From: Spirochaetia bacterium
GTDB lineage: Bacteria; Spirochaetota; Spirochaetia; CADAEX01
Direction of reading: 5' to 3'
Length of the DNA: 64,000 nt
NCBI GenBank assembly: GCA_045606105.1
Contig: JAZURI010000011.1
Span: forward strand, 64,001 to 128,000
In this document: in pieces, positions 1-64,000 of the stretch
How positions within the stretch are numbered: the stretch's first letter is position 1
Layout: every line of letters begins with the position of its first letter
Made by a program: the position numbers and the translations under genes
Notes under the pieces: generated by a model
Database searches by the model: none
What the model was told of the DNA's origin: nothing
The model's input: only the letters and a program-made list of their open reading frames with translations

Positions 1-2
1 AC

Positions 3-464
3 AGGGACAAGTTCCTTACAGATACAAAGGGAACAGGAATAATGAACTCCTATTTCACAGGCTACGGAGAATACAAGGGTGACTTTGCCTCAAGACTGAC
101 AGGCTCATTGGTAGCAGACAGAAGCGGAGAGGCAGTGGCTTACGGAATCTTCAACCTGGAGCCGAGAGGAAAGATGTTCATTGTACCGGGAGATCCGGTT
201 TACGAAGGAATGATCGTAGGAGAACACAACAGGGAATATGACCTTTACCTGAACCCGACAAAAACCAAGCAGCTTTCAAACATGAGAGCCTCAGGAAAGG
301 ACACCAACGTTATCCTTACACCGGTGCTTCCCATGACACCGGAAAGAGCCCTGAACCTGATCCGGGATGACGAGCTGGTGGAAATAACTCCCCTTTCGGT
401 ACGACTCAGAAAAAAGATCCTGAGCCGTCTTGAAAGAAAAAAGACTGAACGCTTCGAGGATTAA
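3..464 (+). CDS. typA: Translational GTPase TypA/BipA, C-terminal part (5'-truncated by window edge)
   Basis: Frame is open from position 3 (RDKFLTDTKGTGIM...). Motifs VYEGMIVGEHNR, KQLSNMRASG and DELVEITPLSVRLRK are typical of the BipA C-terminal domain. Confidence 0.95.
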   Translation, partial: RDKFLTDTKGTGIMNSYFTGYGEYKGDFASRLTGSLVADRSGEAVAYGIFNLEPRGKMFIVPGDPVYEGMIVGEHNREYDLYLNPTKTKQLSNMRASGKDTNVILTPVLPMTPERALNLIRDDELVEITPLSVRLRKKILSRLERKKTERFED

Positions 465-2362
465 CCCTTTTTAACAGACCTGTATTTCCTGAGCCTGAGA
501 GCATTGGTCACCACCGACAGGGATGATAACGACATGGCTGCGGCTGCCAGCATAGGATTGAGAAGGATTCCTGTAAAGGGATACAGGATACCGGCAGCAA
601 TGGGAAGCCCCAGCACATTGTAGCCGAATGCCCAGATAAGGTTCTGCTTGATATTGCCCATGACATGGCGGCTCAGGTTAACAGCCTCGCTTACTCCTCT
701 GATATCGTCACTTACAAGAACTATGTGGGCCAGATCCTTGGTACAGTCGGCCCCGGCACCCACAGCAATGCTGACATCAGCTTCAGCCATGGCTACCGCA
801 TCGTTTATACCGTCTCCTGCCATTGCAATGACAGAATTGTCCTTTTTCCATTTTTTCAGTCTGGAAGCCTTGTCCTCAGGCAGCATTGAGGCATGGAATT
901 CCTCTATACCCACCTGCTCTGAAACAACGGCTGCACTTTTCCTGTTGTCCCCTGTAAGAAGAACCGGCTTGATTCCGTGCTCCTTCAGCCATTCCACAGC
1001 TTCACGGCTTTCAGGCTTGACCACATCGGAAAGAGCTATTATTCCGGCAAATCTTGAATCCACAGCCACATAGATAAGGGTCTTGCCCTGGTTATAGAGC
1101 GCCTCTTCTCCCTTGAAGCTGATTTTTACCTTGTTTTCCTCCAGGAAGCCCCGGTTTCCTACCAGAAGACTTTTTTCTCCGGCATTACATCTGATTCCCT
1201 TACCGGTAACCGAATTGAAATGGGATACCTGATACGGAGTTATATTCTTTTCCGAGGCATGGTTCACCACTGCACTTCCCAGGGGATGCTCCGAGTCCTT
1301 TTCCGCCCCTGCAGCCAGGGCCAGAAACTCGTTTTTATCCATTCCGTCGGTTATGATATCGGTAACAAAAGGCTTTCCCTTTGTCAGGGTACCGGTCTTG
1401 TCAAAGGCAACAGTTCTGACAGATGACAGGGTTTCGAATACTGCGGCATTCTTGAAAAGGAGTCCCAGCTCGGAGCCGCGGCCTATTCCTGTAATTACAG
1501 CCACCGGAGTAGCCAGACCGAGAGAGCATGGGCAGGCCATTACCAGAACCGAAACAAAAATCCTTACTACAAAATCTATTTCTTTTCCGACAAAGAACCA
1601 TATTCCGGCTGCAACCAGGGCAAAGGCCATAACAGCAACGGTAAACCAGCCCGATACCTTGTCGGCCAGACGGGCAATTTCAGGCTTGGAGCTCTGGGCC
1701 TTTTCCACCATGGAAATGATACCGGCCAGAACTGTGTCCCGCCCTACCTTTTCGGCACGGAAACGGAAACTTCCATTAAGGTTTATGGTTCCTCCGATAA
1801 CCTTTTCACCCGGCTTTTTCTCCACCGGCATGCTTTCTCCGGTAAGAAGAGCCTCGTCCACATGGGAGAAGCCCTCGGTTACCACACCGTCAACAGCGAT
1901 TCTGTTTCCCGGCTTCACAACCACTATATCTCCGGGAAAAATATCGTAGGAAAAAACCTCGGTTTCAACACTTCCCCTGAGAACCGTAACCTTGTCGGGA
2001 ATAAGGTCGGTAAGCTTCCGGAGTGCATCACCGGTTCTGGCTACCGAAACGCTTTCAAGATACTTTCCGAACATCACCAGGGTAATGATTACCGCCACAC
2101 TGTCGAAATAACCGTAGAAAAAGGAGGCCGTGGTACTGACAGCCACAAGACTGTCCATATTAGGTGAAAAGCGGAGAAGATTTCTGTAGCCTTTGATATA
2201 GAAGCTCCTCCCGATAATCATTACGGGAACAGCTAAAAGAAACGAAAAGATTTTTACCATATTTCCGGGAAGATCCAGAAACATGGAACTCATTGAAAGA
2301 AGGAAAAGGGGAACCGTAAAAAGAAAAACTGAAACAAGCCTTGTTTTAGCCTGCTTCAGTTC
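461..2362 (-). CDS. copA: Cu(I)-type P1B ATPase body; probably completed N-terminally by the HMA ORF via a -1 shift
   Basis: TGES, CPC, DKTGTLT, SEHPL, GDGIND, YN and MSLSS motifs. The frame stays open upstream of the Met at 2293 to 2362 (ELKQAKTRLVSVFLFTVPLFLLSM, the first TM helix). Confidence 0.93.
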   Translation of the reverse strand, partial: ELKQAKTRLVSVFLFTVPLFLLSMSSMFLDLPGNMVKIFSFLLAVPVMIIGRSFYIKGYRNLLRFSPNMDSLVAVSTTASFFYGYFDSVAVIITLVMFGKYLESVSVARTGDALRKLTDLIPDKVTVLRGSVETEVFSYDIFPGDIVVVKPGNRIAVDGVVTEGFSHVDEALLTGESMPVEKKPGEKVIGGTINLNGSFRFRAEKVGRDTVLAGIISMVEKAQSSKPEIARLADKVSGWFTVAVMAFALVAAGIWFFVGKEIDFVVRIFVSVLVMACPCSLGLATPVAVITGIGRGSELGLLFKNAAVFETLSSVRTVAFDKTGTLTKGKPFVTDIITDGMDKNEFLALAAGAEKDSEHPLGSAVVNHASEKNITPYQVSHFNSVTGKGIRCNAGEKSLLVGNRGFLEENKVKISFKGEEALYNQGKTLIYVAVDSRFAGIIALSDVVKPESREAVEWLKEHGIKPVLLTGDNRKSAAVVSEQVGIEEFHASMLPEDKASRLKKWKKDNSVIAMAGDGINDAVAMAEADVSIAVGAGADCTKDLAHIVLVSDDIRGVSEAVNLSRHVMGNIKQNLIWAFGYNVLGLPIAAGILYPFTGILLNPMLAAAAMSLSSLSVVTNALRLRKYRSVKKG

Positions 2363-2379
2363 TTTTTTTTTTCACCCTC
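2318..2379 (-). promoter_or_regulatory. Candidate -1 frameshift cassette: SD-like GAGGGT, A10 / A-AAA-AAG slippery site, 14-bp hairpin, U-tract
   Basis: Minus strand reads GAG GGT GAA AAA AAA AAG AAC TGA. Stem AACUGAAGCAGGCU (2361-2348) pairs with GGCUUGUUUCAGUU (2340-2327) using 3 G-U pairs, 7-nt loop, then UUUCUUUUU. Confidence 0.65.
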
Positions 2380-2589
2380 TATATCTTCGACAACAGTAAA
2401 GCCTGCTGCCTCAATAGTTTCGCGGAACTTGTCCACAGAAACTTTTTTTTCATTATATTCTATTTCTGCCTTTGCAGCTGCAAGATTAACCGAAACCGAT
2501 ATAACTCCATCAAGTTTACCAAGTACCCTTTCACAAGCCGAAGAACATCCGGCACAACGCATTCCTGCAATCTGCAATGTAGTTTTCAT
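2356..2589 (-). CDS. copZ: Heavy-metal-associated (HMA) domain / CopZ-like copper chaperone
   Basis: GMRCAGC metal-binding motif; 77 aa with ferredoxin-like HMA pattern; ends GEKKKN-TGA after an A10 run. Confidence 0.9.
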   Translation of the reverse strand: MKTTLQIAGMRCAGCSSACERVLGKLDGVISVSVNLAAAKAEIEYNEKKVSVDKFRETIEAAGFTVVEDIEGEKKKN

Positions 2590-2611
2590 ATCTTTAATTT
2601 AGCAGAAATAC

Positions 2612-2646
2612 AAAAAAAAAGCAACATTCCGCAAGGAAATGTTGCC
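2612..2646 (-). terminator. Intrinsic terminator after glnA (overlaps the copZ -35 region)
   Basis: GCAACATTTCC-TTGC-GGAATGTTGC hairpin followed by T9 on the minus strand. Confidence 0.8.
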
Positions 2647-2667
2647 TTTTATCAATTTTAGAACAAA

Positions 2668-4092
2668 TCAGCAGTTGAAGTAGGAGTCAAATTCTGCAGG
2701 ATGCGGAATCTGATTGATCTTCATAACTTCTGCTCTCTTTGTCTTGATGAAGTTTTTAATAAGTTCTTCAGGGAATACTCCGCCTGCTGTCAGGTAGTCA
2801 TGATCCTTCTCAAGAGCTGTAAGTGCATCTTCAAGGCGTGTAGGAAGCTGCTTGAGCTTTGCCTTCTGCTTCTCAGGGAGATTGTAAAGGTTGAAATCGA
2901 AAGGACCCCATCCGTTTGCCTTAGGATCGATCTTGTTCTTGATTCCGTCAAGACCTGCCATAAGGATTGCAGCATAAGCGAAATATGGGTTACATGTTGC
3001 ATCAGGGTTTCTGATTTCGAAACGGCGCATCTTAGGTGTCTTTGCATAAGCAGGGATACGGATTACAGCTGAGCGGTTTGATGTGGCATAACCAACTGTT
3101 ACAGGTGCCTCGAAGCCCGGTACAAGTCTCTTGAATGAGTTTGTGCTTGGGTTTGTGATGGCACAGAGTGAGTTGATGTGCTTGAGAAGACCGCCGATGA
3201 AGTAATGAGCTGTCTCGCTGAGATGTGAATATCCGTTGTCATCTGAGAAAACCGGTTCTCCGTCCTTGAGGAGGAGCATGTGGACATGCATACCGCTTCC
3301 TGCTTCGCCGAATACAGGCTTTGGCATGAAGGTTGCAGTCTTTCCGTATTTTGCAGCAACGTTGCGGATGATGTACTTGATGTTCATTGTAGCATCTGCC
3401 ATCTTTGACATAGGTCCCAGCTTAGGCTCGATCTCGAACTGTCCGGAAGCACCAACTTCAGGATGATGATATTTTACCTCAACACCTGTCTTTTCGATTT
3501 CAAGACACATTTCGCTTCTTGCATCGTAGCTTGTATCGAGAGGCTTTGCAATGTGATAGGCCTTCTGGTGTCCGATTACGTTTCCGAGACCTTCTGTTGC
3601 TGTATTCCAAGGAGCCTGCTCTGAATCAACGGCTGCACTGATATTGTTATGGCTTACTTCCCAGGCTGCTTCGTCAAAAAGATAGAACTCGAATTCAGGA
3701 AGAATCATCATTGTGTCTGCAATACCTGTATCCTTCATGTACTGCTCTGCCGCACGTACGATGTTTCTTGGGTACTGTGCCAGAGGACGGTTGTTAGGAT
3801 AGTCGATGATCATTGCGTTTCCTGTCATGGAAAGAGTAGGAATTTCGCAGAACGGGTCGATGAGTGCTGTGTCCGGGTCCGGAATGAAAACCATGTCTGA
3901 TTTTTCAACAACCGCATAACCGTAGTTTGATGCATCAAATCCGATTCCTTCCTTGAGGATATCTTCATTGAAGTGGTTAGCAGGAATTGTTACATGGCGG
4001 TACTGACCGTTGATATCCACCATCTTAAAGTCTACCATTTTGATGTCATTGGCCTTGATAAGCTCAATAATATCTTTTGCTGTTTTTGCCAT
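2668..4092 (-). CDS. glnA: Glutamine synthetase type I
   Basis: GFDAS, HHPEV, ATFMPKP, GSGMHVH, KRLVPGFEAP, NRSA, EIRNPD motifs; NLY adenylylation-type motif. Confidence 0.97.
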   Translation of the reverse strand: MAKTAKDIIELIKANDIKMVDFKMVDINGQYRHVTIPANHFNEDILKEGIGFDASNYGYAVVEKSDMVFIPDPDTALIDPFCEIPTLSMTGNAMIIDYPNNRPLAQYPRNIVRAAEQYMKDTGIADTMMILPEFEFYLFDEAAWEVSHNNISAAVDSEQAPWNTATEGLGNVIGHQKAYHIAKPLDTSYDARSEMCLEIEKTGVEVKYHHPEVGASGQFEIEPKLGPMSKMADATMNIKYIIRNVAAKYGKTATFMPKPVFGEAGSGMHVHMLLLKDGEPVFSDDNGYSHLSETAHYFIGGLLKHINSLCAITNPSTNSFKRLVPGFEAPVTVGYATSNRSAVIRIPAYAKTPKMRRFEIRNPDATCNPYFAYAAILMAGLDGIKNKIDPKANGWGPFDFNLYNLPEKQKAKLKQLPTRLEDALTALEKDHDYLTAGGVFPEELIKNFIKTKRAEVMKINQIPHPAEFDSYFNC

Positions 4093-4169
4093 AATTTATC
4101 CTTAAAATAAAATTTCAGAATTTTTGTGATGCTATTTTATATTAATTATTATATCATTACAATAAATTT

Positions 4170-6740
4170 TCAGCTAAAAATTAAATTTCCGTCCTTTTCA
4201 TCCACAAAAACATCGGTTCTGTTTCCATATTCCCCTGCCAGTATCCTTTTTGCCAGCTCATTCTGAACCATGCTCTGGATTGTCCTTTTAAGAGGTCTGG
4301 CACCGAAATCGGGCTGATATCCTTCCCTGACAAGGAGCTTCTTTGCATTTTCGCTGACTGTGAGGTTCAGCTTTCTTCCCCTGAGCCGCTGTGCCAGCTT
4401 CTCCAGTTCTATATCCACGATCTTCACTATCTGATCCTCTCCCAGCCTGTTGAACATGATGATTTCGTCAATCCTGTTGAGGAATTCGGGTCTGAAGGTG
4501 TGCCTGAGAAGATCATCGATCCTTCCTCTTGCATCCTCCGGGTTTTCCGCACCGAGAATAAAGTCGCTTCCCAGGTTGCTGGTCATGATGATGATGGTAT
4601 TCCTGAAATCCACCACCCTTCCCTGACCGTCGGTAAGCCTTCCGTCATCCAGGAGCTGCAGCATAACGTTGAAGACATCGGGATGGGCCTTCTCTATCTC
4701 GTCAAAAAGGATAACGGAATAAGGTCTTCTCCTGACTGCCTCCGTAAGCTGGCCACCCTGGTCATAGCCCACATATCCCGGAGGGGCTCCGATAAGCCTG
4801 GATACCGAATGCTTCTCCATGTACTCGCTCATGTCGATACGGGTAAGGGAGTGCTCGTCGTTGAAAAGGAATTCGGCCAGCGCCTTGGCCAGCTCGGTCT
4901 TTCCCACGCCGGTAGGGCCCAGGAAAATAAAGGTTCCCAGAGGTCTTCCCTCCTCGGAAAGGCCGGCCTTGTTTCTCCTGATGGCATCCGAAACCACCTT
5001 GATAGCCTTGTCCTGTCCCACTACCCTTGCGGAAAGGGTGCTTTCCAGCCTGATGTATTTCTCTATTTCGGAAGCCATCATCCTGGTTACCGGGATTCCT
5101 GTCCAGGCCGAAACAACACGGGCTATATCCTCTTCGCCTACCTCCTCCTGAAGCATGCTGCTCTCGCCCTGGATCTTCTGGAGCTCAAGGCTTTTTTCAT
5201 CACGCTCCCTGGTTACCTGAGGAATAAGACCGTGCTTGATTTCCGCCGCTTTGGTAAGGTTTCCCTCCCTTTCGAACCTGGCCTCCTCCGATTTAAGGTC
5301 CTCCAGCTTCTGTTTAAGGGCACGGAGCTCCTCGATGGCGCTCTTTTCGTTCTTCCACTGCAGCTTCATGGCACCCTGCTTTTCCTTCAGCTCGGCCAGC
5401 TCCTTGTCGATATTGGCCATCCGGGCCATGGAATCACCGTCGGTTTCCCTGGACAGGGCATGCTTCTCGATATCCAGCTGCAGGATCTTTCTCTCGATCT
5501 TGTCCAGCTCGGTAGGCTGGCTTTCAATCTCCATCTTCAGCTTGCTGGCCGCCTCGTCCATAAGGTCGATGGCCTTGTCGGGAAGGAACCTGGAGGTAAT
5601 GTACCTGTCGGAAAGGACTGCAGAGGCAATGATGGCCTCATCCTTGATGCGGACACCGTGATGGAGCTCGTACCTGTCCTTCAGTCCCCTGAGGATAGCA
5701 ATGGTATCCTCAACCGTAGGCTCCTTGGCATAGACTGTCTGGAAACGCCTTTCAAAGGCAGCATCCTTTTCGATATATTTCCTGTACTCATCCAGGGTGG
5801 TGGCACCGATACAGCGGAGTTCTCCTCTGGCCAGGGCCGGCTTCAGCAGGTTGCTGGCATCCATGGCCCCCTCTGCGGCACCGGCACCCATAAGGGTGTG
5901 AAGCTCGTCGATAAAGAGAATGATACCGCCGTTGCTGTCGGTAATCTCCTTCAGCACTGCCTTGAGACGCTCCTCAAATTCTCCCCTGAACTTGGCACCT
6001 GCCACAAGAGCCCCCATATCAAGGGCCAGAAGCTGCTTGTTGCGCAGGGATTCGGGAACATCCCCTGCCACTATACGCCTGGCAAGTCCCTCAACCACAG
6101 CAGTCTTTCCTACACCGGGCTCTCCGATAAGGACCGGATTGTTCTTGGTTCTTCTGGAAAGAACCTGCATGATACGCCTGATCTCCTCATCACGGCCGAT
6201 AACCGGGTCCAGCTTGTCCCGTCTTGCCAGCTCGGTAAGGTCGCGGCAGTATTTTTCCAGGCTCCGGAACTTGTTTTCGGGATCCTGGTCGGTAACCCGC
6301 TGGTTGCCCCTTATGGACTGAAGAGCCCTGAGAATGGTGTCACGGTTTATTCCGTTTTCCGAAAGAAGCCTTCCGCAGCCGGTATCTGACATGGCAACAG
6401 CCATGAAAATATGCTCGGTGCTGATATATTCATCCTTCAGCTTGTCGGCCTCACGACCGGCCTCGGTAATGATACCGTAGGCACTGCTGCTGAAGCCCAC
6501 CATGGCATTTCCGCCATAAGCACGGGCCATTTTCGAAAGCATCTGTTCTGTTTCCGAAACCAGAAGATTCCGGTCAGCCCCCAGCTTGTCCACCAGAGGA
6601 GGAACTATTCCCTCCTGCTGTGTAAGAAGAGCAAGGAGAAGGTGCTCCGGCTCCAGGGCCGGGTGATTGTATTTTTCCGCAAGCTGCTGTGCAGCTCCGA
6701 TTGCATCCTGTGTCTTTAAAGTAAATTTGTTCTGATTCAT
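4170..6740 (-). CDS. clpB: ATP-dependent disaggregase ClpB
   Basis: Clp N-domain, two AAA+ modules ([16 protein letters not shown]) and coiled-coil M domain; 856 aa. Confidence 0.97.
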
Positions 6741-6839
6741 ACCTATAAATTACAAACGAAAAAGAGTAATCGTCAACAGTCAAAAGAAATGGTTGCGGAT
6801 ACGGCAAAATTTGGTTATCATTACATCAAGGGAGGAAAA

Positions 6840-7769
6840 ATGGAAACAACAGCTGATCTCATCATAGCGGGAGCAGGCCCGGCCGGTCTTTCCGCGGCTC
6901 AGTACGGTGCAAGGGCAAATCTCCGTACCATAGTACTGGAAGAGGCTTCGGTGGGAGGGCAGAGTCTCCAGATTACCGAACTTGAAAATTATCCCGGTTT
7001 TGACAGACCTGTCACCGGACAGGAGCTGGCAGAGCACATGCGCCGCCAGGCTGAGAATTTCGGCGTCAGCTTTCTCTCCGCTTCGGTGATATCCGTAAGC
7101 AAGGAAGGTGACATCATCACTGTCAGGACCGATTCCGGAACACTTACCGCCTATGCCCTGATAATTGCCACCGGAGCCACCCACAGGAAGCTTGGGGTAA
7201 AGGGAGAAGCAGAATTTACCGGAAGAGGGGTTTCCTACTGTGCCTCCTGCGACGGAGCTTTTTTCAGGGACAGGAAGATACTGGTAATAGGGGGAGGCGA
7301 TTCTGCCTGTGCGGAGGCCCTCTACCTTTCAAATCTCTCGGACAGGATAATAATGATTCACAGAAAAGATCGTTTCCGTGCCCAGAAAGCCCTGGCCGAC
7401 CGGGTTCTTGCCAACAGGAACATAGAGGTACGCTTCAATACCGTATGCAGGGAAATAACCGGAAGCATGGGGGTGGAGGGAGTCGTACTTGAGGAAAACG
7501 GCATAAGCTACAGCCAGGATACAGATGCGGTTTTCATATTCACCGGTACGGTTCCCAGAAGCGAAAGCTTTCCGGACCTTGAAAAGGAGAGCAGCGGAGC
7601 CATTATCACGGACGAAAGGATGGAGACCTCGGTAAAGGGAATCTTTGCTGCAGGCGATGTGAGGAACACCCCTTTCAGACAGGTGGTTACAGCCTGCGGA
7701 GACGGAGCCGTGGCAGCCCATTATGCCGGTGAGCATGTCTACGGGATAAAAGGGGAAGCCTACATCTGA
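6840..7769 (+). CDS. trxB: Thioredoxin-disulfide reductase
   Basis: GAGPAG, YCASCDG, GGGDSA, FAAGD motifs; GGAGG SD before ATG 6840. Confidence 0.93.
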   Translation: METTADLIIAGAGPAGLSAAQYGARANLRTIVLEEASVGGQSLQITELENYPGFDRPVTGQELAEHMRRQAENFGVSFLSASVISVSKEGDIITVRTDSGTLTAYALIIATGATHRKLGVKGEAEFTGRGVSYCASCDGAFFRDRKILVIGGGDSACAEALYLSNLSDRIIMIHRKDRFRAQKALADRVLANRNIEVRFNTVCREITGSMGVEGVVLEENGISYSQDTDAVFIFTGTVPRSESFPDLEKESSGAIITDERMETSVKGIFAAGDVRNTPFRQVVTACGDGAVAAHYAGEHVYGIKGEAYI

Positions 7770-7770
7770 A

Positions 7771-8640
7771 ATGAGCTGGATACTTACAGAGGATTTCTTT
7801 GCATCTCCGCTGCACCGGGAGCTGAAGGCCTTTCTTACAGCCGAGGAATACAGCTGCATTGACATTACATCCCTTCTGGCCGCCCCGGACTACAATGATA
7901 AAAAGGGTGAATATACCCTTCTTGTACATGTGAGGGACAACGGAAGCCCGGATGCCGTCATATTCATTACAGCCTTCGGGAAGATGATCCCGGTTTTTGC
8001 CGATGATTTCCTGTACAGAAGAAGATATACGGAGGAGCTGCTCCGGCTGGCAGGAGAACGGCTGGAAACAGTTACGGTGATTTCAGGCAAGCCCAGGGCA
8101 GTTGAAACCGCGGCACGGGAATTCAATCCCATGGGAAACCGTATTTTCATCGATTACTACATAATGCAGCTCAGGAAGGAGAATCTTGTCCGGCCGGCCG
8201 CTGCCGAAAACACCAGGGCCCACAAGGGCTCCCTGGTTCACCTCCCCTTTCTCATACCGCTGCAGAAGGAGTATGAAATGGAGGAGGTGCTTCTGAATCC
8301 CGACTATTTTGACCAGATGGAATCAATCCGGTGGCTGAAGGCAATACTGACCAGGGAAATATGCTTTTATTCCATGACCGGACTGAAGTATACCTCCAAG
8401 GCCAATACCAATGCCAGGGGCTTCTGCCATTTCCAGATAGGGGGAGTCTTTACCCACAGGGACTTCAGGGGCCGTGGAATAGGAAAAAATACCGTCCATG
8501 CCCTGTGCAGCCACATTTTCTCACACCACGACATGCATGTATCACTTTTCGTCAAGCAGGACAACGCCTCTGCCATAAAGGCATATACAGACCTGGGTTT
8601 CAGGAACATGAACAGGATGAGAACTATCTATTATTACTGA
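7771..8640 (+). CDS. GNAT-family acetyltransferase
   Basis: C-terminal QIGGVFT..FRGRGIG and N..AIKAY..LGF motifs. Confidence 0.8.
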   Translation: MSWILTEDFFASPLHRELKAFLTAEEYSCIDITSLLAAPDYNDKKGEYTLLVHVRDNGSPDAVIFITAFGKMIPVFADDFLYRRRYTEELLRLAGERLETVTVISGKPRAVETAAREFNPMGNRIFIDYYIMQLRKENLVRPAAAENTRAHKGSLVHLPFLIPLQKEYEMEEVLLNPDYFDQMESIRWLKAILTREICFYSMTGLKYTSKANTNARGFCHFQIGGVFTHRDFRGRGIGKNTVHALCSHIFSHHDMHVSLFVKQDNASAIKAYTDLGFRNMNRMRTIYYY

Positions 8641-8651
8641 TTTATCCGATA

Positions 8652-9161
8652 TTACCAGCGGTTGAAGGAAATGACCTGATCGGTGCTTTTTCTTGCCTGC
8701 TTCCGGTTTTCATCATCTTTCTCCCCCACAACAAGCAGCATTACCGCCCGCATGGAATAAGGAAGACTGAGAATCTTCATGACAGAGGACTCGTTGAAGG
8801 TGGTAATGACACAGCTGCCGTACCCCTCCTTTTCGGCCTGAAGCATCATGAACGAAACTGCAAATGAAATATCAATGGGATATGAAAGCTGACCGTTGGG
8901 CATGACATATTCCACATTTGTGGAGCAGGCCACGATTACCGCACCGGCATCCCGCACATGTGACTGACCGTATGCAGCCTCTGCTATCCTTTCCTTGAGC
9001 TCAGGATTATCTATAACCACAAAACGCCACGGCTGACGGTTCTTGGCCGACGGAGCAAGCCTTCCGGCTTCGAGAATTCTGCTTAATTTTGAAGGATCCA
9101 GCTCTGTTTTCTTGAATTTTCTGACACTGGACCGATTTTCAATTTCTGGCAACAGTCCCAT
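8652..9161 (-). CDS. Nitroreductase family protein
   Basis: RSSVRKF and LAPSAKNRQPWRF motifs. Confidence 0.9.
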   Translation of the reverse strand: MGLLPEIENRSSVRKFKKTELDPSKLSRILEAGRLAPSAKNRQPWRFVVIDNPELKERIAEAAYGQSHVRDAGAVIVACSTNVEYVMPNGQLSYPIDISFAVSFMMLQAEKEGYGSCVITTFNESSVMKILSLPYSMRAVMLLVVGEKDDENRKQARKSTDQVISFNRW

Positions 9162-9196
9162 AATTCATTATAATCCTTTATTTTATTTGTAGTCAA

Positions 9197-10297
9197 TCAT
9201 CTGAACTGCTCCGGCGGATTGAAAAGCTCCTTTACCGAATCGATGGCAAAGGTATCTGTCATTCCCGAAACATAATCCTGGATAATGTTTTCATGGCTTT
9301 TTTCCACATTCATGTAAAAATTTTTCATTTTACCCAGATAATGACCGAATTCTCCTGCCAGTGTCGTTTTTTCAGAAGCATATTTTTCGGTATCAAAGCC
9401 GTGCCTGTCAAAGATTTCCGAAAGATAGTGCCACAGGGTACGGATAATCCTTTCGATATACTGATGATAGTTCACCAGATGACTGCTGGTATATATCCTA
9501 CTGATATTGAACTTGTGGAGGCTCAGCATTGCCTCGTAGACAGGGTCTGAAAAACCTATCATTCCATGGGTTCCGGCATTGGTTATGACATCCTTCACCA
9601 TGGTATCTATCATTTCTCCGTTCTTGGCACCGAGATTCTTCAGTACAGGAGCCGGAATATCATCCTTGCTGACAATCCTGAGGCTTATAGCATCCTCCAG
9701 GTCCCTGCCCATATAGGCTATCTTATCCGACATCCTGACCACTATTCCCTCCCAGGTACACGGAAGAAAGGTTCTGGTCCTGATACCGTCCAGCTCTGCC
9801 GGCCGGGATGAAGGGGAAAGAAACTGCTCGAACTTCTCGCCGCAGTGATTGATTATTCCGTCCCTTACCCCGTAGGAGAGGTTGATTCCCTTTCCGTCGT
9901 TGATAAGATAATCCACCACCCTGAGGGAATTTATCTCGTGACAGAAGCCGTAACCGCCGTTTTTCCTTATAAGATCTGAAATTATGCTCTCTCCGGTATG
10001 ACCGAAGGGGGTATGTCCCAGATCGTGCCCCACGCTGATGGCCCATGCCAGGTCCGTATTGAGCCCCAGCTTGTTGCAGATGGTTACCGCAATGGTGGCC
10101 ACATGCATCACATGCTCGATTCTTGTACAGATATGATCGTTCTGAGGAGCAAAGAAAACCTGTGTCTTGTGCTTCAGTCTTCTGAAGGGATATGAATGGA
10201 TTATGGCTGTCAGGTCACGGAAAAAAGGCTCCCGCACATCATCTGCACGGGAGTCTCTGCGTCTGTATAAATCCTTGAGATCTATATGATTCTGCAT
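9197..10297 (-). CDS. HD-domain dNTP triphosphohydrolase (dGTPase-like)
   Basis: FRRLKHKTQVF, TRIEH, HDLGHTPFGH, DKIAY, DYVSGMTD motifs. Confidence 0.9.
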   Translation of the reverse strand: MQNHIDLKDLYRRRDSRADDVREPFFRDLTAIIHSYPFRRLKHKTQVFFAPQNDHICTRIEHVMHVATIAVTICNKLGLNTDLAWAISVGHDLGHTPFGHTGESIISDLIRKNGGYGFCHEINSLRVVDYLINDGKGINLSYGVRDGIINHCGEKFEQFLSPSSRPAELDGIRTRTFLPCTWEGIVVRMSDKIAYMGRDLEDAISLRIVSKDDIPAPVLKNLGAKNGEMIDTMVKDVITNAGTHGMIGFSDPVYEAMLSLHKFNISRIYTSSHLVNYHQYIERIIRTLWHYLSEIFDRHGFDTEKYASEKTTLAGEFGHYLGKMKNFYMNVEKSHENIIQDYVSGMTDTFAIDSVKELFNPPEQFR

Positions 10298-10302
10298 CTT
10301 TA

Positions 10303-11367
10303 TCAGAATGAAATACCGCCGACAACACCTGCGGAGCAGCTGATTGCATCTTCAAAATAGATTGCGAAAGGAACCTCAAGATGTACCGGACCGAGAGAGA
10401 GTCCCAGACCTGCCATAGCCTTGAATCTGATGAAATCATCATCGCCCTCAACCTTTCCGGAAGCGCTTACATCTCCCTGAAGAGCATCCCACCCTGAACC
10501 TGTTCCGTCATCGTAGCGGATAATACCCTTACCGGTATATTCAAGCTCGCTGTCTCTTCCGAACATGATATCGGCACCGAGACCTGCGTAAACATCAAGA
10601 ACCTTCAAAGCGCTTACACCTGTGATGATTTCAACAGGAACAACAAATCCTGAAACCTCTGCCTTTGTTTCAAGCTCAGGCTTCATGTTGATCTTCTTTG
10701 TTATGGAACCGTCTGTCCATGAATGGGAGATACTTCCGAGACCGTCATCCTTCCAGTCCATTTCACTGTGATAATAGGTAAGTCCGGCACCCACATTGAT
10801 ACCGTTCCATCCGAAGCCTAACTTTGAAGCAGGCTTGATAAGCTGATAGTTGACCATGACACCGAACAGATGGGATTCAAAATCGATATCCTCGGCCTCC
10901 ATTGTTGACTTTCCTGCCTTGAGAGTAACATAAAGTCCCTTCTCCATTCCCAGCATGTGTCCCAGGTTGAAGCCTACTGTTCCCACAAGAGCCTGAAGAC
11001 CGGCACCTGCATAGATATCACCCTTGCTGTGGTAATCATCCAGAAATTCATCAATACCGGTATCATCGAAAACAACAGCTCCGTTGCAGGCAAGACTTAC
11101 GGAAATCCACTTGTAGTCCATTGCAGACCTGAGATATCCGCCGTCGGAAGCATAAGCTGATGCATTCCCGAGACCTCTGGCTACATCCTCGGCTTCTCCG
11201 TATTTATTGAAGAATTCGCCGAATTCACTGTTAATATCATCAATACGGCTTGTAATATCTGTCTCAATACCCCAGCCGCTGTCAGGAAGAGTGATATGGA
11301 AATCTGCCGCAGAGGCTGTTCCGGCTGCAAAAAACAGAATAAAAAGAACTGCCAAAAACTTTTTCAC
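10303..11367 (-). CDS. Exported protein, probable outer-membrane beta-barrel
   Basis: Sec signal peptide (ASA|A), alternating amphipathic Gly-rich strands, C-terminal Phe. Confidence 0.6.
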   Translation of the reverse strand: MKKFLAVLFILFFAAGTASAADFHITLPDSGWGIETDITSRIDDINSEFGEFFNKYGEAEDVARGLGNASAYASDGGYLRSAMDYKWISVSLACNGAVVFDDTGIDEFLDDYHSKGDIYAGAGLQALVGTVGFNLGHMLGMEKGLYVTLKAGKSTMEAEDIDFESHLFGVMVNYQLIKPASKLGFGWNGINVGAGLTYYHSEMDWKDDGLGSISHSWTDGSITKKINMKPELETKAEVSGFVVPVEIITGVSALKVLDVYAGLGADIMFGRDSELEYTGKGIIRYDDGTGSGWDALQGDVSASGKVEGDDDFIRFKAMAGLGLSLGPVHLEVPFAIYFEDAISCSAGVVGGISF

Positions 11368-11474
11368 ATTTTTCTCCTTTTATCAGTTTGTGTACTTCTA
11401 TATTATACATTCATTTATTTAAAACTCAAAGTATTTTGTTGTTTTTTAGTAAAAATTATTATATATATAAAAAT

Positions 11475-12344
11475 ATGGATATAAACAGAATCATTTCCTC
11501 CACCGCAGACCGGCTGGAGGAGAGCATAACAAAAAAATATCATGTGGAAACCAGCGAAGAGCTGGGCTTTTCGGGAAGACAGGGTGTCTATGAAATCCTG
11601 GACAACATCCTTTCCATCCTTTTTCCGGGCTGTTACAGCGAGAACAAGATAAGAGAGGGGGAAATCAACTACTTCCTCAATGAAAAGCTCCGCTTTATCA
11701 GCTACCGCTTTCTCAGGTACATAAAGGACTGTCTCAAATACAACTGTCAGGAAGCAAGATGCAACAGCTGCTGCTGCAACGAAAGAGCCGAAGCCATACT
11801 GGCCCGTTTCCTCGAGGCACTTCCCAGCATAAGAAATCTTCTCATTACAGATATCAATGCTGCAAAGAACGGAGACCCTGCGGCAGAATCACTGGATGAG
11901 ATTGTTTTCAGCTACCCTTTTCTTGAGGCCATAGCTACTCACCGCATTGCCCATGTCCTTTATAACGAAAAGCTTCCTATCATTCCGAGAATGATGAGTG
12001 AAAGGGCCCACTCCAGAACCGGAATCGACATTCATCCCGGTGCCTCCATCGGAGAAAGCTTCTTTATCGACCACGGGACAGGTGTGGTAATCGGCGAGAC
12101 CACCACCATAGGAAACAGGGTAAAGATATATCAGGGTGTGACATTGGGAGCCCTTTCCCCTTTCGACAAGAAGGGAGCACCGCTGGTGGGAAAGAAAAGG
12201 CATCCTGACATACAGGATGATGTGATCATCTATGCCAATGCCACTATTCTGGGAGGAAGCACCGTCATAGGGGCCGGCTCCATTATCGGCGGTAACACCT
12301 GGATAACAAAATCGGTTCCCCCTAACAGCATGGTTTACAAATAA
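11475..12344 (+). CDS. cysE: Serine O-acetyltransferase (long N-terminal form)
   Basis: GDPAA, TGIDIHPGA, FIDHGTGVVIGET, YQGVTLG, KRHP motifs. Confidence 0.92.
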   Translation: MDINRIISSTADRLEESITKKYHVETSEELGFSGRQGVYEILDNILSILFPGCYSENKIREGEINYFLNEKLRFISYRFLRYIKDCLKYNCQEARCNSCCCNERAEAILARFLEALPSIRNLLITDINAAKNGDPAAESLDEIVFSYPFLEAIATHRIAHVLYNEKLPIIPRMMSERAHSRTGIDIHPGASIGESFFIDHGTGVVIGETTTIGNRVKIYQGVTLGALSPFDKKGAPLVGKKRHPDIQDDVIIYANATILGGSTVIGAGSIIGGNTWITKSVPPNSMVYK

Positions 12345-13048
12345 GGGTCAAATTCCCTGTATTCACCGGGTCCCAGGGCAGAATCCAGCTCCCAGGGGCC
12401 TATTTTTTTTCTTATGAGCCTGACAACATTGTTTTCCATGACAGAAAACATCCGTCGTACCTGCCTGAACTTCCCCTCCTCCACCGTTACGGTACAGAAG
12501 AAGCTGTTTTTCCACTCAAGAACCGCACTTTTACAAAGAAAAGCTTTTCCCTTCTTCTCTTCCGGCAGATAAAGCCCTTCCCTGAATTTTTCCGTATATT
12601 CCATCTGCTCCCAGGGTGAGACACCGAATTCCAGCTCCACCTCGTAGGTCTTGGAAACAGAAGCCTCCGGAGAGGTTATGTAATGGGAAAAGCTGCCGTT
12701 GTCGGTAAGCAGGAGAAGCCCCTCGGAATCCTTGTCCAGGCGCCCTACCGTAAAAAGGGAACCGTATCTTTCATCCAGCAGGGAAAAGACTGTGGGACTC
12801 CGGTCTGAAACGGTGGAACAGACATAACCGGCCGGCTTGTTCATCATGAGATAGGTATAGCGGGGATTGGGAATCCCGGTTCCGTTTACAAGAACCTCAT
12901 CCCGTTCCGGATCCAAAGCATAATTCCAGTCGGTAATCCGGATACCGTTGACTGAAACCAGGTTCTTTTCAAGAAAGCTGTATGCCCTCCTGGGAGAGCA
13001 TACCTTACGTTCAGATAAAAAATGTCTGAGAGGCTCTTCTATCCGCAT
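12335..13048 (-). CDS. rRNA pseudouridine synthase, RsuA/RluB family
   Basis: S4-like N-terminus, NKPAG, GRLDKDSEGLLLLT, EGKFRQVRRM; start placed at MRIEEP. Confidence 0.9.
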   Translation of the reverse strand: MRIEEPLRHFLSERKVCSPRRAYSFLEKNLVSVNGIRITDWNYALDPERDEVLVNGTGIPNPRYTYLMMNKPAGYVCSTVSDRSPTVFSLLDERYGSLFTVGRLDKDSEGLLLLTDNGSFSHYITSPEASVSKTYEVELEFGVSPWEQMEYTEKFREGLYLPEEKKGKAFLCKSAVLEWKNSFFCTVTVEEGKFRQVRRMFSVMENNVVRLIRKKIGPWELDSALGPGEYREFDPYL

Positions 13049-13577
13049 ATTTTTCCATAAGATGTAAAGCAAGAGGTAAAACACATAACTGCAGGATAAG
13101 TCCGGGATAACCGGCCCTGACTGCAGCCCAGACCATTTCGGCCGGTGCATCGGTCAGGAGAAGGATACAGCCCAGATAAAGGATCCTTCCCGCAAGCTGT
13201 GCCCAGAGGACCTTGAAAAAGAGAGGAATGCGTACATTGTATACGATTCCGGCCATAAGCCCCAGGGAAGCAAGTTCAGCCATCATGAACGGAACTTTTG
13301 CCGCCTCAGGCATACCTGAAATCAGGCAGCTGACAACCGGGCTGGCTGCTCCGATGATTCCTCCGGCAACGGGACCGGCTGCAATACCGGCTATTATTAC
13401 CGGGATATGCATAGGGAGCCAGGTCTTCCCGGGAAATGCTCCCGTGCCGGTAAGTACACCGGCAAGATGAAAGAGCTGGGGAAGAAGAACTGCGGCTGTC
13501 ACGGCCAGCAGGGCTGTGACAGTCTGCTTCCGCAGGGAAGGAAATGGCTTCTCCGTAAAGATTGAGGAAAAGGTCAT
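13011..13577 (-). CDS. ECF transporter S component
   Basis: Small, about 6-TM protein with LPQLFH and LPMHIPV motifs; substrate not assignable. Confidence 0.75.
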   Translation of the reverse strand: MTFSSIFTEKPFPSLRKQTVTALLAVTAAVLLPQLFHLAGVLTGTGAFPGKTWLPMHIPVIIAGIAAGPVAGGIIGAASPVVSCLISGMPEAAKVPFMMAELASLGLMAGIVYNVRIPLFFKVLWAQLAGRILYLGCILLLTDAPAEMVWAAVRAGYPGLILQLCVLPLALHLMEKYADRRASQTFFI

Positions 13578-13591
13578 GGATTCTTATCCTG

Positions 13592-13969
13592 TTATTTTGC
13601 AGCCCAGAGGCTGTGAAGGTTGCAGTATTCGTAAACTGCCACGATCTCATCATCATCCATGAGAGCGAAAACTGCTTCAGGCTTGTCACCCGGCTTCAGG
13701 ATTTTTCTCTGGTTTCCGTTCTTTGTCTGGAGTGCAATCCACTGGATATAGTGTTCTTCAGCCATAGGATGTTCAACGGAACCGATTTTTACTGTTACCT
13801 TGTTTCCCTCTTTTGTAACTACAGGAACATGTTTTTCCTGTGCTGCATCGGTGGTTCCCGGAACAAGCAGCTGCATTGCCTCGCCGCAGCAGATTGTAGG
13901 AACAGGTGTCTCGTTAACCATTGCAACGATTTTTCCGCAGATTCTGCATCTATAAAATTTCATTTCCAT
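13592..13969 (-). CDS. dfx: Desulfoferrodoxin / superoxide reductase
   Basis: CxxC...CC centre I; EKHVP, HPM..EHYI, CNLH centre II; AAGGAG SD. Confidence 0.93.
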   Translation of the reverse strand: MEMKFYRCRICGKIVAMVNETPVPTICCGEAMQLLVPGTTDAAQEKHVPVVTKEGNKVTVKIGSVEHPMAEEHYIQWIALQTKNGNQRKILKPGDKPEAVFALMDDDEIVAVYEYCNLHSLWAAK

Positions 13970-14025
13970 AATATTCTCCTTATATTTATAGAATAAATAA
14001 AACAATCCGAAATTGCAAGCTTTTT

Positions 14026-14433
14026 TTACTTGTCAAGACGACCGTTGTAATCAAGGATTCCTCCGATTTCTATAACCTTGGTATATCCCATTTCCGCCAG
14101 CTTACGGGACGCCTCCTTGCTTCTCCGACCGCTTCTGCAGTAGACATATACCTCCGTTCCCTTGTCGGGAATAAGCTTTTCTGCCTTGGCAAGGGACATT
14201 GTCTCATTTGTGAGAAGAAGAGCCCCGGGAATGTGTCCCCCCTTATATTCATCGGGACGGCGTACATCCAGAAGGACAAAATCCTCTGACTCTGCCATCA
14301 TTTTCATTCCCGAGGCCATGGAGACCGACTTGAAGGAGGCCTTTTCCCCTTTGTTTTTTCCGGCATGGCAGCCGCTGAATATACAGACTGCCAGAAACAG
14401 CACCAGAACTACGATAATAAGATTCTTTGTCAT
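14026..14433 (-). CDS. Rhodanese-like lipoprotein
   Basis: Lipobox-like FSGC; DVR..EY..GHIPGA and YCRSGRRS motifs. Confidence 0.88.
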   Translation of the reverse strand: MTKNLIIVVLVLFLAVCIFSGCHAGKNKGEKASFKSVSMASGMKMMAESEDFVLLDVRRPDEYKGGHIPGALLLTNETMSLAKAEKLIPDKGTEVYVYCRSGRRSKEASRKLAEMGYTKVIEIGGILDYNGRLDK

Positions 14434-15701
14434 TTCTTACCTCTCATAAAATAATCTGCCACCGCCTCGTATGCCGGTATGGACAACGGGTCGATGTACT
14501 TGTTTGAAGCCAGCGGATTAGATGCAAAACGGACTATAACCATCTCTGCCGCAGGATCGATATAAATAGCCTGTCCGTGAACACCTCTGGCCATATATGC
14601 TCCGTGGCTGTTGTTTGTTATCCACCACATGTTATGGTAGCTCCAGCCTTCAAGAAGCGGATATTCCCCGGAATCGGCAAAAGCCTTCCGGCTTCCCCCT
14701 CCCGATACCTCAAGAACGGCTGCCTCAGGGATAATCTGTTTCCGCCCCACTTTGCCTCCGTTTCTGAGCATTTCACCGAAGGCAGCCATATCACGGAGAT
14801 TAAGGGAGAAGCCGCCGCCTGCCGATGCCTTTCCTGCAGGATCCACAAGGTAATATCCATCATGGCGGGCTCCCATAGGAATCCAGATTCTTTCCGAAAT
14901 AAGCTCGGTAATACATTTTCCGGTAACCCTGGAGATTATCCAGCCCATTACCTCTGTATTTACGGTCTTGTATCCGAATACAGCTCCGTGCTCCCGGTCC
15001 GGAAGCTTCTTTACTGTCTTCAGATACTCATAATAGTTTGCAGGCCCCTTGTATCCGGCAGGCCGGAACGGGTTACCGGCTGCGGAATAGGCCCAAACTT
15101 CAGCCTTCGGGTTGTTGTAATCCTCGCTGTAGCTGACAGCGGAGGTCATGTTCAGCAGCTGCTGTACCGTTGCATCCCCGAAGCCTGAACCGGCCAGCTC
15201 GGGAAGATACTCCCTGACAAGCCGGGAAGGATCAATCTTTCCCTCAGCTATGAGTATAGAAGCAAGAATCCCGGTGAAGGACTTGCTTACCGACATTGCG
15301 GCATGGGTTCCGTTACGGTTAAGCCCTGCCGGATATTTTTCATAGACAATCTTTCCCTTGTGAAGAATGATTATTCCGTCCGTATAGTTCTTTTCAAGAG
15401 ATTCCTCCCAGGTCATGGGATGCTCCGAATTCCACGGAACAAAAGTGATTTCATCTATCCTGTTGTCAATGTTTTCCTTGAAAACATAATAATTTCCCTC
15501 AGCAGCCGGAACAGCCCTTGAAGGGAAAAACTCTCTCATGTGATTTACACTGTAACGAATTGCGGGAAACTCGAAAAAGGAGCCGTCCGATGCTGAAATT
15601 ATCTTGTCTTTTTCAGGAGGGAAGCCCTTCATCCAGTCCTGTGCATAAATACTTTCCATACCTATACCTGCCATCAGAATAAAAGCAACAAATTTTTTCA
15701 T
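14430..15701 (-). CDS. Secreted serine hydrolase, beta-lactamase/NylB-like family
   Basis: Signal peptide; SVSK (SxxK), LLNMTS, Y-K-T-V-N-T, GVHGQ motifs. Confidence 0.85.
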   Translation of the reverse strand: MKKFVAFILMAGIGMESIYAQDWMKGFPPEKDKIISASDGSFFEFPAIRYSVNHMREFFPSRAVPAAEGNYYVFKENIDNRIDEITFVPWNSEHPMTWEESLEKNYTDGIIILHKGKIVYEKYPAGLNRNGTHAAMSVSKSFTGILASILIAEGKIDPSRLVREYLPELAGSGFGDATVQQLLNMTSAVSYSEDYNNPKAEVWAYSAAGNPFRPAGYKGPANYYEYLKTVKKLPDREHGAVFGYKTVNTEVMGWIISRVTGKCITELISERIWIPMGARHDGYYLVDPAGKASAGGGFSLNLRDMAAFGEMLRNGGKVGRKQIIPEAAVLEVSGGGSRKAFADSGEYPLLEGWSYHNMWWITNNSHGAYMARGVHGQAIYIDPAAEMVIVRFASNPLASNKYIDPLSIPAYEAVADYFMRGKK

Positions 15702-15746
15702 TTCCTGCCTCCTTACTTAAAAAATACTTACGGCAGGCAGATAGGG

Positions 15747-16607
15747 TCAACTTAAAAAGCTTTTTATCTTTCCGAGAATATTTTCTGCATCCCTGCGCCC
15801 AAGCTCATAGGTACGGAGAATCTTTCCCCGGTTTCTTTCGGTACGCCCGGCCTCAGGTTTTTCGGAAGGTCTGATAATGATGACGTTTCCCTTTCTTTCC
15901 TCTTCCTCAAGATAATCCAGCTGGGCATTGTAAACGTTGTGCCTGTTTTCGACCGCCTTTACAAACTCGGGAAAAGCCTTGTAGATGAACCGTATCATCG
16001 GAAGCATGGAGTTCGGTTTCTTCCTGTAGCCCTTTTCCTGGGTCAGGATTACCACATTTTTTCCGTAGCCCATTTCCTGCATCTTCTTTATAGGGATGGA
16101 ATCGGCAATTCCTCCGTCCAGATAGAAACGGTTATCGATATTCACCACCGCCGCAGCCAGAGGCATGGATGATGAGGCCTGAAGCCATTTTATCTTTCTT
16201 CCCCGGAGAGAATCGCAGAGATGATAATCTGCTTTTCCGGTCTTTATATCTGTAGCAACTGTATAGAAAGGAACAGGATTGGCATCGAAGGTATCGTTGT
16301 CAAAAGGGTCCAGTTCATCGGGGAGCCTGTAGTAACAGAACTTCACATTGAAATAATTTCCTGTGGTAAAAAGGGATTTGAGTCCCATGTATGCAGGATC
16401 GTTGCAGTAACGGGAGGTATATCTGACAGAACGGCCCGGCTGTCCCGAAAGATAGCTTGCGGCATGGATAGCTCCGGCAGAAACGCCCATTATTCCGTCA
16501 AAGGAGATTTTGTTCTCGGCAAAAACATCAAGAACACCGGCTGTATAGATACCCCTGTGGCCACCCCCTTCAAGGACAAGACCTGTTGAATTGACAAGCT
16601 GTTCCAA
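15747..16607 (-). CDS. Patatin-like phospholipase
   Basis: LEGGG, GVSAG, DGG motifs; TTG start after GGAG. Confidence 0.9.
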   Translation of the reverse strand: MEQLVNSTGLVLEGGGHRGIYTAGVLDVFAENKISFDGIMGVSAGAIHAASYLSGQPGRSVRYTSRYCNDPAYMGLKSLFTTGNYFNVKFCYYRLPDELDPFDNDTFDANPVPFYTVATDIKTGKADYHLCDSLRGRKIKWLQASSSMPLAAAVVNIDNRFYLDGGIADSIPIKKMQEMGYGKNVVILTQEKGYRKKPNSMLPMIRFIYKAFPEFVKAVENRHNVYNAQLDYLEEEERKGNVIIIRPSEKPEAGRTERNRGKILRTYELGRRDAENILGKIKSFLS

Positions 16608-16608
16608 T

Positions 16609-18207
16609 TTATTCTCCTATTACTTTTATTCGTCCCTGCGGATCGGCATATTCCTTTCCTATTTTCCCGCCGAGACATTCCGTTATGTACATTTCCAGAA
16701 TATCTGTATCTGCAATCCCTGTATTGACCTTGTTCACGGCATCCTTAAACATTGAAGCGCCCCCACCCATGGATTCGATAAGATAATCTGTTGAAGCAAT
16801 TGAATACATGTGTGATTTTCTGAGTTTTCTGTATTTTCCCGATTCCGGATCCAGAATCCTTATATCCCTGATTCGCCTTTTTCCGTCAATACCGGTGAAA
16901 AATCCGTTCTCATCAAGCTGCACGGGAGAGGGAACTGATGGATCGAAGCTGAACGTAAGCCCCGAAAAATGATAGAAGCTTCCTGTCTCCTCCGGATAAT
17001 TCCTGACTGAAAACTCAAGAAAGTCCCTGAGCTGACGGCCGGTTATCTCAGCTGTGCATATGTTGTTTTCGAAAGGGATAGCATTGACAATATCGAGATG
17101 GGTCACATTTCCGGCACTGATCCCTTTCCTGATCCCTCCGCCGTTCATGGCCCCGATACAGGCTCCTGTCATGATACGGTAGGAATCAGACACCAGGTTT
17201 CCTATATTTGTTTCCCGGCATCTTACGATTCTCTTTCCATCTTTGGAATTTACCTCAAGATCTGCTTCAGAAACCGCAAAGGCACGCTGTCCGTTTAATT
17301 CATTTTCCCGGTTGATTCCTGCTATGAAATCATCCACGGCCCGGTCCCGGCGGGGGTACTTTTCCACGGAAACAAGTTCAGTAGTAACGCGCCCGGGGGT
17401 CAGGGTAAGCTTTCCCATATATGCAAATCCGGAGCCGGTAGAGGAAAGGACCACCTCCTTGCCTGACCTGTCGGTGATTCTCCTGTGTTCCATAACGGTG
17501 TGGGAATGGGCATCCAGCACTGCCGAAAGACCGGATGTATTTTTTATAAGCTCTATGGAGCTCAATTTTTCAGGAACATCCTCACTGCCAAGATGGGCAA
17601 GGGCAACCACGTAATCGGCACCGGCGGCCTTGGCTGCATCTATGCTTTTCTGCACATTCTCAAACAGGTTATCGGAACAGAAGCTGTAGTAAACAACACC
17701 GTTCCTGGTATAAAATGTGGAGCGGGTCGACTTATATGTATCAGGAGTAATGACCCCCACAAAGGCAACATCGGCATCCCCGCAGCGGACAATCGTATAA
17801 GGACTGAAAACATGCTTGTTTTCCCGATCCAGGAAATTACAGCAGACAAAGGGAGCCTTGGACATATCGGCAAGCTCCTTGAGCCGGGCCACTCCGTAAT
17901 CAAACTCATGGTTTCCGGGAGCCACCGCATCGTAACCCACTATATCCATTATCCCGGTAATGTATTCCCCTTTGGAAACAGCCCCATACCAGCCCCCCTG
18001 AATAAAGTCGCCCACAGAGACAGCCGCCACTTTTCCGTGCTTTGCTTCGAGCTCCTGCCTGAAGGCAGAAAATTTGGAATATCCGTCCACGGCACAGTGG
18101 ACATCGTTTTCGTACAGAATTACCGCCTCGGACTGCTGAGCAAAGGCAGGAGCGGAAAAAAACAGTACCAGTAAGGAAACAATCAGTAAAGCAAGCTTTT
18201 TCTTCAT
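16609..18207 (-). CDS. Secreted 5'-nucleotidase / metallophosphoesterase
   Basis: Signal peptide; NDVH, GD, GNHEFDYG, DAHSH, NGGGIR, PFEN motifs. Confidence 0.9.
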   Translation of the reverse strand: MKKKLALLIVSLLVLFFSAPAFAQQSEAVILYENDVHCAVDGYSKFSAFRQELEAKHGKVAAVSVGDFIQGGWYGAVSKGEYITGIMDIVGYDAVAPGNHEFDYGVARLKELADMSKAPFVCCNFLDRENKHVFSPYTIVRCGDADVAFVGVITPDTYKSTRSTFYTRNGVVYYSFCSDNLFENVQKSIDAAKAAGADYVVALAHLGSEDVPEKLSSIELIKNTSGLSAVLDAHSHTVMEHRRITDRSGKEVVLSSTGSGFAYMGKLTLTPGRVTTELVSVEKYPRRDRAVDDFIAGINRENELNGQRAFAVSEADLEVNSKDGKRIVRCRETNIGNLVSDSYRIMTGACIGAMNGGGIRKGISAGNVTHLDIVNAIPFENNICTAEITGRQLRDFLEFSVRNYPEETGSFYHFSGLTFSFDPSVPSPVQLDENGFFTGIDGKRRIRDIRILDPESGKYRKLRKSHMYSIASTDYLIESMGGGASMFKDAVNKVNTGIADTDILEMYITECLGGKIGKEYADPQGRIKVIGE

Positions 18208-18217
18208 ATCAGAAATT

Positions 18218-19636
18218 TCACTTTTTTCTGTATACCGCAGAAAGTTTAAAAAGATAGAATACAAAGGAGGCTGCCGCTAACAGGATTCCTGCCGGATATG
18301 AAACCGATGCACCCAATGCAAAACCCTCCCTGGCCATAAGAATGTATGTAACACAGACTCCTGTCATGAACGCAGCAGGAACTGCAGTAATAAGCGAGCT
18401 GAATTTTCCCTTTCCTTTCCTGATGAAATAGGCGGTAGCAACCCATAAGGTAATCATGGCAAGAGTCTGGTTGCCCCATGCGAAATAACGCCACAGAATA
18501 TTGAAATCAATCTGGGTGAGAATACCGCAGACTGCAAGGACAGGAATTGTAATGATAAGCCGGTTCTTTACGGATGACTGGTCAAGTCCGGTACATTCGG
18601 AAAGGATAAGCCTGGCACTCCGGCAGGCAGTGTCCCCTGAAGTAATCGGACAGACCACCACACCTATGACAGCAAGAATACCGCCCAGGGGACCGAGGAG
18701 AGTACAGGAGATATCATAAACCACCCCGGACTGTCCCATGCGGACAAGTGCATCACCCAATGCATCCGTAGCCCCGTAGAATGCCACACCTGCCGCCGCC
18801 CAGACAAGGGCAATAACAGATTCGATAATCATGGCACCGTAGAAAATACTGCGGCCCAGATGCTCTCCGGTAATGCATTTGGCAATCATCGGAGACTGAG
18901 TGGCATGAAAACCCGATATGGCGCCGCAGGCTACCGTAATAAACATAAACGGCCATATAGGGAGGTTATCGGGATGAAGATCTGCAAAGGTGATTTCGGG
19001 AATATGATATTCGCCGGAAAAGCAGATACCCACAAAAATTCCCAGAGCCATAACTATAAGGATTACCCCGAAAACCGGATATATCTTTCCGATTACTTTG
19101 TCGATAGGCAGAAGGGTTGCAAGCAGATAGTAGATAAAAATCACAACAGCCCAGAATCCCACATTCAGTTTCTCGGGGGTGAGCATGGCAAGAAGAACAG
19201 CAGGACTGGTAATGAATACTGCTCCCACCAGGATAAGCATCGGAACGGAAAAAAGCCTCATGAACCACTTTATCGGTTTTCCGCAGTAGATTCCGGCAAG
19301 TTCGGCAATGGACTCCCCGTTATGCCTTATGGAAATCATACCTGAAACATAGTCATGAACCGCACCGGCAAAGACAGATCCCAGTACAATCCAGAGAAAT
19401 ACCACAGGGCCGAACATGGCACCCATAAGAGCCCCGAAGATAGGGCCTGTACCTGCAATATTCAGAAGCTGGATAAGGAAAGCCTTCCAGGTCTTAATAG
19501 GAACCCTGTCGACACCGTCCGGATGGGCAATGGCAGGAGTAGGTCGGTTATCAGCACCAAATATCTTTTCCGTAAAACGGCTGTATACCAGATATCCGAC
19601 AAGAAGAACCATAAAAGATAAAATCAATGATACCAT
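18218..19636 (-). CDS. cstA: Carbon starvation protein A family transporter
   Basis: NIAGTGPIFG, CGAISGFHATQ, ITSGDT motifs. Confidence 0.9.
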   Translation of the reverse strand: MVSLILSFMVLLVGYLVYSRFTEKIFGADNRPTPAIAHPDGVDRVPIKTWKAFLIQLLNIAGTGPIFGALMGAMFGPVVFLWIVLGSVFAGAVHDYVSGMISIRHNGESIAELAGIYCGKPIKWFMRLFSVPMLILVGAVFITSPAVLLAMLTPEKLNVGFWAVVIFIYYLLATLLPIDKVIGKIYPVFGVILIVMALGIFVGICFSGEYHIPEITFADLHPDNLPIWPFMFITVACGAISGFHATQSPMIAKCITGEHLGRSIFYGAMIIESVIALVWAAAGVAFYGATDALGDALVRMGQSGVVYDISCTLLGPLGGILAVIGVVVCPITSGDTACRSARLILSECTGLDQSSVKNRLIITIPVLAVCGILTQIDFNILWRYFAWGNQTLAMITLWVATAYFIRKGKGKFSSLITAVPAAFMTGVCVTYILMAREGFALGASVSYPAGILLAAASFVFYLFKLSAVYRKK

Positions 19637-19698
19637 AATTTATGATATAACACAGAAGTTTTATTTTGTCTTGCGGAATATGAATTATTTCAGGAAAA

Positions 19699-20418
19699 CT
19701 AAACCAAAATCACGGGAACGGAAGCATCGGCAGTCACAGTACCCGGAACAACCCGGCAGTCCACAGCCATGATCCGTACCCCAGCCTCGGAAGCGGCTTT
19801 CAGGGCATCGGCAAAGGCAGGATCGGTTTCCCGGTTGGGTATAAAACGTCTGCACCCCTTCATCTGGATGACAATGAGAACCCCGCACAGGTATGAACCG
19901 GACAGAGCCAGCTCAGTCAGCTCCTTCACATGCTTTACCCCTCTTTCGGTGGGAGCATCGGGAAACATGGCCACACCGTCCCTTTCCAGAGTGCACCCCT
20001 TTACCTCCAGAAGCATTTTTCTTTCGGTACCTGAAACATCCCTGTATCTTATAAAGAAATCAAATCTGGATTTTCCGACCTTGAATTCGGGCCGGAGTTC
20101 AATGATTCCGGGAAAAAGCTCCCGGTTTCCGGAAATCCACTCTGCAGCAATCCTGTTGGGAGCCTGGCTGTCCATGTTTACGGGATTTGTACTGCCGTCC
20201 GGCATGATCTTTTCCACCGTAACCAGGTCAAAGGCTGTCTTTCTGGCAGGATTGCTTCCCCTTTCCAGGTAGACGGCCGCCCCGGGAACCAGCAGCTCCC
20301 TGCACCGCCCCGTATTCTTGACATGGACTGTCTCTTCCCGGCCGTCCAACAGGACACGGGCTATGAAGCGGTTGGGTCTGCTTATGAATTCTGCTTTAAC
20401 TATATTTTCATACTTCAT
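19699..20418 (-). CDS. sfsA: DNA/RNA nuclease SfsA
   Basis: RPNRF, HVKNTGR, SRFDF, EVKG, FPDAPTERG motifs. Confidence 0.93.
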   Translation of the reverse strand: MKYENIVKAEFISRPNRFIARVLLDGREETVHVKNTGRCRELLVPGAAVYLERGSNPARKTAFDLVTVEKIMPDGSTNPVNMDSQAPNRIAAEWISGNRELFPGIIELRPEFKVGKSRFDFFIRYRDVSGTERKMLLEVKGCTLERDGVAMFPDAPTERGVKHVKELTELALSGSYLCGVLIVIQMKGCRRFIPNRETDPAFADALKAASEAGVRIMAVDCRVVPGTVTADASVPVILV

Positions 20419-20494
20419 GTTTTTTTATTGCCTAATCAAACCAAATCTGATAATTTCATTTATTATATATAAATTCAATTCCAAGGAAAAGCTT

Positions 20495-21721
20495 ATGTCA
20501 GGAAAGAAAATGCCGCTGGCCGTCAGAATCTTCATCGGTCTTACGGTAGGTATTGCCGCAGGTATCATACTTATAAACATTGACGGCGGTATTGAAATCG
20601 CAAACAAATATATCAAACCTTGGGGAACCATATTCCTTAATCTGCTGAAGTTCGTGGTTGTTCCGATAGTACTTCTTTCTATCATCTCGGGTGTAATTTC
20701 CATGAGGGATATACGCAAGGTGGGAAGCGTAGGTATCAAGACCCTGATCTACTATATAGTCACAACAGCATTTGCCATTGCACTGGCCCTTTTACTTTCC
20801 ACCCTGGCAAAGAGTATGCATATTTTTACTCCTATCAATACTTCGGATCTCGCCTATAAAGCTCCTGCAAATCAGGATTTTATCACCACTATCATTAACC
20901 TTTTTCCGTCTAACATAGTAGCACCGCTTCTTAACGCCAACATGCTTCAGGTAATCATGGTTGCCCTTTTCATAGGATTCGGGATCCTGTCTGTGGGAGA
21001 AAAAGGAAAACCGGCTGCTGCTGTCATCGAAAGCTTCAACGAGGTTTTTGTCAATATTATCGATACCATCCTGAATATAAGCCCTTTCGCGGTCGCATGT
21101 CTCATCTGCCCGGTGGTAGCTGCAAACGGAGCCGACATTCTAGGGAACCTTGCGATTGTCATACTGGTCACATACATCGGATACATAACTCATGCCGCAG
21201 TGGTATACTCGATAACAGTAAAGACACTGGGAAATATTTCTCCGCTGAAATTCTTCAAGGAAATGATTCCTGCCATAATCTTTGCATTCTCCTCATCATC
21301 TTCCGTAAGTACACTTCCTATCAACAGGGAATGTACCGAAAAGCTGGGTGCTGACAAGAATATCACATCTTTCGTTCTTCCTCTGGGAGCAACCATAAAC
21401 ATGGATGGAACTGCAATCTACCAGGGAGTATGTGCCGTATTTATCGCATGCTGCTTCGGAATCGACCTGACCTTGTGGCAGATGATTACCATTATCATCA
21501 CCACTACCCTGGCTTCTGTGGGAACTGCAGGTGTACCGGGAGCCGGAGTGATAATGCTGACCATGGTTCTTCAGAGTGTTAACATACCGCTGGAGGGAAT
21601 TGCCATTGTAGCCGGAGTAGACCGTATCTTTGACATGGGACGTACCGTAATCAACATTACAGGGGATGCCGCATGTACCATAGTAGTTTCGGGACTGGAG
21701 AAAAAATCAGAAAAAATTTGA
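20495..21721 (+). CDS. Dicarboxylate/amino acid:cation symporter (DAACS)
   Basis: FSSSSS, PLGATINMDGTA, AGVPG, DRIFDMGRT motifs. Confidence 0.92.
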   Translation: MSGKKMPLAVRIFIGLTVGIAAGIILINIDGGIEIANKYIKPWGTIFLNLLKFVVVPIVLLSIISGVISMRDIRKVGSVGIKTLIYYIVTTAFAIALALLLSTLAKSMHIFTPINTSDLAYKAPANQDFITTIINLFPSNIVAPLLNANMLQVIMVALFIGFGILSVGEKGKPAAAVIESFNEVFVNIIDTILNISPFAVACLICPVVAANGADILGNLAIVILVTYIGYITHAAVVYSITVKTLGNISPLKFFKEMIPAIIFAFSSSSSVSTLPINRECTEKLGADKNITSFVLPLGATINMDGTAIYQGVCAVFIACCFGIDLTLWQMITIIITTTLASVGTAGVPGAGVIMLTMVLQSVNIPLEGIAIVAGVDRIFDMGRTVINITGDAACTIVVSGLEKKSEKI

Positions 21722-21728
21722 TGCTGAA

Positions 21729-22913
21729 TCAGCCTTTGGTCTGCTTCCTTCCGTGGAAAAACCAGTAAACCGGCAGAGCAATAAAGGAAAGAAAAGCCCC
21801 TGCAAAATAGAGGGCATGAAAGCCTGAAGCCTCTGCCACAAATCCCAGAAGAGCAGGCGCCACCCCTACTCCCAGATCGGAAAAGGCCCAGTATGTGGTA
21901 ACGGCAAAAGGACGGCGTTCATTATCCACCTGCCGGTTAACAATGACATTCAGAGTGGAATTAAGGGTTCCGTATCCCAGAGCGCCGCATACGGCACAGA
22001 TTACAATGGTTGCCATACAGGGTTTCCAGGCCAGAAGTGCTATACCTACAGCCTGTGCCGTGATACAGGGATAACAGATTATATTATCACCGTAAATATC
22101 CTGAAGCTTTCCTGCAAACGGACGGGAAAATACAAGTACTCCGGCATATATCAGGAAAAAGTATGAAAACTCCTCTGCCATATCCAGATATACGGCATAA
22201 AGACGATAGAATGACATGAGGGCCGCATAACCGAAGCAGAGAAAGAAGATACAGAGAGAAACAGGAACTGCCTTCGGCTCCAGCAGGGAAAGGATTGAAA
22301 AAGGCTTTTTTTCTGCAGGAGAAGGATTATTACGAGTCTCATACCATGGATCGATACTGCGGGTTTCGGCCCCTGAAATGAAAATTACAATCAGCAGCGA
22401 AAGAACAGAAGCTGTAATGAAGCAGCCGTTGCCTCCGAAGAAATCATATATAAGACCGCCGAAGAAAGGGCCCAGGGCAATACCGAGAGCAGTAGAAAGC
22501 ATGAAATAGCCGGCTGCCTCACCGAAACGGCTTTTGGGAAGAGAGGCCATCCCAATCAGCATTATGGCATTGGCGGTAGCACCGAATCCGATTCCGTGTA
22601 TGAATCTGATAATCATGAGCCAGAGCGCATTTCCGGCCAGCATATAGCAGCTGCCGGCGATGAAGTGAAGGACACCGAAAACCAGGGCCACATGCTTCCA
22701 GCCGTATTTTTTCATGACCGAACCGGAAAACATACGGGAGACAAGCCCTCCCACTACATAAATCCCGGAAATGAAACCGGCAAGAGAAGCAGCAACTCCC
22801 ATTCCGGCAGCATATTCGGTAACGGTGGACATCATTGTATACAAAACCAGGGCCAGACAGAGCTGTGCCATGAAAGTACAGATAAAATTCCGGGTTACAA
22901 TTCTTTCCTTCAT
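21729..22913 (-). CDS. MFS transporter
   Basis: About 12 TM segments, RFIHGIGFG and GPFFGG MFS signatures. Confidence 0.88.
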   Translation of the reverse strand: MKERIVTRNFICTFMAQLCLALVLYTMMSTVTEYAAGMGVAASLAGFISGIYVVGGLVSRMFSGSVMKKYGWKHVALVFGVLHFIAGSCYMLAGNALWLMIIRFIHGIGFGATANAIMLIGMASLPKSRFGEAAGYFMLSTALGIALGPFFGGLIYDFFGGNGCFITASVLSLLIVIFISGAETRSIDPWYETRNNPSPAEKKPFSILSLLEPKAVPVSLCIFFLCFGYAALMSFYRLYAVYLDMAEEFSYFFLIYAGVLVFSRPFAGKLQDIYGDNIICYPCITAQAVGIALLAWKPCMATIVICAVCGALGYGTLNSTLNVIVNRQVDNERRPFAVTTYWAFSDLGVGVAPALLGFVAEASGFHALYFAGAFLSFIALPVYWFFHGRKQTKG

Positions 22914-22980
22914 AATGGGGCATTATAGCAGAAAACAGTTTTTTTGTTTAATAAGATATGAAAGGAAAAAGATGTCAGAA

Positions 22981-23053
22981 AAGGGAAATTAGGGGAAATT
23001 AGTGGAAAATTTCCCCTAATTCAGTTGTCAGTACACGAATTAGATGATATATT
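22981..23053 (+). promoter_or_regulatory. Inverted/direct-repeat operator candidate plus sigma70-type promoter of fic
   Basis: Perfect 14-bp IR AATTAGGGGAAATT (22987-23000) / AATTTCCCCTAATT (23008-23021); TTGTCA-17-TATATT lies 6 nt before the ATG. Confidence 0.6.
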
Positions 23054-23059
23054 TAAAAC

Positions 23060-24361
23060 ATGATTGAAAAAACACCCAAAAACAAAGATGTTACTTTTCA
23101 AAAAATATCTGAAATTCTGCTGAATCCCGAATATCGGGCAAATCTTGAGGAAATAGAAAAAGAATATCTTTATTGGGACAAGGCAAAGTTTTATAAGCCG
23201 CAGAAAATAAATGACCATGATTACTGGGCAGCAATAAAATTTTCAAGAATAGGTGAATCTGTTTCATTTCATAATAAAGTTTTCAAATTCAGAATAACTA
23301 AATATATGCAGAAATATCTCCATGATTTTGATATGTATTCCGGAGGCACACTCCCGTCAGCTGATATAATCTCACAGAAAAAAAGGCAATATTATCTGCT
23401 TAGTTCTCTGATGGAAGAAGCTATTGCATCCAGCCAGATGGAGGGGGCAAATACCACAAGAAAAATCGCAAAAGATATGCTCAGAAAAAAATCAAAGCCA
23501 TGCAACAAAGATCAACAGATGATTGTAAACAATTATAACACAATAAGATTTTTGTCTGAAAACAAAGATAGGAGCCTTTCCCCAGAGTTCCTGTCTGAAA
23601 TACACAAAAAAATTTCAGAGCACACACTTGAAAATCCTTTGGATGAAGGAAATTTCAGAACTGATGACAATATAGTTGTCATGGATGCCCTTCAGGGAGA
23701 AATTGCACATACCCCGCCAATACATACAGAAATAAAACAATACATTACGGATTTATGTAATTTTGCCAATAATGATGATCAGTACATACATCCGGTGGTT
23801 AAAGCAATCATCATTCATTTTATGATTTCATATCTGCACCCGTTTACTGACGGAAACGGAAGGACAGCCCGTTCATTATTCTATTGGTATATGCTGAAAA
23901 AAGGATATTGGTTTACAGAATTTCTTTCCATCTCAAGGATTATTTACAAAAGTAAAAGGCAATATGAACGCTCTTTCTTATATGTAGAAAACGATGATAT
24001 GGATTTAGGATATTTCATCAATTATAATATAAAAATAATCGATAAATCACTTAATGATCTGAAAGAATACCTGAACAGAAAAACTCTGGAAGAAGAATCT
24101 CTTCTTAAGTTTAAAATCATTGATGATATAAACGAGAGACAGGCCGGAATCTTAAAAATTGCCTCTGAGAGACCATCTACAATTTTTATTGCAAAAGAGC
24201 TGGAAACCATATTTTCTGTTTCGGTAAAAACAATCAGAAACGACCTGAAAAAATTAACCGAAGCGGGTTTTCTGGATATTGTACCGTTAAATCTTCGTTT
24301 ACAAGGATATGTAAGAAGTAAACATTTTGAAGAAAAAATAAAGTTCCTAAAAGAAAACTGA
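23060..24361 (+). CDS. Fic-family protein (class II) with C-terminal winged HTH
   Basis: HPFTDGNGRTAR active site; SSQMEG inhibitory (S/T)xxxE(G/N) motif; C-terminal KTIRNDLKKL HTH; visibly AT-rich. Confidence 0.9.
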   Translation: MIEKTPKNKDVTFQKISEILLNPEYRANLEEIEKEYLYWDKAKFYKPQKINDHDYWAAIKFSRIGESVSFHNKVFKFRITKYMQKYLHDFDMYSGGTLPSADIISQKKRQYYLLSSLMEEAIASSQMEGANTTRKIAKDMLRKKSKPCNKDQQMIVNNYNTIRFLSENKDRSLSPEFLSEIHKKISEHTLENPLDEGNFRTDDNIVVMDALQGEIAHTPPIHTEIKQYITDLCNFANNDDQYIHPVVKAIIIHFMISYLHPFTDGNGRTARSLFYWYMLKKGYWFTEFLSISRIIYKSKRQYERSFLYVENDDMDLGYFINYNIKIIDKSLNDLKEYLNRKTLEEESLLKFKIIDDINERQAGILKIASERPSTIFIAKELETIFSVSVKTIRNDLKKLTEAGFLDIVPLNLRLQGYVRSKHFEEKIKFLKEN

Positions 24362-24364
24362 ATT

Positions 24365-24396
24365 AAAAAAGGCTGCCTTTTCAGACAGCCTTTATT
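24365..24396. terminator. Bidirectional intrinsic terminator between fic and gpmI
   Basis: AAAAAAGGCTGCCT-TTTC-AGACAGCCTTTATT. Confidence 0.75.
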
Positions 24397-26055
24397 TTAT
24401 TTCATGTTGATGATTGACTTGTCGTATTCCTCAGGCGGGAAATAACCCATGAGGCTGAGCAGGGTTGCAGGCCATGAGCTGATTCCAAGGCCTTCGTTCA
24501 GGTTCTCGGTATCATATTCACCCTGATATTCAGGGTCGTAGATAATGGCCGGCACCAGGTTCAGGGAATGGGAGGTCTTGGTTCTCGGTTCCCCGTTCTC
24601 GTCAGTCTTGATTCTTCCGTCCTTGGCGTGGACAAACATGTCGTCGGAGTTTCCGTGATCTGCTGTAAGGCACAGGATTCCCCCTGCCTCCTCAATGGCA
24701 GCCTTCAGACGACCCAGCTGCAGGTCAAGAGCCTCCATGGAGCAGACTACGGCATTGAATACTCCGGTATGTCCCACCATATCTCCGTTGGGATAATTGA
24801 GGCGGATATGCTCATATTTTCCTGATTTAATTGCTTCTATTACCTTGTCGGTGATTTCGGCACACTTCATCCACGGTCTCTGCTCGAACGGAACCACATC
24901 GGACGGTACCTCTACATAATCCTCCAGCTCCTCGCTGAATTTGCCTTGTCTGTTTCCGTTGAAGAAATAGGTAACATGGCCGAATTTCTGGGTTTCGCTG
25001 ATTGCCATAAGGTGAACTCCGCTGTTTGTCAGATATTCTCCCATGGTACGGTCTATGCATGGCGGGCTTACCAGGAACTGTGCAGGAATATGGGCATCTC
25101 CGTCATATTCCATCATTCCGGCATACTCAACCGCAGGTACTCTCTTTCTGTCGAAGTACGGGAAATCTCCCTCTGCCGGGGTCTCAAAGGCGGCTGTCAT
25201 TTCCAGTGCACGGTCTCCCCTGAAATTGAAAAGAACAACGCTGTCGCCGTCATTTATGGTTCCTACCGGCTTTCCGTTTTCGGTAATGACAAATTCATGC
25301 ATATCCTGATCCAGAAGCTCAGGATTTTCCTTCCGATAGGTCTCAATGGCCTCTGCTGCGCTGCTGAAAGCTCTTCCCTCCCCCAGCACATGGGTATACC
25401 ATCCCCGCTGAACCATGCTCCAGTCTGCATTGTAGCGGTCCATGGTCAGGTACATACGTCCTCCGCCGCTGGCAATCCGGTAATCACGGTATACAAATGA
25501 AGCAAGATACTCCTCAAGAGGTCTGATATAATCAAGGGCACTGACAGGATCCACATCACGACCGTCAAGAACGGCATGGACACGGAGCTTTTCGATACCT
25601 TCCTTGTCTGCCTGTGCAATCATGGCCTTCAGATGATCTATATGTGAATGAACGTTTCCGTCTGAAACAAGTCCGATAAAATGAAGTACGGAGTCCTTTC
25701 TGATAACATTGAGGGTAAGCTTCTGCCAGGTCTTGTCCCTGAACATGCTGCCCGAAGTGATGGAATCGCTTACCAGCTTGGCACCCTGGGCGAAAACCCG
25801 TCCGCAGCCCATGGCATTGTGTCCTACCTCGCTGTTTCCCATATCGCTGTCCCCCGGAAGCCCGACTGCTGTTCCGTGAGCCTTCAGCTTGGTGAAAGGG
25901 CTGTTTGCCATAAACCAGTTCAGATACTTCATACGGGCTGCCTGAACCGCATCACCTTCAACATATTTTCCGCATCCCACACCATCCATTACAACCAGGA
26001 CTACAGGACCGCGGCGTCCCTTCCATGCAGGATTTTTACTTAATACTTCTTTCAT
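24397..26055 (-). CDS. gpmI: 2,3-BPG-independent phosphoglycerate mutase
   Basis: MGNSEVGH, SDGNVHSH, FNFRGDR, ETQKFGHVTYFFNG, DMVGHTG, TADHGN motifs. Confidence 0.96.
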   Translation of the reverse strand: MKEVLSKNPAWKGRRGPVVLVVMDGVGCGKYVEGDAVQAARMKYLNWFMANSPFTKLKAHGTAVGLPGDSDMGNSEVGHNAMGCGRVFAQGAKLVSDSITSGSMFRDKTWQKLTLNVIRKDSVLHFIGLVSDGNVHSHIDHLKAMIAQADKEGIEKLRVHAVLDGRDVDPVSALDYIRPLEEYLASFVYRDYRIASGGGRMYLTMDRYNADWSMVQRGWYTHVLGEGRAFSSAAEAIETYRKENPELLDQDMHEFVITENGKPVGTINDGDSVVLFNFRGDRALEMTAAFETPAEGDFPYFDRKRVPAVEYAGMMEYDGDAHIPAQFLVSPPCIDRTMGEYLTNSGVHLMAISETQKFGHVTYFFNGNRQGKFSEELEDYVEVPSDVVPFEQRPWMKCAEITDKVIEAIKSGKYEHIRLNYPNGDMVGHTGVFNAVVCSMEALDLQLGRLKAAIEEAGGILCLTADHGNSDDMFVHAKDGRIKTDENGEPRTKTSHSLNLVPAIIYDPEYQGEYDTENLNEGLGISSWPATLLSLMGYFPPEEYDKSIINMK

Positions 26056-26153
26056 ACTTAAAATATATACGATTTTCCGCGGTTTTACAATGATTGATTT
26101 ACCTTACTTTTATCTTGACTTTTATATATTAAAAAATATAATGACTATTCCTT

Positions 26154-27497
26154 ATGAAAGCAGTTTCGGATTTTACCCAAGGCAGAATTCTTTTTCCTCT
26201 GATAAAATTTACCCTTCCTTTGATGCTGGCTATCTTTCTCCAGACCATGTACGGGGCAATCGACCTGCTGGTGGTGGGTCAGTTCGGAACTGCGGCTGAT
26301 GTGTCGGCCATCTCCACAGGCTCCTATATAATGATGGCGATAACCTTTATCATTGCAGATACGGCAATGGGGCTGACCATTCTCCTGGGACGGAAGATCG
26401 GGGCAAGGGAAACCGAAGAGGCAGGTAATGTTATCGGCTCGGGAATTCTCCTTTTTACAGTAATTTCACTGATAATCACAGTCGTGATGCTTCTTTCCGC
26501 ACCTCTTCTTTCAAGAGCCATGATGATACCGGACGAAGCCTTTGCTTCATGCAACAACTATACCAGGATCTGCTCCTCAGGGGCTCTCTTCATAGTAGGC
26601 TATAACCTGATAGGGGCAATTTTCCGAGGTCTGGGAAATTCCAGGCTTCCGCTGATAGTAGTTGCCATTGCCTGCTTTTTCAATATAGTCGGGGATCTGA
26701 TTTTTGTGGCAGTTTTTGGCATGGGAGCTGAAGGAGCTGCCCTGGCTACGGTAATTTCCCAGGGTCTCAGCGTGATTATCTCTTTTTTCATTGTAAAAAA
26801 GATGAAAAAGCCTTTTTCCTTCGGCATCCATTCACTCAGGTGGAACAGGCTTTATAACAATACTGTTCTCAGACTCGGTTTTCCTCTGGCAATCCAGGAA
26901 ATAATGGTAAATGTTTCATATCTGGTAATTGCCGCAATAGTAAACACCTTCGGAGTGATTCCTTCTGCCGGGGTAGGAATTGCCGACAAGCTGGTAGGCT
27001 TCATATTCATTGTTCCGGTAAGCTTTATGCAGGCCATGGCTGCCTTTGTTGCACAGAATCATGGGGCAAGGAAGCCTGAAAGGGCTGAAAAGGCACTGGT
27101 TTACGGTATAGAATGCTCGATTTTACTGGGATTGATGATCGGATACATGACATTTTTCCACGGAGACCATTTCCTGCGCCTCTTCTCTCCGGACCATCAG
27201 ATTATAGCGGTGGGATTTGAATATCTGAGAGCATTCTCCCTTGAATGCCTTATCATAGCGGTTCTTTTCTCGTTCCTGGGATATTTCAACGGAATGGGAA
27301 AAACAAACTTTGTCATGTGGCAGGGAATATCAGGAGCGACTCTGGCAAGAATACCTCTGGCATTCCTTATAAACGCACTGATGCCGGGTAACATTTTCAT
27401 GCTGACCCTGGCTATACCGTTTTCATCCTTTCTGCAGATTATCCTGTGCATCTTCTACATGAAGAGATTAAAGCGGAAGCAAGCTCAACAATCTTAG
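26154..27497 (+). CDS. MATE-family efflux transporter
   Basis: D....GQF, RGLGNS..P, FGMG..GAALAT, two-fold internal repeat. Confidence 0.9.
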   Translation: MKAVSDFTQGRILFPLIKFTLPLMLAIFLQTMYGAIDLLVVGQFGTAADVSAISTGSYIMMAITFIIADTAMGLTILLGRKIGARETEEAGNVIGSGILLFTVISLIITVVMLLSAPLLSRAMMIPDEAFASCNNYTRICSSGALFIVGYNLIGAIFRGLGNSRLPLIVVAIACFFNIVGDLIFVAVFGMGAEGAALATVISQGLSVIISFFIVKKMKKPFSFGIHSLRWNRLYNNTVLRLGFPLAIQEIMVNVSYLVIAAIVNTFGVIPSAGVGIADKLVGFIFIVPVSFMQAMAAFVAQNHGARKPERAEKALVYGIECSILLGLMIGYMTFFHGDHFLRLFSPDHQIIAVGFEYLRAFSLECLIIAVLFSFLGYFNGMGKTNFVMWQGISGATLARIPLAFLINALMPGNIFMLTLAIPFSSFLQIILCIFYMKRLKRKQAQQS

Positions 27498-28320
27498 AGG
27501 GTGAAAGGATTTCTCCCCTGTCTCCCGGCTTCACCCCTACCGATTCGCAGGCAGCCTGAACATTTTCCGCACCGAAATGACGGAGATTGTTGAGAATAGT
27601 CTTTCTTCTTGAAGAAAAGATATCACGGATTATTCCCAGAACCTCTTTCCTGTTTTCCATGGTAAAGAAATCATCCCTGGGGCTGAAGGTCACTATTCCG
27701 GAAACCACTTCAGGTACGGGATAGAAGCATCCCCCCTTGATATCCCCTTTATAAGCCACATCGCAGGAGAGCTGGCACAGAACCGAAAATGAGGAATAAT
27801 CACTGCATCCCGGCTTTGCCGCAATACGCTGTCCCGCCTCCTTCTGGACGGTAAAAACCATCTCCGGAGCCAGACAATCCCCTTCAATCAGGGAGCTGAT
27901 CATTGCAGAAGCGCTGTTATAGGGAAGATTACCGAAAATGACATCCGGCTTTCCGTATTTTTCAAAAATACCTTTCCATGTCTTCACCATATCCCCTTCC
28001 GCAATCTCGAAACCGGGATTGGCACCGAACTGCTCTCCGAGAAATGAAATATAGCCCCTGTCGATCTCAAAAACCACAAGACGACCTGTATCCCCCACCC
28101 TTTTCAGGGCCATGGAGGTCATGGAGCCCAGACCGCCGCCGATTTCCCAGACATAGCTTCCCTCTTTTATGTTGACGAAGCTGAGAACCTTTTCACGGGC
28201 TGAAGGAGAAATCATGAAGTTCTGACCGAATTTCTTGGTGGGGCTGAGTCCCCTTTCCTTAAGGAGGGCACATATTTCACTTTTTGAATCGTAGTTCAAC
28301 GGTATCTGCATGGAAAACAT
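27439..28320 (-). CDS. rsmA: 16S rRNA m6,2A methyltransferase
   Basis: KKFGQNF, EIGGGLG, GNLPYN, FYPVPEV, RRKT motifs. Confidence 0.93.
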   Translation of the reverse strand: MFSMQIPLNYDSKSEICALLKERGLSPTKKFGQNFMISPSAREKVLSFVNIKEGSYVWEIGGGLGSMTSMALKRVGDTGRLVVFEIDRGYISFLGEQFGANPGFEIAEGDMVKTWKGIFEKYGKPDVIFGNLPYNSASAMISSLIEGDCLAPEMVFTVQKEAGQRIAAKPGCSDYSSFSVLCQLSCDVAYKGDIKGGCFYPVPEVVSGIVTFSPRDDFFTMENRKEVLGIIRDIFSSRRKTILNNLRHFGAENVQAACESVGVKPGDRGEILSPSKIVELASALISSCRRCTG

Positions 28321-29642
28321 ATCAATACAATAACAATTAACTGAAAAAATAGTAATACCCCGAAGGAAATATTTCCGTTTAAAGGTAGCCCCGGAACCAT
28401 GGCTGCCGTATCGGTGATAAGGTAGATTCCTCGGGTAAGAAGGGCAAAAAGCTGCTGCTCAAAGGGAAAAAGGGGGAGAAATACACAGGCAAGCCCGGCG
28501 CACATGTAAACAGTCACCAGCGGAGAAACGACCATGGAGGCGATAATCCCGGCGGGATAGATAATACCGAAATTCCACAGCACCACGGCCGATGTCATTA
28601 TCACGGCACCCAGGGAACAGGCTATGGCAGAGCCCACATACCGGGCCAGGGGCTTGGTCAGGATCAGTATGCCGGCAAGCGCCAGAAACGAAAGCTGAAA
28701 GGAAATGGAAAAGAAGTATGAAGGAAAAATCATCAGTGAAACAGAGTATGCAAAAAAAAGTACCTGAAGCAGATCGGTCTTACGGCCGGTCATCTTTCCC
28801 AGAGAAACAATGAAAAACATCAGCACGGCCCGGAAAAGGGAGGGAGAGATGCCGGCAAGCAGTAGATAGAGTACATTTATCACATTTACAGCAATCAGCG
28901 ACGGGATGGGACCGGCCACCCTGCGGGCCAGAAAGAAGACGAAAAAAGAAATGATACCCAGATGCATGCCGGAAAGGGCCAGCACATGGGAAAGTCCTGC
29001 CATCCGGAACTTATCCCGTATCTCTACCGGCAGATGATCCCGGTTTCCCAGGAAAAGGGCCTCTGCCAGGGAGCTTTCCCGGCCGAACACCCGGTTTATC
29101 TTTTCGGTAAAACAGGCAACGCCCCTTTTACGAAGCCGGAAGAATGGGCCGGGGACTCCCGCAGAGGAAGCTTTTCCGGCGGAAAAGCTTGATCCGTCCC
29201 TGCCGGGACGGACCTTTTCAAAGCATACACTTTCGCCCCAGAAGAATTTTTCCCCACGGGCAAATACCGTTATTTCGGCAGGGTACTCCATAAAAAGGTT
29301 GCCGCAGACGATACGGGTTACCGACAGGTCGTAAAGGTAGCTTCCTCCCGATATCATCCTTCCGTCTCCCTTCAGGACACCCTCCACTGCCGTGATATTT
29401 TTAAGTCCGGGAGGAAGCCCCTTTGCTGCAGGCTCGTACCTTACGGCTGTAATCCCGGCGGAAACCAATCCCCATATAATGAAAACTGCAAGCCTCTGAC
29501 AACGGAGAACCTTTTTGTTCAGAATCCATGCAGCTCCGGAAAAAATGATGAGCCACGGAAAGAACAGCCCCCTGTCCGTAAAGAACAGGGGAACTGAACT
29601 AAAAAGAATGACTATGTAGGGTAGAAAATTTATTACGCCCAC
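28296..29642 (-). CDS. comEC: ComEC/Rec2-family competence membrane protein
   Basis: LSHVLALSGMHL, SPSLFRA, SFQLSF motifs; no MBL domain. Confidence 0.85.
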   Translation of the reverse strand: MGVINFLPYIVILFSSVPLFFTDRGLFFPWLIIFSGAAWILNKKVLRCQRLAVFIIWGLVSAGITAVRYEPAAKGLPPGLKNITAVEGVLKGDGRMISGGSYLYDLSVTRIVCGNLFMEYPAEITVFARGEKFFWGESVCFEKVRPGRDGSSFSAGKASSAGVPGPFFRLRKRGVACFTEKINRVFGRESSLAEALFLGNRDHLPVEIRDKFRMAGLSHVLALSGMHLGIISFFVFFLARRVAGPIPSLIAVNVINVLYLLLAGISPSLFRAVLMFFIVSLGKMTGRKTDLLQVLFFAYSVSLMIFPSYFFSISFQLSFLALAGILILTKPLARYVGSAIACSLGAVIMTSAVVLWNFGIIYPAGIIASMVVSPLVTVYMCAGLACVFLPLFPFEQQLFALLTRGIYLITDTAAMVPGLPLNGNISFGVLLFFQLIVIVLICFPCRYR

Positions 29643-29701
29643 GCCCTTTATAAAGGACGAAAGCGCATTTCTGCTTCAAGATAAGAAAAAAAAGTCAGAA
29701 A

Positions 29702-32224
29702 TCAGTCTGCACGAGGCCCGGCAACAAACTCGTATTCGTTTGCACTTGAATAGAAGATGTCATTGAGCGTATCGTACATACCCACCTTTCCGTCAGACAG
29801 CCTTCTGCAAGGATACAGGTCTCCGATCAGCGTATGGTCATGGTGCAGCTGCAGGTAATACAGCTTTCCGTGAGCCGATTCCGGAGTTGAGTTGTCCCTG
29901 AATACAAGAAGTACGTCATCGTTGAACGATCCTACCGGTGACACATCAATGTTGAATGCATTGGACTCATTTTCGGCATTGATTACACCGAATCCGTGAT
30001 AACGGCACAGATGCATCTTGCAAGGACCCTGGTCAAACCTTACCTCAAGACCCTGGTATGTTGTAGGTCCGTAATCAGCCTCAAAGATACGGAGAATACT
30101 GTTTCCGCGGAGTCTGAGGTCCGAGCTTCCGAATATGGTTCTGGAGTGATGTCCGCCGTACCAGAACTTGATATCCACTCCTGTCTTTTCGTTAGGAGTA
30201 TACGGAATGATAAAGTACGCATCATTTCCGTCCACGTTCTCGATATATTCCAGCCTCTCGTACCAAAGGGCATAGATGGTTGTGTTGCTGTTGATCACTT
30301 CGGTATTGAAGTCAAACTTTTCTGTCTTGGCCGGGTTCTTGTACCAGCCGGCAAAGATATATCCTGATTTAACCGGGTCTGTCGGAACAGGAGCCGATTC
30401 ACCTTCCAATACATTGATTGAAGAAGGATTAAGTGTACCACCGTCGGTATCATAGGTAACTTTATAGACACTACTGCTGCTGGACCATTCGCCGTAAAGG
30501 GTCATATCCTGGGTTACAGGCTGAGTGAAATCCCATTTATTATTCCAATCAAACAATGCACCAAGGGCAGATCCGTACCAGCCTCTGAAAGCCTTGCCTG
30601 CCTCCAGGCTGACCTTAGGAATCTCCAGATAACCTCCCGTAGGAACAATCTGTGTATCTACCGTTGTTGTAGAAAGTGACCATCCGCTGTCCCTGATTAC
30701 AAATGAAACTGTACATGTTGTATCATTTCCGTCGTCAACGCTGCCACCAAAGATACTTGTAGGAACAGCAATCCACTGCGCATAGTATGTGGTATTCTCT
30801 GTCAGTGCAGTATGTTCATGAACTCTGGTTCCGCCGTTTACTTCAGTACCCCATCCGTTGAGTACGAAGGTAACCCACCTGAGGCCTGCGGCATTTACCG
30901 TTGCTTCAGGAAGCAGTCCGATATGGTCTCCCTTGTATCCGCTTACAGTTGCAGGTGTAACATTTGTAGTATATGTGTTACCGTTATAGGAAGGCCTGTT
31001 TCCGTCAAATGTTACTGTAATCCATTCCCTGTGGGCATAGAGATTCATGTCTTCGGTAAAAGGCTCCATGGAAGTGAATCTTGTACCGCCGCCTCCGTTA
31101 CCGTCTTCAGGTGCTGTATACCAGTATCCGTCCGAAAGTTCTCCCAGAGGAGGAAGGTCTGTCTGATCGGAAACTCCGCTGTAGGTCCTGAAACGCTGAG
31201 GTGTAGGATTATTGAAATAATAGAGGTTTATTTCTATGGCATCAGCTATTTTCAGATAGCATACGGCCGGAGATACCGTATCTCCGTCCACGATACATTT
31301 TATTTCAAAGTTTCCGTATTCGTCCGCTTCATAGAGAAAGTTCCTGTTTGATCCGAACTGTACCAGAACTTCGTCCACATACCAGTCAAAATTTTCTCCC
31401 TGGCTTCCGCAGAGCAGACTGATTATTTCATCAAGGTCATTCTCCATGACTGTGGTTTTGCCCTTGAGCAGGAGGTTCCCCGAAGTAAACTCACCGGAAA
31501 CCACGGCCTGATGATCCTCAAGCACCTCTACGGTGATTACCTCTCCGTAGTGATATCCCACATATTCATCCCCGAATGTGAATGCCAGAGTATAGAATCC
31601 CACTTCAAGATCGTCAAGTGTTCCTGTAAACCTGAGAATTCCGTCGCTTCTGGTCATTGCAAAATCGGTGAAGAACTGTGTTTTTTCTCCCACAAGGGTA
31701 TAGTTTACCGTAAGGTGTCCCCCCTGGCTTGAGACCTGAGGAATAGTAACATCCATACGGATGGAGCCGGTTCCCATAGAGAGTTCCAGATCCACATCCA
31801 CAAAATTGATTCCCATATTGATGTAGGTCTCGCACTCACCATACATCAGTATATGGTCACTGCTGTCAAAGGCTGCAACGGTAAAATGCCATAATCCCTG
31901 GGAAAGTCCCACGGCATCCCCTATTGTAAAAGGCTGCCATTCGCGTACGGTACCGAAAGGAGTCAGCCCCGAGTCAAGCTCGAACAGAGGTTCTGCCTTA
32001 TATTTGTAGGAAATTACCTCAGCACCCGGATCCGCACTCAGGCTGGCATTGATCTTGCGCATAGGTCCGCCGTCAGAACCGGGAGCAGAGAGCCCGAAAA
32101 TGATTTCGGAAGTTTTAATATTGGAGGCAGAAGCATCCAGTGCCTTATCCACGCTGCCGTTGTCACAGGAAAAAAACATAGGAATGAGTAATAGAGATAA
32201 TATTAAAAAAAGAAATCGTCTCAA
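29702..32224 (-). CDS. Large surface lipoprotein: family N-terminal module, InlB B-repeat-like repeats, C-terminal putative lectin-like domain
   Basis: Lipobox FFSC; repeats such as VTYDTDGG..P.K.GY.FAGWY..FDF..TIYALW; TTG start after AAGGAGG. Confidence 0.75.
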   Translation of the reverse strand: MRRFLFLILSLLLIPMFFSCDNGSVDKALDASASNIKTSEIIFGLSAPGSDGGPMRKINASLSADPGAEVISYKYKAEPLFELDSGLTPFGTVREWQPFTIGDAVGLSQGLWHFTVAAFDSSDHILMYGECETYINMGINFVDVDLELSMGTGSIRMDVTIPQVSSQGGHLTVNYTLVGEKTQFFTDFAMTRSDGILRFTGTLDDLEVGFYTLAFTFGDEYVGYHYGEVITVEVLEDHQAVVSGEFTSGNLLLKGKTTVMENDLDEIISLLCGSQGENFDWYVDEVLVQFGSNRNFLYEADEYGNFEIKCIVDGDTVSPAVCYLKIADAIEINLYYFNNPTPQRFRTYSGVSDQTDLPPLGELSDGYWYTAPEDGNGGGGTRFTSMEPFTEDMNLYAHREWITVTFDGNRPSYNGNTYTTNVTPATVSGYKGDHIGLLPEATVNAAGLRWVTFVLNGWGTEVNGGTRVHEHTALTENTTYYAQWIAVPTSIFGGSVDDGNDTTCTVSFVIRDSGWSLSTTTVDTQIVPTGGYLEIPKVSLEAGKAFRGWYGSALGALFDWNNKWDFTQPVTQDMTLYGEWSSSSSVYKVTYDTDGGTLNPSSINVLEGESAPVPTDPVKSGYIFAGWYKNPAKTEKFDFNTEVINSNTTIYALWYERLEYIENVDGNDAYFIIPYTPNEKTGVDIKFWYGGHHSRTIFGSSDLRLRGNSILRIFEADYGPTTYQGLEVRFDQGPCKMHLCRYHGFGVINAENESNAFNIDVSPVGSFNDDVLLVFRDNSTPESAHGKLYYLQLHHDHTLIGDLYPCRRLSDGKVGMYDTLNDIFYSSANEYEFVAGPRAD

Positions 32225-32238
32225 CTGTCTGCCTCCTT

Positions 32239-32266
32239 AAAAAAAACCTGTCCCGCAAGACGGGTT
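32239..32266 (-). terminator. Intrinsic terminator between lipoprotein genes, abutting the next SD
   Basis: AACCCGTC-TTGCGG-GACAGGTT followed by a T-run; homologous to the hairpin at 33569-33598. Confidence 0.65.
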
Positions 32267-32281
32267 ATACTTTTTAAAAGA

Positions 32282-33331
32282 TTAGTCTGTTACTGTAAAA
32301 TCCATATTAATTGACATTGCGATGTTTCCGCTGGTTACGCCGCATGCGATGTTTGCAAACTGTGCTGCAGAAGGTGTCCAGCTGTAAGTTGCTTCATTGC
32401 CCGGCATAGGAGCTCCGTTGATGAACCACTGGTAAGTTGCACCGTCGGCAGGCACTGCTGTACAGGTGAATGTTACAGTCTGATTCTTGGCAATCTGTGT
32501 TACTGCCTCATCAGAATTATTTTTGGCTGCAAGTGTAAGAGTCAGCACTGCAAGACCGTTTACAGAAAGGGAAGGAGTCTGGAACAGACCGTAATCAAGG
32601 GTACCTGTAATGGCTGCTGTCTCTCCGCCGTCCACTGTTACATAAAGAGGTACTGTTCCTACAGGGTTGTCGCCGTTCTTATATTCAAGATTTACCCAAT
32701 ACATGCCGGCTGCGAGGTTATCAATTGTCTCCTTATCAAAATCTGCCTTTTCGGCTGTGCTTGATCCGTTAGGCACTACAGTGATAGTTTCGATTGCATT
32801 GGCTGTGTCTTCCACGGAACCGTAGGAAATTACAAGCTTGTCTCCGGAAGCTACTACTCTTTTTGCATCCACATCCACTGTGATTGTACCTTTCATTGTA
32901 TCGTCAAATGCAGGTGATACATCAAATACAACCGGTGTGCCTGAGGCATTTACATAAGCTGTTTCGGTTCCTGTATAGAGCACGGCACCTTTTGCTGACC
33001 TTACCTGAATATCGAATGTCCACTGTCCCTGCTGGAAAAGACCGATGGTTCCGGTGGTTCCTCCAAATTCAGTAACCTGAGTCCATGCATCTCTCTTTCC
33101 GTAGGCATTTTCGCTGCCGGCCCACTGAGGTGTTGCCTTGTAATATATAGAGCTTACTGAACCGCGTCCTCCTGTAACGGATACGGCATAGGATGGGCCG
33201 TAGGAAGATATGTCAAATGATACACTTACAAGAGACGGACCTGATGCAAGATCGTCAGAGCCGCCGTTCTGACAGGAACATACGAATATCATAGCCAGAC
33301 AAAGCATTAATATTGTAAATTTTCTTTTCAT
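32282..33331 (-). CDS. Lipoprotein, paralogue family (beta-rich, C-terminal Ig-like module)
   Basis: Lipobox CSC; shares YKATP.W, FQQGQWTFD.QV and TYQW.ING with 33613-34656. Confidence 0.8.
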   Translation of the reverse strand: MKRKFTILMLCLAMIFVCSCQNGGSDDLASGPSLVSVSFDISSYGPSYAVSVTGGRGSVSSIYYKATPQWAGSENAYGKRDAWTQVTEFGGTTGTIGLFQQGQWTFDIQVRSAKGAVLYTGTETAYVNASGTPVVFDVSPAFDDTMKGTITVDVDAKRVVASGDKLVISYGSVEDTANAIETITVVPNGSSTAEKADFDKETIDNLAAGMYWVNLEYKNGDNPVGTVPLYVTVDGGETAAITGTLDYGLFQTPSLSVNGLAVLTLTLAAKNNSDEAVTQIAKNQTVTFTCTAVPADGATYQWFINGAPMPGNEATYSWTPSAAQFANIACGVTSGNIAMSINMDFTVTD

Positions 33332-33396
33332 GTCTGTTCTCCGTCAAAATTGGAAATACAAAAAAATGTTATTCCTAACAAAATAATAAAAGAAAA

Positions 33397-33469
33397 TCGG
33401 GCAAGGCGGACTCGAACCGCCGGTCTCAACGTCCCGAACGTTGCGCGCTACCAACTGCGCTATTGCCCG
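33397..33469 (-). tRNA. tRNA-Pro(CGG), CCA not encoded
   Basis: CGGGCAATAGCGCAGTTGGTAGCGCGCAACGTT-CGG-GACGTTGAGACCGGCGGTTCGAGTCCGCCTTGCCCGA folds into a full cloverleaf. Confidence 0.95.
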
Positions 33470-33548
33470 AAAGAGTTACGGACTCCCCGCCGTCCAGGAT
33501 AAATGATACGCTGGCTCCGCCTACGGGAGTTATACCGTTCTTGTACAT
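33462..33548 (-). pseudogene. Internal fragment of a further lipoprotein paralogue fused to the tRNA 5' end
   Basis: Reads MYKNGITPVGGASVSFILDGGESVTLSGN, a gapless match to YKNGDNPVGTVPLYVTVDGGETAAITGT (32282 gene) and YLNNTAEVGSAIVNFTLDAGQTATISGN (33613 gene). Confidence 0.75.
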
Positions 33549-33568
33549 CTGCCGCCGTGACCGAAGAC

Positions 33569-33598
33569 AAAAAACCTGTCCCGCCGGGGACAGGTTTT
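33569..33598 (-). terminator. Intrinsic terminator after lipoprotein 33613-34656
   Basis: AAAACCTGTCCC-CGGC-GGGACAGGTTTTTT. Confidence 0.8.
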
Positions 33599-33612
33599 AC
33601 TATATCATATCA

Positions 33613-34656
33613 TTAAGGCAATTCTGTTACCTGATATGTAATTGACTTGCTGACAACAATGTTTCCGCGGGTTGCTGTACAAGTAATGCTTGCATTCTGA
33701 TATGCAGTCGGAGACCATTCATATGATGGTACTGTTGTTGCACTGCCTACAGCATCTCCGTTTATATACCACTGGTATGTTGTTTCGCCGGCAGGAGTTG
33801 CAGTACAGGTGAAAGTAACCACTCCGGCGTCGACACTGCTCTCTATCTCGGAAAGGGTAAAGGATGATGAAATTCCGTTGATTGTAATGAGTGCTGTCTG
33901 GAATTCTCCTTCTACAAGGTTTCCGGAAATAGTTGCTGTCTGACCGGCATCAAGTGTAAAGTTGACGATTGCGCTACCTACTTCAGCTGTATTGTTCAGA
34001 TATGTAAGCTTAACCCAGTAGTTGCCTGCTGCAAGGCCTTCCACATCATCAATCTCAAATGAAAGGCTTGGGCTGTCTGCTGCACATGTTTTTGTCTGAT
34101 TTGTTTCTAGGTCAGCATCCTGTCCCACAAGTCCGTACTCCATAAGTACCTTGTTGAGATTCAAGGTCGGATTTATCTTGGCTGCTGTGATTGTATCAAA
34201 TGCGATTGTACCTGTACCTACACCAGCTCCGCCGCGTGTTACAGTTACTTCTACAGGTGTATTTGCAGCATTGATGTATACTGTGGTTGCTGCTCCTGTA
34301 TAAACAACGTTTGCACCACTTTTTACCTGAACATCGAATGTCCACTGTCCCTGCTGGAAGTATCCGAGATCCTTTTCTGCTGCATAATCTTCAATTTCGA
34401 CAAATCCAGCTGTCTTTCCGAATACATTTTCGTTTGTCCAATTAGGAGTTGCCTTGTACCAGTAAGTAAGTTCGCCTGAAACACTTCCGCCGCTTACGGA
34501 AATGGTTCTCTGAGGTCCGTCTGCAGGAAGTTCTACAGAAAGGTTTACTTTATATAAAGCGCCGCCTGCAATATCGTCGGAACCGGTTCCGTTCTGACAT
34601 GAGCATACAAAAATCATTGCCATACAAAGCAAAAGTACGATTAAATTTTTTTTCAT
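33613..34656 (-). CDS. Lipoprotein, paralogue family
   Basis: Lipobox CSC; signal peptide and core motifs closely similar to 32282-33331. Confidence 0.8.
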   Translation of the reverse strand: MKKNLIVLLLCMAMIFVCSCQNGTGSDDIAGGALYKVNLSVELPADGPQRTISVSGGSVSGELTYWYKATPNWTNENVFGKTAGFVEIEDYAAEKDLGYFQQGQWTFDVQVKSGANVVYTGAATTVYINAANTPVEVTVTRGGAGVGTGTIAFDTITAAKINPTLNLNKVLMEYGLVGQDADLETNQTKTCAADSPSLSFEIDDVEGLAAGNYWVKLTYLNNTAEVGSAIVNFTLDAGQTATISGNLVEGEFQTALITINGISSSFTLSEIESSVDAGVVTFTCTATPAGETTYQWYINGDAVGSATTVPSYEWSPTAYQNASITCTATRGNIVVSKSITYQVTELP

Positions 34657-34787
34657 AAAATTCTCCCTTTTTTTACGTAGATATTATCTGCGTAAAAAAT
34701 ATATATTGTAATATATATTCCTCTCATATTAAATTGTCAAATATTTTTTTATTGATTTATATAATTAAATTGAAGTAATATATAAGT

Positions 34788-35972
34788 ATGAAGCTTTATA
34801 CTAAAAATCAGGTCATTACATATATTATTATCACTGCAGCTGTTTTCATCTTTGCATTTTTTGCTGCATACTCCTTTTTTCTGCCTGAAAAAAAGGAAAC
34901 TGAAACAGGCAGAACCGCCGCCGGAACAGAGGCGGAATCTCCGTCCCCGTCACCGGCTCCTACCCTGACCCATGACGAGCAGGAAAACATACTTATCTAC
35001 GAAAGGCTGAACCGGGCTGTGGTAAACATCTCCACCGAAGTAATGACCTGGAACTGGTTTTTCGAATCGGTACCTCAGGAGGGGGGAAGCGGATCCGGTG
35101 CCATCATAGATAAGGAAGGATATATCCTGACCAACAAGCACGTGGTGGAAAAGGCCTACAAGGTTTATGTGACCATAGCCGACGGTACCACCTTCGAAGG
35201 CAAGGTGGTGGGTGTGGATTACGAGAACGACCTGGCCGTGGTAAAGATAGAGCCGGGAGACCGGGATCTTACCGTAATAGAGTTCGGAGATTCGTCGGCC
35301 CTGAGGGTGGGACAGAAGGTGCTGGCCATAGGAAACCCTTTCGGCTATGAAAGAACCCTTACCACCGGCGTCATCTCGGGTCTGGGACGCCCCATGGTCA
35401 CTTCTGCCGAGAACAAGTACATAATCAAGGACATGATCCAGACCGACGCCTCCATAAATCCGGGTAACTCCGGAGGGCCCATGATAGATTCGGGAGGAAA
35501 GCTCATCGGTATCAATACAGTTATCTATTCTCCGTCGGGAGGCTCCGTGGGAATAGGTTTTGCGGTTCCCGTAAATACAGCCAAGCGTGTAATTCCTGAC
35601 CTGATAGCACACGGAAAAGTCAACAGAGGCTGGATAGACATGGAATTTATAACCCTGTTTCCAAAGCTGGTGGAATATGCCAAGCTTCCCGTATCCAGAG
35701 GAATTCTGGTTTCCAGGGTAGAACGGGGAAGCAATGCGGATAAAGCCGGCCTTAAAGGGGGCACCGATCAGGTACGCTACAGAAATTCTTCCTTCTATCT
35801 GGGAGGAGACATAATCACCGGCATCAACGGAAATGCAATCTCTTCCGTGGCTGACGTGTACAGCGCACTGGAAAATACCCGGCCCGGAGACAAGGCCAAG
35901 CTTACGGTAATCAGAAAAGGGAAGGAAATGATTCTGGAAACAGAGCTTTCCGAAAGAAGAAACCTGAAATGA
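34788..35972 (+). CDS. htrA: HtrA/DegP-family serine protease with one PDZ domain
   Basis: [29 protein letters not shown]; N-terminal TM. Confidence 0.92.
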
Positions 35973-37951
35973 AGAAATTCAGGACTGCAGCCCCCTACGA
36001 GCCGGCCGGAGACCAGATCAAGGCCATAAAGGAGCTGACCGAGGGGATAGAAAAGGGGTACAGGAAACAGATTCTCAAAGGGGTTACCGGCTCGGGCAAG
36101 ACCTTTACCATGGCCAAGATCATAGAGAACGTGAACAAGCCTACCCTTGTGCTTTCCCACAACAAGACCCTGGCAGCCCAGCTTTACAGGGAGTTCAAGG
36201 ATTTCTTTCCCGACAATGCGGTGGAATACTTTGTTTCCTATTACGACTACTACCAGCCGGAAGCCTATGTTCCCTCCAAGGATCTCTACATAGAAAAGGA
36301 TGCCAGTATAAACGAGGAGATAGAAAGGCTCAGGCTATCTGCCACCTCTTCCCTTCTGGAGCGGAAGGATGTAATCATAGTCTCCACCGTCTCCTGCATC
36401 TACGGTCTGGGAAGCCCGGACACCTACAAGGATATGAGACTGATGCTCAGGGTGGGAGAAGAAAGGAACATCACAGCCATAGCCAGACAGCTGGTCTCCA
36501 TGCAGTATGACAGGAATGACAATATAGGAGAGCGGGGAAATTTTCGTATCCACGGTGATACCGTAGACATTTTCCCGGCCTATACAAAGCACGGCTACAG
36601 AATAAACCTGGACTGGGACGAAATAGCATCCATCACCGAATTTGACCCTGTTACCGGAAACACTGTAGAAACCTACGACTTTATCACCGTATATCCGGCA
36701 AAGCATTTCGTGGTTCCCGAAGCAGATCTGAAAAAAGCCATAGAGGGTATCAGGGAGGAGATGGAAGAAAGGTACAGGGAGCTGACCGAGGCAGGAAAGC
36801 TGCTGGAGGCACAGAGAATAAAATCCCGCACCGAGTACGATATGGAAATGCTGGAGGAAATGGGATACTGTACCGGAATCGAAAACTATTCCAGACACAT
36901 AACCGGAAGAAAGGAGGGGGAACGCCCTTATGTTCTTCTGGATTATTTTCCCAAGGATTTTCTCCTGTTTGTGGACGAATCCCATGTTACCCTTTCCCAG
37001 GTCAGGGCCATGTACGAGGGGGACCGTTCCAGAAAGACCACACTCTACGACCATGGCTTCAGGCTGAAATCGGCCCTGGATAACAGACCGCTGGTTTACA
37101 GCGAGTTCGAGGCCATGCAGGATAAGGTTATCTATGTTTCCGCCACCCCCGGCAAGGAGGAGTACGAGAAGGGAGAAAATACCGTGGAACAGATTATCCG
37201 CCCTACAGGACTTCTGGATCCTGAAATCACCGTAAGGGGAACAAAGGGACAGATTGAAGATCTTTACAGCGAGATAAAGGAAAGGATAAAGGCTGACGAA
37301 AGGGTTCTCATCACCACTCTGACCAAGAAAATGGCGGAGGATCTTACCGATTACCTCAGCGGACTGGGACTGAAGGTCCGATATATGCATTCCGAAATCG
37401 AAACCTTTGAACGGGTGGAGATTATCAAGGAGCTCAGGACAGGAAAGTGCGATATAATAGTAGGAATCAACCTGCTGAGAGAGGGACTTGATATTCCGGA
37501 GGTCTCACTGATTGCCATCATGGATGCGGACAAGATAGGCTTTCTCCGCTCTGCCACATCCCTTATCCAGACCATAGGAAGGGCTGCAAGAAATGTGAAC
37601 GGCAAGGTAATAATGTATGCCGACAGGATGACCGAAGCCATGGAGGAGGCCATAAAGGAGACACAGCGCCGCCGCGAAATCCAGCAGAAATACAACGAAG
37701 AGCACGGAATCACCCCTGTTACCGTAAAAAAGGCAGTTCAGGATATCCTTATCAGGAAGCATGCAGACAAGGTAAAAGGGGGAGAAACCAATGTTGAGGT
37801 TATCAAGAACAGCTATAATATGGTTAATCCTAAGGAAAGGAAAAAGCTGATAAAGGCCCTGGAAAAGGAGATGCTGGAGCATGCCAAGAATCTTGAGTTT
37901 GAGGAAGCGGCCATACTGAGGGATGAAATAGAAAAGCTCAGTGCTTTCTGA
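35969..37951 (+). CDS. uvrB: Excinuclease ABC subunit B
   Basis: [32 protein letters not shown]-terminal UVR domain. Confidence 0.97.
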
Positions 37952-39182
37952 AAATTTCCACCGGTTTTATCCTGCCGCCCTGTCGAGCCGGCAGCCATGA
38001 TGCAGCCACCGAGAAAAATACCGCAAGAAGGGCAAATACCGCCAGCTTACCCGGATCAATATCCACAGGAATACTCTCCAGATAGAACTGTGAATCAAAG
38101 AGCGAAATATTGCATACCCCTTCCAGAAAGGCGATAATTCCGTTTATGTTTACAGCGGCCAGCACACCGACCGCTGTACCCAGCACTGCAGCACAGACCC
38201 CGATAAAAAGGGCGGTAAGCATGAAAATGGAGGAGATGTCCCTGTCTGTGGCCCCTGCACTTTTCAGCACCGCAATATCCTGCTTCTTGGAAATGACCAT
38301 CATTATCATGGAGGATGAGATATTTACCGAAGCTACGGCCAGAATCAGGATCATTATGAAAATCAGAAACTTCCTTGTGGTATCCAGGGATGCCACCAGA
38401 CTGTCGTTAAGGGTTTCCCAGCCAGACAACCGGACTCCCGGTACGGAGCTGTAGATTTCATCCATTACCGAATAAAGCTCATCGCCGAAAGGATCGGAAA
38501 CCGTTACTCCCAGCATCCGGCTGTTCTTTTCCTTGAAAAGGGAGCTGCCGCACTCCAGAGAAATGAAGGCTGAAAGCATGTCCAGGTCCTGATATCCCGA
38601 TGTATATATTCCTGTTACCCTGAAGCTTGTAGGCCTGAGCAGCACCGGTCTTCCCGGCACCACCCTGGCTGTCAGGAGCTTGATGGAATCGCCGGGAGCC
38701 ACCTTAAGCTTGTCTGCAGTTTCGGAGCTGATGACTATGCTGTCCCTTTCAGCCAGGGAGAAATCGCCATCCTTTACCGTTATGTACTGCCGGAAACCAT
38801 GGTTCTCGCTGTATACGGAATCGGGAATACCCCGTACCGTAATACCGGTCCTGCCATCCTCGGCATAAAGTATACCGCCTCCCTGAACGCATGGAAAAAC
38901 ATTTTCCACATTTTCAAGAGAAGAGATCTGTTCCATTATATCGGCCTCTTCTTCGGCCCCGGTATCAGCCGGGAGGCGTACCTGAATATGGAAGCTGCCT
39001 ACCTCGATGTACCGGCTTACAATTCCCTCTATCATTCCGTCTGCAATCACGGATACCACAATCAGGGGAACCAGGCTGATGGCCGCCCCTATTACGGCAC
39101 CCCGGATATGCCTGAACATACCTGCCTTGCTTTTATTGAAGAGAATCCTGAATGCAAAGAAGAAAGGGAAAAGCCTGATCAT
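37938..39182 (-). CDS. lolE: Lipoprotein-releasing ABC permease (LolC/E family)
   Basis: MacB-type periplasmic domain plus FtsX-like C-terminal TMs; flanks lolD. Confidence 0.8.
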
Positions 39183-39856
39183 ATCTGCACGAAACCGCCG
39201 TTTTCAAGCTTTACCGTAATGTCGCCCCGGGCTGCAATACCGGGATCGTGGGTTACCAGAATCAGGGATTTTCCCTTTTCGGCGGTAAGCTCAAAGAGTA
39301 GATTTTCTATGTTTCTGGAATTTTTTTCATCAAGGTTTCCTGTAGGCTCATCAGCCAGAATCAGCATGGGATTGTTTACCAATGCCCTGGCTACCGCTAT
39401 TCTCTGCCTCTCGCCGCCGGAAAGACGGGAGGGATATGAATTCCGCTTATGGATCATGTTGACCCTTTCCAGAAGCTCCTCACCCATCTCCCTTGCCTCT
39501 TTTTTAGGGATGCCGGAAATAAGGGCAGGAATCATGATATTTTCAAGGGCATTCAGCTCCTTGAGGAGATAATGGAACTGGAAAATGAAGCCTATGGTAC
39601 TGTTACGGTAGCTGCAGAGCCCCTTTCTGCCCAGTTTTGTGATATCGGTACCGTTTACAATGACGCTTCCGCTGTCGCAGAAGTCCAGGGAACCGATAAT
39701 GTTGAGCAGAGTACTTTTACCGCAGCCGCTTTCCCCGGTTATGATAAGCTGTTTTCCGGCCTCCAGGGAAAAGTTCATATCCTTTATGATTTCAAGCCTT
39801 TCATCGCCGTTCTTATAGCTTTTGTTTAGATTTTTCAATTCAAGAATATTCATCAT
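39179..39856 (-). CDS. lolD: Lipoprotein-releasing ABC ATPase
   Basis: GESGCGKST, GFIFQFHYLL, LSGGE, DEPTGNLD motifs. Confidence 0.88.
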   Translation of the reverse strand: MMNILELKNLNKSYKNGDERLEIIKDMNFSLEAGKQLIITGESGCGKSTLLNIIGSLDFCDSGSVIVNGTDITKLGRKGLCSYRNSTIGFIFQFHYLLKELNALENIMIPALISGIPKKEAREMGEELLERVNMIHKRNSYPSRLSGGERQRIAVARALVNNPMLILADEPTGNLDEKNSRNIENLLFELTAEKGKSLILVTHDPGIAARGDITVKLENGGFVQI

Positions 39857-41091
39857 TCACACCTCAGAACCGAAGCCGGATTCTTTACATCAAGCCTTCT
39901 GACTGCTGCCAGAGCCGAAAACACCGAAGAGAGAAATGCAAAAAGAAATGCTGCCAGAACCTCTCCCGGCATGATTTTTACCGGAATCTCCATTATATAG
40001 AAATAGGAGCGGGGAAAAAGCTGGAAACCGGATGCAATGCTGCCTACAAAATCAAAGATGGCATTGACATTGGAGGCCACCAGTATACCCAGTACCACCC
40101 CCAGCACACCCCCTGCCAGTCCGGTTATTATCCCTTCCGTTACAAATATTTTTCTCACCTCTTTTTCAGAAACTCCGATGGAATAGAGAATAGCTATATC
40201 CTCCATCTTTTCAGACACCGAGCGCTTCATGAAATTGAATATATTTACACCGATAACCACAAAAATCAGGGAGATTACAAACATCATGGCAAACTTCTCC
40301 ATCCTGAGAGCTCCGAAAAATGCCTTGTTGTATTCCCGCCATGAGACTATCTTTCCGTCGGTGACCTCCCGGAGCCTTTTTTCAGCCCTCTTGTCACGGT
40401 ACTGGTTACTGAGCTTGACCCCCAGCTTTATATCCGGTGTACCGGCCTGAAGCAGAGGGGCGCTTTCCAGCGACATGATAACCAGGTTCCTGTCGTATTC
40501 GTAATAGCCGCTTTTGAAGATGCCTGTTACTTTAAAAGGTATATTCTGCGGCTTCAGCTTGTTGAAGCTCTCTCCTGCCAGGGCCATTACGGAAAATGTA
40601 TCGCCAGGCTCCAGACGAAGGTATCTGGCAAGCTCGCTTCCGAGAATAACACCTTCACCGTTCTCAAGGGAGAATTTTCCCCTGATTATGTTCAGATGCT
40701 CCATGAAAAGCCTGTCCTCAGCCGCAGCCGCAGGATCCACACAACGTACGTTTATAGGGGCCAGCCTGGAAAGGGAGCCTTCGGAAAGAACCTGAATATC
40801 GGTAAACGGAACACAGCTCCTGATACCGCGGACCTCTGAAACCTTTTCCGGAATTGAAGGATCCTTTCCGTCATAATCTATCCGCATGTGGTATGAGCCG
40901 ATTTCAAGGATGTCGGAAATATAACCGAACTGCAGTCCGTTCATTATGGAAATGACGGTAATGAGGGTCATGACTCCTACTGCCAGACCAAGTACGGAGA
41001 GTAGCTGGGTAATGTTGCGGTTTTCCCTTTCCCGGCCCATGAGATAACGGCCGGAAAGAAAGGTTATCCATCTGAAGCTGCGTTTTCCCAT
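39853..41091 (-). CDS. lolC: Lipoprotein-releasing ABC permease (LolC/E family)
   Basis: LAVGVMTLITVISIMNG and ALRMEK motifs, FtsX-like domain. Confidence 0.82.
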   Translation of the reverse strand: MGKRSFRWITFLSGRYLMGRERENRNITQLLSVLGLAVGVMTLITVISIMNGLQFGYISDILEIGSYHMRIDYDGKDPSIPEKVSEVRGIRSCVPFTDIQVLSEGSLSRLAPINVRCVDPAAAAEDRLFMEHLNIIRGKFSLENGEGVILGSELARYLRLEPGDTFSVMALAGESFNKLKPQNIPFKVTGIFKSGYYEYDRNLVIMSLESAPLLQAGTPDIKLGVKLSNQYRDKRAEKRLREVTDGKIVSWREYNKAFFGALRMEKFAMMFVISLIFVVIGVNIFNFMKRSVSEKMEDIAILYSIGVSEKEVRKIFVTEGIITGLAGGVLGVVLGILVASNVNAIFDFVGSIASGFQLFPRSYFYIMEIPVKIMPGEVLAAFLFAFLSSVFSALAAVRRLDVKNPASVLRCE

Positions 41092-42122
41092 TCTTCCTTC
41101 TTCACCCTCTCCCTGTTCAGGTAATAGTATGTGGCAATAATGCCTCCGCCGGACATGATATCTTCCACAAAATCATTATCAGTCCTATAAGTTATTATTT
41201 TATAAAGAGTTCCGTTTCTGTATCTTGTTTCGGTTTTTACATGGTCCCCTTCATAGGTATAAAGAATCTTCTCCATTCCGCCGGGAAAGGACTCCACTGA
41301 TGATATGAGATTGGAGGCCTCATCATAGCCGAAAACCCTCTTTCTTGTAAGACGGTCCCCTTCAAGTTCCTCTTCCGATTCTGTCCTTCCTGAGCTGTCG
41401 TACCTGCTTATAACCCGTGTATTCAGATCGTGGTTTACCAACTCCGATGACTCAAGACCCTTTTCGCCGTAGACAAAGGATTCTGATGTTACCTCCCGAC
41501 CTTCAAGCCATTCCGTACAGCCGGCAACCCTTCCGTCACGGTCGTATCTGACAGAGGTTCCCGTATAATCGGCATTTCCGTGCCACTCCATGATAAGCCG
41601 GCCGCCGGAGAATACATACCTTGTATCCTCCCTCCCCTCTTCCTCGCTGCCTGAAAAAACCGCACCTGAAATACGGCCGATGCTGTCACGGTTCAGGGTG
41701 GTGGAGCCTATCTTGTTTCCTTCGCCGTCAAAGCTGAGGATCTCCCCGAGAATACCCCCGTCATAGATAAAAACCTCCCGGCCGGTAAGAATGTCATCCT
41801 TGTAGAAGCTCTCCTCCAGTATGCCTGAACCGTCGTACACTGTCTCGGTTCTTGCGTTCCCTTCGGTAACAACCTCCTTAAGCATTCCGCCGTCGCTGCC
41901 GTAGAAGATTTCCCTGGTATTTATCAGTTCTCCGTTCCTGCCGTACAGTGTCCTCAGAACCCTGTTGTCCTCCCGCTCCAGCTTTATGTACCGGTCAAAT
42001 TCACCGGTCCTGTACCTGCTTATCTTTTCCAGAAGCATGCCTGAGCTGTTGGAGGCAAAATATTCCTCCCCGAAAAGAGAGACGGCAAGAAATAGGAAAA
42101 AGGCAATACTAATCTGTTTCAA
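41064..42122 (-). CDS. Exported hypothetical protein with YD/MORN-like beta-hairpin repeats
   Basis: Probable TTG start at 42122 followed by a signal peptide; recurring Y-D-x-x-G turns. Confidence 0.6.
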   Translation of the reverse strand: MKQISIAFFLFLAVSLFGEEYFASNSSGMLLEKISRYRTGEFDRYIKLEREDNRVLRTLYGRNGELINTREIFYGSDGGMLKEVVTEGNARTETVYDGSGILEESFYKDDILTGREVFIYDGGILGEILSFDGEGNKIGSTTLNRDSIGRISGAVFSGSEEEGREDTRYVFSGGRLIMEWHGNADYTGTSVRYDRDGRVAGCTEWLEGREVTSESFVYGEKGLESSELVNHDLNTRVISRYDSSGRTESEEELEGDRLTRKRVFGYDEASNLISSVESFPGGMEKILYTYEGDHVKTETRYRNGTLYKIITYRTDNDFVEDIMSGGGIIATYYYLNRERVKKEEWENAASDG

Positions 42123-42975
42123 GCAATGTTTCCAGATATTTTTTCTTGTCAAACCTTGCAAAATCGCCGTATTTTTCACCGGTTCCCACAAAGGCTACAG
42201 GAATTCCCAGCTTACCGGAAATGGAAATAAGGCTTCCCCCCTTGGCTGCGGAATCGTATTTGGCCAGGACGATACCGTCGATATTCATGGCCTCGTTGAA
42301 GATCTCCACCTGGCTTACGCCGTTCTGACCGGTGGTAGCATCGATAACGATGAATTTCTTGTAGTTCTCTGCCGGAATCTTGCTTGTGATGATCTTATCG
42401 ATCTTCTGCAGCTCCTTGATAAGGTTTGTCTTGTTGTGCATTCTTCCTGCAGTATCTGCGAGAATCACATCCTCACCCCTGGACCTCACGCTGTCGATGG
42501 CATCATAGATTACGGCACCCGGATCTGAGCCGTGCTGCTGGTTAACAACCCTGATTCCCAGTCTTTCGCCGTGGATTCCGATCTGCTCGATGGCAGCTGC
42601 ACGGAAGGTATCTCCTGCCGCAAAAACCACCTTCTTTCCCATGGTGTTCTTGATATAATTTCCCAGCTTGGCAATGGATGTGGTCTTTCCTACCCCGTTT
42701 ACTCCGAGGAACAGATAAAGGTTTATCCCCTCGTTGAGGCGGAAGTCATATTCAACCACCTTGTTGTCCAGTATCCTTTTAAGAGCCTCCTTCAGGGTCT
42801 CAAAATCATCTATCTTTTCCTTTGAAGCCACTTCCCTCAGCTCGTCCACAATGGACACAGCCATGGAAGCACCCACATCCCCCTCTATAAGAGCATCCTC
42901 AAGATCCTCAAACGCACTTTCGTCAATCCTTGTCTTCTTGAAAAGCTTCTTGAACAAATTTCCCAATGATTTCAT
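42109..42975 (-). CDS. ftsY: SRP receptor FtsY (NG domain only)
   Basis: [32 protein letters not shown] motifs. Confidence 0.96.
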
Positions 42976-42978
42976 ATT

Positions 42979-44406
42979 TCAACTCCTGTCGTCGTTATAG
43001 GCTTCTCCGGTCCTTATGTAATCCTTCAGATGAAACATGGCGTTTACAAAAAGGGTTACAGACAGGAACAGTGAGCCGTAATACATACCTCTGCTGTAAT
43101 TCCTGATTCTTTTATTCTTGCGCTGCTCATGGCTGCTGCCCGATGCAACGCTTCTCTTGTATAAATCATCGTAAGACTGATAATTGGCATAGGAAAAGAA
43201 AGCCACAGGTATGGAGAGAACGAAAAATGTAAGGTTCTTGTAGAAATCGTTCCTCTTCTCCAGCAGATATCCGTCCCTGTCGAAAAGCTCCTTCTGAGGA
43301 TAAAATTCCAGGCTGTTTCCCTCTGCATCCTCCAGGAAGCCCCTGGAGCTGAGATACCCCTCCTTGGATATAACTACTTCACCCTCATCCCCCTCAATTA
43401 CCATAGGGGTTTTTCCCTGCCACACGGAGCGGTAATAGATGTCGGCACCCGGCGGATCCGATGAAATGACAACATGGCGGCCCGGCTTTGGGCTCACCTC
43501 CATGTCCAGCTCCAGGACACCGCCGCTATCCAGGGTAATCTCCCTTTCGGCAATATCTGTGCCGGCTCCGAAAACCGTTACCTTGTGCACTCCCGGCTCC
43601 ACTATTATGTCGGTTGAGCTGCCTGTAGCCTTGTATTCACCGTCCACATAGATATCTGCATCGGGATCGTTCAGGTTCAGGCTGATCCTGGCCCAGTCGG
43701 TTCCCAGCATGAAACCGTTGAAGCTGTCCAGCGCCCTGGCTACGGAATCGTAGATCCTGTCCAGGCTGTCAGTAACCCGTATGGAATGGACATTCCTGTT
43801 TTCCAGCCGGCTGTAAAGGCTGATTTCTGTTGCAGCAGTATCCTCCACCACAGTTACGGTACCCCAGATTATATAATCCAGTTTCCTGGAAACTGCCTCG
43901 GTATAAAGGTCAGCCGGGCTTTTCAGCTCTGTATCCTCCTTCTCGTCCTGATTCAGGAGAACTATTTCCTTTTCCTTCTCTATGTAAATCCTTTCAGTCT
44001 TGTATCTTTCTGCTTTCTTCAGCTTCTTCTTCCCCTTCCTGATATTGTTAAGGGCACTTTTTTCGGAGCTGTTGTCCGCAGATTCGGAAAAGAGCAGTTC
44101 GTCATATTTCTTGTAATATCCCGAAAGCTCCTTCCTGCACTTTATTATATATTCTTCCTTAAGGAAATTTCTCATGCTTTCCGCTTCCTTATCGCTCATG
44201 AGGTGGGTCCTGAAGGCAGAGAAATGTCTGGCCGCAGTACTGCTCAGGGTTGTACTTACACCGGAGCTGCTGCCGGAATGGGGGCTGCTGATCAGGTCTG
44301 TAACCAGCACACGCCACTCATCCGACTTGTCCCGAAGCACATCCTCCTGACCGAAAACCCAAAGAGGCATCAGAAAAAGCAGAAAAGCAAGAAAAATCCT
44401 AGCCAT
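42979..44406 (-). CDS. PEGA-domain membrane protein
   Basis: Signal peptide; ADIYVDG and ISSDPPGADIY...GKTP PEGA motifs; two C-terminal TMs. Confidence 0.75.
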   Translation of the reverse strand: MARIFLAFLLFLMPLWVFGQEDVLRDKSDEWRVLVTDLISSPHSGSSSGVSTTLSSTAARHFSAFRTHLMSDKEAESMRNFLKEEYIIKCRKELSGYYKKYDELLFSESADNSSEKSALNNIRKGKKKLKKAERYKTERIYIEKEKEIVLLNQDEKEDTELKSPADLYTEAVSRKLDYIIWGTVTVVEDTAATEISLYSRLENRNVHSIRVTDSLDRIYDSVARALDSFNGFMLGTDWARISLNLNDPDADIYVDGEYKATGSSTDIIVEPGVHKVTVFGAGTDIAEREITLDSGGVLELDMEVSPKPGRHVVISSDPPGADIYYRSVWQGKTPMVIEGDEGEVVISKEGYLSSRGFLEDAEGNSLEFYPQKELFDRDGYLLEKRNDFYKNLTFFVLSIPVAFFSYANYQSYDDLYKRSVASGSSHEQRKNKRIRNYSRGMYYGSLFLSVTLFVNAMFHLKDYIRTGEAYNDDRS

Positions 44407-45509
44407 TATCCTTGTTCTGCCACATGTATTTGAGGTATTCCTCGATAAAGTAATCTATGTTACCGTCCATTACGCTCTGGATATTTCCGATTTCAGCCTT
44501 GGTCCTGTGATCCTTTACCATGGTGTATGGCTGGAAAACGTAGGAACGGATCTGGCTTCCGAAGTTGATGTCCTTCTTTTCCTGGGAATTCTTCTCGTTT
44601 TCCTCGTCCTGCTTGGCCTTGTAATATTCGTAGAGCCTGGAACGGAGAACCTTCATTGCCATGGCCCTGTTCTTGATCTGGCTTCTTTCGTTCTGGCACT
44701 GAACCACGATTCCTGTCTCGAAGTGGGTGATGCGGACTGCCGAGTCGGTCTTGTTTACATGCTGACCGCCGGCACCTGATGCACGGTAGGTATCCACCCT
44801 GATATCCTCAGGTCTGATATCGATATCGATATTGTCATCCACAACCGGTGAAACGTAGATTGATGAGAAGGATGTATGACGGCGGGCGTTGGAATCGAAC
44901 GGAGAAATACGTACCAGACGGTGGATTCCCGATTCACACTTGAGAAATCCGTGGGCATATTCACCGTTGACCTGCATGGTTACCGACTTGATTCCCCCTT
45001 CAGCCTCCTGAAGATCCGCAATCTCTGTCTTGAATCCCTTTCTTTCGGCCCATCTCAGGTACATCCTGTAAAGCATGCTGGCCCAGTCACAGGCCTCTGT
45101 TCCGCCGGCTCCCGCATGGATGGTCATGAATGCATCGTTGCGGTCTGTAGGCTCGCTGAAAAGCTCCAGTGTCCTGAGTCTTCCGTATTCAGCCTTCATT
45201 CTGGTAATGGCATCGGCAATATCTGCCTCAAAGGATTCGTCATTCTCTGCCACAGCCATTTCGTAAAGGTCAGTTGTGTCCTCGATCTGTGTCTTGAGCT
45301 CCTGCCAGGGATAGAGAATATCCTTCTTCTGCTTGATTTCTCCCATAACCTTTTCAGCTTTCTTTGTATCGTTCCAGAAGCCTTCGGCAGCAGTGGATGC
45401 CTCCAGTGCTTCAATCTCGGATGCTATCTTATCCGAGTCAAAGATGCCTCCAGGTTTCAAATATATCTTCTTTGAGCTGTACAAGCTCCAGCTTATAATC
45501 TTCCAGCAT
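44399..45509 (-). CDS. prfB: Peptide chain release factor 2 with programmed +1 frameshift
   Basis: ATG 45509 MLEDYKLELVQLKEDIFETWRHL, then CTT TGA C (45443-45437) with GGAGG 3 nt upstream, continuing DSDKIASE; SPF and GGQ motifs. Confidence 0.97.
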
Positions 45510-45616
45510 AGTTTCCTCCAATATAAATAATATAATAATTATGTTGTTTCCGCAATACTTTAGCCCGATGCTTGAAAAAGCAGTTTTTTTTATATATATT
45601 ATTTTCGGAGAATACT

Positions 45617-46111
45617 ATGAGTCTTAATGTTGTTACTTTAGGAAAAGAAGTCCTGCGGGAAAAAGCAAAGCCTGTGGAGACCTTCGATGCCGAGCTTGAA
45701 AATATCATAAACGAAATGTTTGTTCTCATGGATGAAAGAAGAGGAGTGGGACTGGCCGCACCTCAGGTGGGAATCAGCAGACGTTTTTTTATTACCAATG
45801 CTCCCGACGACAAGAAAAGGGTTTTCATCAACCCTGAAATCATTGCCACCTCCCAGGAAACAGTAAAGGCGGAAGAGGGCTGTCTCAGTCTGCCGGGTGT
45901 ATGGGGAAACGTGGAACGCTCCGTTGCCATAAGTATTCAGGCATACGATGTAAAGGGAAAGATCTTCAGACTGAATGCAGAGGATTGGCTGGCCAGAGTG
46001 ATCCAGCACGAATACGACCATCTGGACGGAAAGCTTTTCGTGGACAGAATGTCTGACAATGCAAGAAACAAGCTTATTTCACAGTATGAAAGGATGAACC
46101 AGAACAAATGA
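45617..46111 (+). CDS. def: Peptide deformylase
   Basis: GVGLAAPQVG, EGCLS, QHEYDHL motifs. Confidence 0.96.
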   Translation: MSLNVVTLGKEVLREKAKPVETFDAELENIINEMFVLMDERRGVGLAAPQVGISRRFFITNAPDDKKRVFINPEIIATSQETVKAEEGCLSLPGVWGNVERSVAISIQAYDVKGKIFRLNAEDWLARVIQHEYDHLDGKLFVDRMSDNARNKLISQYERMNQNK

Positions 46112-47055
46112 AGATTCTCTTTGCAGGAACACCGGCCATAGCGGTACCGGCTCTCAGGGCCCTTGCGGAAAAGGGATATGCTGCGGGAGTCCTTACCAAT
46201 CCCGACAGACCCTCAGGAAGAAAACGGATTCCTGAGCCATCACCTGTAAAGCAGTGTGCCCTGGAGTACGGAATCAAGGTATTTCAGCCGGAAAAACCTG
46301 ACGAGGAATTCATCTCCCTCCTCAAAGAGGAAAATTTTGATGTTCTCATAACCTTTGCATACGGAAAAATATTCAAGGAAAATTTCCTGGCCCTTTTCAA
46401 GGATGGGGCCTATAACATACATCCTTCACTTCTGCCCCGCTTCAGGGGTGCATCTCCCATCAACGCAGCCATTCTGGCCGGAGAAAGCGAAACCGGTATC
46501 TCCATACAGAAAATGGCCCTTAAAATGGATGCCGGAGATATAGTCATGCAGTTCAGGTTTCCTCTGAACGGCACCGAAAACAGCGAAACGCTTTCGGAAT
46601 TCGTGGCAGCAAAAAGCGGGGAAATGATATCCGAGTTTGCAGACAGGCTTACCGAAGGAAATATTACCGGAACACCTCAGGATGATTCCAAGGCCACCTA
46701 CTGCCGCATCATAGGCAAGGAGGAGGGAAAAATCGACTGGAACGAGGATGCCCGGATCATAGAACGTAAAATCAGAGGCTATTTCCCGTGGCCCGGCAGT
46801 TATACAGCTTTCGGAGACAAAACCCTTACCGTAACCGAGGGAGCAGTATACACGGGGGAGGATTTCGCCGATGCCGACAAAACTCCCGGCAAGGTACTGG
46901 GAAGCGACAGGCAGCAGGGAATAATCATTGCCGCCGGAGCAGGTAAGCTGGCGGTAACAAGGCTCAAGCCCCAGGCAAAGAATGAAATGGACTGGAAATC
47001 CTTTCTCAACGGCAACAGAAACTTCATCGGAACCCAACTGGGAGAAAATAAATGA
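46108..47055 (+). CDS. fmt: Methionyl-tRNA formyltransferase
   Basis: FAGTP, NIHPSLLPRFRGASP, MDAGD motifs. Confidence 0.95.
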   Translation: MKILFAGTPAIAVPALRALAEKGYAAGVLTNPDRPSGRKRIPEPSPVKQCALEYGIKVFQPEKPDEEFISLLKEENFDVLITFAYGKIFKENFLALFKDGAYNIHPSLLPRFRGASPINAAILAGESETGISIQKMALKMDAGDIVMQFRFPLNGTENSETLSEFVAAKSGEMISEFADRLTEGNITGTPQDDSKATYCRIIGKEEGKIDWNEDARIIERKIRGYFPWPGSYTAFGDKTLTVTEGAVYTGEDFADADKTPGKVLGSDRQQGIIIAAGAGKLAVTRLKPQAKNEMDWKSFLNGNRNFIGTQLGENK

Positions 47056-48035
47056 AAGAGACCAATCCTGAAAAAAAATATTTCAAGATAACCATAATCA
47101 CCCTTATCGGAATAATCATACTGGCTGCAGCCTCTGCCCTTACCGGCTTCTTTGTAATGATCCGCGGGGCCGAGATCACCGTAGTTCCGGATGTAAAGGG
47201 AATGCAGCTGGAGGAAGCGCTGATAGAGATCCAGGACAAGGGACTCAATTCCTTTATCCAGCTCAAATACTCACAGGAACCGGGAGACAAGGGGGCGATC
47301 CTGGACCAGAAGCCTAATCCGGGTTCCATTCTCAGGGCCGGCAGCAAGATGACCCTCAGTGTCAGCCGCGGTGCGGTTATCGACAAGGTAGGAGACTACA
47401 GAGGCTGGGATATACAGGACCTGAGATCCCATTTCATGTCCATGTTCTCCACATACGGTACCCTTATCAGCATCAAGGAGCCGATAGTAACCATCTATAA
47501 CGAAGCGCCTGAAGGGACTATCCTGGAGCAGAAGCCGCTGCCCGAAACACCCCTTACATCCTTTACCGAACTGGAGCTTATAGTCAGCCTCGGACCGGGA
47601 GATTCCATCTTCAAGGTGCCTGACTTCATTGAATTTGACTTCATGAGTGCCATGCTCTATGCGGCAGATGAAAACATTCCGTTCACCTTCAGCCACAGAG
47701 CTGCAAAAAAGGATGAGCTCAAGGGTGTGATAGTGTCACAGACCCCTACAGAGGAGTCCGAGGTCCCTAAGGGAACCATCCTTCAGTTTGTAATGACCAC
47801 TCCGGAAACAAGCGACAATATCTCCTTCGGTATTCTTGAAAGGACATTGCCTGACTATCCGGTAAGTGTTAATCTGAAATATGAAATCATAAATCCGCGG
47901 GGAGAGAGAAACGAAGTCTTCTCCATGTATCACAAGGGTGGTGTAATAGCTATTCCTTATATGGTGGAAACAGGCTCTACCCTTATTCTTTCCGCAGAAG
48001 ATAAGGAACTTGTTAATTTCCTGGTGAAAAACTAA
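47052..48035 (+). CDS. PASTA-domain membrane protein
   Basis: N-terminal TM; three VPD/Q.P.PG..L.VS.G-type repeats. Confidence 0.85.
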   Translation: MKETNPEKKYFKITIITLIGIIILAAASALTGFFVMIRGAEITVVPDVKGMQLEEALIEIQDKGLNSFIQLKYSQEPGDKGAILDQKPNPGSILRAGSKMTLSVSRGAVIDKVGDYRGWDIQDLRSHFMSMFSTYGTLISIKEPIVTIYNEAPEGTILEQKPLPETPLTSFTELELIVSLGPGDSIFKVPDFIEFDFMSAMLYAADENIPFTFSHRAAKKDELKGVIVSQTPTEESEVPKGTILQFVMTTPETSDNISFGILERTLPDYPVSVNLKYEIINPRGERNEVFSMYHKGGVIAIPYMVETGSTLILSAEDKELVNFLVKN

Positions 48036-48058
48036 TTATTTAAAAACGGAGATATAAA

Positions 48059-48889
48059 ATGAGTGAATGTAATCATGACTGCTCAAGCTGCGGCAGCAAC
48101 TGCAGTGAAAGAACAGAACCTCAGAGCTTCCTGGAGAAGCCGCATGAGCTTTCAAAAATCAAAAAAGTAATTGCAGTAGTCAGCGGAAAGGGAGGTGTAG
48201 GAAAATCCCTGGTAACCTCTATCCTTGCCGTTATGATGAACAACAAAGGATATAAGACAGCAATTCTTGATGCCGATATCACAGGTCCTTCAATTCCAAA
48301 GGCTTTCGGCGTATGCGACAGACCTAAGCAGGACGGCGACGGATTCCTCCCTGTAAAGAGCAGAACCGGCGTAAATATCATGTCACTGAACCTTCTTCTG
48401 GAAAACGAAAGCGATCCTGTAATCTGGAGAGGTCCGGTTATCGCAGGTGCGGTAAAGCAGTTCTGGACAGATGTTATCTGGGGAGATGTGGACTATATGT
48501 TCATCGACATGCCTCCCGGAACAGGCGATGTTGCCCTGACAGTATTCCAGAGCATTCCTATCGACGGTATCGTTATCGTCACATCACCTCAGGAGCTGGT
48601 TTCCATGATTGTTGAGAAGGCTGTAAACATGGCAAAGACCATGGATATTCCTATCCTCGGCATGGTGGAAAACATGAGCTATGTAAAGTGTCCTGACTGC
48701 AACAAGGAAATCAGGATTTTCGGCGAGAGTCATCTTGAAGAGACTGCAAAGAAGTACGGAATCGAGGTTACAGACAAGCTTCCTATGGCACCGGTAATTG
48801 CTACCGCATGTGACAGAGGTATGGCAGAATTCCTCGAAGGAAGATTCCTCCCTGACCACATCAAGATGCTTGAAGAGCTTATCAAATAA
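48059..48889 (+). CDS. mrp: Mrp/NBP35 Fe-S cluster carrier ATPase
   Basis: N-terminal Cys cluster, SGKGGVGKS, DMPPGTGD, ENMS..CPDC. Confidence 0.93.
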   Translation: MSECNHDCSSCGSNCSERTEPQSFLEKPHELSKIKKVIAVVSGKGGVGKSLVTSILAVMMNNKGYKTAILDADITGPSIPKAFGVCDRPKQDGDGFLPVKSRTGVNIMSLNLLLENESDPVIWRGPVIAGAVKQFWTDVIWGDVDYMFIDMPPGTGDVALTVFQSIPIDGIVIVTSPQELVSMIVEKAVNMAKTMDIPILGMVENMSYVKCPDCNKEIRIFGESHLEETAKKYGIEVTDKLPMAPVIATACDRGMAEFLEGRFLPDHIKMLEELIK

Positions 48890-49349
48890 GTTTCTTTTTT
48901 AAGGACTGCGCTACTGTTTCCAGAGCTCTCGGATCTGTTTTTCCGGCACTGAACAGAAGGCGCAGTATCTCTTTTCTAATATCCTCAGGATAAAGAGCCA
49001 GAACCTGACGGCTTTTTTCCTTTCCCGCATGCTTCAGAACCACAGCCGCAATTACGGCAGACTCCCCTTCAAGAGCTGCAAAAAGCCTGTCGGCATCGGT
49101 ATTTTCCAGAAAGTCCATTGAATTCCTTTCCTTTTCGAAAGGGGTGTTATCCAATACGTTATGCCAGGTGAATCTCCTGTTTTTTGCAGAAAAGCTTTTG
49201 AGCTCCCTTAGTACTGAGTTATCTCCCTTGGGAGCAGCAGCACTTTTCAGCTTTTCCACCTCTTCGGAATCCAGATATGAAACTATTTCCCTGCATCTCT
49301 CCTCCCCCAGAAGGAACAGCAGTCCGGCAGCCTTTTCTTTTTTATCCAT
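48882..49349 (-). CDS. Short FliG-like protein
   Basis: KAA.LL..LG.E....I...L..EEV (FliG N-domain like) and a FliG C-like ARM helix pattern. Confidence 0.6.
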   Translation of the reverse strand: MDKKEKAAGLLFLLGEERCREIVSYLDSEEVEKLKSAAAPKGDNSVLRELKSFSAKNRRFTWHNVLDNTPFEKERNSMDFLENTDADRLFAALEGESAVIAAVVLKHAGKEKSRQVLALYPEDIRKEILRLLFSAGKTDPRALETVAQSLKKKLI

Positions 49350-49360
49350 AATCAGATTAT

Positions 49361-49420
49361 ATTATACCCTTTTTTCCTCGTCCACCGTTTTTATAAAAAA
49401 GGGAATTGCCAGGAATGAAA
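49361..49420. repeat. 60-bp perfect direct repeat, copy 1 (orphan 3' end of MFS gene)
   Basis: ATTATACCCTTTTTTCCTCGTCCACCGTTTTTATAAAAAAGGGAATTGCCAGGAATGAAA, identical to 50784-50843. Confidence 0.95.
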
Positions 49421-50783
49421 GATAATCTTGTAAATAAATACTATCTATTAGGTAGTTATAAAGGTATTTAAATTTCTTCCAAAAAAAATTTTTTTATGAT
49501 ACTATCAAAAATACCTAAAACTACCAATGGAAAAAATATAAATGAATATTTTTATAAAAACAATAATAAAGAAAATTTGGAAATTCATTTTTAGAATCTG
49601 GAGATTTTTAAACAAAAAAGCAGAAGGACTAAATAGGAGAATTGATAAACCTAAAAGAATACTTCCCGAAACTGTTTTTATCGATAAAACATACAAAAAT
49701 ATTATTTCATCCCAAGGATTTTTATATAGCGGTTCTTCTACTTTGATAGGACTGTTTCAAGAATTTAATAATACAACAACATTAGGCATGCCTGATTATG
49801 TATATTCAGGAAAAAAAGTAAAGAAAGGAGCTGAAGTTCGTTTTTTTGCCGACTCAAATGTTTTTAACTTTATTGAAGCTTTTTACTCAGATAATGAAGT
49901 TTACCAAGATGCAGTTATAAAAAAATTTATTCGCTTTATAAACGTTGCATATTATAATAAAGGATTATACTCCTGGGATAAAAATCCTCTTGTTTATAAT
50001 GAATTTTTTCTTAAGAATGCTTTAGATTTTCTTTTTGCCACATTGGAACTTGATGATAAATCAAAAATTCTGGCTGAAAAAAATCATCTTCCTCTCACCT
50101 GGAATTCAGCGGATGAAAAATATAAAGGCTATTCATTTATGTTTGGAGAGGGCATTCATCAATATATATTTTATAAATATAAAAAAATAGAACCTAAGGT
50201 TTTTGAATTTCATGTAAAAAATTTCTTTTCTAATTTTTTTAATTCTGTACAAAGTAAAGATTATTTAATATGTGACCAATTACTAAACACTGTTAAACTT
50301 GATAAATTAGCAAAAATAAACCAATACCTAGATACCCCTATTAAAACAATTAGTGTTATAAGGGATCCAAGAGATCAATATATTTCAGCTTTCAGACATA
50401 ATGATACTTTTTATTTAAGTGATACATTAGACGGTTATGTAAACTTTTATTTATCAATGGTTCAACCTGTAATAAACAGTAACAACCCACATAGATTGGT
50501 ACTCAGATTTGAAGATATTGTACTTAAATATGATGAATCAGTTCAAAAAATAATAGATTTTGTCGGCATAGATAAATCATGTCATATTGCCCCGAAATCA
50601 GTTTTCAATCCGGCATTATCGGTAGTTAATATAGGTGGATATAAAAAATTCCACAATCAGGATTTTATGAAACAAATTGAAGAGCGGTTACCTAACTTCT
50701 GTTATTATCCTGAAAAAGAAAATCTATCCGAAGAAGCATGGAAAATGCTTAAGGAAAATAATTTTAAAGAGCTGGAATAAATA
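49421..50783. mobile_element. AT-rich one-gene genomic islet bounded by att-like 60-bp repeats
   Basis: Sharp drop in GC content exactly between the repeats; no integrase or transposase inside. Confidence 0.7.
49542..50780 (+). CDS. Sulfotransferase-like P-loop protein
   Basis: GFLYSGSSTL (5'-PSB-like), VIRDPRDQY (3'-PB-like), LRFEDIV; AT-rich. Confidence 0.7.
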   Translation: MNIFIKTIIKKIWKFIFRIWRFLNKKAEGLNRRIDKPKRILPETVFIDKTYKNIISSQGFLYSGSSTLIGLFQEFNNTTTLGMPDYVYSGKKVKKGAEVRFFADSNVFNFIEAFYSDNEVYQDAVIKKFIRFINVAYYNKGLYSWDKNPLVYNEFFLKNALDFLFATLELDDKSKILAEKNHLPLTWNSADEKYKGYSFMFGEGIHQYIFYKYKKIEPKVFEFHVKNFFSNFFNSVQSKDYLICDQLLNTVKLDKLAKINQYLDTPIKTISVIRDPRDQYISAFRHNDTFYLSDTLDGYVNFYLSMVQPVINSNNPHRLVLRFEDIVLKYDESVQKIIDFVGIDKSCHIAPKSVFNPALSVVNIGGYKKFHNQDFMKQIEERLPNFCYYPEKENLSEEAWKMLKENNFKELE

Positions 50784-50843
50784 ATTATACCCTTTTTTCC
50801 TCGTCCACCGTTTTTATAAAAAAGGGAATTGCCAGGAATGAAA
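50784..50843. repeat. 60-bp perfect direct repeat, copy 2 (functional 3' end of MFS gene)
   Basis: Identical to 49361-49420; encodes ..SFLAIPFFIKTVDEEKRV-stop. Confidence 0.95.
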
Positions 50844-52005
50844 AACCGCCTGTTACGGCAGGAATAAGCCAGTACAGAGTGTAGGATCCGCCGGTTCCGT
50901 CCATGACTGCGCCGCCCAGCATATAGCCCAGCAGAGATGCAGGGGCCGATATGGCCAGAGAATAGAACTGATGGAAGGCAGCCCTGTTTTCGGGCCGGCT
51001 GAAGGAGTCCAGATGGATGAAGGTACAGGAAAGGAACAGAGCTGAAACCAGACCGTGACACAGGATTCCCGGTATTACGGCCCCCGGTCCGGGAGCAGCT
51101 GCAAAGATAAGATATTTGATCATGCAGAAAAAAGCTCCGGCCCCCATGACCTTTCCCACTCCGAATCGGTTCAGGAAATGTCCCATGAAAACCATGACCG
51201 CCACCTCGGTTATCATTCCCAGAGAAATGACCAGGGCTATGTTTCCCTCCGGAAGTCCCATATCCTTAAGAAAAGGGGCAGCTCCCATAAAATAATAGTG
51301 ATCCTGCATTGTCATGAAAATACAGATTACCATGAATCCCAGGAACTGAAGCTTCACTCCCCGCTCCATACTGCAGAGACTGCGGAAAAAATTCTCCCCT
51401 TTCACCCTTCCCTGCTGGCTTCTGTCCTGCCTGAAATGACAAAGTCCCCTGAAAATGATCAGTGCACTGAGAAAAGCGGCCCCTCCGGCCACATGGAAAA
51501 GTCCTCCGAAGTTTCTTTCAAAGGGGAGCGCCACTGCAGGATTCATCCAGATACAGGAAAAAAATACTGCAGCTCCTATCCAGCCCAGAGTTCCCCAGAC
51601 ACGGAATTTTCCGTAGTCGTTTCTTCCCCTGCCGGAAAGATTTCTGAAGGTCAGTGCATTTATAAGGGCAAAATCGGGTTTGTGAAAAATATTGAATATG
51701 AAAAAAAGGAAAAATACCGGAGCAAAGGAGCGGAAGAAGGGAATAAGTGACAGAACCAGGAAAACTGCCAGCTCGTTCATCATCAGCAGCCTTTCCACCC
51801 TGATTACCCGGTCAGCAAGAAAAATCAGTATCAGCGGCGAAAGGAATGCAGCTATGGTTTCAGTGGTCAGTATCAGACCGGTCTGAATGCCCCCGAAGCC
51901 CAGATAATCCCGGCAGTAAAGACTGGTAAGGGAAAGCAATGTCCCCTTGATTACAAATTCGAGAAAAAAAAGTGAGGATAGAACAGCTGCAGTTCTTTTA
52001 TTCAT
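50785..52005 (-). CDS. MFS transporter (nucleoside:H+ symporter-like)
   Basis: ADR motif, FRVWGTLGWI, GMITEV; about 12 TM segments. Confidence 0.82.
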   Translation of the reverse strand: MNKRTAAVLSSLFFLEFVIKGTLLSLTSLYCRDYLGFGGIQTGLILTTETIAAFLSPLILIFLADRVIRVERLLMMNELAVFLVLSLIPFFRSFAPVFFLFFIFNIFHKPDFALINALTFRNLSGRGRNDYGKFRVWGTLGWIGAAVFFSCIWMNPAVALPFERNFGGLFHVAGGAAFLSALIIFRGLCHFRQDRSQQGRVKGENFFRSLCSMERGVKLQFLGFMVICIFMTMQDHYYFMGAAPFLKDMGLPEGNIALVISLGMITEVAVMVFMGHFLNRFGVGKVMGAGAFFCMIKYLIFAAAPGPGAVIPGILCHGLVSALFLSCTFIHLDSFSRPENRAAFHQFYSLAISAPASLLGYMLGGAVMDGTGGSYTLYWLIPAVTGGFSFLAIPFFIKTVDEEKRV

Positions 52006-52007
52006 CC

Positions 52008-54203
52008 CTATTCCCTGAACTTATCAGGCAGGTGGAGAATTTCCCTTGGCTTGCTTCCGTTGGCCGGGCCTATTATCCCCCTGGCCTCCATCTCTTCTAT
52101 AAGGCGTGCCGCCCTGTTATAGCCTATGGAGAGCCGGCGCTGGAGATATGATGCAGAGGCTTTTCCCGTGGAGGCCACAACACCCAGGGCCCTGTCGAAA
52201 AGGGAATCCCCTTCTGAGCCGGTATAGCAGTCACTGTCACCCAGATCGTCATCATCCATGAATATCTCATCATCGATATATTCCGGTTCACCCATTTTCC
52301 TGACCTCGGAAACAAGTCTTTCAACCTCTTCGTCGGAAAGGAAGGCACTCTGGATTCTTGTTATGTTCGGATCCCATGAGGATTTGAAAAGCATGTCACC
52401 CTTGCCCAGCAGCATTTCGGCACCGCCGCTGTCCAGAATAACCCTGGAATCGGTATAGCTGGCTACCATGAAGGCAATTCTCGACGGAATATTGGCCTTG
52501 ATGACACCGGTAATGACATCAACGGAAGGTCTCTGGGTTGCCAGCACCAGATGGATACCTACTGCCCTGGCCTTGGCTGTAAGGCGTGAAACCGCAGGCT
52601 CAAGCTCCTTTCCGGAGGTAAGCATGAGATCGGCAAACTCATCTATGATAACCAGGATATAAGGAAGCGGTTCCAATGCTATCCTGTTGGCCTTGATTTT
52701 CTTGTTGAAAGCTTCAATATTGCGGACATCGATGGTTTCAAGCAGCGAATAACGCCTTTCCATTTCGGCAATACAGTAATTCAGGGCCTGAAGTGCCTTT
52801 TTCGGATCGGTGATAACCGGTGTAAGCAGATGCGGTACACCGTTGTACATCTTCAGCTCAACCACCTTAGGGTCGATAAGTATCATCTTCACATCATCGG
52901 GATGCTTCTTGTAGAGAATGGTGGAAATCAGGGCATTTACACAGACCGATTTTCCTGAGCCTGTGGCACCGGCTATAAGAATATGAGGTGTCCTGGCCAG
53001 ATCGATAACCTGGGCATCTCCCTCAATATCCCTTCCCAGAATGAACGGAACCGCCGCCTTGTCAAGGTCGGGATTCTTCCGGCTTATAAGCTCCTTGAAG
53101 CCTACTATGCTCCTTTTCATGTTAGGGATTTCCACCCCGACAGCCCTTTTTCCCGGTATCGGAGCCACTATTCTTACACTTCTGGCTGCCATGTTGAGGG
53201 CAATGTTGTCGGCCAATCCCGCAATCTTGGAAACATTGACTCCCGATGCAGGAAGAATCTCGAACATGGTGATTACAGGCCCTTTCCTGATGCCTGTGAT
53301 CTTGGCCTCTATCTTGAATTCACGGAGAGTGCCCAGAAGGATTTCCGCATCCTCACGGGTTTCGTCGGTTATATCAAAGGCCTGGTCGTTGCTTCTGTCC
53401 TCCAGCACCTCGTCCACCGGAATCTCATATTTTGCCCTTCTTTTACGGTGAACCATGGGTATCGGTTTATCATCGGACGGAATTTCGATAACAATGTCAT
53501 CCTCTTCAGGCTCCGGAACAGGCCGGGCTTCAGGCAGCTGCTCAGGCTCTTCACGGTATCCGATGCCGGAATTGAATTCACTGAAACTGATATCAACCGG
53601 CTCATCATCAGCCTGCCCCTCTGGAACAGGTACCTTTTCAAAGCCCATCTTTATATAGGATTCGGGCGGAAGCTCAGGCTCAGGTGCTGCTTCGGTACTC
53701 TCTGCTTCCATATCGGAGAAAATGTCATTTTCGCGGAGCTTCTCCTCCCACTCATCAAGTTCCTCTTCGTATTTCTCATCTTCCTCTTCACGGGATGAAC
53801 CGAAGCTGAAGGAGAAACGGTCCCTGAAAAAGAGAACCAGGATTCCGTATATTTCTGCTATAAAAAAGAATGCAATCAGGATTGAGTAAACTACCTTCAG
53901 GGCATCATCGCCGGCTATTACACGGCAGAACCATGCGGCTGTGACAAACGGAATGACAGAGGAAAGCTGTATATATATAACTTTCCGGCTGAAGCCATCG
54001 AAAAGAAGGTATATTCCGCTGAACAGAAAGTAGAGGGGAACATAGAAGGAGGCCTGAAGAAAACGGTCGTAGAGAAAGGTTCCCACTGTAGTAAGGCTCA
54101 ATACCCGGTTCCCTCCGGCTGCAGCTGCAATGGCAAGAGTCGTAAAAACTGACAGAAACAACAGCAAGGCAGAAGTTATGATTGTTTTTTTAGTTTTGTT
54201 CAA
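52008..54203 (-). CDS. ftsK: DNA translocase FtsK/SpoIIIE
   Basis: N-terminal TMs, acidic linker, GATGSGKS, DEFADLM, ATQRPS, gamma domain LQRRLSIGYNRAAR. Confidence 0.96.
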   Translation of the reverse strand: MNKTKKTIITSALLLFLSVFTTLAIAAAAGGNRVLSLTTVGTFLYDRFLQASFYVPLYFLFSGIYLLFDGFSRKVIYIQLSSVIPFVTAAWFCRVIAGDDALKVVYSILIAFFFIAEIYGILVLFFRDRFSFSFGSSREEEDEKYEEELDEWEEKLRENDIFSDMEAESTEAAPEPELPPESYIKMGFEKVPVPEGQADDEPVDISFSEFNSGIGYREEPEQLPEARPVPEPEEDDIVIEIPSDDKPIPMVHRKRRAKYEIPVDEVLEDRSNDQAFDITDETREDAEILLGTLREFKIEAKITGIRKGPVITMFEILPASGVNVSKIAGLADNIALNMAARSVRIVAPIPGKRAVGVEIPNMKRSIVGFKELISRKNPDLDKAAVPFILGRDIEGDAQVIDLARTPHILIAGATGSGKSVCVNALISTILYKKHPDDVKMILIDPKVVELKMYNGVPHLLTPVITDPKKALQALNYCIAEMERRYSLLETIDVRNIEAFNKKIKANRIALEPLPYILVIIDEFADLMLTSGKELEPAVSRLTAKARAVGIHLVLATQRPSVDVITGVIKANIPSRIAFMVASYTDSRVILDSGGAEMLLGKGDMLFKSSWDPNITRIQSAFLSDEEVERLVSEVRKMGEPEYIDDEIFMDDDDLGDSDCYTGSEGDSLFDRALGVVASTGKASASYLQRRLSIGYNRAARLIEEMEARGIIGPANGSKPREILHLPDKFRE

Positions 54204-54214
54204 AATTCCTCCGG

Positions 54215-55108
54215 TTATCGGACTCTGATCATCAGGATGGTTCCTGGGTAAATTTTAGTCGGATCGGCAATACGGTTTTCCCGTGCGATCTCAAGATACA
54301 TGTACGGATCTATGCAGAAGGTTCTGGCTATGGACCAGAGAGTATCACCGTACCTGACTTTATATCTGATATATTCAGGTACATAATATATCGGCTGAGG
54401 TGGTGTTGCAGGAGGCACAGGAGGTCTGTGGTACGGACATCCGTGATATACCGGCGGATAGCAATGTACAGGGGGCTGCGGTGCAGGCTCATGTACTGCC
54501 GGAGGGGGAGCAACAGGCTCTGATACAACCGGTTCCGGTATAGGTTCCGGCTCAGGTATCGGTTCAGGGGCTGCAGGGACAGGCTCCGGTGCAGGCTCGC
54601 TGAACATGACCACAGTTCCCTTTTCGGTTACGGCCGGCATGTTGACCACGGCATATACCACCACTCCCGAAAGGAATGCCAGTATTACGGTCATTACAAA
54701 AAGAAGAATCTGGAGATTACGGACAGTCCTGTCGATAACCGGGCTGCAGGCAGCACCTGAAACAGGTCTGCTGACAGGAGCCGGCCTCTCTGCAGGCTCA
54801 GGTTCAGGCTTCTTTTCCGGTTCAGGTGCCGGCAGCACGGCATTGAGGATTCCCCTGTTTCCGGTACGGGTGTCGGTGGCTGTGGCTATGAGGGTCCGCC
54901 CCACACTTTCCATTATCAGCTCTATGTCGGAATCATCCTTTATCCCGTCAAGAAATATGGAACCGAGGTGATAGTCATCGGACAAAAAATCAATCCTGAC
55001 CTTTTCCTGCCCCTTGTTGGCGGCAGTCAGGACTATTTTTCTGCGACCTGAATTTTCTTCGAGAACAGGAAAAAAGCTTCCGTCCGCGATTCTTATTCCT
55101 ATCATCAC
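54215..55108 (-). CDS. Membrane-anchored LysM-domain protein
   Basis: IGIRIADG.F.P N-domain, TM, Pro-rich linker, YKVRYGDTLWSIA LysM. Confidence 0.85.
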   Translation of the reverse strand: MMIGIRIADGSFFPVLEENSGRRKIVLTAANKGQEKVRIDFLSDDYHLGSIFLDGIKDDSDIELIMESVGRTLIATATDTRTGNRGILNAVLPAPEPEKKPEPEPAERPAPVSRPVSGAACSPVIDRTVRNLQILLFVMTVILAFLSGVVVYAVVNMPAVTEKGTVVMFSEPAPEPVPAAPEPIPEPEPIPEPVVSEPVAPPPAVHEPAPQPPVHCYPPVYHGCPYHRPPVPPATPPQPIYYVPEYIRYKVRYGDTLWSIARTFCIDPYMYLEIARENRIADPTKIYPGTILMIRVR

Positions 55109-55178
55109 CTCTCCTGTTTAAAAAATACATTGAGTTAAAGTTATTGTCAATCATTATATAATTCTATATTATAAAGCC

Positions 55179-56402
55179 ATGATCAGAATTAACGAAAACT
55201 ATAACAGACTGCAGACTTCCTATCTGTTCTCAGATATTTCAAAGAAGATTGCAGCTTTCCAGAAAGAAAATCCTGAAAAGGAAATAATCAAGATGGGTAT
55301 CGGAGATGTTACCCTTCCTCTTCCTGAAGTATGTATCAAGGCACTTCACAAGGCTGCCGACGAGCTTTCATGCAAGGAGAGCTTCAAGGGCTACGGTCCT
55401 GAACAGGGCTACGATTTCCTCAGAAGCGCTGTGGCAGAAAACGATTTCAATTCCAGAGGAGCCGATATCAAGGCAGATGAGGTTTTCATCAGCGACGGTG
55501 CAAAATGCGATACAGGAAACTTCCAGGAGCTTTTCTCCAAGGATATCAAGGTAGCCATTCCCGATCCTGTTTACCCTGTATATTCAGATACAAACGTAAT
55601 GGCAGGAAGAAGCGGCGAGTTCGTGAACGGCAGATATGCAGACTATATCTACCTGGATTCCACAGAAGCCAACAACTATGTTCCGGACCTTCCTAAGGAA
55701 AAGGCAGACCTTATCTATCTCTGCTTCCCTAACAACCCTACAGGCTCAACAGCAACCAAGGAACAGCTGAAGAAATGGGTGGACTATGCAAGAGAAAACA
55801 AGTCACTTATCCTTTTCGATGCGGCATACGAATGCTTTATCAGGGACGAATCCCTTCCTAAATCCATTTTCGAGATCGAGGGTGCAAAGGAAGTGGCAGT
55901 AGAATTCAGAAGCTTCTCAAAGACAGCAGGCTTTACCGGTGTAAGATGCGGATTCACCGTAATTCCAAAAGAATGCAAGGTTTGGGACGAAGCCGGAAAG
56001 GAATATTCTCTCCACGCACTCTGGAACAGAAGACACACAACCAAGTTCAACGGTGCTTCATATCCTGTCCAGAAGGCTGCAGAGGCAGTCTACACTCCTG
56101 AAGGAAAGGCTCAGGTAAGAGCTCTTACCGATTATTATCTGGGAAATGCAAAGCTTATCAAGGAAGCGGTTCTTTCAACAGGGCTCAGATGTACAGGCGG
56201 CGACAACTCCCCTTATGTATGGGTGAACACACAGAAGGATTCATGGGAATTTTTCGACCTTCTCCTGAAGGAATGCGGAATCGTATGTACTCCGGGTTCA
56301 GGCTTCGGAAGCTGCGGAAACGGCTATGTACGCTTCAGTGCCTTTAACTCCAGGGAGAACACAGAAAAGGCCATGGAGAAGCTGGTAAGATTTCTTAAAT
56401 AA
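55179..56402 (+). CDS. dapL: LL-diaminopimelate aminotransferase
   Basis: YLF, MGIGDVT, GYGPEQG, SDGAK, CFPNNPTG, SFSKTAGFTGVR, PGSGFG motifs. Confidence 0.95.
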   Translation: MIRINENYNRLQTSYLFSDISKKIAAFQKENPEKEIIKMGIGDVTLPLPEVCIKALHKAADELSCKESFKGYGPEQGYDFLRSAVAENDFNSRGADIKADEVFISDGAKCDTGNFQELFSKDIKVAIPDPVYPVYSDTNVMAGRSGEFVNGRYADYIYLDSTEANNYVPDLPKEKADLIYLCFPNNPTGSTATKEQLKKWVDYARENKSLILFDAAYECFIRDESLPKSIFEIEGAKEVAVEFRSFSKTAGFTGVRCGFTVIPKECKVWDEAGKEYSLHALWNRRHTTKFNGASYPVQKAAEAVYTPEGKAQVRALTDYYLGNAKLIKEAVLSTGLRCTGGDNSPYVWVNTQKDSWEFFDLLLKECGIVCTPGSGFGSCGNGYVRFSAFNSRENTEKAMEKLVRFLK

Positions 56403-56405
56403 AAC

Positions 56406-56434
56406 TTGATTTACGGACCGATAGGTTCTATAAT
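56406..56434 (+). promoter_or_regulatory. sigma70-type promoter of the thiamine operon
   Basis: TTGATT-17-TATAAT directly before the riboswitch. Confidence 0.7.
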
Positions 56435-56440
56435 CAAAAA

Positions 56441-56527
56441 TACAACGGGAGCTTGTGAGACAGGCTGAGATAAGGGTGTCACCCTTGACCGGTTACCTGA
56501 TTTGGATAATGCCAACGTAGGGACATA
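56441..56527 (+). ncRNA. TPP riboswitch
   Basis: GGGAGC..GCTGAGA..GACC..ACCTGAT.TGGATAATGCCA.CGTAGGGA consensus, upstream of thiM. Confidence 0.93.
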
Positions 56528-56535
56528 AATTGCAG

Positions 56536-56575
56536 AAAAGCAGATATGCCATACAGGGCGGTCTGCTTTTTTTTT
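56536..56575 (+). terminator. Riboswitch expression-platform terminator
   Basis: AAAAGCAGAT...GTCTGCTTTTTTTTT. Confidence 0.8.
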
Positions 56576-56618
56576 GCCCCGGTACCGGATCCCGATATTT
56601 ACCTTTCAGGAGGAATAA

Positions 56619-57440
56619 ATGTTAGGAATTTACTTGGAAAACGTGAGAAAAAAAAGACCTCTGGTATGTAACATAACCAATTATGTTACAGTGAACGATG
56701 TGGCCAACATACTTCTGGCCTCGGGAGGAAGTCCCATCATGACCGACGAGCCTGATGACCTGACCGATATCGTGACTATCTGCGGAGGACTGAACATAAA
56801 CATAGGTACCCTCAACAAGAGAACCATCGAGGGGATGCACAGAGCGGGAGAAACTGCCGTCAGGACCGGAATCCCGGTACTTCTGGACCCGGTGGGGGCA
56901 GGTGCAGGAAGATTGAGAACCGAAACTGCCCTGGATATCATGGAAAAATACAGACCTGCCGTAATCAGGGGAAATGTATCGGAAATAAAGGCGCTGGCCA
57001 TGGGCTCAGGCTCCACCAAGGGGGTGGATGCAGATGCGGCAGATGCAGTGACAGAAGCCAATCTGGACTACATGGTCTCCTTTGCAAAGGGGCTTGCCGG
57101 AAAAACCGGAGCGGTAACAGTAATTACCGGAGCCATTGACCTGGTGGCAGACAGCGGAAGATGCTACGTAATCCGTAACGGACGGCCCGAAATGAGCGGC
57201 ATTACGGGAACAGGCTGCATGCTTTCCGGCATGATGACAGCATATATAGCCGCAAACAGGGAAAACATTACCGAGGCGGCTGCCGCTGCAGTGGTTCTTA
57301 TGGGCATTGCGGGGGAAATCGGATATGAGAACCTGCTTCCCGGGGAAGGAAACTCCACCTACAGGAACAGGATCATAGATGCAATCTGCCATATTGATGC
57401 AGAAACATTGGAGAAAAGAGCAAAATATGAAGTGCGGTAA
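56619..57440 (+). CDS. thiM: Hydroxyethylthiazole kinase
   Basis: ITNYVTVNDVAN, NIGTL, LDPVG, RGNVSEI, GTGC motifs. Confidence 0.95.
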   Translation: MLGIYLENVRKKRPLVCNITNYVTVNDVANILLASGGSPIMTDEPDDLTDIVTICGGLNINIGTLNKRTIEGMHRAGETAVRTGIPVLLDPVGAGAGRLRTETALDIMEKYRPAVIRGNVSEIKALAMGSGSTKGVDADAADAVTEANLDYMVSFAKGLAGKTGAVTVITGAIDLVADSGRCYVIRNGRPEMSGITGTGCMLSGMMTAYIAANRENITEAAAAAVVLMGIAGEIGYENLLPGEGNSTYRNRIIDAICHIDAETLEKRAKYEVR

Positions 57441-58068
57441 AAAGGAGCTTCTCCTTTATGCGGTAACAGACAGAAGCTGGCTCAGGGGAGCAAGCCTCAG
57501 GGAGCATACGGAGCTGGCAATCAAAGGGGGTGCAACCTTTGTTCAGCTGAGGGAAAAGGAGCTGGAATACGGTGAATTTCTCAAGGAAGCAAGGGAGCTC
57601 AAGGAGCTGTGCGGAAGGTACGGTGTTCCGTTTGTGATAAACGACAATGTGAAGCTGGCCCTGGAAATGGATGCAGACGGTGTCCATGTGGGTCAGAGCG
57701 ACATGGAGGCCGGCGATGTGCGCCGGCTTATCGGCCCGGACAAAATACTGGGAGTTTCGGCCCAGACAGTGGAGCAGGCTCTTCTGGCAGAAGCCAAGGG
57801 GGCCGATTACCTGGGTGTAGGGGCGGTTTTCCCTACCGGTTCCAAGGCCGATGCCCAGGATGTCAGCTACGATACCCTCCGGGATATCTGCCGGGCGGTA
57901 AGTATTCCGGTAATAGCCATCGGAGGAATCGGAAAACATAACGTAATGAAGCTATCCGGCAGCGGCATCTGCGGTGTGGCGGTAATAAGTGCCATATTTG
58001 CGGCAGATGACATTGAACAGGCAACCCGGGAGCTGAGAAAAACTACGGAGGAGATGGTTTCGGAATGA
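57427..58068 (+). CDS. thiE: Thiamine-phosphate synthase
   Basis: QLREK, INDN, GVHVGQSD, GAVFPTGSK, AIGGI motifs. Confidence 0.95.
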   Translation: MKCGKKELLLYAVTDRSWLRGASLREHTELAIKGGATFVQLREKELEYGEFLKEARELKELCGRYGVPFVINDNVKLALEMDADGVHVGQSDMEAGDVRRLIGPDKILGVSAQTVEQALLAEAKGADYLGVGAVFPTGSKADAQDVSYDTLRDICRAVSIPVIAIGGIGKHNVMKLSGSGICGVAVISAIFAADDIEQATRELRKTTEEMVSE

Positions 58069-58700
58069 TAAAAGGGGCAATTTTCGATCTGGACGGCACA
58101 CTGCTGGATTCCACCCCCATGTGGTATACCATCGGGAAGAAATATCTGGCCGGGCTGGGAAAAGAGGCGGCACCGGGACTGGACGACACCATCCATGCCA
58201 TGAGCCTTTATCAGGCAGCCTGCTACCTCAGGGATGAATACCATCTGGACAAGAGTGCGGAAGAAATAATGGCCGATATCAACAACATGATAAGCAGCTT
58301 TTATTTCGAGGAGCTGGAGCTGAAGGAGGGAGCCGGGGATTTTATCCGGTACATGGCAGAAAACGGCATAAGAATGTGCATTGCCACCGCCACAGACCGG
58401 CCTTATGTGGAGGCTGCCCTGACAAGATGCGGAATCAGGGATTACTTTTCCGGAATCCTGACCTGCACCGAGGTGAGACACGGCAAGGATGAGCCCCACA
58501 TATTCAGACAGGGACTTGAACTTCTGGGAACAGACCGGGAAAACACCCTGGTATTCGAGGATTCCTGCTATGCGGTACTTACTGCCGTAAAGGACGGCTT
58601 CCGGGTAATCGGCATCCATGACAGTCAGGAAAAAAGACAGGAAGAGATAAAGGCAAATACAGAGAAATACATAAAGGATTTTTCCGAATTCAGTTTATAA
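58065..58700 (+). CDS. HAD-family phosphatase (probable thiamine-monophosphate phosphatase)
   Basis: DLDGTLLDS and FEDS motifs; embedded in the thi operon. Confidence 0.8.
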   Translation: MIKGAIFDLDGTLLDSTPMWYTIGKKYLAGLGKEAAPGLDDTIHAMSLYQAACYLRDEYHLDKSAEEIMADINNMISSFYFEELELKEGAGDFIRYMAENGIRMCIATATDRPYVEAALTRCGIRDYFSGILTCTEVRHGKDEPHIFRQGLELLGTDRENTLVFEDSCYAVLTAVKDGFRVIGIHDSQEKRQEEIKANTEKYIKDFSEFSL

Positions 58701-58776
58701 ACCGGAAACAGACCGGAGCGGCAGACCGGGGGCACCACTCTCTGTCGCTATATAAAAATAATGCAAAGGAGCAGAT

Positions 58777-59592
58777 ATGAAAACAGCATTATCAATCGCA
58801 GGCAGTGACTGCAGCGGAGGCGCCGGAATTCAGGCAGATCTGAAGACCATGACCATGAACGGTGTTTACGGCATGAGTGCAGTAACAGCACTTACAGCCC
58901 AGAACACCACCGGCGTAACAGGTATATCGGAGGTAACTCCCGATTTTCTTGCAAAACAGATAGAGATGATATTCAACGACATCCCGCCCCATGCGGTAAA
59001 GATAGGGATGGTGGCATCGGCCCCTCTCATCAGGGTCATTGCGGAAAAGCTCCGTTTCTACAAGGCGGTGAACATCGTGGTGGATCCTGTAATGGTGGCT
59101 ACCAGCGGTTCAAGCCTTCTGGAATCGGATGCGGTGATTACCATGAAAAAGGAGCTTCTTCCCCTGGCAGACTTGGTTACACCCAACATACCGGAGGCAG
59201 AGGTCCTTTCAGGCATGAGCATAAAAGATAAGGCCGACATGGAAAAGGCGGCTGAAAAAATAGCTCTGGAAAACAGCTGCGCCGTCCTGCTGAAGGGGGG
59301 ACACAGCATAAGCGATGCGGACGATCTTCTCTTTGCCGGCGGAAAGATGAGCTGGTTCAGGGGGCGGAGAATAGAGAATCCCAACACCCACGGCACCGGC
59401 TGTACATTATCCAGTGCCATAGCTTCCAACCTGGCCAAGGGATATTCCATGGAGGAATCGGTACGGCGTTCCAAGGACTACATCTCAGATGCCCTGGCAG
59501 CCATGCTGAATCTGGGAGCCGGCTCCGGCCCGCTGAATCACCTTTTTGACCTTAAGGGAAAGTATGCGGAACAAGTATCTGACAACAACTGA
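58777..59592 (+). CDS. thiD: HMP/HMP-P kinase
   Basis: IAGSD.SGGAGIQADLK, DPVM, TPN, KGGH, HGTGCT motifs. Confidence 0.95.
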   Translation: MKTALSIAGSDCSGGAGIQADLKTMTMNGVYGMSAVTALTAQNTTGVTGISEVTPDFLAKQIEMIFNDIPPHAVKIGMVASAPLIRVIAEKLRFYKAVNIVVDPVMVATSGSSLLESDAVITMKKELLPLADLVTPNIPEAEVLSGMSIKDKADMEKAAEKIALENSCAVLLKGGHSISDADDLLFAGGKMSWFRGRRIENPNTHGTGCTLSSAIASNLAKGYSMEESVRRSKDYISDALAAMLNLGAGSGPLNHLFDLKGKYAEQVSDNN

Positions 59593-60733
59593 AAACAGTC
59601 TTATCTGGTTCGGGGCCGGAGTTTCCATTGCGGAAATACTTACGGGAACCTGCTTTGCCCCTCTCGGCTTCGTAAAAGGGACTGCAGCCATCCTGCTGGG
59701 ACATGTTATCGGCTGCTTCCTGCTTTTTCTTTCGGGCTGCATAGGGGGAACCATAAGAAAAAGCTCCATGGATGCCGTAAAGATGAGCTTCGGTGACCGG
59801 GGAGGCCTTCTTTTTGCCCTTCTCAACATACTGCAGCTGGTGGGCTGGACCTCCATAATGATTTATGACGGGGCCCTGGCTGCAGACGGAATACTCAGCA
59901 CGGGACGATGGCTGTGGTGCCTTGTTATCGGGGGACTTATCACAATATGGCTTATCATAGGAATCAGAAGTCTGGGAAAGCTTAACATATGGATTATGTC
60001 ATCCCTTTTCATACTTACGGTTATCCTGAGTTTTATCGTTTTCGGCAGCAGCGGAAATACAATCCGGAATAACGGAATACTTACATTCGGTATGGCAGTG
60101 GAGCTTTCGGCAGCAATGCCCCTCTCCTGGCTGCCCCTGATCAGTGACTACACCAGGGATGCGGAAAAACCGGTGAAAGCATCAGCAGTAAGTGCTGTTG
60201 TCTACGGAATCGTAAGCTGCTGGATGTATATCATCGGAATGGGAGCCGCCATATTTACCGGAGAATCGGATATAGCACAGATCATGCTCAGGGCAGGACT
60301 GGGAACTGCAGGACTTTTCATCGTGGTTCTTTCCACAGTATCCACAACCTTTCTGGATGCTTTCTCAGCCGGCATCTCCTGGGAATCGGTCTCCGGGGGG
60401 CGTAACGGCAGGAGCTTTGCCATCGGGGTTACAGTAATCAGTACGGCATGTGCTGTCTTCTTCCCGATTACAGACATTACCGACTTTTTATATCTGATAG
60501 GTTCCGTATTTGCACCTATGATTGCGGTTCAGATAGCCGATTTCTTTATAATCAGGCATTACAGCTGCAGCTGTGGATTCAACATACATAATCTGGGAAT
60601 ATGGCTTGCGGGATTCATAATTTACCGTTTCATGATGAGAATGGATTTTGTGCTGGGTGTTACCTTACCGGCCATGCTTGTGACAATTCTGCTTTGTCTT
60701 TTCTTTCACAGAATCAAGAGAGGAAAAACATGA
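59564..60733 (+). CDS. cytX: Putative hydroxymethylpyrimidine transporter (NCS1 family)
   Basis: WFGAGVSIAEI, QLVGW, MPLSWLPLISDY motifs; thi operon context. Confidence 0.85.
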   Translation: MRNKYLTTTENSLIWFGAGVSIAEILTGTCFAPLGFVKGTAAILLGHVIGCFLLFLSGCIGGTIRKSSMDAVKMSFGDRGGLLFALLNILQLVGWTSIMIYDGALAADGILSTGRWLWCLVIGGLITIWLIIGIRSLGKLNIWIMSSLFILTVILSFIVFGSSGNTIRNNGILTFGMAVELSAAMPLSWLPLISDYTRDAEKPVKASAVSAVVYGIVSCWMYIIGMGAAIFTGESDIAQIMLRAGLGTAGLFIVVLSTVSTTFLDAFSAGISWESVSGGRNGRSFAIGVTVISTACAVFFPITDITDFLYLIGSVFAPMIAVQIADFFIIRHYSCSCGFNIHNLGIWLAGFIIYRFMMRMDFVLGVTLPAMLVTILLCLFFHRIKRGKT

Positions 60734-61353
60734 AAAAACGTTGTGTAATAGTGGGCGGGGCTCCGGTGGAAAACTATGCAAGACTCAAAAAGGAGCTGCG
60801 GAGTGATGATTTTGTAATCTACTGCGACTGCGGGCTTAAGCATGAAACGGGACTTGACCGGAGACCGGACCTTATAGTGGGGGATTTCGATTCCCACACC
60901 AGGCCCGAAACAGAGACCGAAACCATAGTTCTCCCCTGCGAAAAGGATGACACCGACACTGTCTTTGCCGTGAAGGAGGGGATGAAACGGGGTTTTTCAG
61001 ACTTCCTGATGATGGGGGTTATCGGAGCCAGGCTGGATCATTCCCTGGGCAACGTGGCCATACTCGGCATGCTGGATAAGGCAGGCTGCCGGGGCAGGAT
61101 CATGGATGACTATTCGGAAATGGAGACTGTATCTGCCTCCCCTGCCATTGTGGAGGATTCCTTTTCATACTTTTCCCTGCTGAACATAAGCGGAGAAGCG
61201 GCAGAAATAGACATCACCGGGGCCAAATACAACCTGTCGGGAGGAGAAATCACCTGTGACTATCCCTACGGAATAAGCAATGAGGTACTTCCCGGACACA
61301 GGGCACAGATAAAAGTGGGAAGGGGATCCCTCCTTTTGATAAAAGTTTATTAA
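60730..61353 (+). CDS. thiN: Thiamine pyrophosphokinase
   Basis: GDFDS, KDDTD, GARLDH, GISNE motifs. Confidence 0.92.
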   Translation: MKKRCVIVGGAPVENYARLKKELRSDDFVIYCDCGLKHETGLDRRPDLIVGDFDSHTRPETETETIVLPCEKDDTDTVFAVKEGMKRGFSDFLMMGVIGARLDHSLGNVAILGMLDKAGCRGRIMDDYSEMETVSASPAIVEDSFSYFSLLNISGEAAEIDITGAKYNLSGGEITCDYPYGISNEVLPGHRAQIKVGRGSLLLIKVY

Positions 61354-61417
61354 AAATATATTTACTGTTTAAAAGTTTCAAGTTATAGTTATACAAAGAA
61401 ATATTTTGGAGGATCAA

Positions 61418-62668
61418 ATGGGATTTTTTGAAGATCACCTTAAAGATACAGACCCTGAAGTCTGGGCTGCAATCGAAGCTGAAAAAGCCAGACAGAACCA
61501 CAACATCGAGCTTATCGCATCAGAGAACAACGTTTCCATGGCAGTTCTTGAAGCAGACGGCTGTGTAATGACAAACAAGTATGCAGAAGGCTATCCTACA
61601 AAGCGCTATTACGGCGGATGCGAATGTGTTGACGTTGCAGAAGAGCTTGCAAGAGAAAGAGCAAAGAAGCTTTTCGGATGTGAATATGCCAACGTACAGC
61701 CTCATTCAGGTGCTCAGGCAAACATGGCAGTTCAGTTTGCAATCCTCAAGCCGGGCGATACAGTCATGGGTATGAATCTTGCTCACGGCGGACATCTTTC
61801 CCACGGTTCCCCGGTAAACTTCTCAGGTACATATTTCAACATCGTTCCTTACGGAGTAGATGAAACAGGATATATCGATTACGCAAAGGTAAGGGAGATT
61901 GCCCTTGAGTGCAAGCCTAAGATGATCATCGCAGGTGCTTCCGCATACCCAAGAGAAATCGATTTCAAGAAATTCAGGGAAATCGCAGACGAAGTGGGTG
62001 CAGTTCTCATGGTGGACATGGCACACATCGCAGGTCTGGTAGCAGCAGGTCTCCATCAGAGCCCAATCCCTTATGCTCACGTAGTAACCACAACCACACA
62101 CAAGACACTCAGAGGTCCAAGAGGCGGTATGATCCTGGCAACACAGGAAGCTGCAGACACATTCAAGTTCAACAAGTGTGTATTCCCTGGTATCCAGGGG
62201 GGTCCTCTCATGCATATCGTGGCAGCAAAGGCAGTAGCTTTCGGCGAATGTCTCAAGCCTGAATTCAAGGAATATGCCGCACAGGTAAAGAAAAACGCAC
62301 AGGTTCTGGCAGAAGAGCTTCTTAAAGCAGGTTTTGCCCTGGTATCCGGCGGTACAGACAACCATCTCATGCTGGTAGACGTATCAGTTCTCGGACTTAC
62401 AGGAAAGGCTGTTGAACAGGCTCTGGACAAGGCAGGAATCAGCGTAAACAAGAACTCCATTCCTTTCGACAAGCAGAAGCCTACAGTTACCAGCGGTATC
62501 AGAATCGGTACCCCTTCCGTAACAACAAGAGGCATGAAGGAAGCTGAAATGGTACAGATTGCTGCATTCATCAAGAGAGCCTGTGACAATATCGACAACG
62601 ATGCTGCATTGGAAGAACTCAAGCAGGAAGTTTACGCTTTTACAGCCAAGTTCCCTATGTATAAATGA
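61418..62668 (+). CDS. glyA: Serine hydroxymethyltransferase
   Basis: [34 protein letters not shown] motifs. Confidence 0.97.
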
Positions 62669-62719
62669 TATTTGACGGATATAAATTTATATATTATATT
62701 TTTTTATAAGGAGTAAAAA

Positions 62720-63259
62720 ATGGCAAACAAATACGCAGGTACAAAAACCGAACAGAATCTCTGGGCTGCATTTGCAGGAGAAAGCCAGGCTAGAAATAAA
62801 TATACATATTTCGCATCAATCGCCAAGAAAGAGGGCTACGAACAGATTTCTGCCCTTTTCGAAAAAACAGCAAACAACGAAAAAGAGCATGCGAAACTCT
62901 GGTTCAAGGAGCTTGAAGGAATCGGCGACACAGCTGCAAACCTGGAAGCTGCCGCAGACGGCGAAAACTATGAATGGACAGATATGTACGAAAACTTTGC
63001 AAAGGATGCAGAGGCTGAAGGCTTCAAGGCTCTTGCTGCAAAATTCAGAGCAGTAGCTGCCATCGAAAAGCATCACGAAGAGAGATACCGCGCACTTCTC
63101 AAGAATGTGGAAACTGCTCAGGTATTCGAAAGAAGCGAAGTAAAGATCTGGGAATGCCGCAACTGCGGACACATCATCGTAGGAACAAAGGCTCCTGAGC
63201 TTTGTCCTGTATGTCTCCATCCAAAGGCATATTTCGAGCTTAACGCAGAAAACTACTGA
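62720..63259 (+). CDS. rbr: Rubrerythrin
   Basis: [19 protein letters not shown]-terminal CxxC...CxxC. Confidence 0.95.
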
Positions 63260-63279
63260 TTCGTTTTTTACGTACAATG

Positions 63280-63310
63280 AAAAAGGGCTTCGTCATGAAG
63301 CCCTTTTTTT
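63280..63310. terminator. Bidirectional intrinsic terminator between rbr and EamA
   Basis: AAAAAGGGCTTC-GTCAT-GAAGCCCTTTTTTT. Confidence 0.85.
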
Positions 63311-63311
63311 G

Positions 63312-63998
63312 TCATTTGAAGAAAGTCATAAGCAGGGTGCCGACCACCATGAGGGAGAGCCCCAGAGCACCTTTCCGGGAAAGCTCTTCCTTGAACACCA
63401 CATAGGAGAAGGCCACGGTAATAAGGATGCTGAGCTTGTCTATAGGAACTACCACGCTTACCTCTCCGTTCTGGATGGCATAGTAGTAGCAGAGCCAGGA
63501 GGCTCCTGTGGCCAGACCTGAGAGGGAGATAAAGATAAGCTCCTTTCTGTCCAGATGCCGGAGACCGGTATGCTTTCCTTTGCCGAAAACAATAAGCCAG
63601 GCCATCAGCAGAACCACGCAGGTACGGATGGCGGTGCTCAGGTTGGATTCCACCCCGGTAATGCCCACCTTGGCCAGAATGGACTGAAGAGCGGCAAACA
63701 CGGCTGCCAGTACGGCATAGAGCATCCAGCTTCTTCCCTGCACCTGATTGTCGGATTCCTTTTTTTCCACCATAAGAAAAATTCCTGTTCCCAGAATAAG
63801 GGTGGAGAGAAGCTTCATGGCCAGGTTGGAGGTTTCTCCGAAGCATATCATAGCCATGATAACGGTCAGTATTGTACTTGATTTGTCTATAGGGACTACC
63901 TTGTTCACGTCTCCCATGGAAAGAGCCTTGAAATAGCATATCCAGGAAGCACCTGTAGCCAGACCTGAAAGGATGAGAAAAATCAGGGATTCGGTCCT
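63312..63998 (-). CDS. EamA/DMT-family transporter (5'-truncated by window edge)
   Basis: Duplicated LSGLATGASW..Y..A..G.V..VVPIDK repeats. Confidence 0.88.
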   Translation of the reverse strand, partial: RTESLIFLILSGLATGASWICYFKALSMGDVNKVVPIDKSSTILTVIMAMICFGETSNLAMKLLSTLILGTGIFLMVEKKESDNQVQGRSWMLYAVLAAVFAALQSILAKVGITGVESNLSTAIRTCVVLLMAWLIVFGKGKHTGLRHLDRKELIFISLSGLATGASWLCYYYAIQNGEVSVVVPIDKLSILITVAFSYVVFKEELSRKGALGLSLMVVGTLLMTFFK

Positions 63999-64000
63999 GA

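What the first reader, a model, noticed from the sequence alone, without database searches (positions are those of the whole stretch)
2291..2589. copZ/copA joined by a candidate programmed -1 frameshift, with polarity opposite to E. coli copA
Seen: the 77-aa HMA ORF ends GAG GGT GAA AAA AAA AAG AAC TGA, i.e. an A10 run containing the in-phase X-XXY-YYZ heptamer A-AAA-AAG. A -1 shift there gives ...EKKKELKQAKTRLVSVFLFTVPLFLLSMSSM..., stop-free and continuous with the CopA ORF, and supplies the first TM helix that the Met-2293 ORF lacks. Met 2293 has no SD. An SD-like GAGGGT precedes the site and a 14-bp stem begins on the next base. Known: A-AAA-AAG with upstream SD and downstream hairpin is the E. 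coli dnaX -1 cassette, and E. coli copA makes a CopA(Z) chaperone by -1 frameshift from an intact copA frame. Inference: here the default product is the soluble chaperone and only recoding (ribosomal -1, or RNA-polymerase slippage on A10) yields the pump, fixing a chaperone-over-pump ratio. The hairpin argues against a simple homopolymer error but does not exclude one.
Basis: partly seen in the sequence, partly recalled or inferred. Interest (0 to 1): 0.85.

Follow-up and report, generated by a model that had tools for sequence, protein, structure and literature searches.

The report
Copper chaperone and pump joined by slippage
A gut spirochaete encodes its only copper pump one reading frame behind a small copper-chaperone gene, joined at a conserved run of ten A's, so normal reading probably gives the chaperone and an occasional slip gives the full pump.

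Summary
A 77-aa HMA (CopZ-like) ORF (2589-2356, minus strand) ends GAA AAA AAA AAG AAC TGA. The -1 frame then runs stop-free for 636 codons through a complete Cu(I) P1B-ATPase.

- The A10 run (2363-2372) is not an assembly error. Contigs from 3 DNA runs and 1 Illumina RNA run, from four studies, all carry A10.
- Two other species of the genus (81% and 57% identical CopA, dS 1.2-3.0) have the same A10, the same -1 offset and dN/dS of 0.11-0.16. So does one distant metagenome contig. All 162 in-frame relatives have linker A-runs of 9 or fewer.
- The stretch between the run and the first AUG (no SD) encodes the conserved first membrane helix.
- In this genome, 0 of 52 A/T runs of 9 or more lie inside intact ORFs. 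Three sit at -1 ORF breaks. One is an LCP gene whose A9 break is present in 9 of 9 genomes of the genus.
- The hairpin and SD-like motif are not conserved, and two tRNA-Lys genes are present.

I therefore favour RNA-polymerase slippage (or plain poly(A) ribosome slippage) over a dnaX-type cassette. The reversed polarity relative to E. coli copA holds. No product or mRNA heterogeneity was observed, so the mechanism remains inferred. This is a new variant of a known kind.

The parts
2356..2589 (-). Zero-frame ORF of 77 aa. It is a heavy-metal-associated (CopZ-like) domain with GMRCAGC, and it ends ...EGEKKKN-TGA.
   Evidence: Pfam PF00403, E 9.2e-17. It is the only HMA match in the genome.
2363..2372 (-). 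A10 run, the proposed slippage site. One extra A in the mRNA, or a -1 ribosome slip, joins the two frames.
   Evidence: A10 is present in 4 of 4 laid runs. The same A10 is present in G005, G001 and L189.
2362..2368 (-). In-phase heptamer A_AAA_AAG. An A_AAA_AAA heptamer lies one codon upstream inside the same run.
   Evidence: Read. The phase is the same in G005, G001 and L189.
2374..2379 (-). SD-like GAGGGT. It is present here but not conserved in relatives.
2324..2364 (-). Hairpin of 16-17 bp followed by a T-rich tail. It looks like an intrinsic terminator. It is strong only in this genome.
   Evidence: z -4.5; terminator-like. It is not called in G001, G005 or L189.
2294..2362 (-). Stretch of the -1 frame between the run and the first AUG. 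It encodes the linker ELKQAK and the first membrane helix MA (RLVSVFLFTVPLFLLS).
   Evidence: It aligns with the linker and MA helix of in-frame CopAs and with LpCopA 3RFU residues 84 onward. pN/pS is 0.27-0.41.
461..2371 (-). CopA frame (-1 relative to HMA). It has 636 codons plus a stop and encodes a Cu(I) P1B-type ATPase core. The first ATG is at 2293.
   Evidence: P0001. Pfam E1-E2_ATPase 9.1e-57 and Hydrolase 3.8e-34. 3RFU E 9.5e-144. It is the only P-type ATPase in the genome.

Best explanation
This is one gene read in two ways. Standard decoding of the A10 template gives a 77-aa soluble CopZ-like copper chaperone that stops at TGA two codons after the run.

A minority of expression events shift the frame at the run. 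Most likely RNA polymerase slips on the A10/T10 hybrid and makes A11 mRNA. Ribosomal -1 slippage on A_AAA_AAA/G is a possible second contributor. Either event would give the same protein: HMA-GEKKKELKQAK-MA helix followed by the full CopA pump.

The out-of-frame state is therefore the selected state. It sets a chaperone-over-pump ratio from one transcript, the reverse of E. coli copA. The hairpin in this genome is an optional local extra, either a pause or barrier for ribosomes or a partial terminator that enriches short copZ transcripts.

Shown here: the anatomy, the reality of A10, conservation and selection. Inferred: that slippage happens, its efficiency, and which machine slips.
For: 1. 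A10 is real. 4 of 4 laid runs (3 DNA, 1 Illumina RNA library, 4 studies) span the run without an indel there.

2. The same A10 and the same -1 offset occur in G005 (CopA 81% identical) and G001 (57%). They also occur in the distant contig L189.
- Of 186 loci with a CopA N-terminus hit, 162 are in frame, 15 have no HMA domain nearby and 9 rows are shifted.
- Those 9 rows are G000 x3, G005 x2, G001 x2, L189, and the unrelated L083.
- All 162 in-frame loci have linker A-runs of 0-9. Every A10 is shifted.

3. The 4 closest protein clusters among 5.8 billion (56% identity or more, 536-614 aa) all lack HMA.

4. Selection acts on both parts. CopA dN/dS is 0.11-0.16 with dS 1.2-3.0. HMA pN/pS is 0.16-0.25. 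The 24 codons between the run and the first Met have pN/pS 0.27-0.41.

5. Those codons encode the conserved MA helix. There is no canonical start codon and no SD before them.

6. This is the only HMA domain and the only P-type ATPase in a 99% complete genome.

7. Genome-wide, 0 of 52 A/T runs of 9 or more lie inside long open frames, against 52 of 195 runs of 8 (Fisher p 1.4e-6). Three runs of 9 or more sit at ORF breaks, and all three need the same -1 correction.

8. The LCP-gene A9 break is present in 9 of 9 genomes of the genus. Its two halves form one 673-769-aa ORF in six genomes outside the genus.

9. For polymerase over dnaX-type frameshifting:
- The hairpin and SD are not conserved.
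- Two tRNA-Lys genes are present (with the review passage).
- The whole 9-10-nt run is conserved, not just 7 nt.
- A threshold of 9 matches the passages of PMC1088944.
Against: - No direct evidence of slippage exists. The only RNA data are contigs, which keep the majority form (A10) and may include DNA.
- No protein data exist.
- Any run of 9 or more A's contains an in-phase slippery heptamer, so sequence alone cannot separate polymerase slippage from ribosomal slippage.
- The strong hairpin in this genome (z -4.5), placed so that its inner 10 bp lie about 6 nt after the heptamer, fits a ribosomal stimulator.
- The clade with the copA break is small: 3 species plus 1 contig.
- A CTG in the -1 frame overlaps the TGA stop (CTGA) in all three species. 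It could support coupled re-initiation of a CopA without its metal-binding domain.
Confidence: 0.6

Rival explanations
1. Ribosomal -1 programmed frameshifting of the dnaX type. The mRNA stays A10. Ribosomes slip on A_AAA_AAG, stimulated by the upstream SD-like GAGGGT and the downstream hairpin.
For: - The heptamer is in phase in all four lineages.
- In this genome the hairpin is strong and starts at the slip site.
- GAGG lies just upstream.
- The RNA-library contig carries A10.
Against: - The SD and hairpin are absent or weak in G005, G001 and L189.
- The GAGG is about 3 nt from the run. In dnaX the distance is about 10 nt (recalled).
- tRNA-Lys(CUU) is present. That should hold AAG tightly, according to the review passage.
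- The heptamer phase follows automatically from the K-K-K-E linker, so it adds no independent support.
- The second conserved site (LCP, A9-C) has no AAG and no strong downstream fold (L200, z -1.56).
Confidence: 0.2
2. Two separate cistrons. copZ terminates at TGA. CopA is then started independently, either at the near-cognate CTG that overlaps the stop (CTGA) or at Met 2293. The result is a pump without its metal-binding domain.
For: - CTGA is conserved in G000, G005 and G001, and ATAA in L189.
- From recall, N-terminal metal-binding domains are dispensable for transport in several CopAs.
- Gene callers already split the locus this way.
Against: - There is no SD for either start.
- A start at Met 2293 would delete the conserved MA helix.
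- CTG starts are very inefficient (recalled).
- This model gives no reason for exact A10 conservation across saturated synonymous divergence.
- At the parallel LCP site, an independently started LCP domain would lack the membrane anchor carried by the upstream ORF. The two halves are one ORF in other genera.
Confidence: 0.1
3. There is no recoding. The locus is a homopolymer sequencing error, a decaying pseudogene, or a DNA-level phase-variable (ON/OFF) tract.
For: - Long A-runs are prone to errors and mutation.
- At the LCP site, tract length differs between genera (A9-A12), with both in-frame and -1 states.
Against: - A10 appears in the MAG and in 4 of 4 laid runs from four studies, with strain-level SNPs. 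It also appears in 3 further assemblies.
- dN/dS of 0.11-0.16 over dS above 1 excludes a pseudogene.
- No A11 or A9 allele was seen in any of the 8 copA instances. That argues against ON/OFF switching at the consensus level, although contigs hide minority alleles.
Confidence: 0.07

Closest known systems
E. coli copA programmed -1 ribosomal frameshifting giving CopA(Z). Sources: Meydan 2017 and Drees 2017. The originals are not held. I know them through passages of PMC5009743, PMC9548414 and PMC7558416.
   Same: One copA locus yields both a roughly 70-aa copper chaperone, which is the first metal-binding domain, and the pump. The event is a -1 event at the end of the HMA domain.
   Different: - In E. 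coli the zero frame gives the pump and the shift gives the chaperone. Here the zero frame gives the chaperone and the shift gives the pump.
- The E. coli site uses a slippery sequence, a pseudoknot and the nascent chain.
- Here the conserved element is an A10 homopolymer, with no conserved structure.
Thermus thermophilus dnaX transcriptional slippage on A9, and the 'reversed' dnaX genes in which tau needs the shift (passages of PMC5009743, and PMC1088944).
   Same: - The slippage site is a homopolymer of 9 or more.
- Two products come from one gene.
- In the reversed dnaX cases, the zero-frame stop lies directly after the site and the long product needs the shift.
- Two tRNA-Lys genes are present, as in Thermus.
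   Different: - The gene family is different.
- In Thermus the long product is the zero-frame product.
- No mRNA heterogeneity has been shown here.
Conserved poly(A) frameshifts rescued by transcriptional slippage in the endosymbionts Blochmannia and Buchnera (passages of PMC3017870). The primary papers are recalled, not read.
   Same: - Frameshifts inside A-tracts of 9 or more are conserved between species without gene decay.
- Several genes per genome are affected.
   Different: - Those are AT-rich intracellular genomes with more than 100 long tracts inside genes, and the frameshifts are seen as tolerated damage.
- This genome has 46% GC, and the runs holding it are gut and faeces metagenomes. 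It has purged tracts of 9 or more from ORFs (0 of 52).
- The truncated product here is a functional domain in its own right.
Shigella mxiE, and IS-element ORF fusion by slippage on A/T runs (passages).
   Same: The extended fusion product is made only after slippage at a homopolymer that joins two overlapping ORFs.
   Different: Those are regulator and transposase genes. This is a metal pump with its chaperone.

Membership tests
Cu(I) P1B-1-type ATPase (CopA) | E1-E2 ATPase actuator domain and HAD-type P-domain, with solved CopA structures as the closest matches. | tested here: met
   PF00122 9.1e-57 and PF00702 3.8e-34. 3RFU 9.5e-144, and 7R0G and 3J08 at 1e-135.
Cu(I) P1B-1-type ATPase (CopA) | Signature residues: DKTGT, CPC in M4, N-x6-YN-x4-P in M5, M-x2-SS in M6. 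The motif definitions are recalled, not taken from a call. | tested here: met
   Read in P0001: FDKTGTLT, MACPCSLG, NLIWAFGYNVLGLP, AAMSLSSLS.
Cu(I) P1B-1-type ATPase (CopA) | N-terminal HMA domain with CxxC, in the same polypeptide. | tested here: inconclusive
   HMA with GMRCAGC is present, but it lies in the +1-neighbouring frame. It joins the pump only if recoding occurs.
E. coli-type copA frameshift (CopA(Z)) | The zero frame encodes the full pump, and the -1 shift ends in a nearby stop to give the chaperone. | tested here: not met
   The polarity is reversed. The zero frame stops after 77 aa and the pump is in -1.
dnaX-type -1 PRF cassette | In-phase A_AAA_AAG heptamer. | tested here: met
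   This is trivially true for any in-phase run of 9 or more.
dnaX-type -1 PRF cassette | Conserved upstream SD-like stimulator and a downstream stem-loop 5-8 nt away. | tested here: not met
   - The SD-like motif occurs only in G000.
- Hairpin z is -4.5 in G000, against -0.07, -1.1 and -0.65 in G005, G001 and L189.
- The alifold covariation term is +1.89.
dnaX-type -1 PRF cassette | A single tRNA-Lys(UUU) reads AAG weakly (from the review passage). | tested here: not met
   ARAGORN finds tRNA-Lys ttt and ctt.
Programmed transcriptional slippage | A/T homopolymer of 9 or more at the junction of two ORFs, with one inserted base restoring a homologue's single ORF. | tested here: met
   A10 is present. 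The -1 frame aligns with in-frame CopAs from the linker onward.
Programmed transcriptional slippage | The broken arrangement and the run are conserved between species, with purifying selection on both ORFs. | tested here: met
Programmed transcriptional slippage | Heterogeneous run length in mRNA but not in DNA. | not testable with these tools
   Only contigs were served, and contigs drop minority forms.
Phase-variable contingency locus | Run-length polymorphism between strains or samples at the DNA level. | tested here: not met
   A10 appears in the MAG and in 4 of 4 laid runs. Minority alleles are invisible in contigs.

The most novel reading that the evidence does not exclude
A lineage of gut Spirochaetia uses slippage at A9-A12 tracts as a regular, selected gene-expression device.

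The out-of-frame state is actively kept, even though in-frame alleles must arise often. For copper, one gene gives a fixed excess of soluble chaperone over pump, in a genome where no CsoR family match was found. For the LCP wall enzyme, the same device gives a truncated product against the full-length one.

This would be the first copZ/copA with polarity opposite to E. coli. It would also be a case outside the intracellular endosymbionts, in a genome without extreme AT bias, where homopolymer frameshifts are programmed rather than merely tolerated.
Probability: 0.45. Interest if true: 0.8.

Novelty: new variant of a known kind. Interest (0 to 1): 0.72.

Why it matters
If confirmed, three things follow.

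1. The "one gene, chaperone plus pump" solution for copper handling would have evolved at least twice, with opposite polarity and by a different mechanism. That would support the idea that the chaperone-to-pump ratio is itself a selected trait.

2. Annotation pipelines call this locus a stand-alone HMA protein plus an N-terminally truncated "cadmium-translocating ATPase". They call the LCP gene as two ORFs. Conserved breaks at runs of 9 or more A's in MAGs should therefore not be dismissed as errors or pseudogenes.

3. The sharp absence of A/T runs of 9 or more from ORFs, together with three -1 breaks, gives a simple genomic signature. It could be used to find slippage-dependent genes in uncultured bacteria.

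Tried and rejected
- **Assembly error:** rejected (4 of 4 runs carry A10) and by the independent assemblies.
- **Pseudogene:** rejected by dN/dS.
- **Hairpin conservation:** tested by alignment fold and single folds and not found. In one search, two of the four folds were mis-targeted (L198 was given on the wrong strand, and L206 missed the run). They say nothing.
- **Terminator reading of the hairpin:** the pattern is called only in G000 and not in G001, G005 or L189. I kept it as a local option only.
- **More clade members:**
  - The search for related loci in genome contigs and metagenome contigs returned nothing closer than 50% identity, apart from L189's architecture.
  - The whole family in the genome search holds only 20 genomes.
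- **Other truncated CopA calls:** P0070 and P0090 start just after the MA helix and may be further split copAs.
- **A8 "break" candidates:** on inspection these are ordinary gene ends or intergenic runs.
- **Script bug:** the first break-finding script had a criterion bug that missed the copA site. One search is the corrected version.
- **RNA evidence:** the RNA-library contig ends at 2461, inside the HMA ORF. That part has no cover and is not used as evidence. Transcription is not shown by this library.
- **Literature:**
  - Searches for a reversed copZ/copA recoding or for copA transcriptional slippage found none.
  - The search for transcriptional slippage in spirochaetes found nothing relevant.
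  - Meydan 2017 is not held.
The 9A/9T gene tables of PMC1088944 could list such a case, and I could not see them.
- **Paper access:**
  - PMC5009743, PMC9548414, PMC1088944, PMC3017870 and PMC7558416 were read as passages only.
  - PMC4363877 was seen as a search listing with the start of its abstract only.
  - Penno 2015, Tamas 2008, Wernegreen 2010, Gourdon 2011 and Argüello's motif definitions are recalled.
Full report
**Anatomy**

All coordinates below are on the minus strand.

- A 77-aa ORF (2589-2356) encodes an HMA domain with GMRCAGC (Pfam PF00403, E 9.2e-17). It ends GAG GGT GAA AAA AAA AAG AAC TGA.
- The A-run is exactly ten A's at 2363-2372.
- One base back, the -1 frame is closed by a TGA that uses the first A of the run. 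It then stays open for 636 codons down to 461.
- That frame is a complete copper P1B-ATPase.
  - Pfam gives E1-E2_ATPase at 9.1e-57 and HAD hydrolase at 3.8e-34.
  - The best solved relatives are Legionella CopA 3RFU (9.5e-144) and Archaeoglobus CopA.
  - DKTGT, CPC and the M5/M6 copper signatures are readable in the sequence. The motif definitions are recalled.
- The first canonical start codon in this frame is ATG 2293. It is preceded by a pyrimidine-rich stretch with no SD.
- The 23 codons between the run and that ATG (ELKQAKTRLVSVFLFTVPLFLLS) align with the linker and first membrane helix (MA) of in-frame CopAs. They also align with LpCopA residues 84 onward.
The stem has 16-17 pairs, and it begins inside the last codon of the heptamer.

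**Is A10 real?**

- The window lies in a 1.46-Mb, 11-contig genome that is 99% complete.
- Twenty public runs from 8 studies hold the stretch or a part of it. Their records say gut, faeces or sheep metagenome.
- I laid four of these runs, from four studies: three DNA runs and one Illumina metatranscriptome library.
- In each, one contig spans the run with no inserted or deleted letter there. Each differs from the window by 3-10 substitutions, so they are related strains and not copies of the assembly.
- Contigs hide minority variants, and an RNA library may contain DNA. This shows the majority genomic form only. It does not show transcription or its fidelity.

**Conservation**

- Among 40 relatives, the two closest CopAs have open frames of only 641 and 645 codons. 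These are G005 (81% identical) and G001 (57%), both in the same genus.
- Both have a 77-aa HMA ORF that ends ...GAA AAA AAA AAG AGC/AAC TGA, with A10 and the pump in -1.
- I ran a tblastn frame test over all fetched loci. Of 186 with a CopA N-terminus hit, 162 have HMA in frame and 15 have no HMA nearby. Nine rows are shifted.
  - Three of those rows are G000, two are G005 and two are G001.
  - One is the metagenome contig L189.
  - One is L083, whose break is an internal deletion unrelated to any homopolymer.
- L189 is only 43% identical to the query. Its HMA ORF nonetheless ends CAA AAA AAA AAG AAA TAA, again with A10, and its pump is in -1.
- In the 162 in-frame loci, the longest A-run in the linker is 0-9. 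Every A10 is shifted.
- In the 5.8-billion-protein collection, the four closest clusters (56% identity or more, 536-614 aa) all lack HMA. One is named by NCBI as from a Spirochaetia bacterium MAG. From 51% identity downward, nearly all listed proteins carry HMA in frame.

**Selection**

- Between the three species, synonymous sites are saturated (dS 1.2-3.0).
- CopA has dN/dS of 0.11-0.16 and the HMA ORF has pN/pS of 0.16-0.25.
- The 24 codons between the run and the first Met have pN/pS of 0.27-0.41.
- The break is therefore old, and both parts are kept by selection, including the stretch that has no start codon of its own.
- This is the genome's only HMA domain and only P-type ATPase. No CsoR family match was found.

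**Genome context of homopolymers**

- A/T runs inside long open frames fall steadily with length: 55% at length 5, 48% at 6, 40% at 7 and 27% at 8. At 9 or more the count drops to 0 of 52 (Fisher p 1.4e-6 against length 8).
- A cut-off at nine is what PMC1088944 reports for many bacteria as the mark of selection against transcriptional slippage (passages).
- Three runs of 9 or more sit exactly at ORF breaks, and all three need the same -1 correction.
  - The first is copA.
  - The second is an A9 between a Mu-type portal ORF and a Mu-F-like ORF in a prophage.
  - The third is an A9 between a 391-codon ORF with a membrane helix and a LytR_cpsA_psr (LCP) domain ORF that has no start codon before its domain.
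- The LCP break (GTA AAA AAA AAC TGA, with -1 reading KKKLN...) is present in 9 of 9 genomes of the genus.
- Outside the genus, the two halves form one open frame of 673-769 codons in six genomes. The junction there carries A10-A12 tracts.
- I examined 20 loci at this junction.
  - Fourteen are -1: nine in the genus, plus G017 (A12), G022 (A10), G013 (A11), G040 (A10) and G016 (A10).
  - Three are in frame: G018 (A12), G010 (A11) and G032 (no run).
  - Three could not be resolved.
  - None shows the +1 offset.
- Relatives are not independent, so these counts describe lineages and are not a statistical test.

**Mechanism**

A +1 A in the mRNA and a -1 ribosome slip would give the same fusion protein, so sequence cannot decide between them.

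I favour polymerase slippage for these reasons:
- The conserved element is the whole 9-10-nt run and not a 7-nt heptamer.
- The SD-like GAGGGT and the strong hairpin are particular to this genome. The z-score is -4.5 here, against -0.07, -1.1 and -0.65 elsewhere. The alifold covariation term is positive.
- The LCP site has no AAG and no marked fold.
- The genome has both tRNA-Lys(UUU) and tRNA-Lys(CUU). The review PMC5009743 links that condition to Thermus using polymerase slippage instead of A_AAA_AAG frameshifting (passage).
- Runs of 9 or more are purged from ORFs genome-wide.

The following keep ribosomal slippage alive:
- The in-phase heptamers are present.
- The local hairpin would present its inner roughly 10 bp about 6 nt after the heptamer.
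- The majority form in the RNA-library contig is A10.

The hairpin also matches an intrinsic-terminator pattern. It could enrich short copZ transcripts. A short-transcript route is part of the title of Drees 2017, which I saw only as a reference entry.

**Rivals**

- Independent initiation at Met 2293 would remove the MA helix.
- Initiation at the CTG overlapping the stop (CTGA, conserved in the three species) would give a pump without its metal-binding domain. That model has no SD and does not explain the run. Its analogue at the LCP site would leave the LCP domain without its membrane anchor.
- Sequencing error, pseudogene and DNA phase variation are each contradicted, as set out under "Is A10 real?", "Conservation" and "Selection".

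**Comparison and novelty**

- E. coli copA makes CopA(Z) by a -1 shift out of an intact pump frame, using a slippery sequence, a pseudoknot and the nascent chain (passages). Here the polarity is reversed and the site is a homopolymer.
- Reversed polarity is described for some dnaX genes, and A9 polymerase slippage for Thermus dnaX.
- Conserved A-tract frameshifts rescued by slippage are described for Blochmannia and Buchnera (passages).
- My literature searches found no report of a copZ-stop/copA(-1) arrangement or of copA transcriptional slippage. They found no relevant report of transcriptional slippage in spirochaetes.
- Meydan 2017 and all supplements were not available to me.
- I therefore class this as a new variant of a known kind. 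It is well supported as a conserved recoding candidate, but its mechanism and efficiency are untested.

Noticed in passing
G000 C2:176701-176709 (L197 and L198; relatives L199-L226): An A9 run joins a 391-codon ORF that has a membrane helix to a LytR_cpsA_psr (LCP) ORF in the -1 frame. The same A9 break is present in 9 of 9 genomes of the genus. Other genera carry A10-A12 tracts there, mostly -1, some in frame, and none +1. Elsewhere the two halves form one ORF of 673-769 aa.
   Followed up: partly
G000 C1:69727-69735 (L196): In a prophage, an A9 run lies between a Mu-type portal ORF (416 codons) and a Mu-F-like ORF (493 codons, with a weak CdiA_C-like tail) in the -1 frame. The downstream frame has no Met for about 90 codons. 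This may be a third slippage-dependent junction or just adjacent genes.
   Followed up: no
L189:1256-3636: A distant metagenome contig (CopA 43% identical) has its own HMA ORF ending in A10 followed by TAA, with the pump in -1 and no downstream structure. It is probably an independent origin of the same arrangement. It rests on a single assembly and was not checked with reads.
   Followed up: partly
whole genome G000: A/T runs of 9 or more are absent from the interior of long open frames (0 of 52), against 27% of runs of 8. The cut-off is sharp and fits selection against slippage-prone tracts.
   Followed up: yes
window 2590-2667: Only 78 nt separate glnA from the HMA start. They contain the glnA terminator-like hairpin with a T9 tail (2650-2616). 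No sigma-70-like promoter was called on the minus strand, so how copZ/copA is transcribed is unclear. It may be by read-through from glnA.
   Followed up: no
proteins P0070 and P0090: Two CopA gene calls from other lineages (49% identical, 637-639 aa, no HMA) start right after the MA helix at MPLPN... They may be further split or frameshifted copA genes. Their DNA context could not be fetched.
   Followed up: no
L083:924-3156: A Trichococcus MAG copA is broken between MB and M1 by what looks like an internal deletion with a frame change. No homopolymer is involved. It is an ordinary pseudogene or misassembly and contrasts with the A10 cases.
   Followed up: partly
whole genome G000: The genome has one HMA domain, one P-type ATPase and no CsoR-family match. 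39 tRNA genes were found, including both tRNA-Lys isoacceptors.
   Followed up: partly
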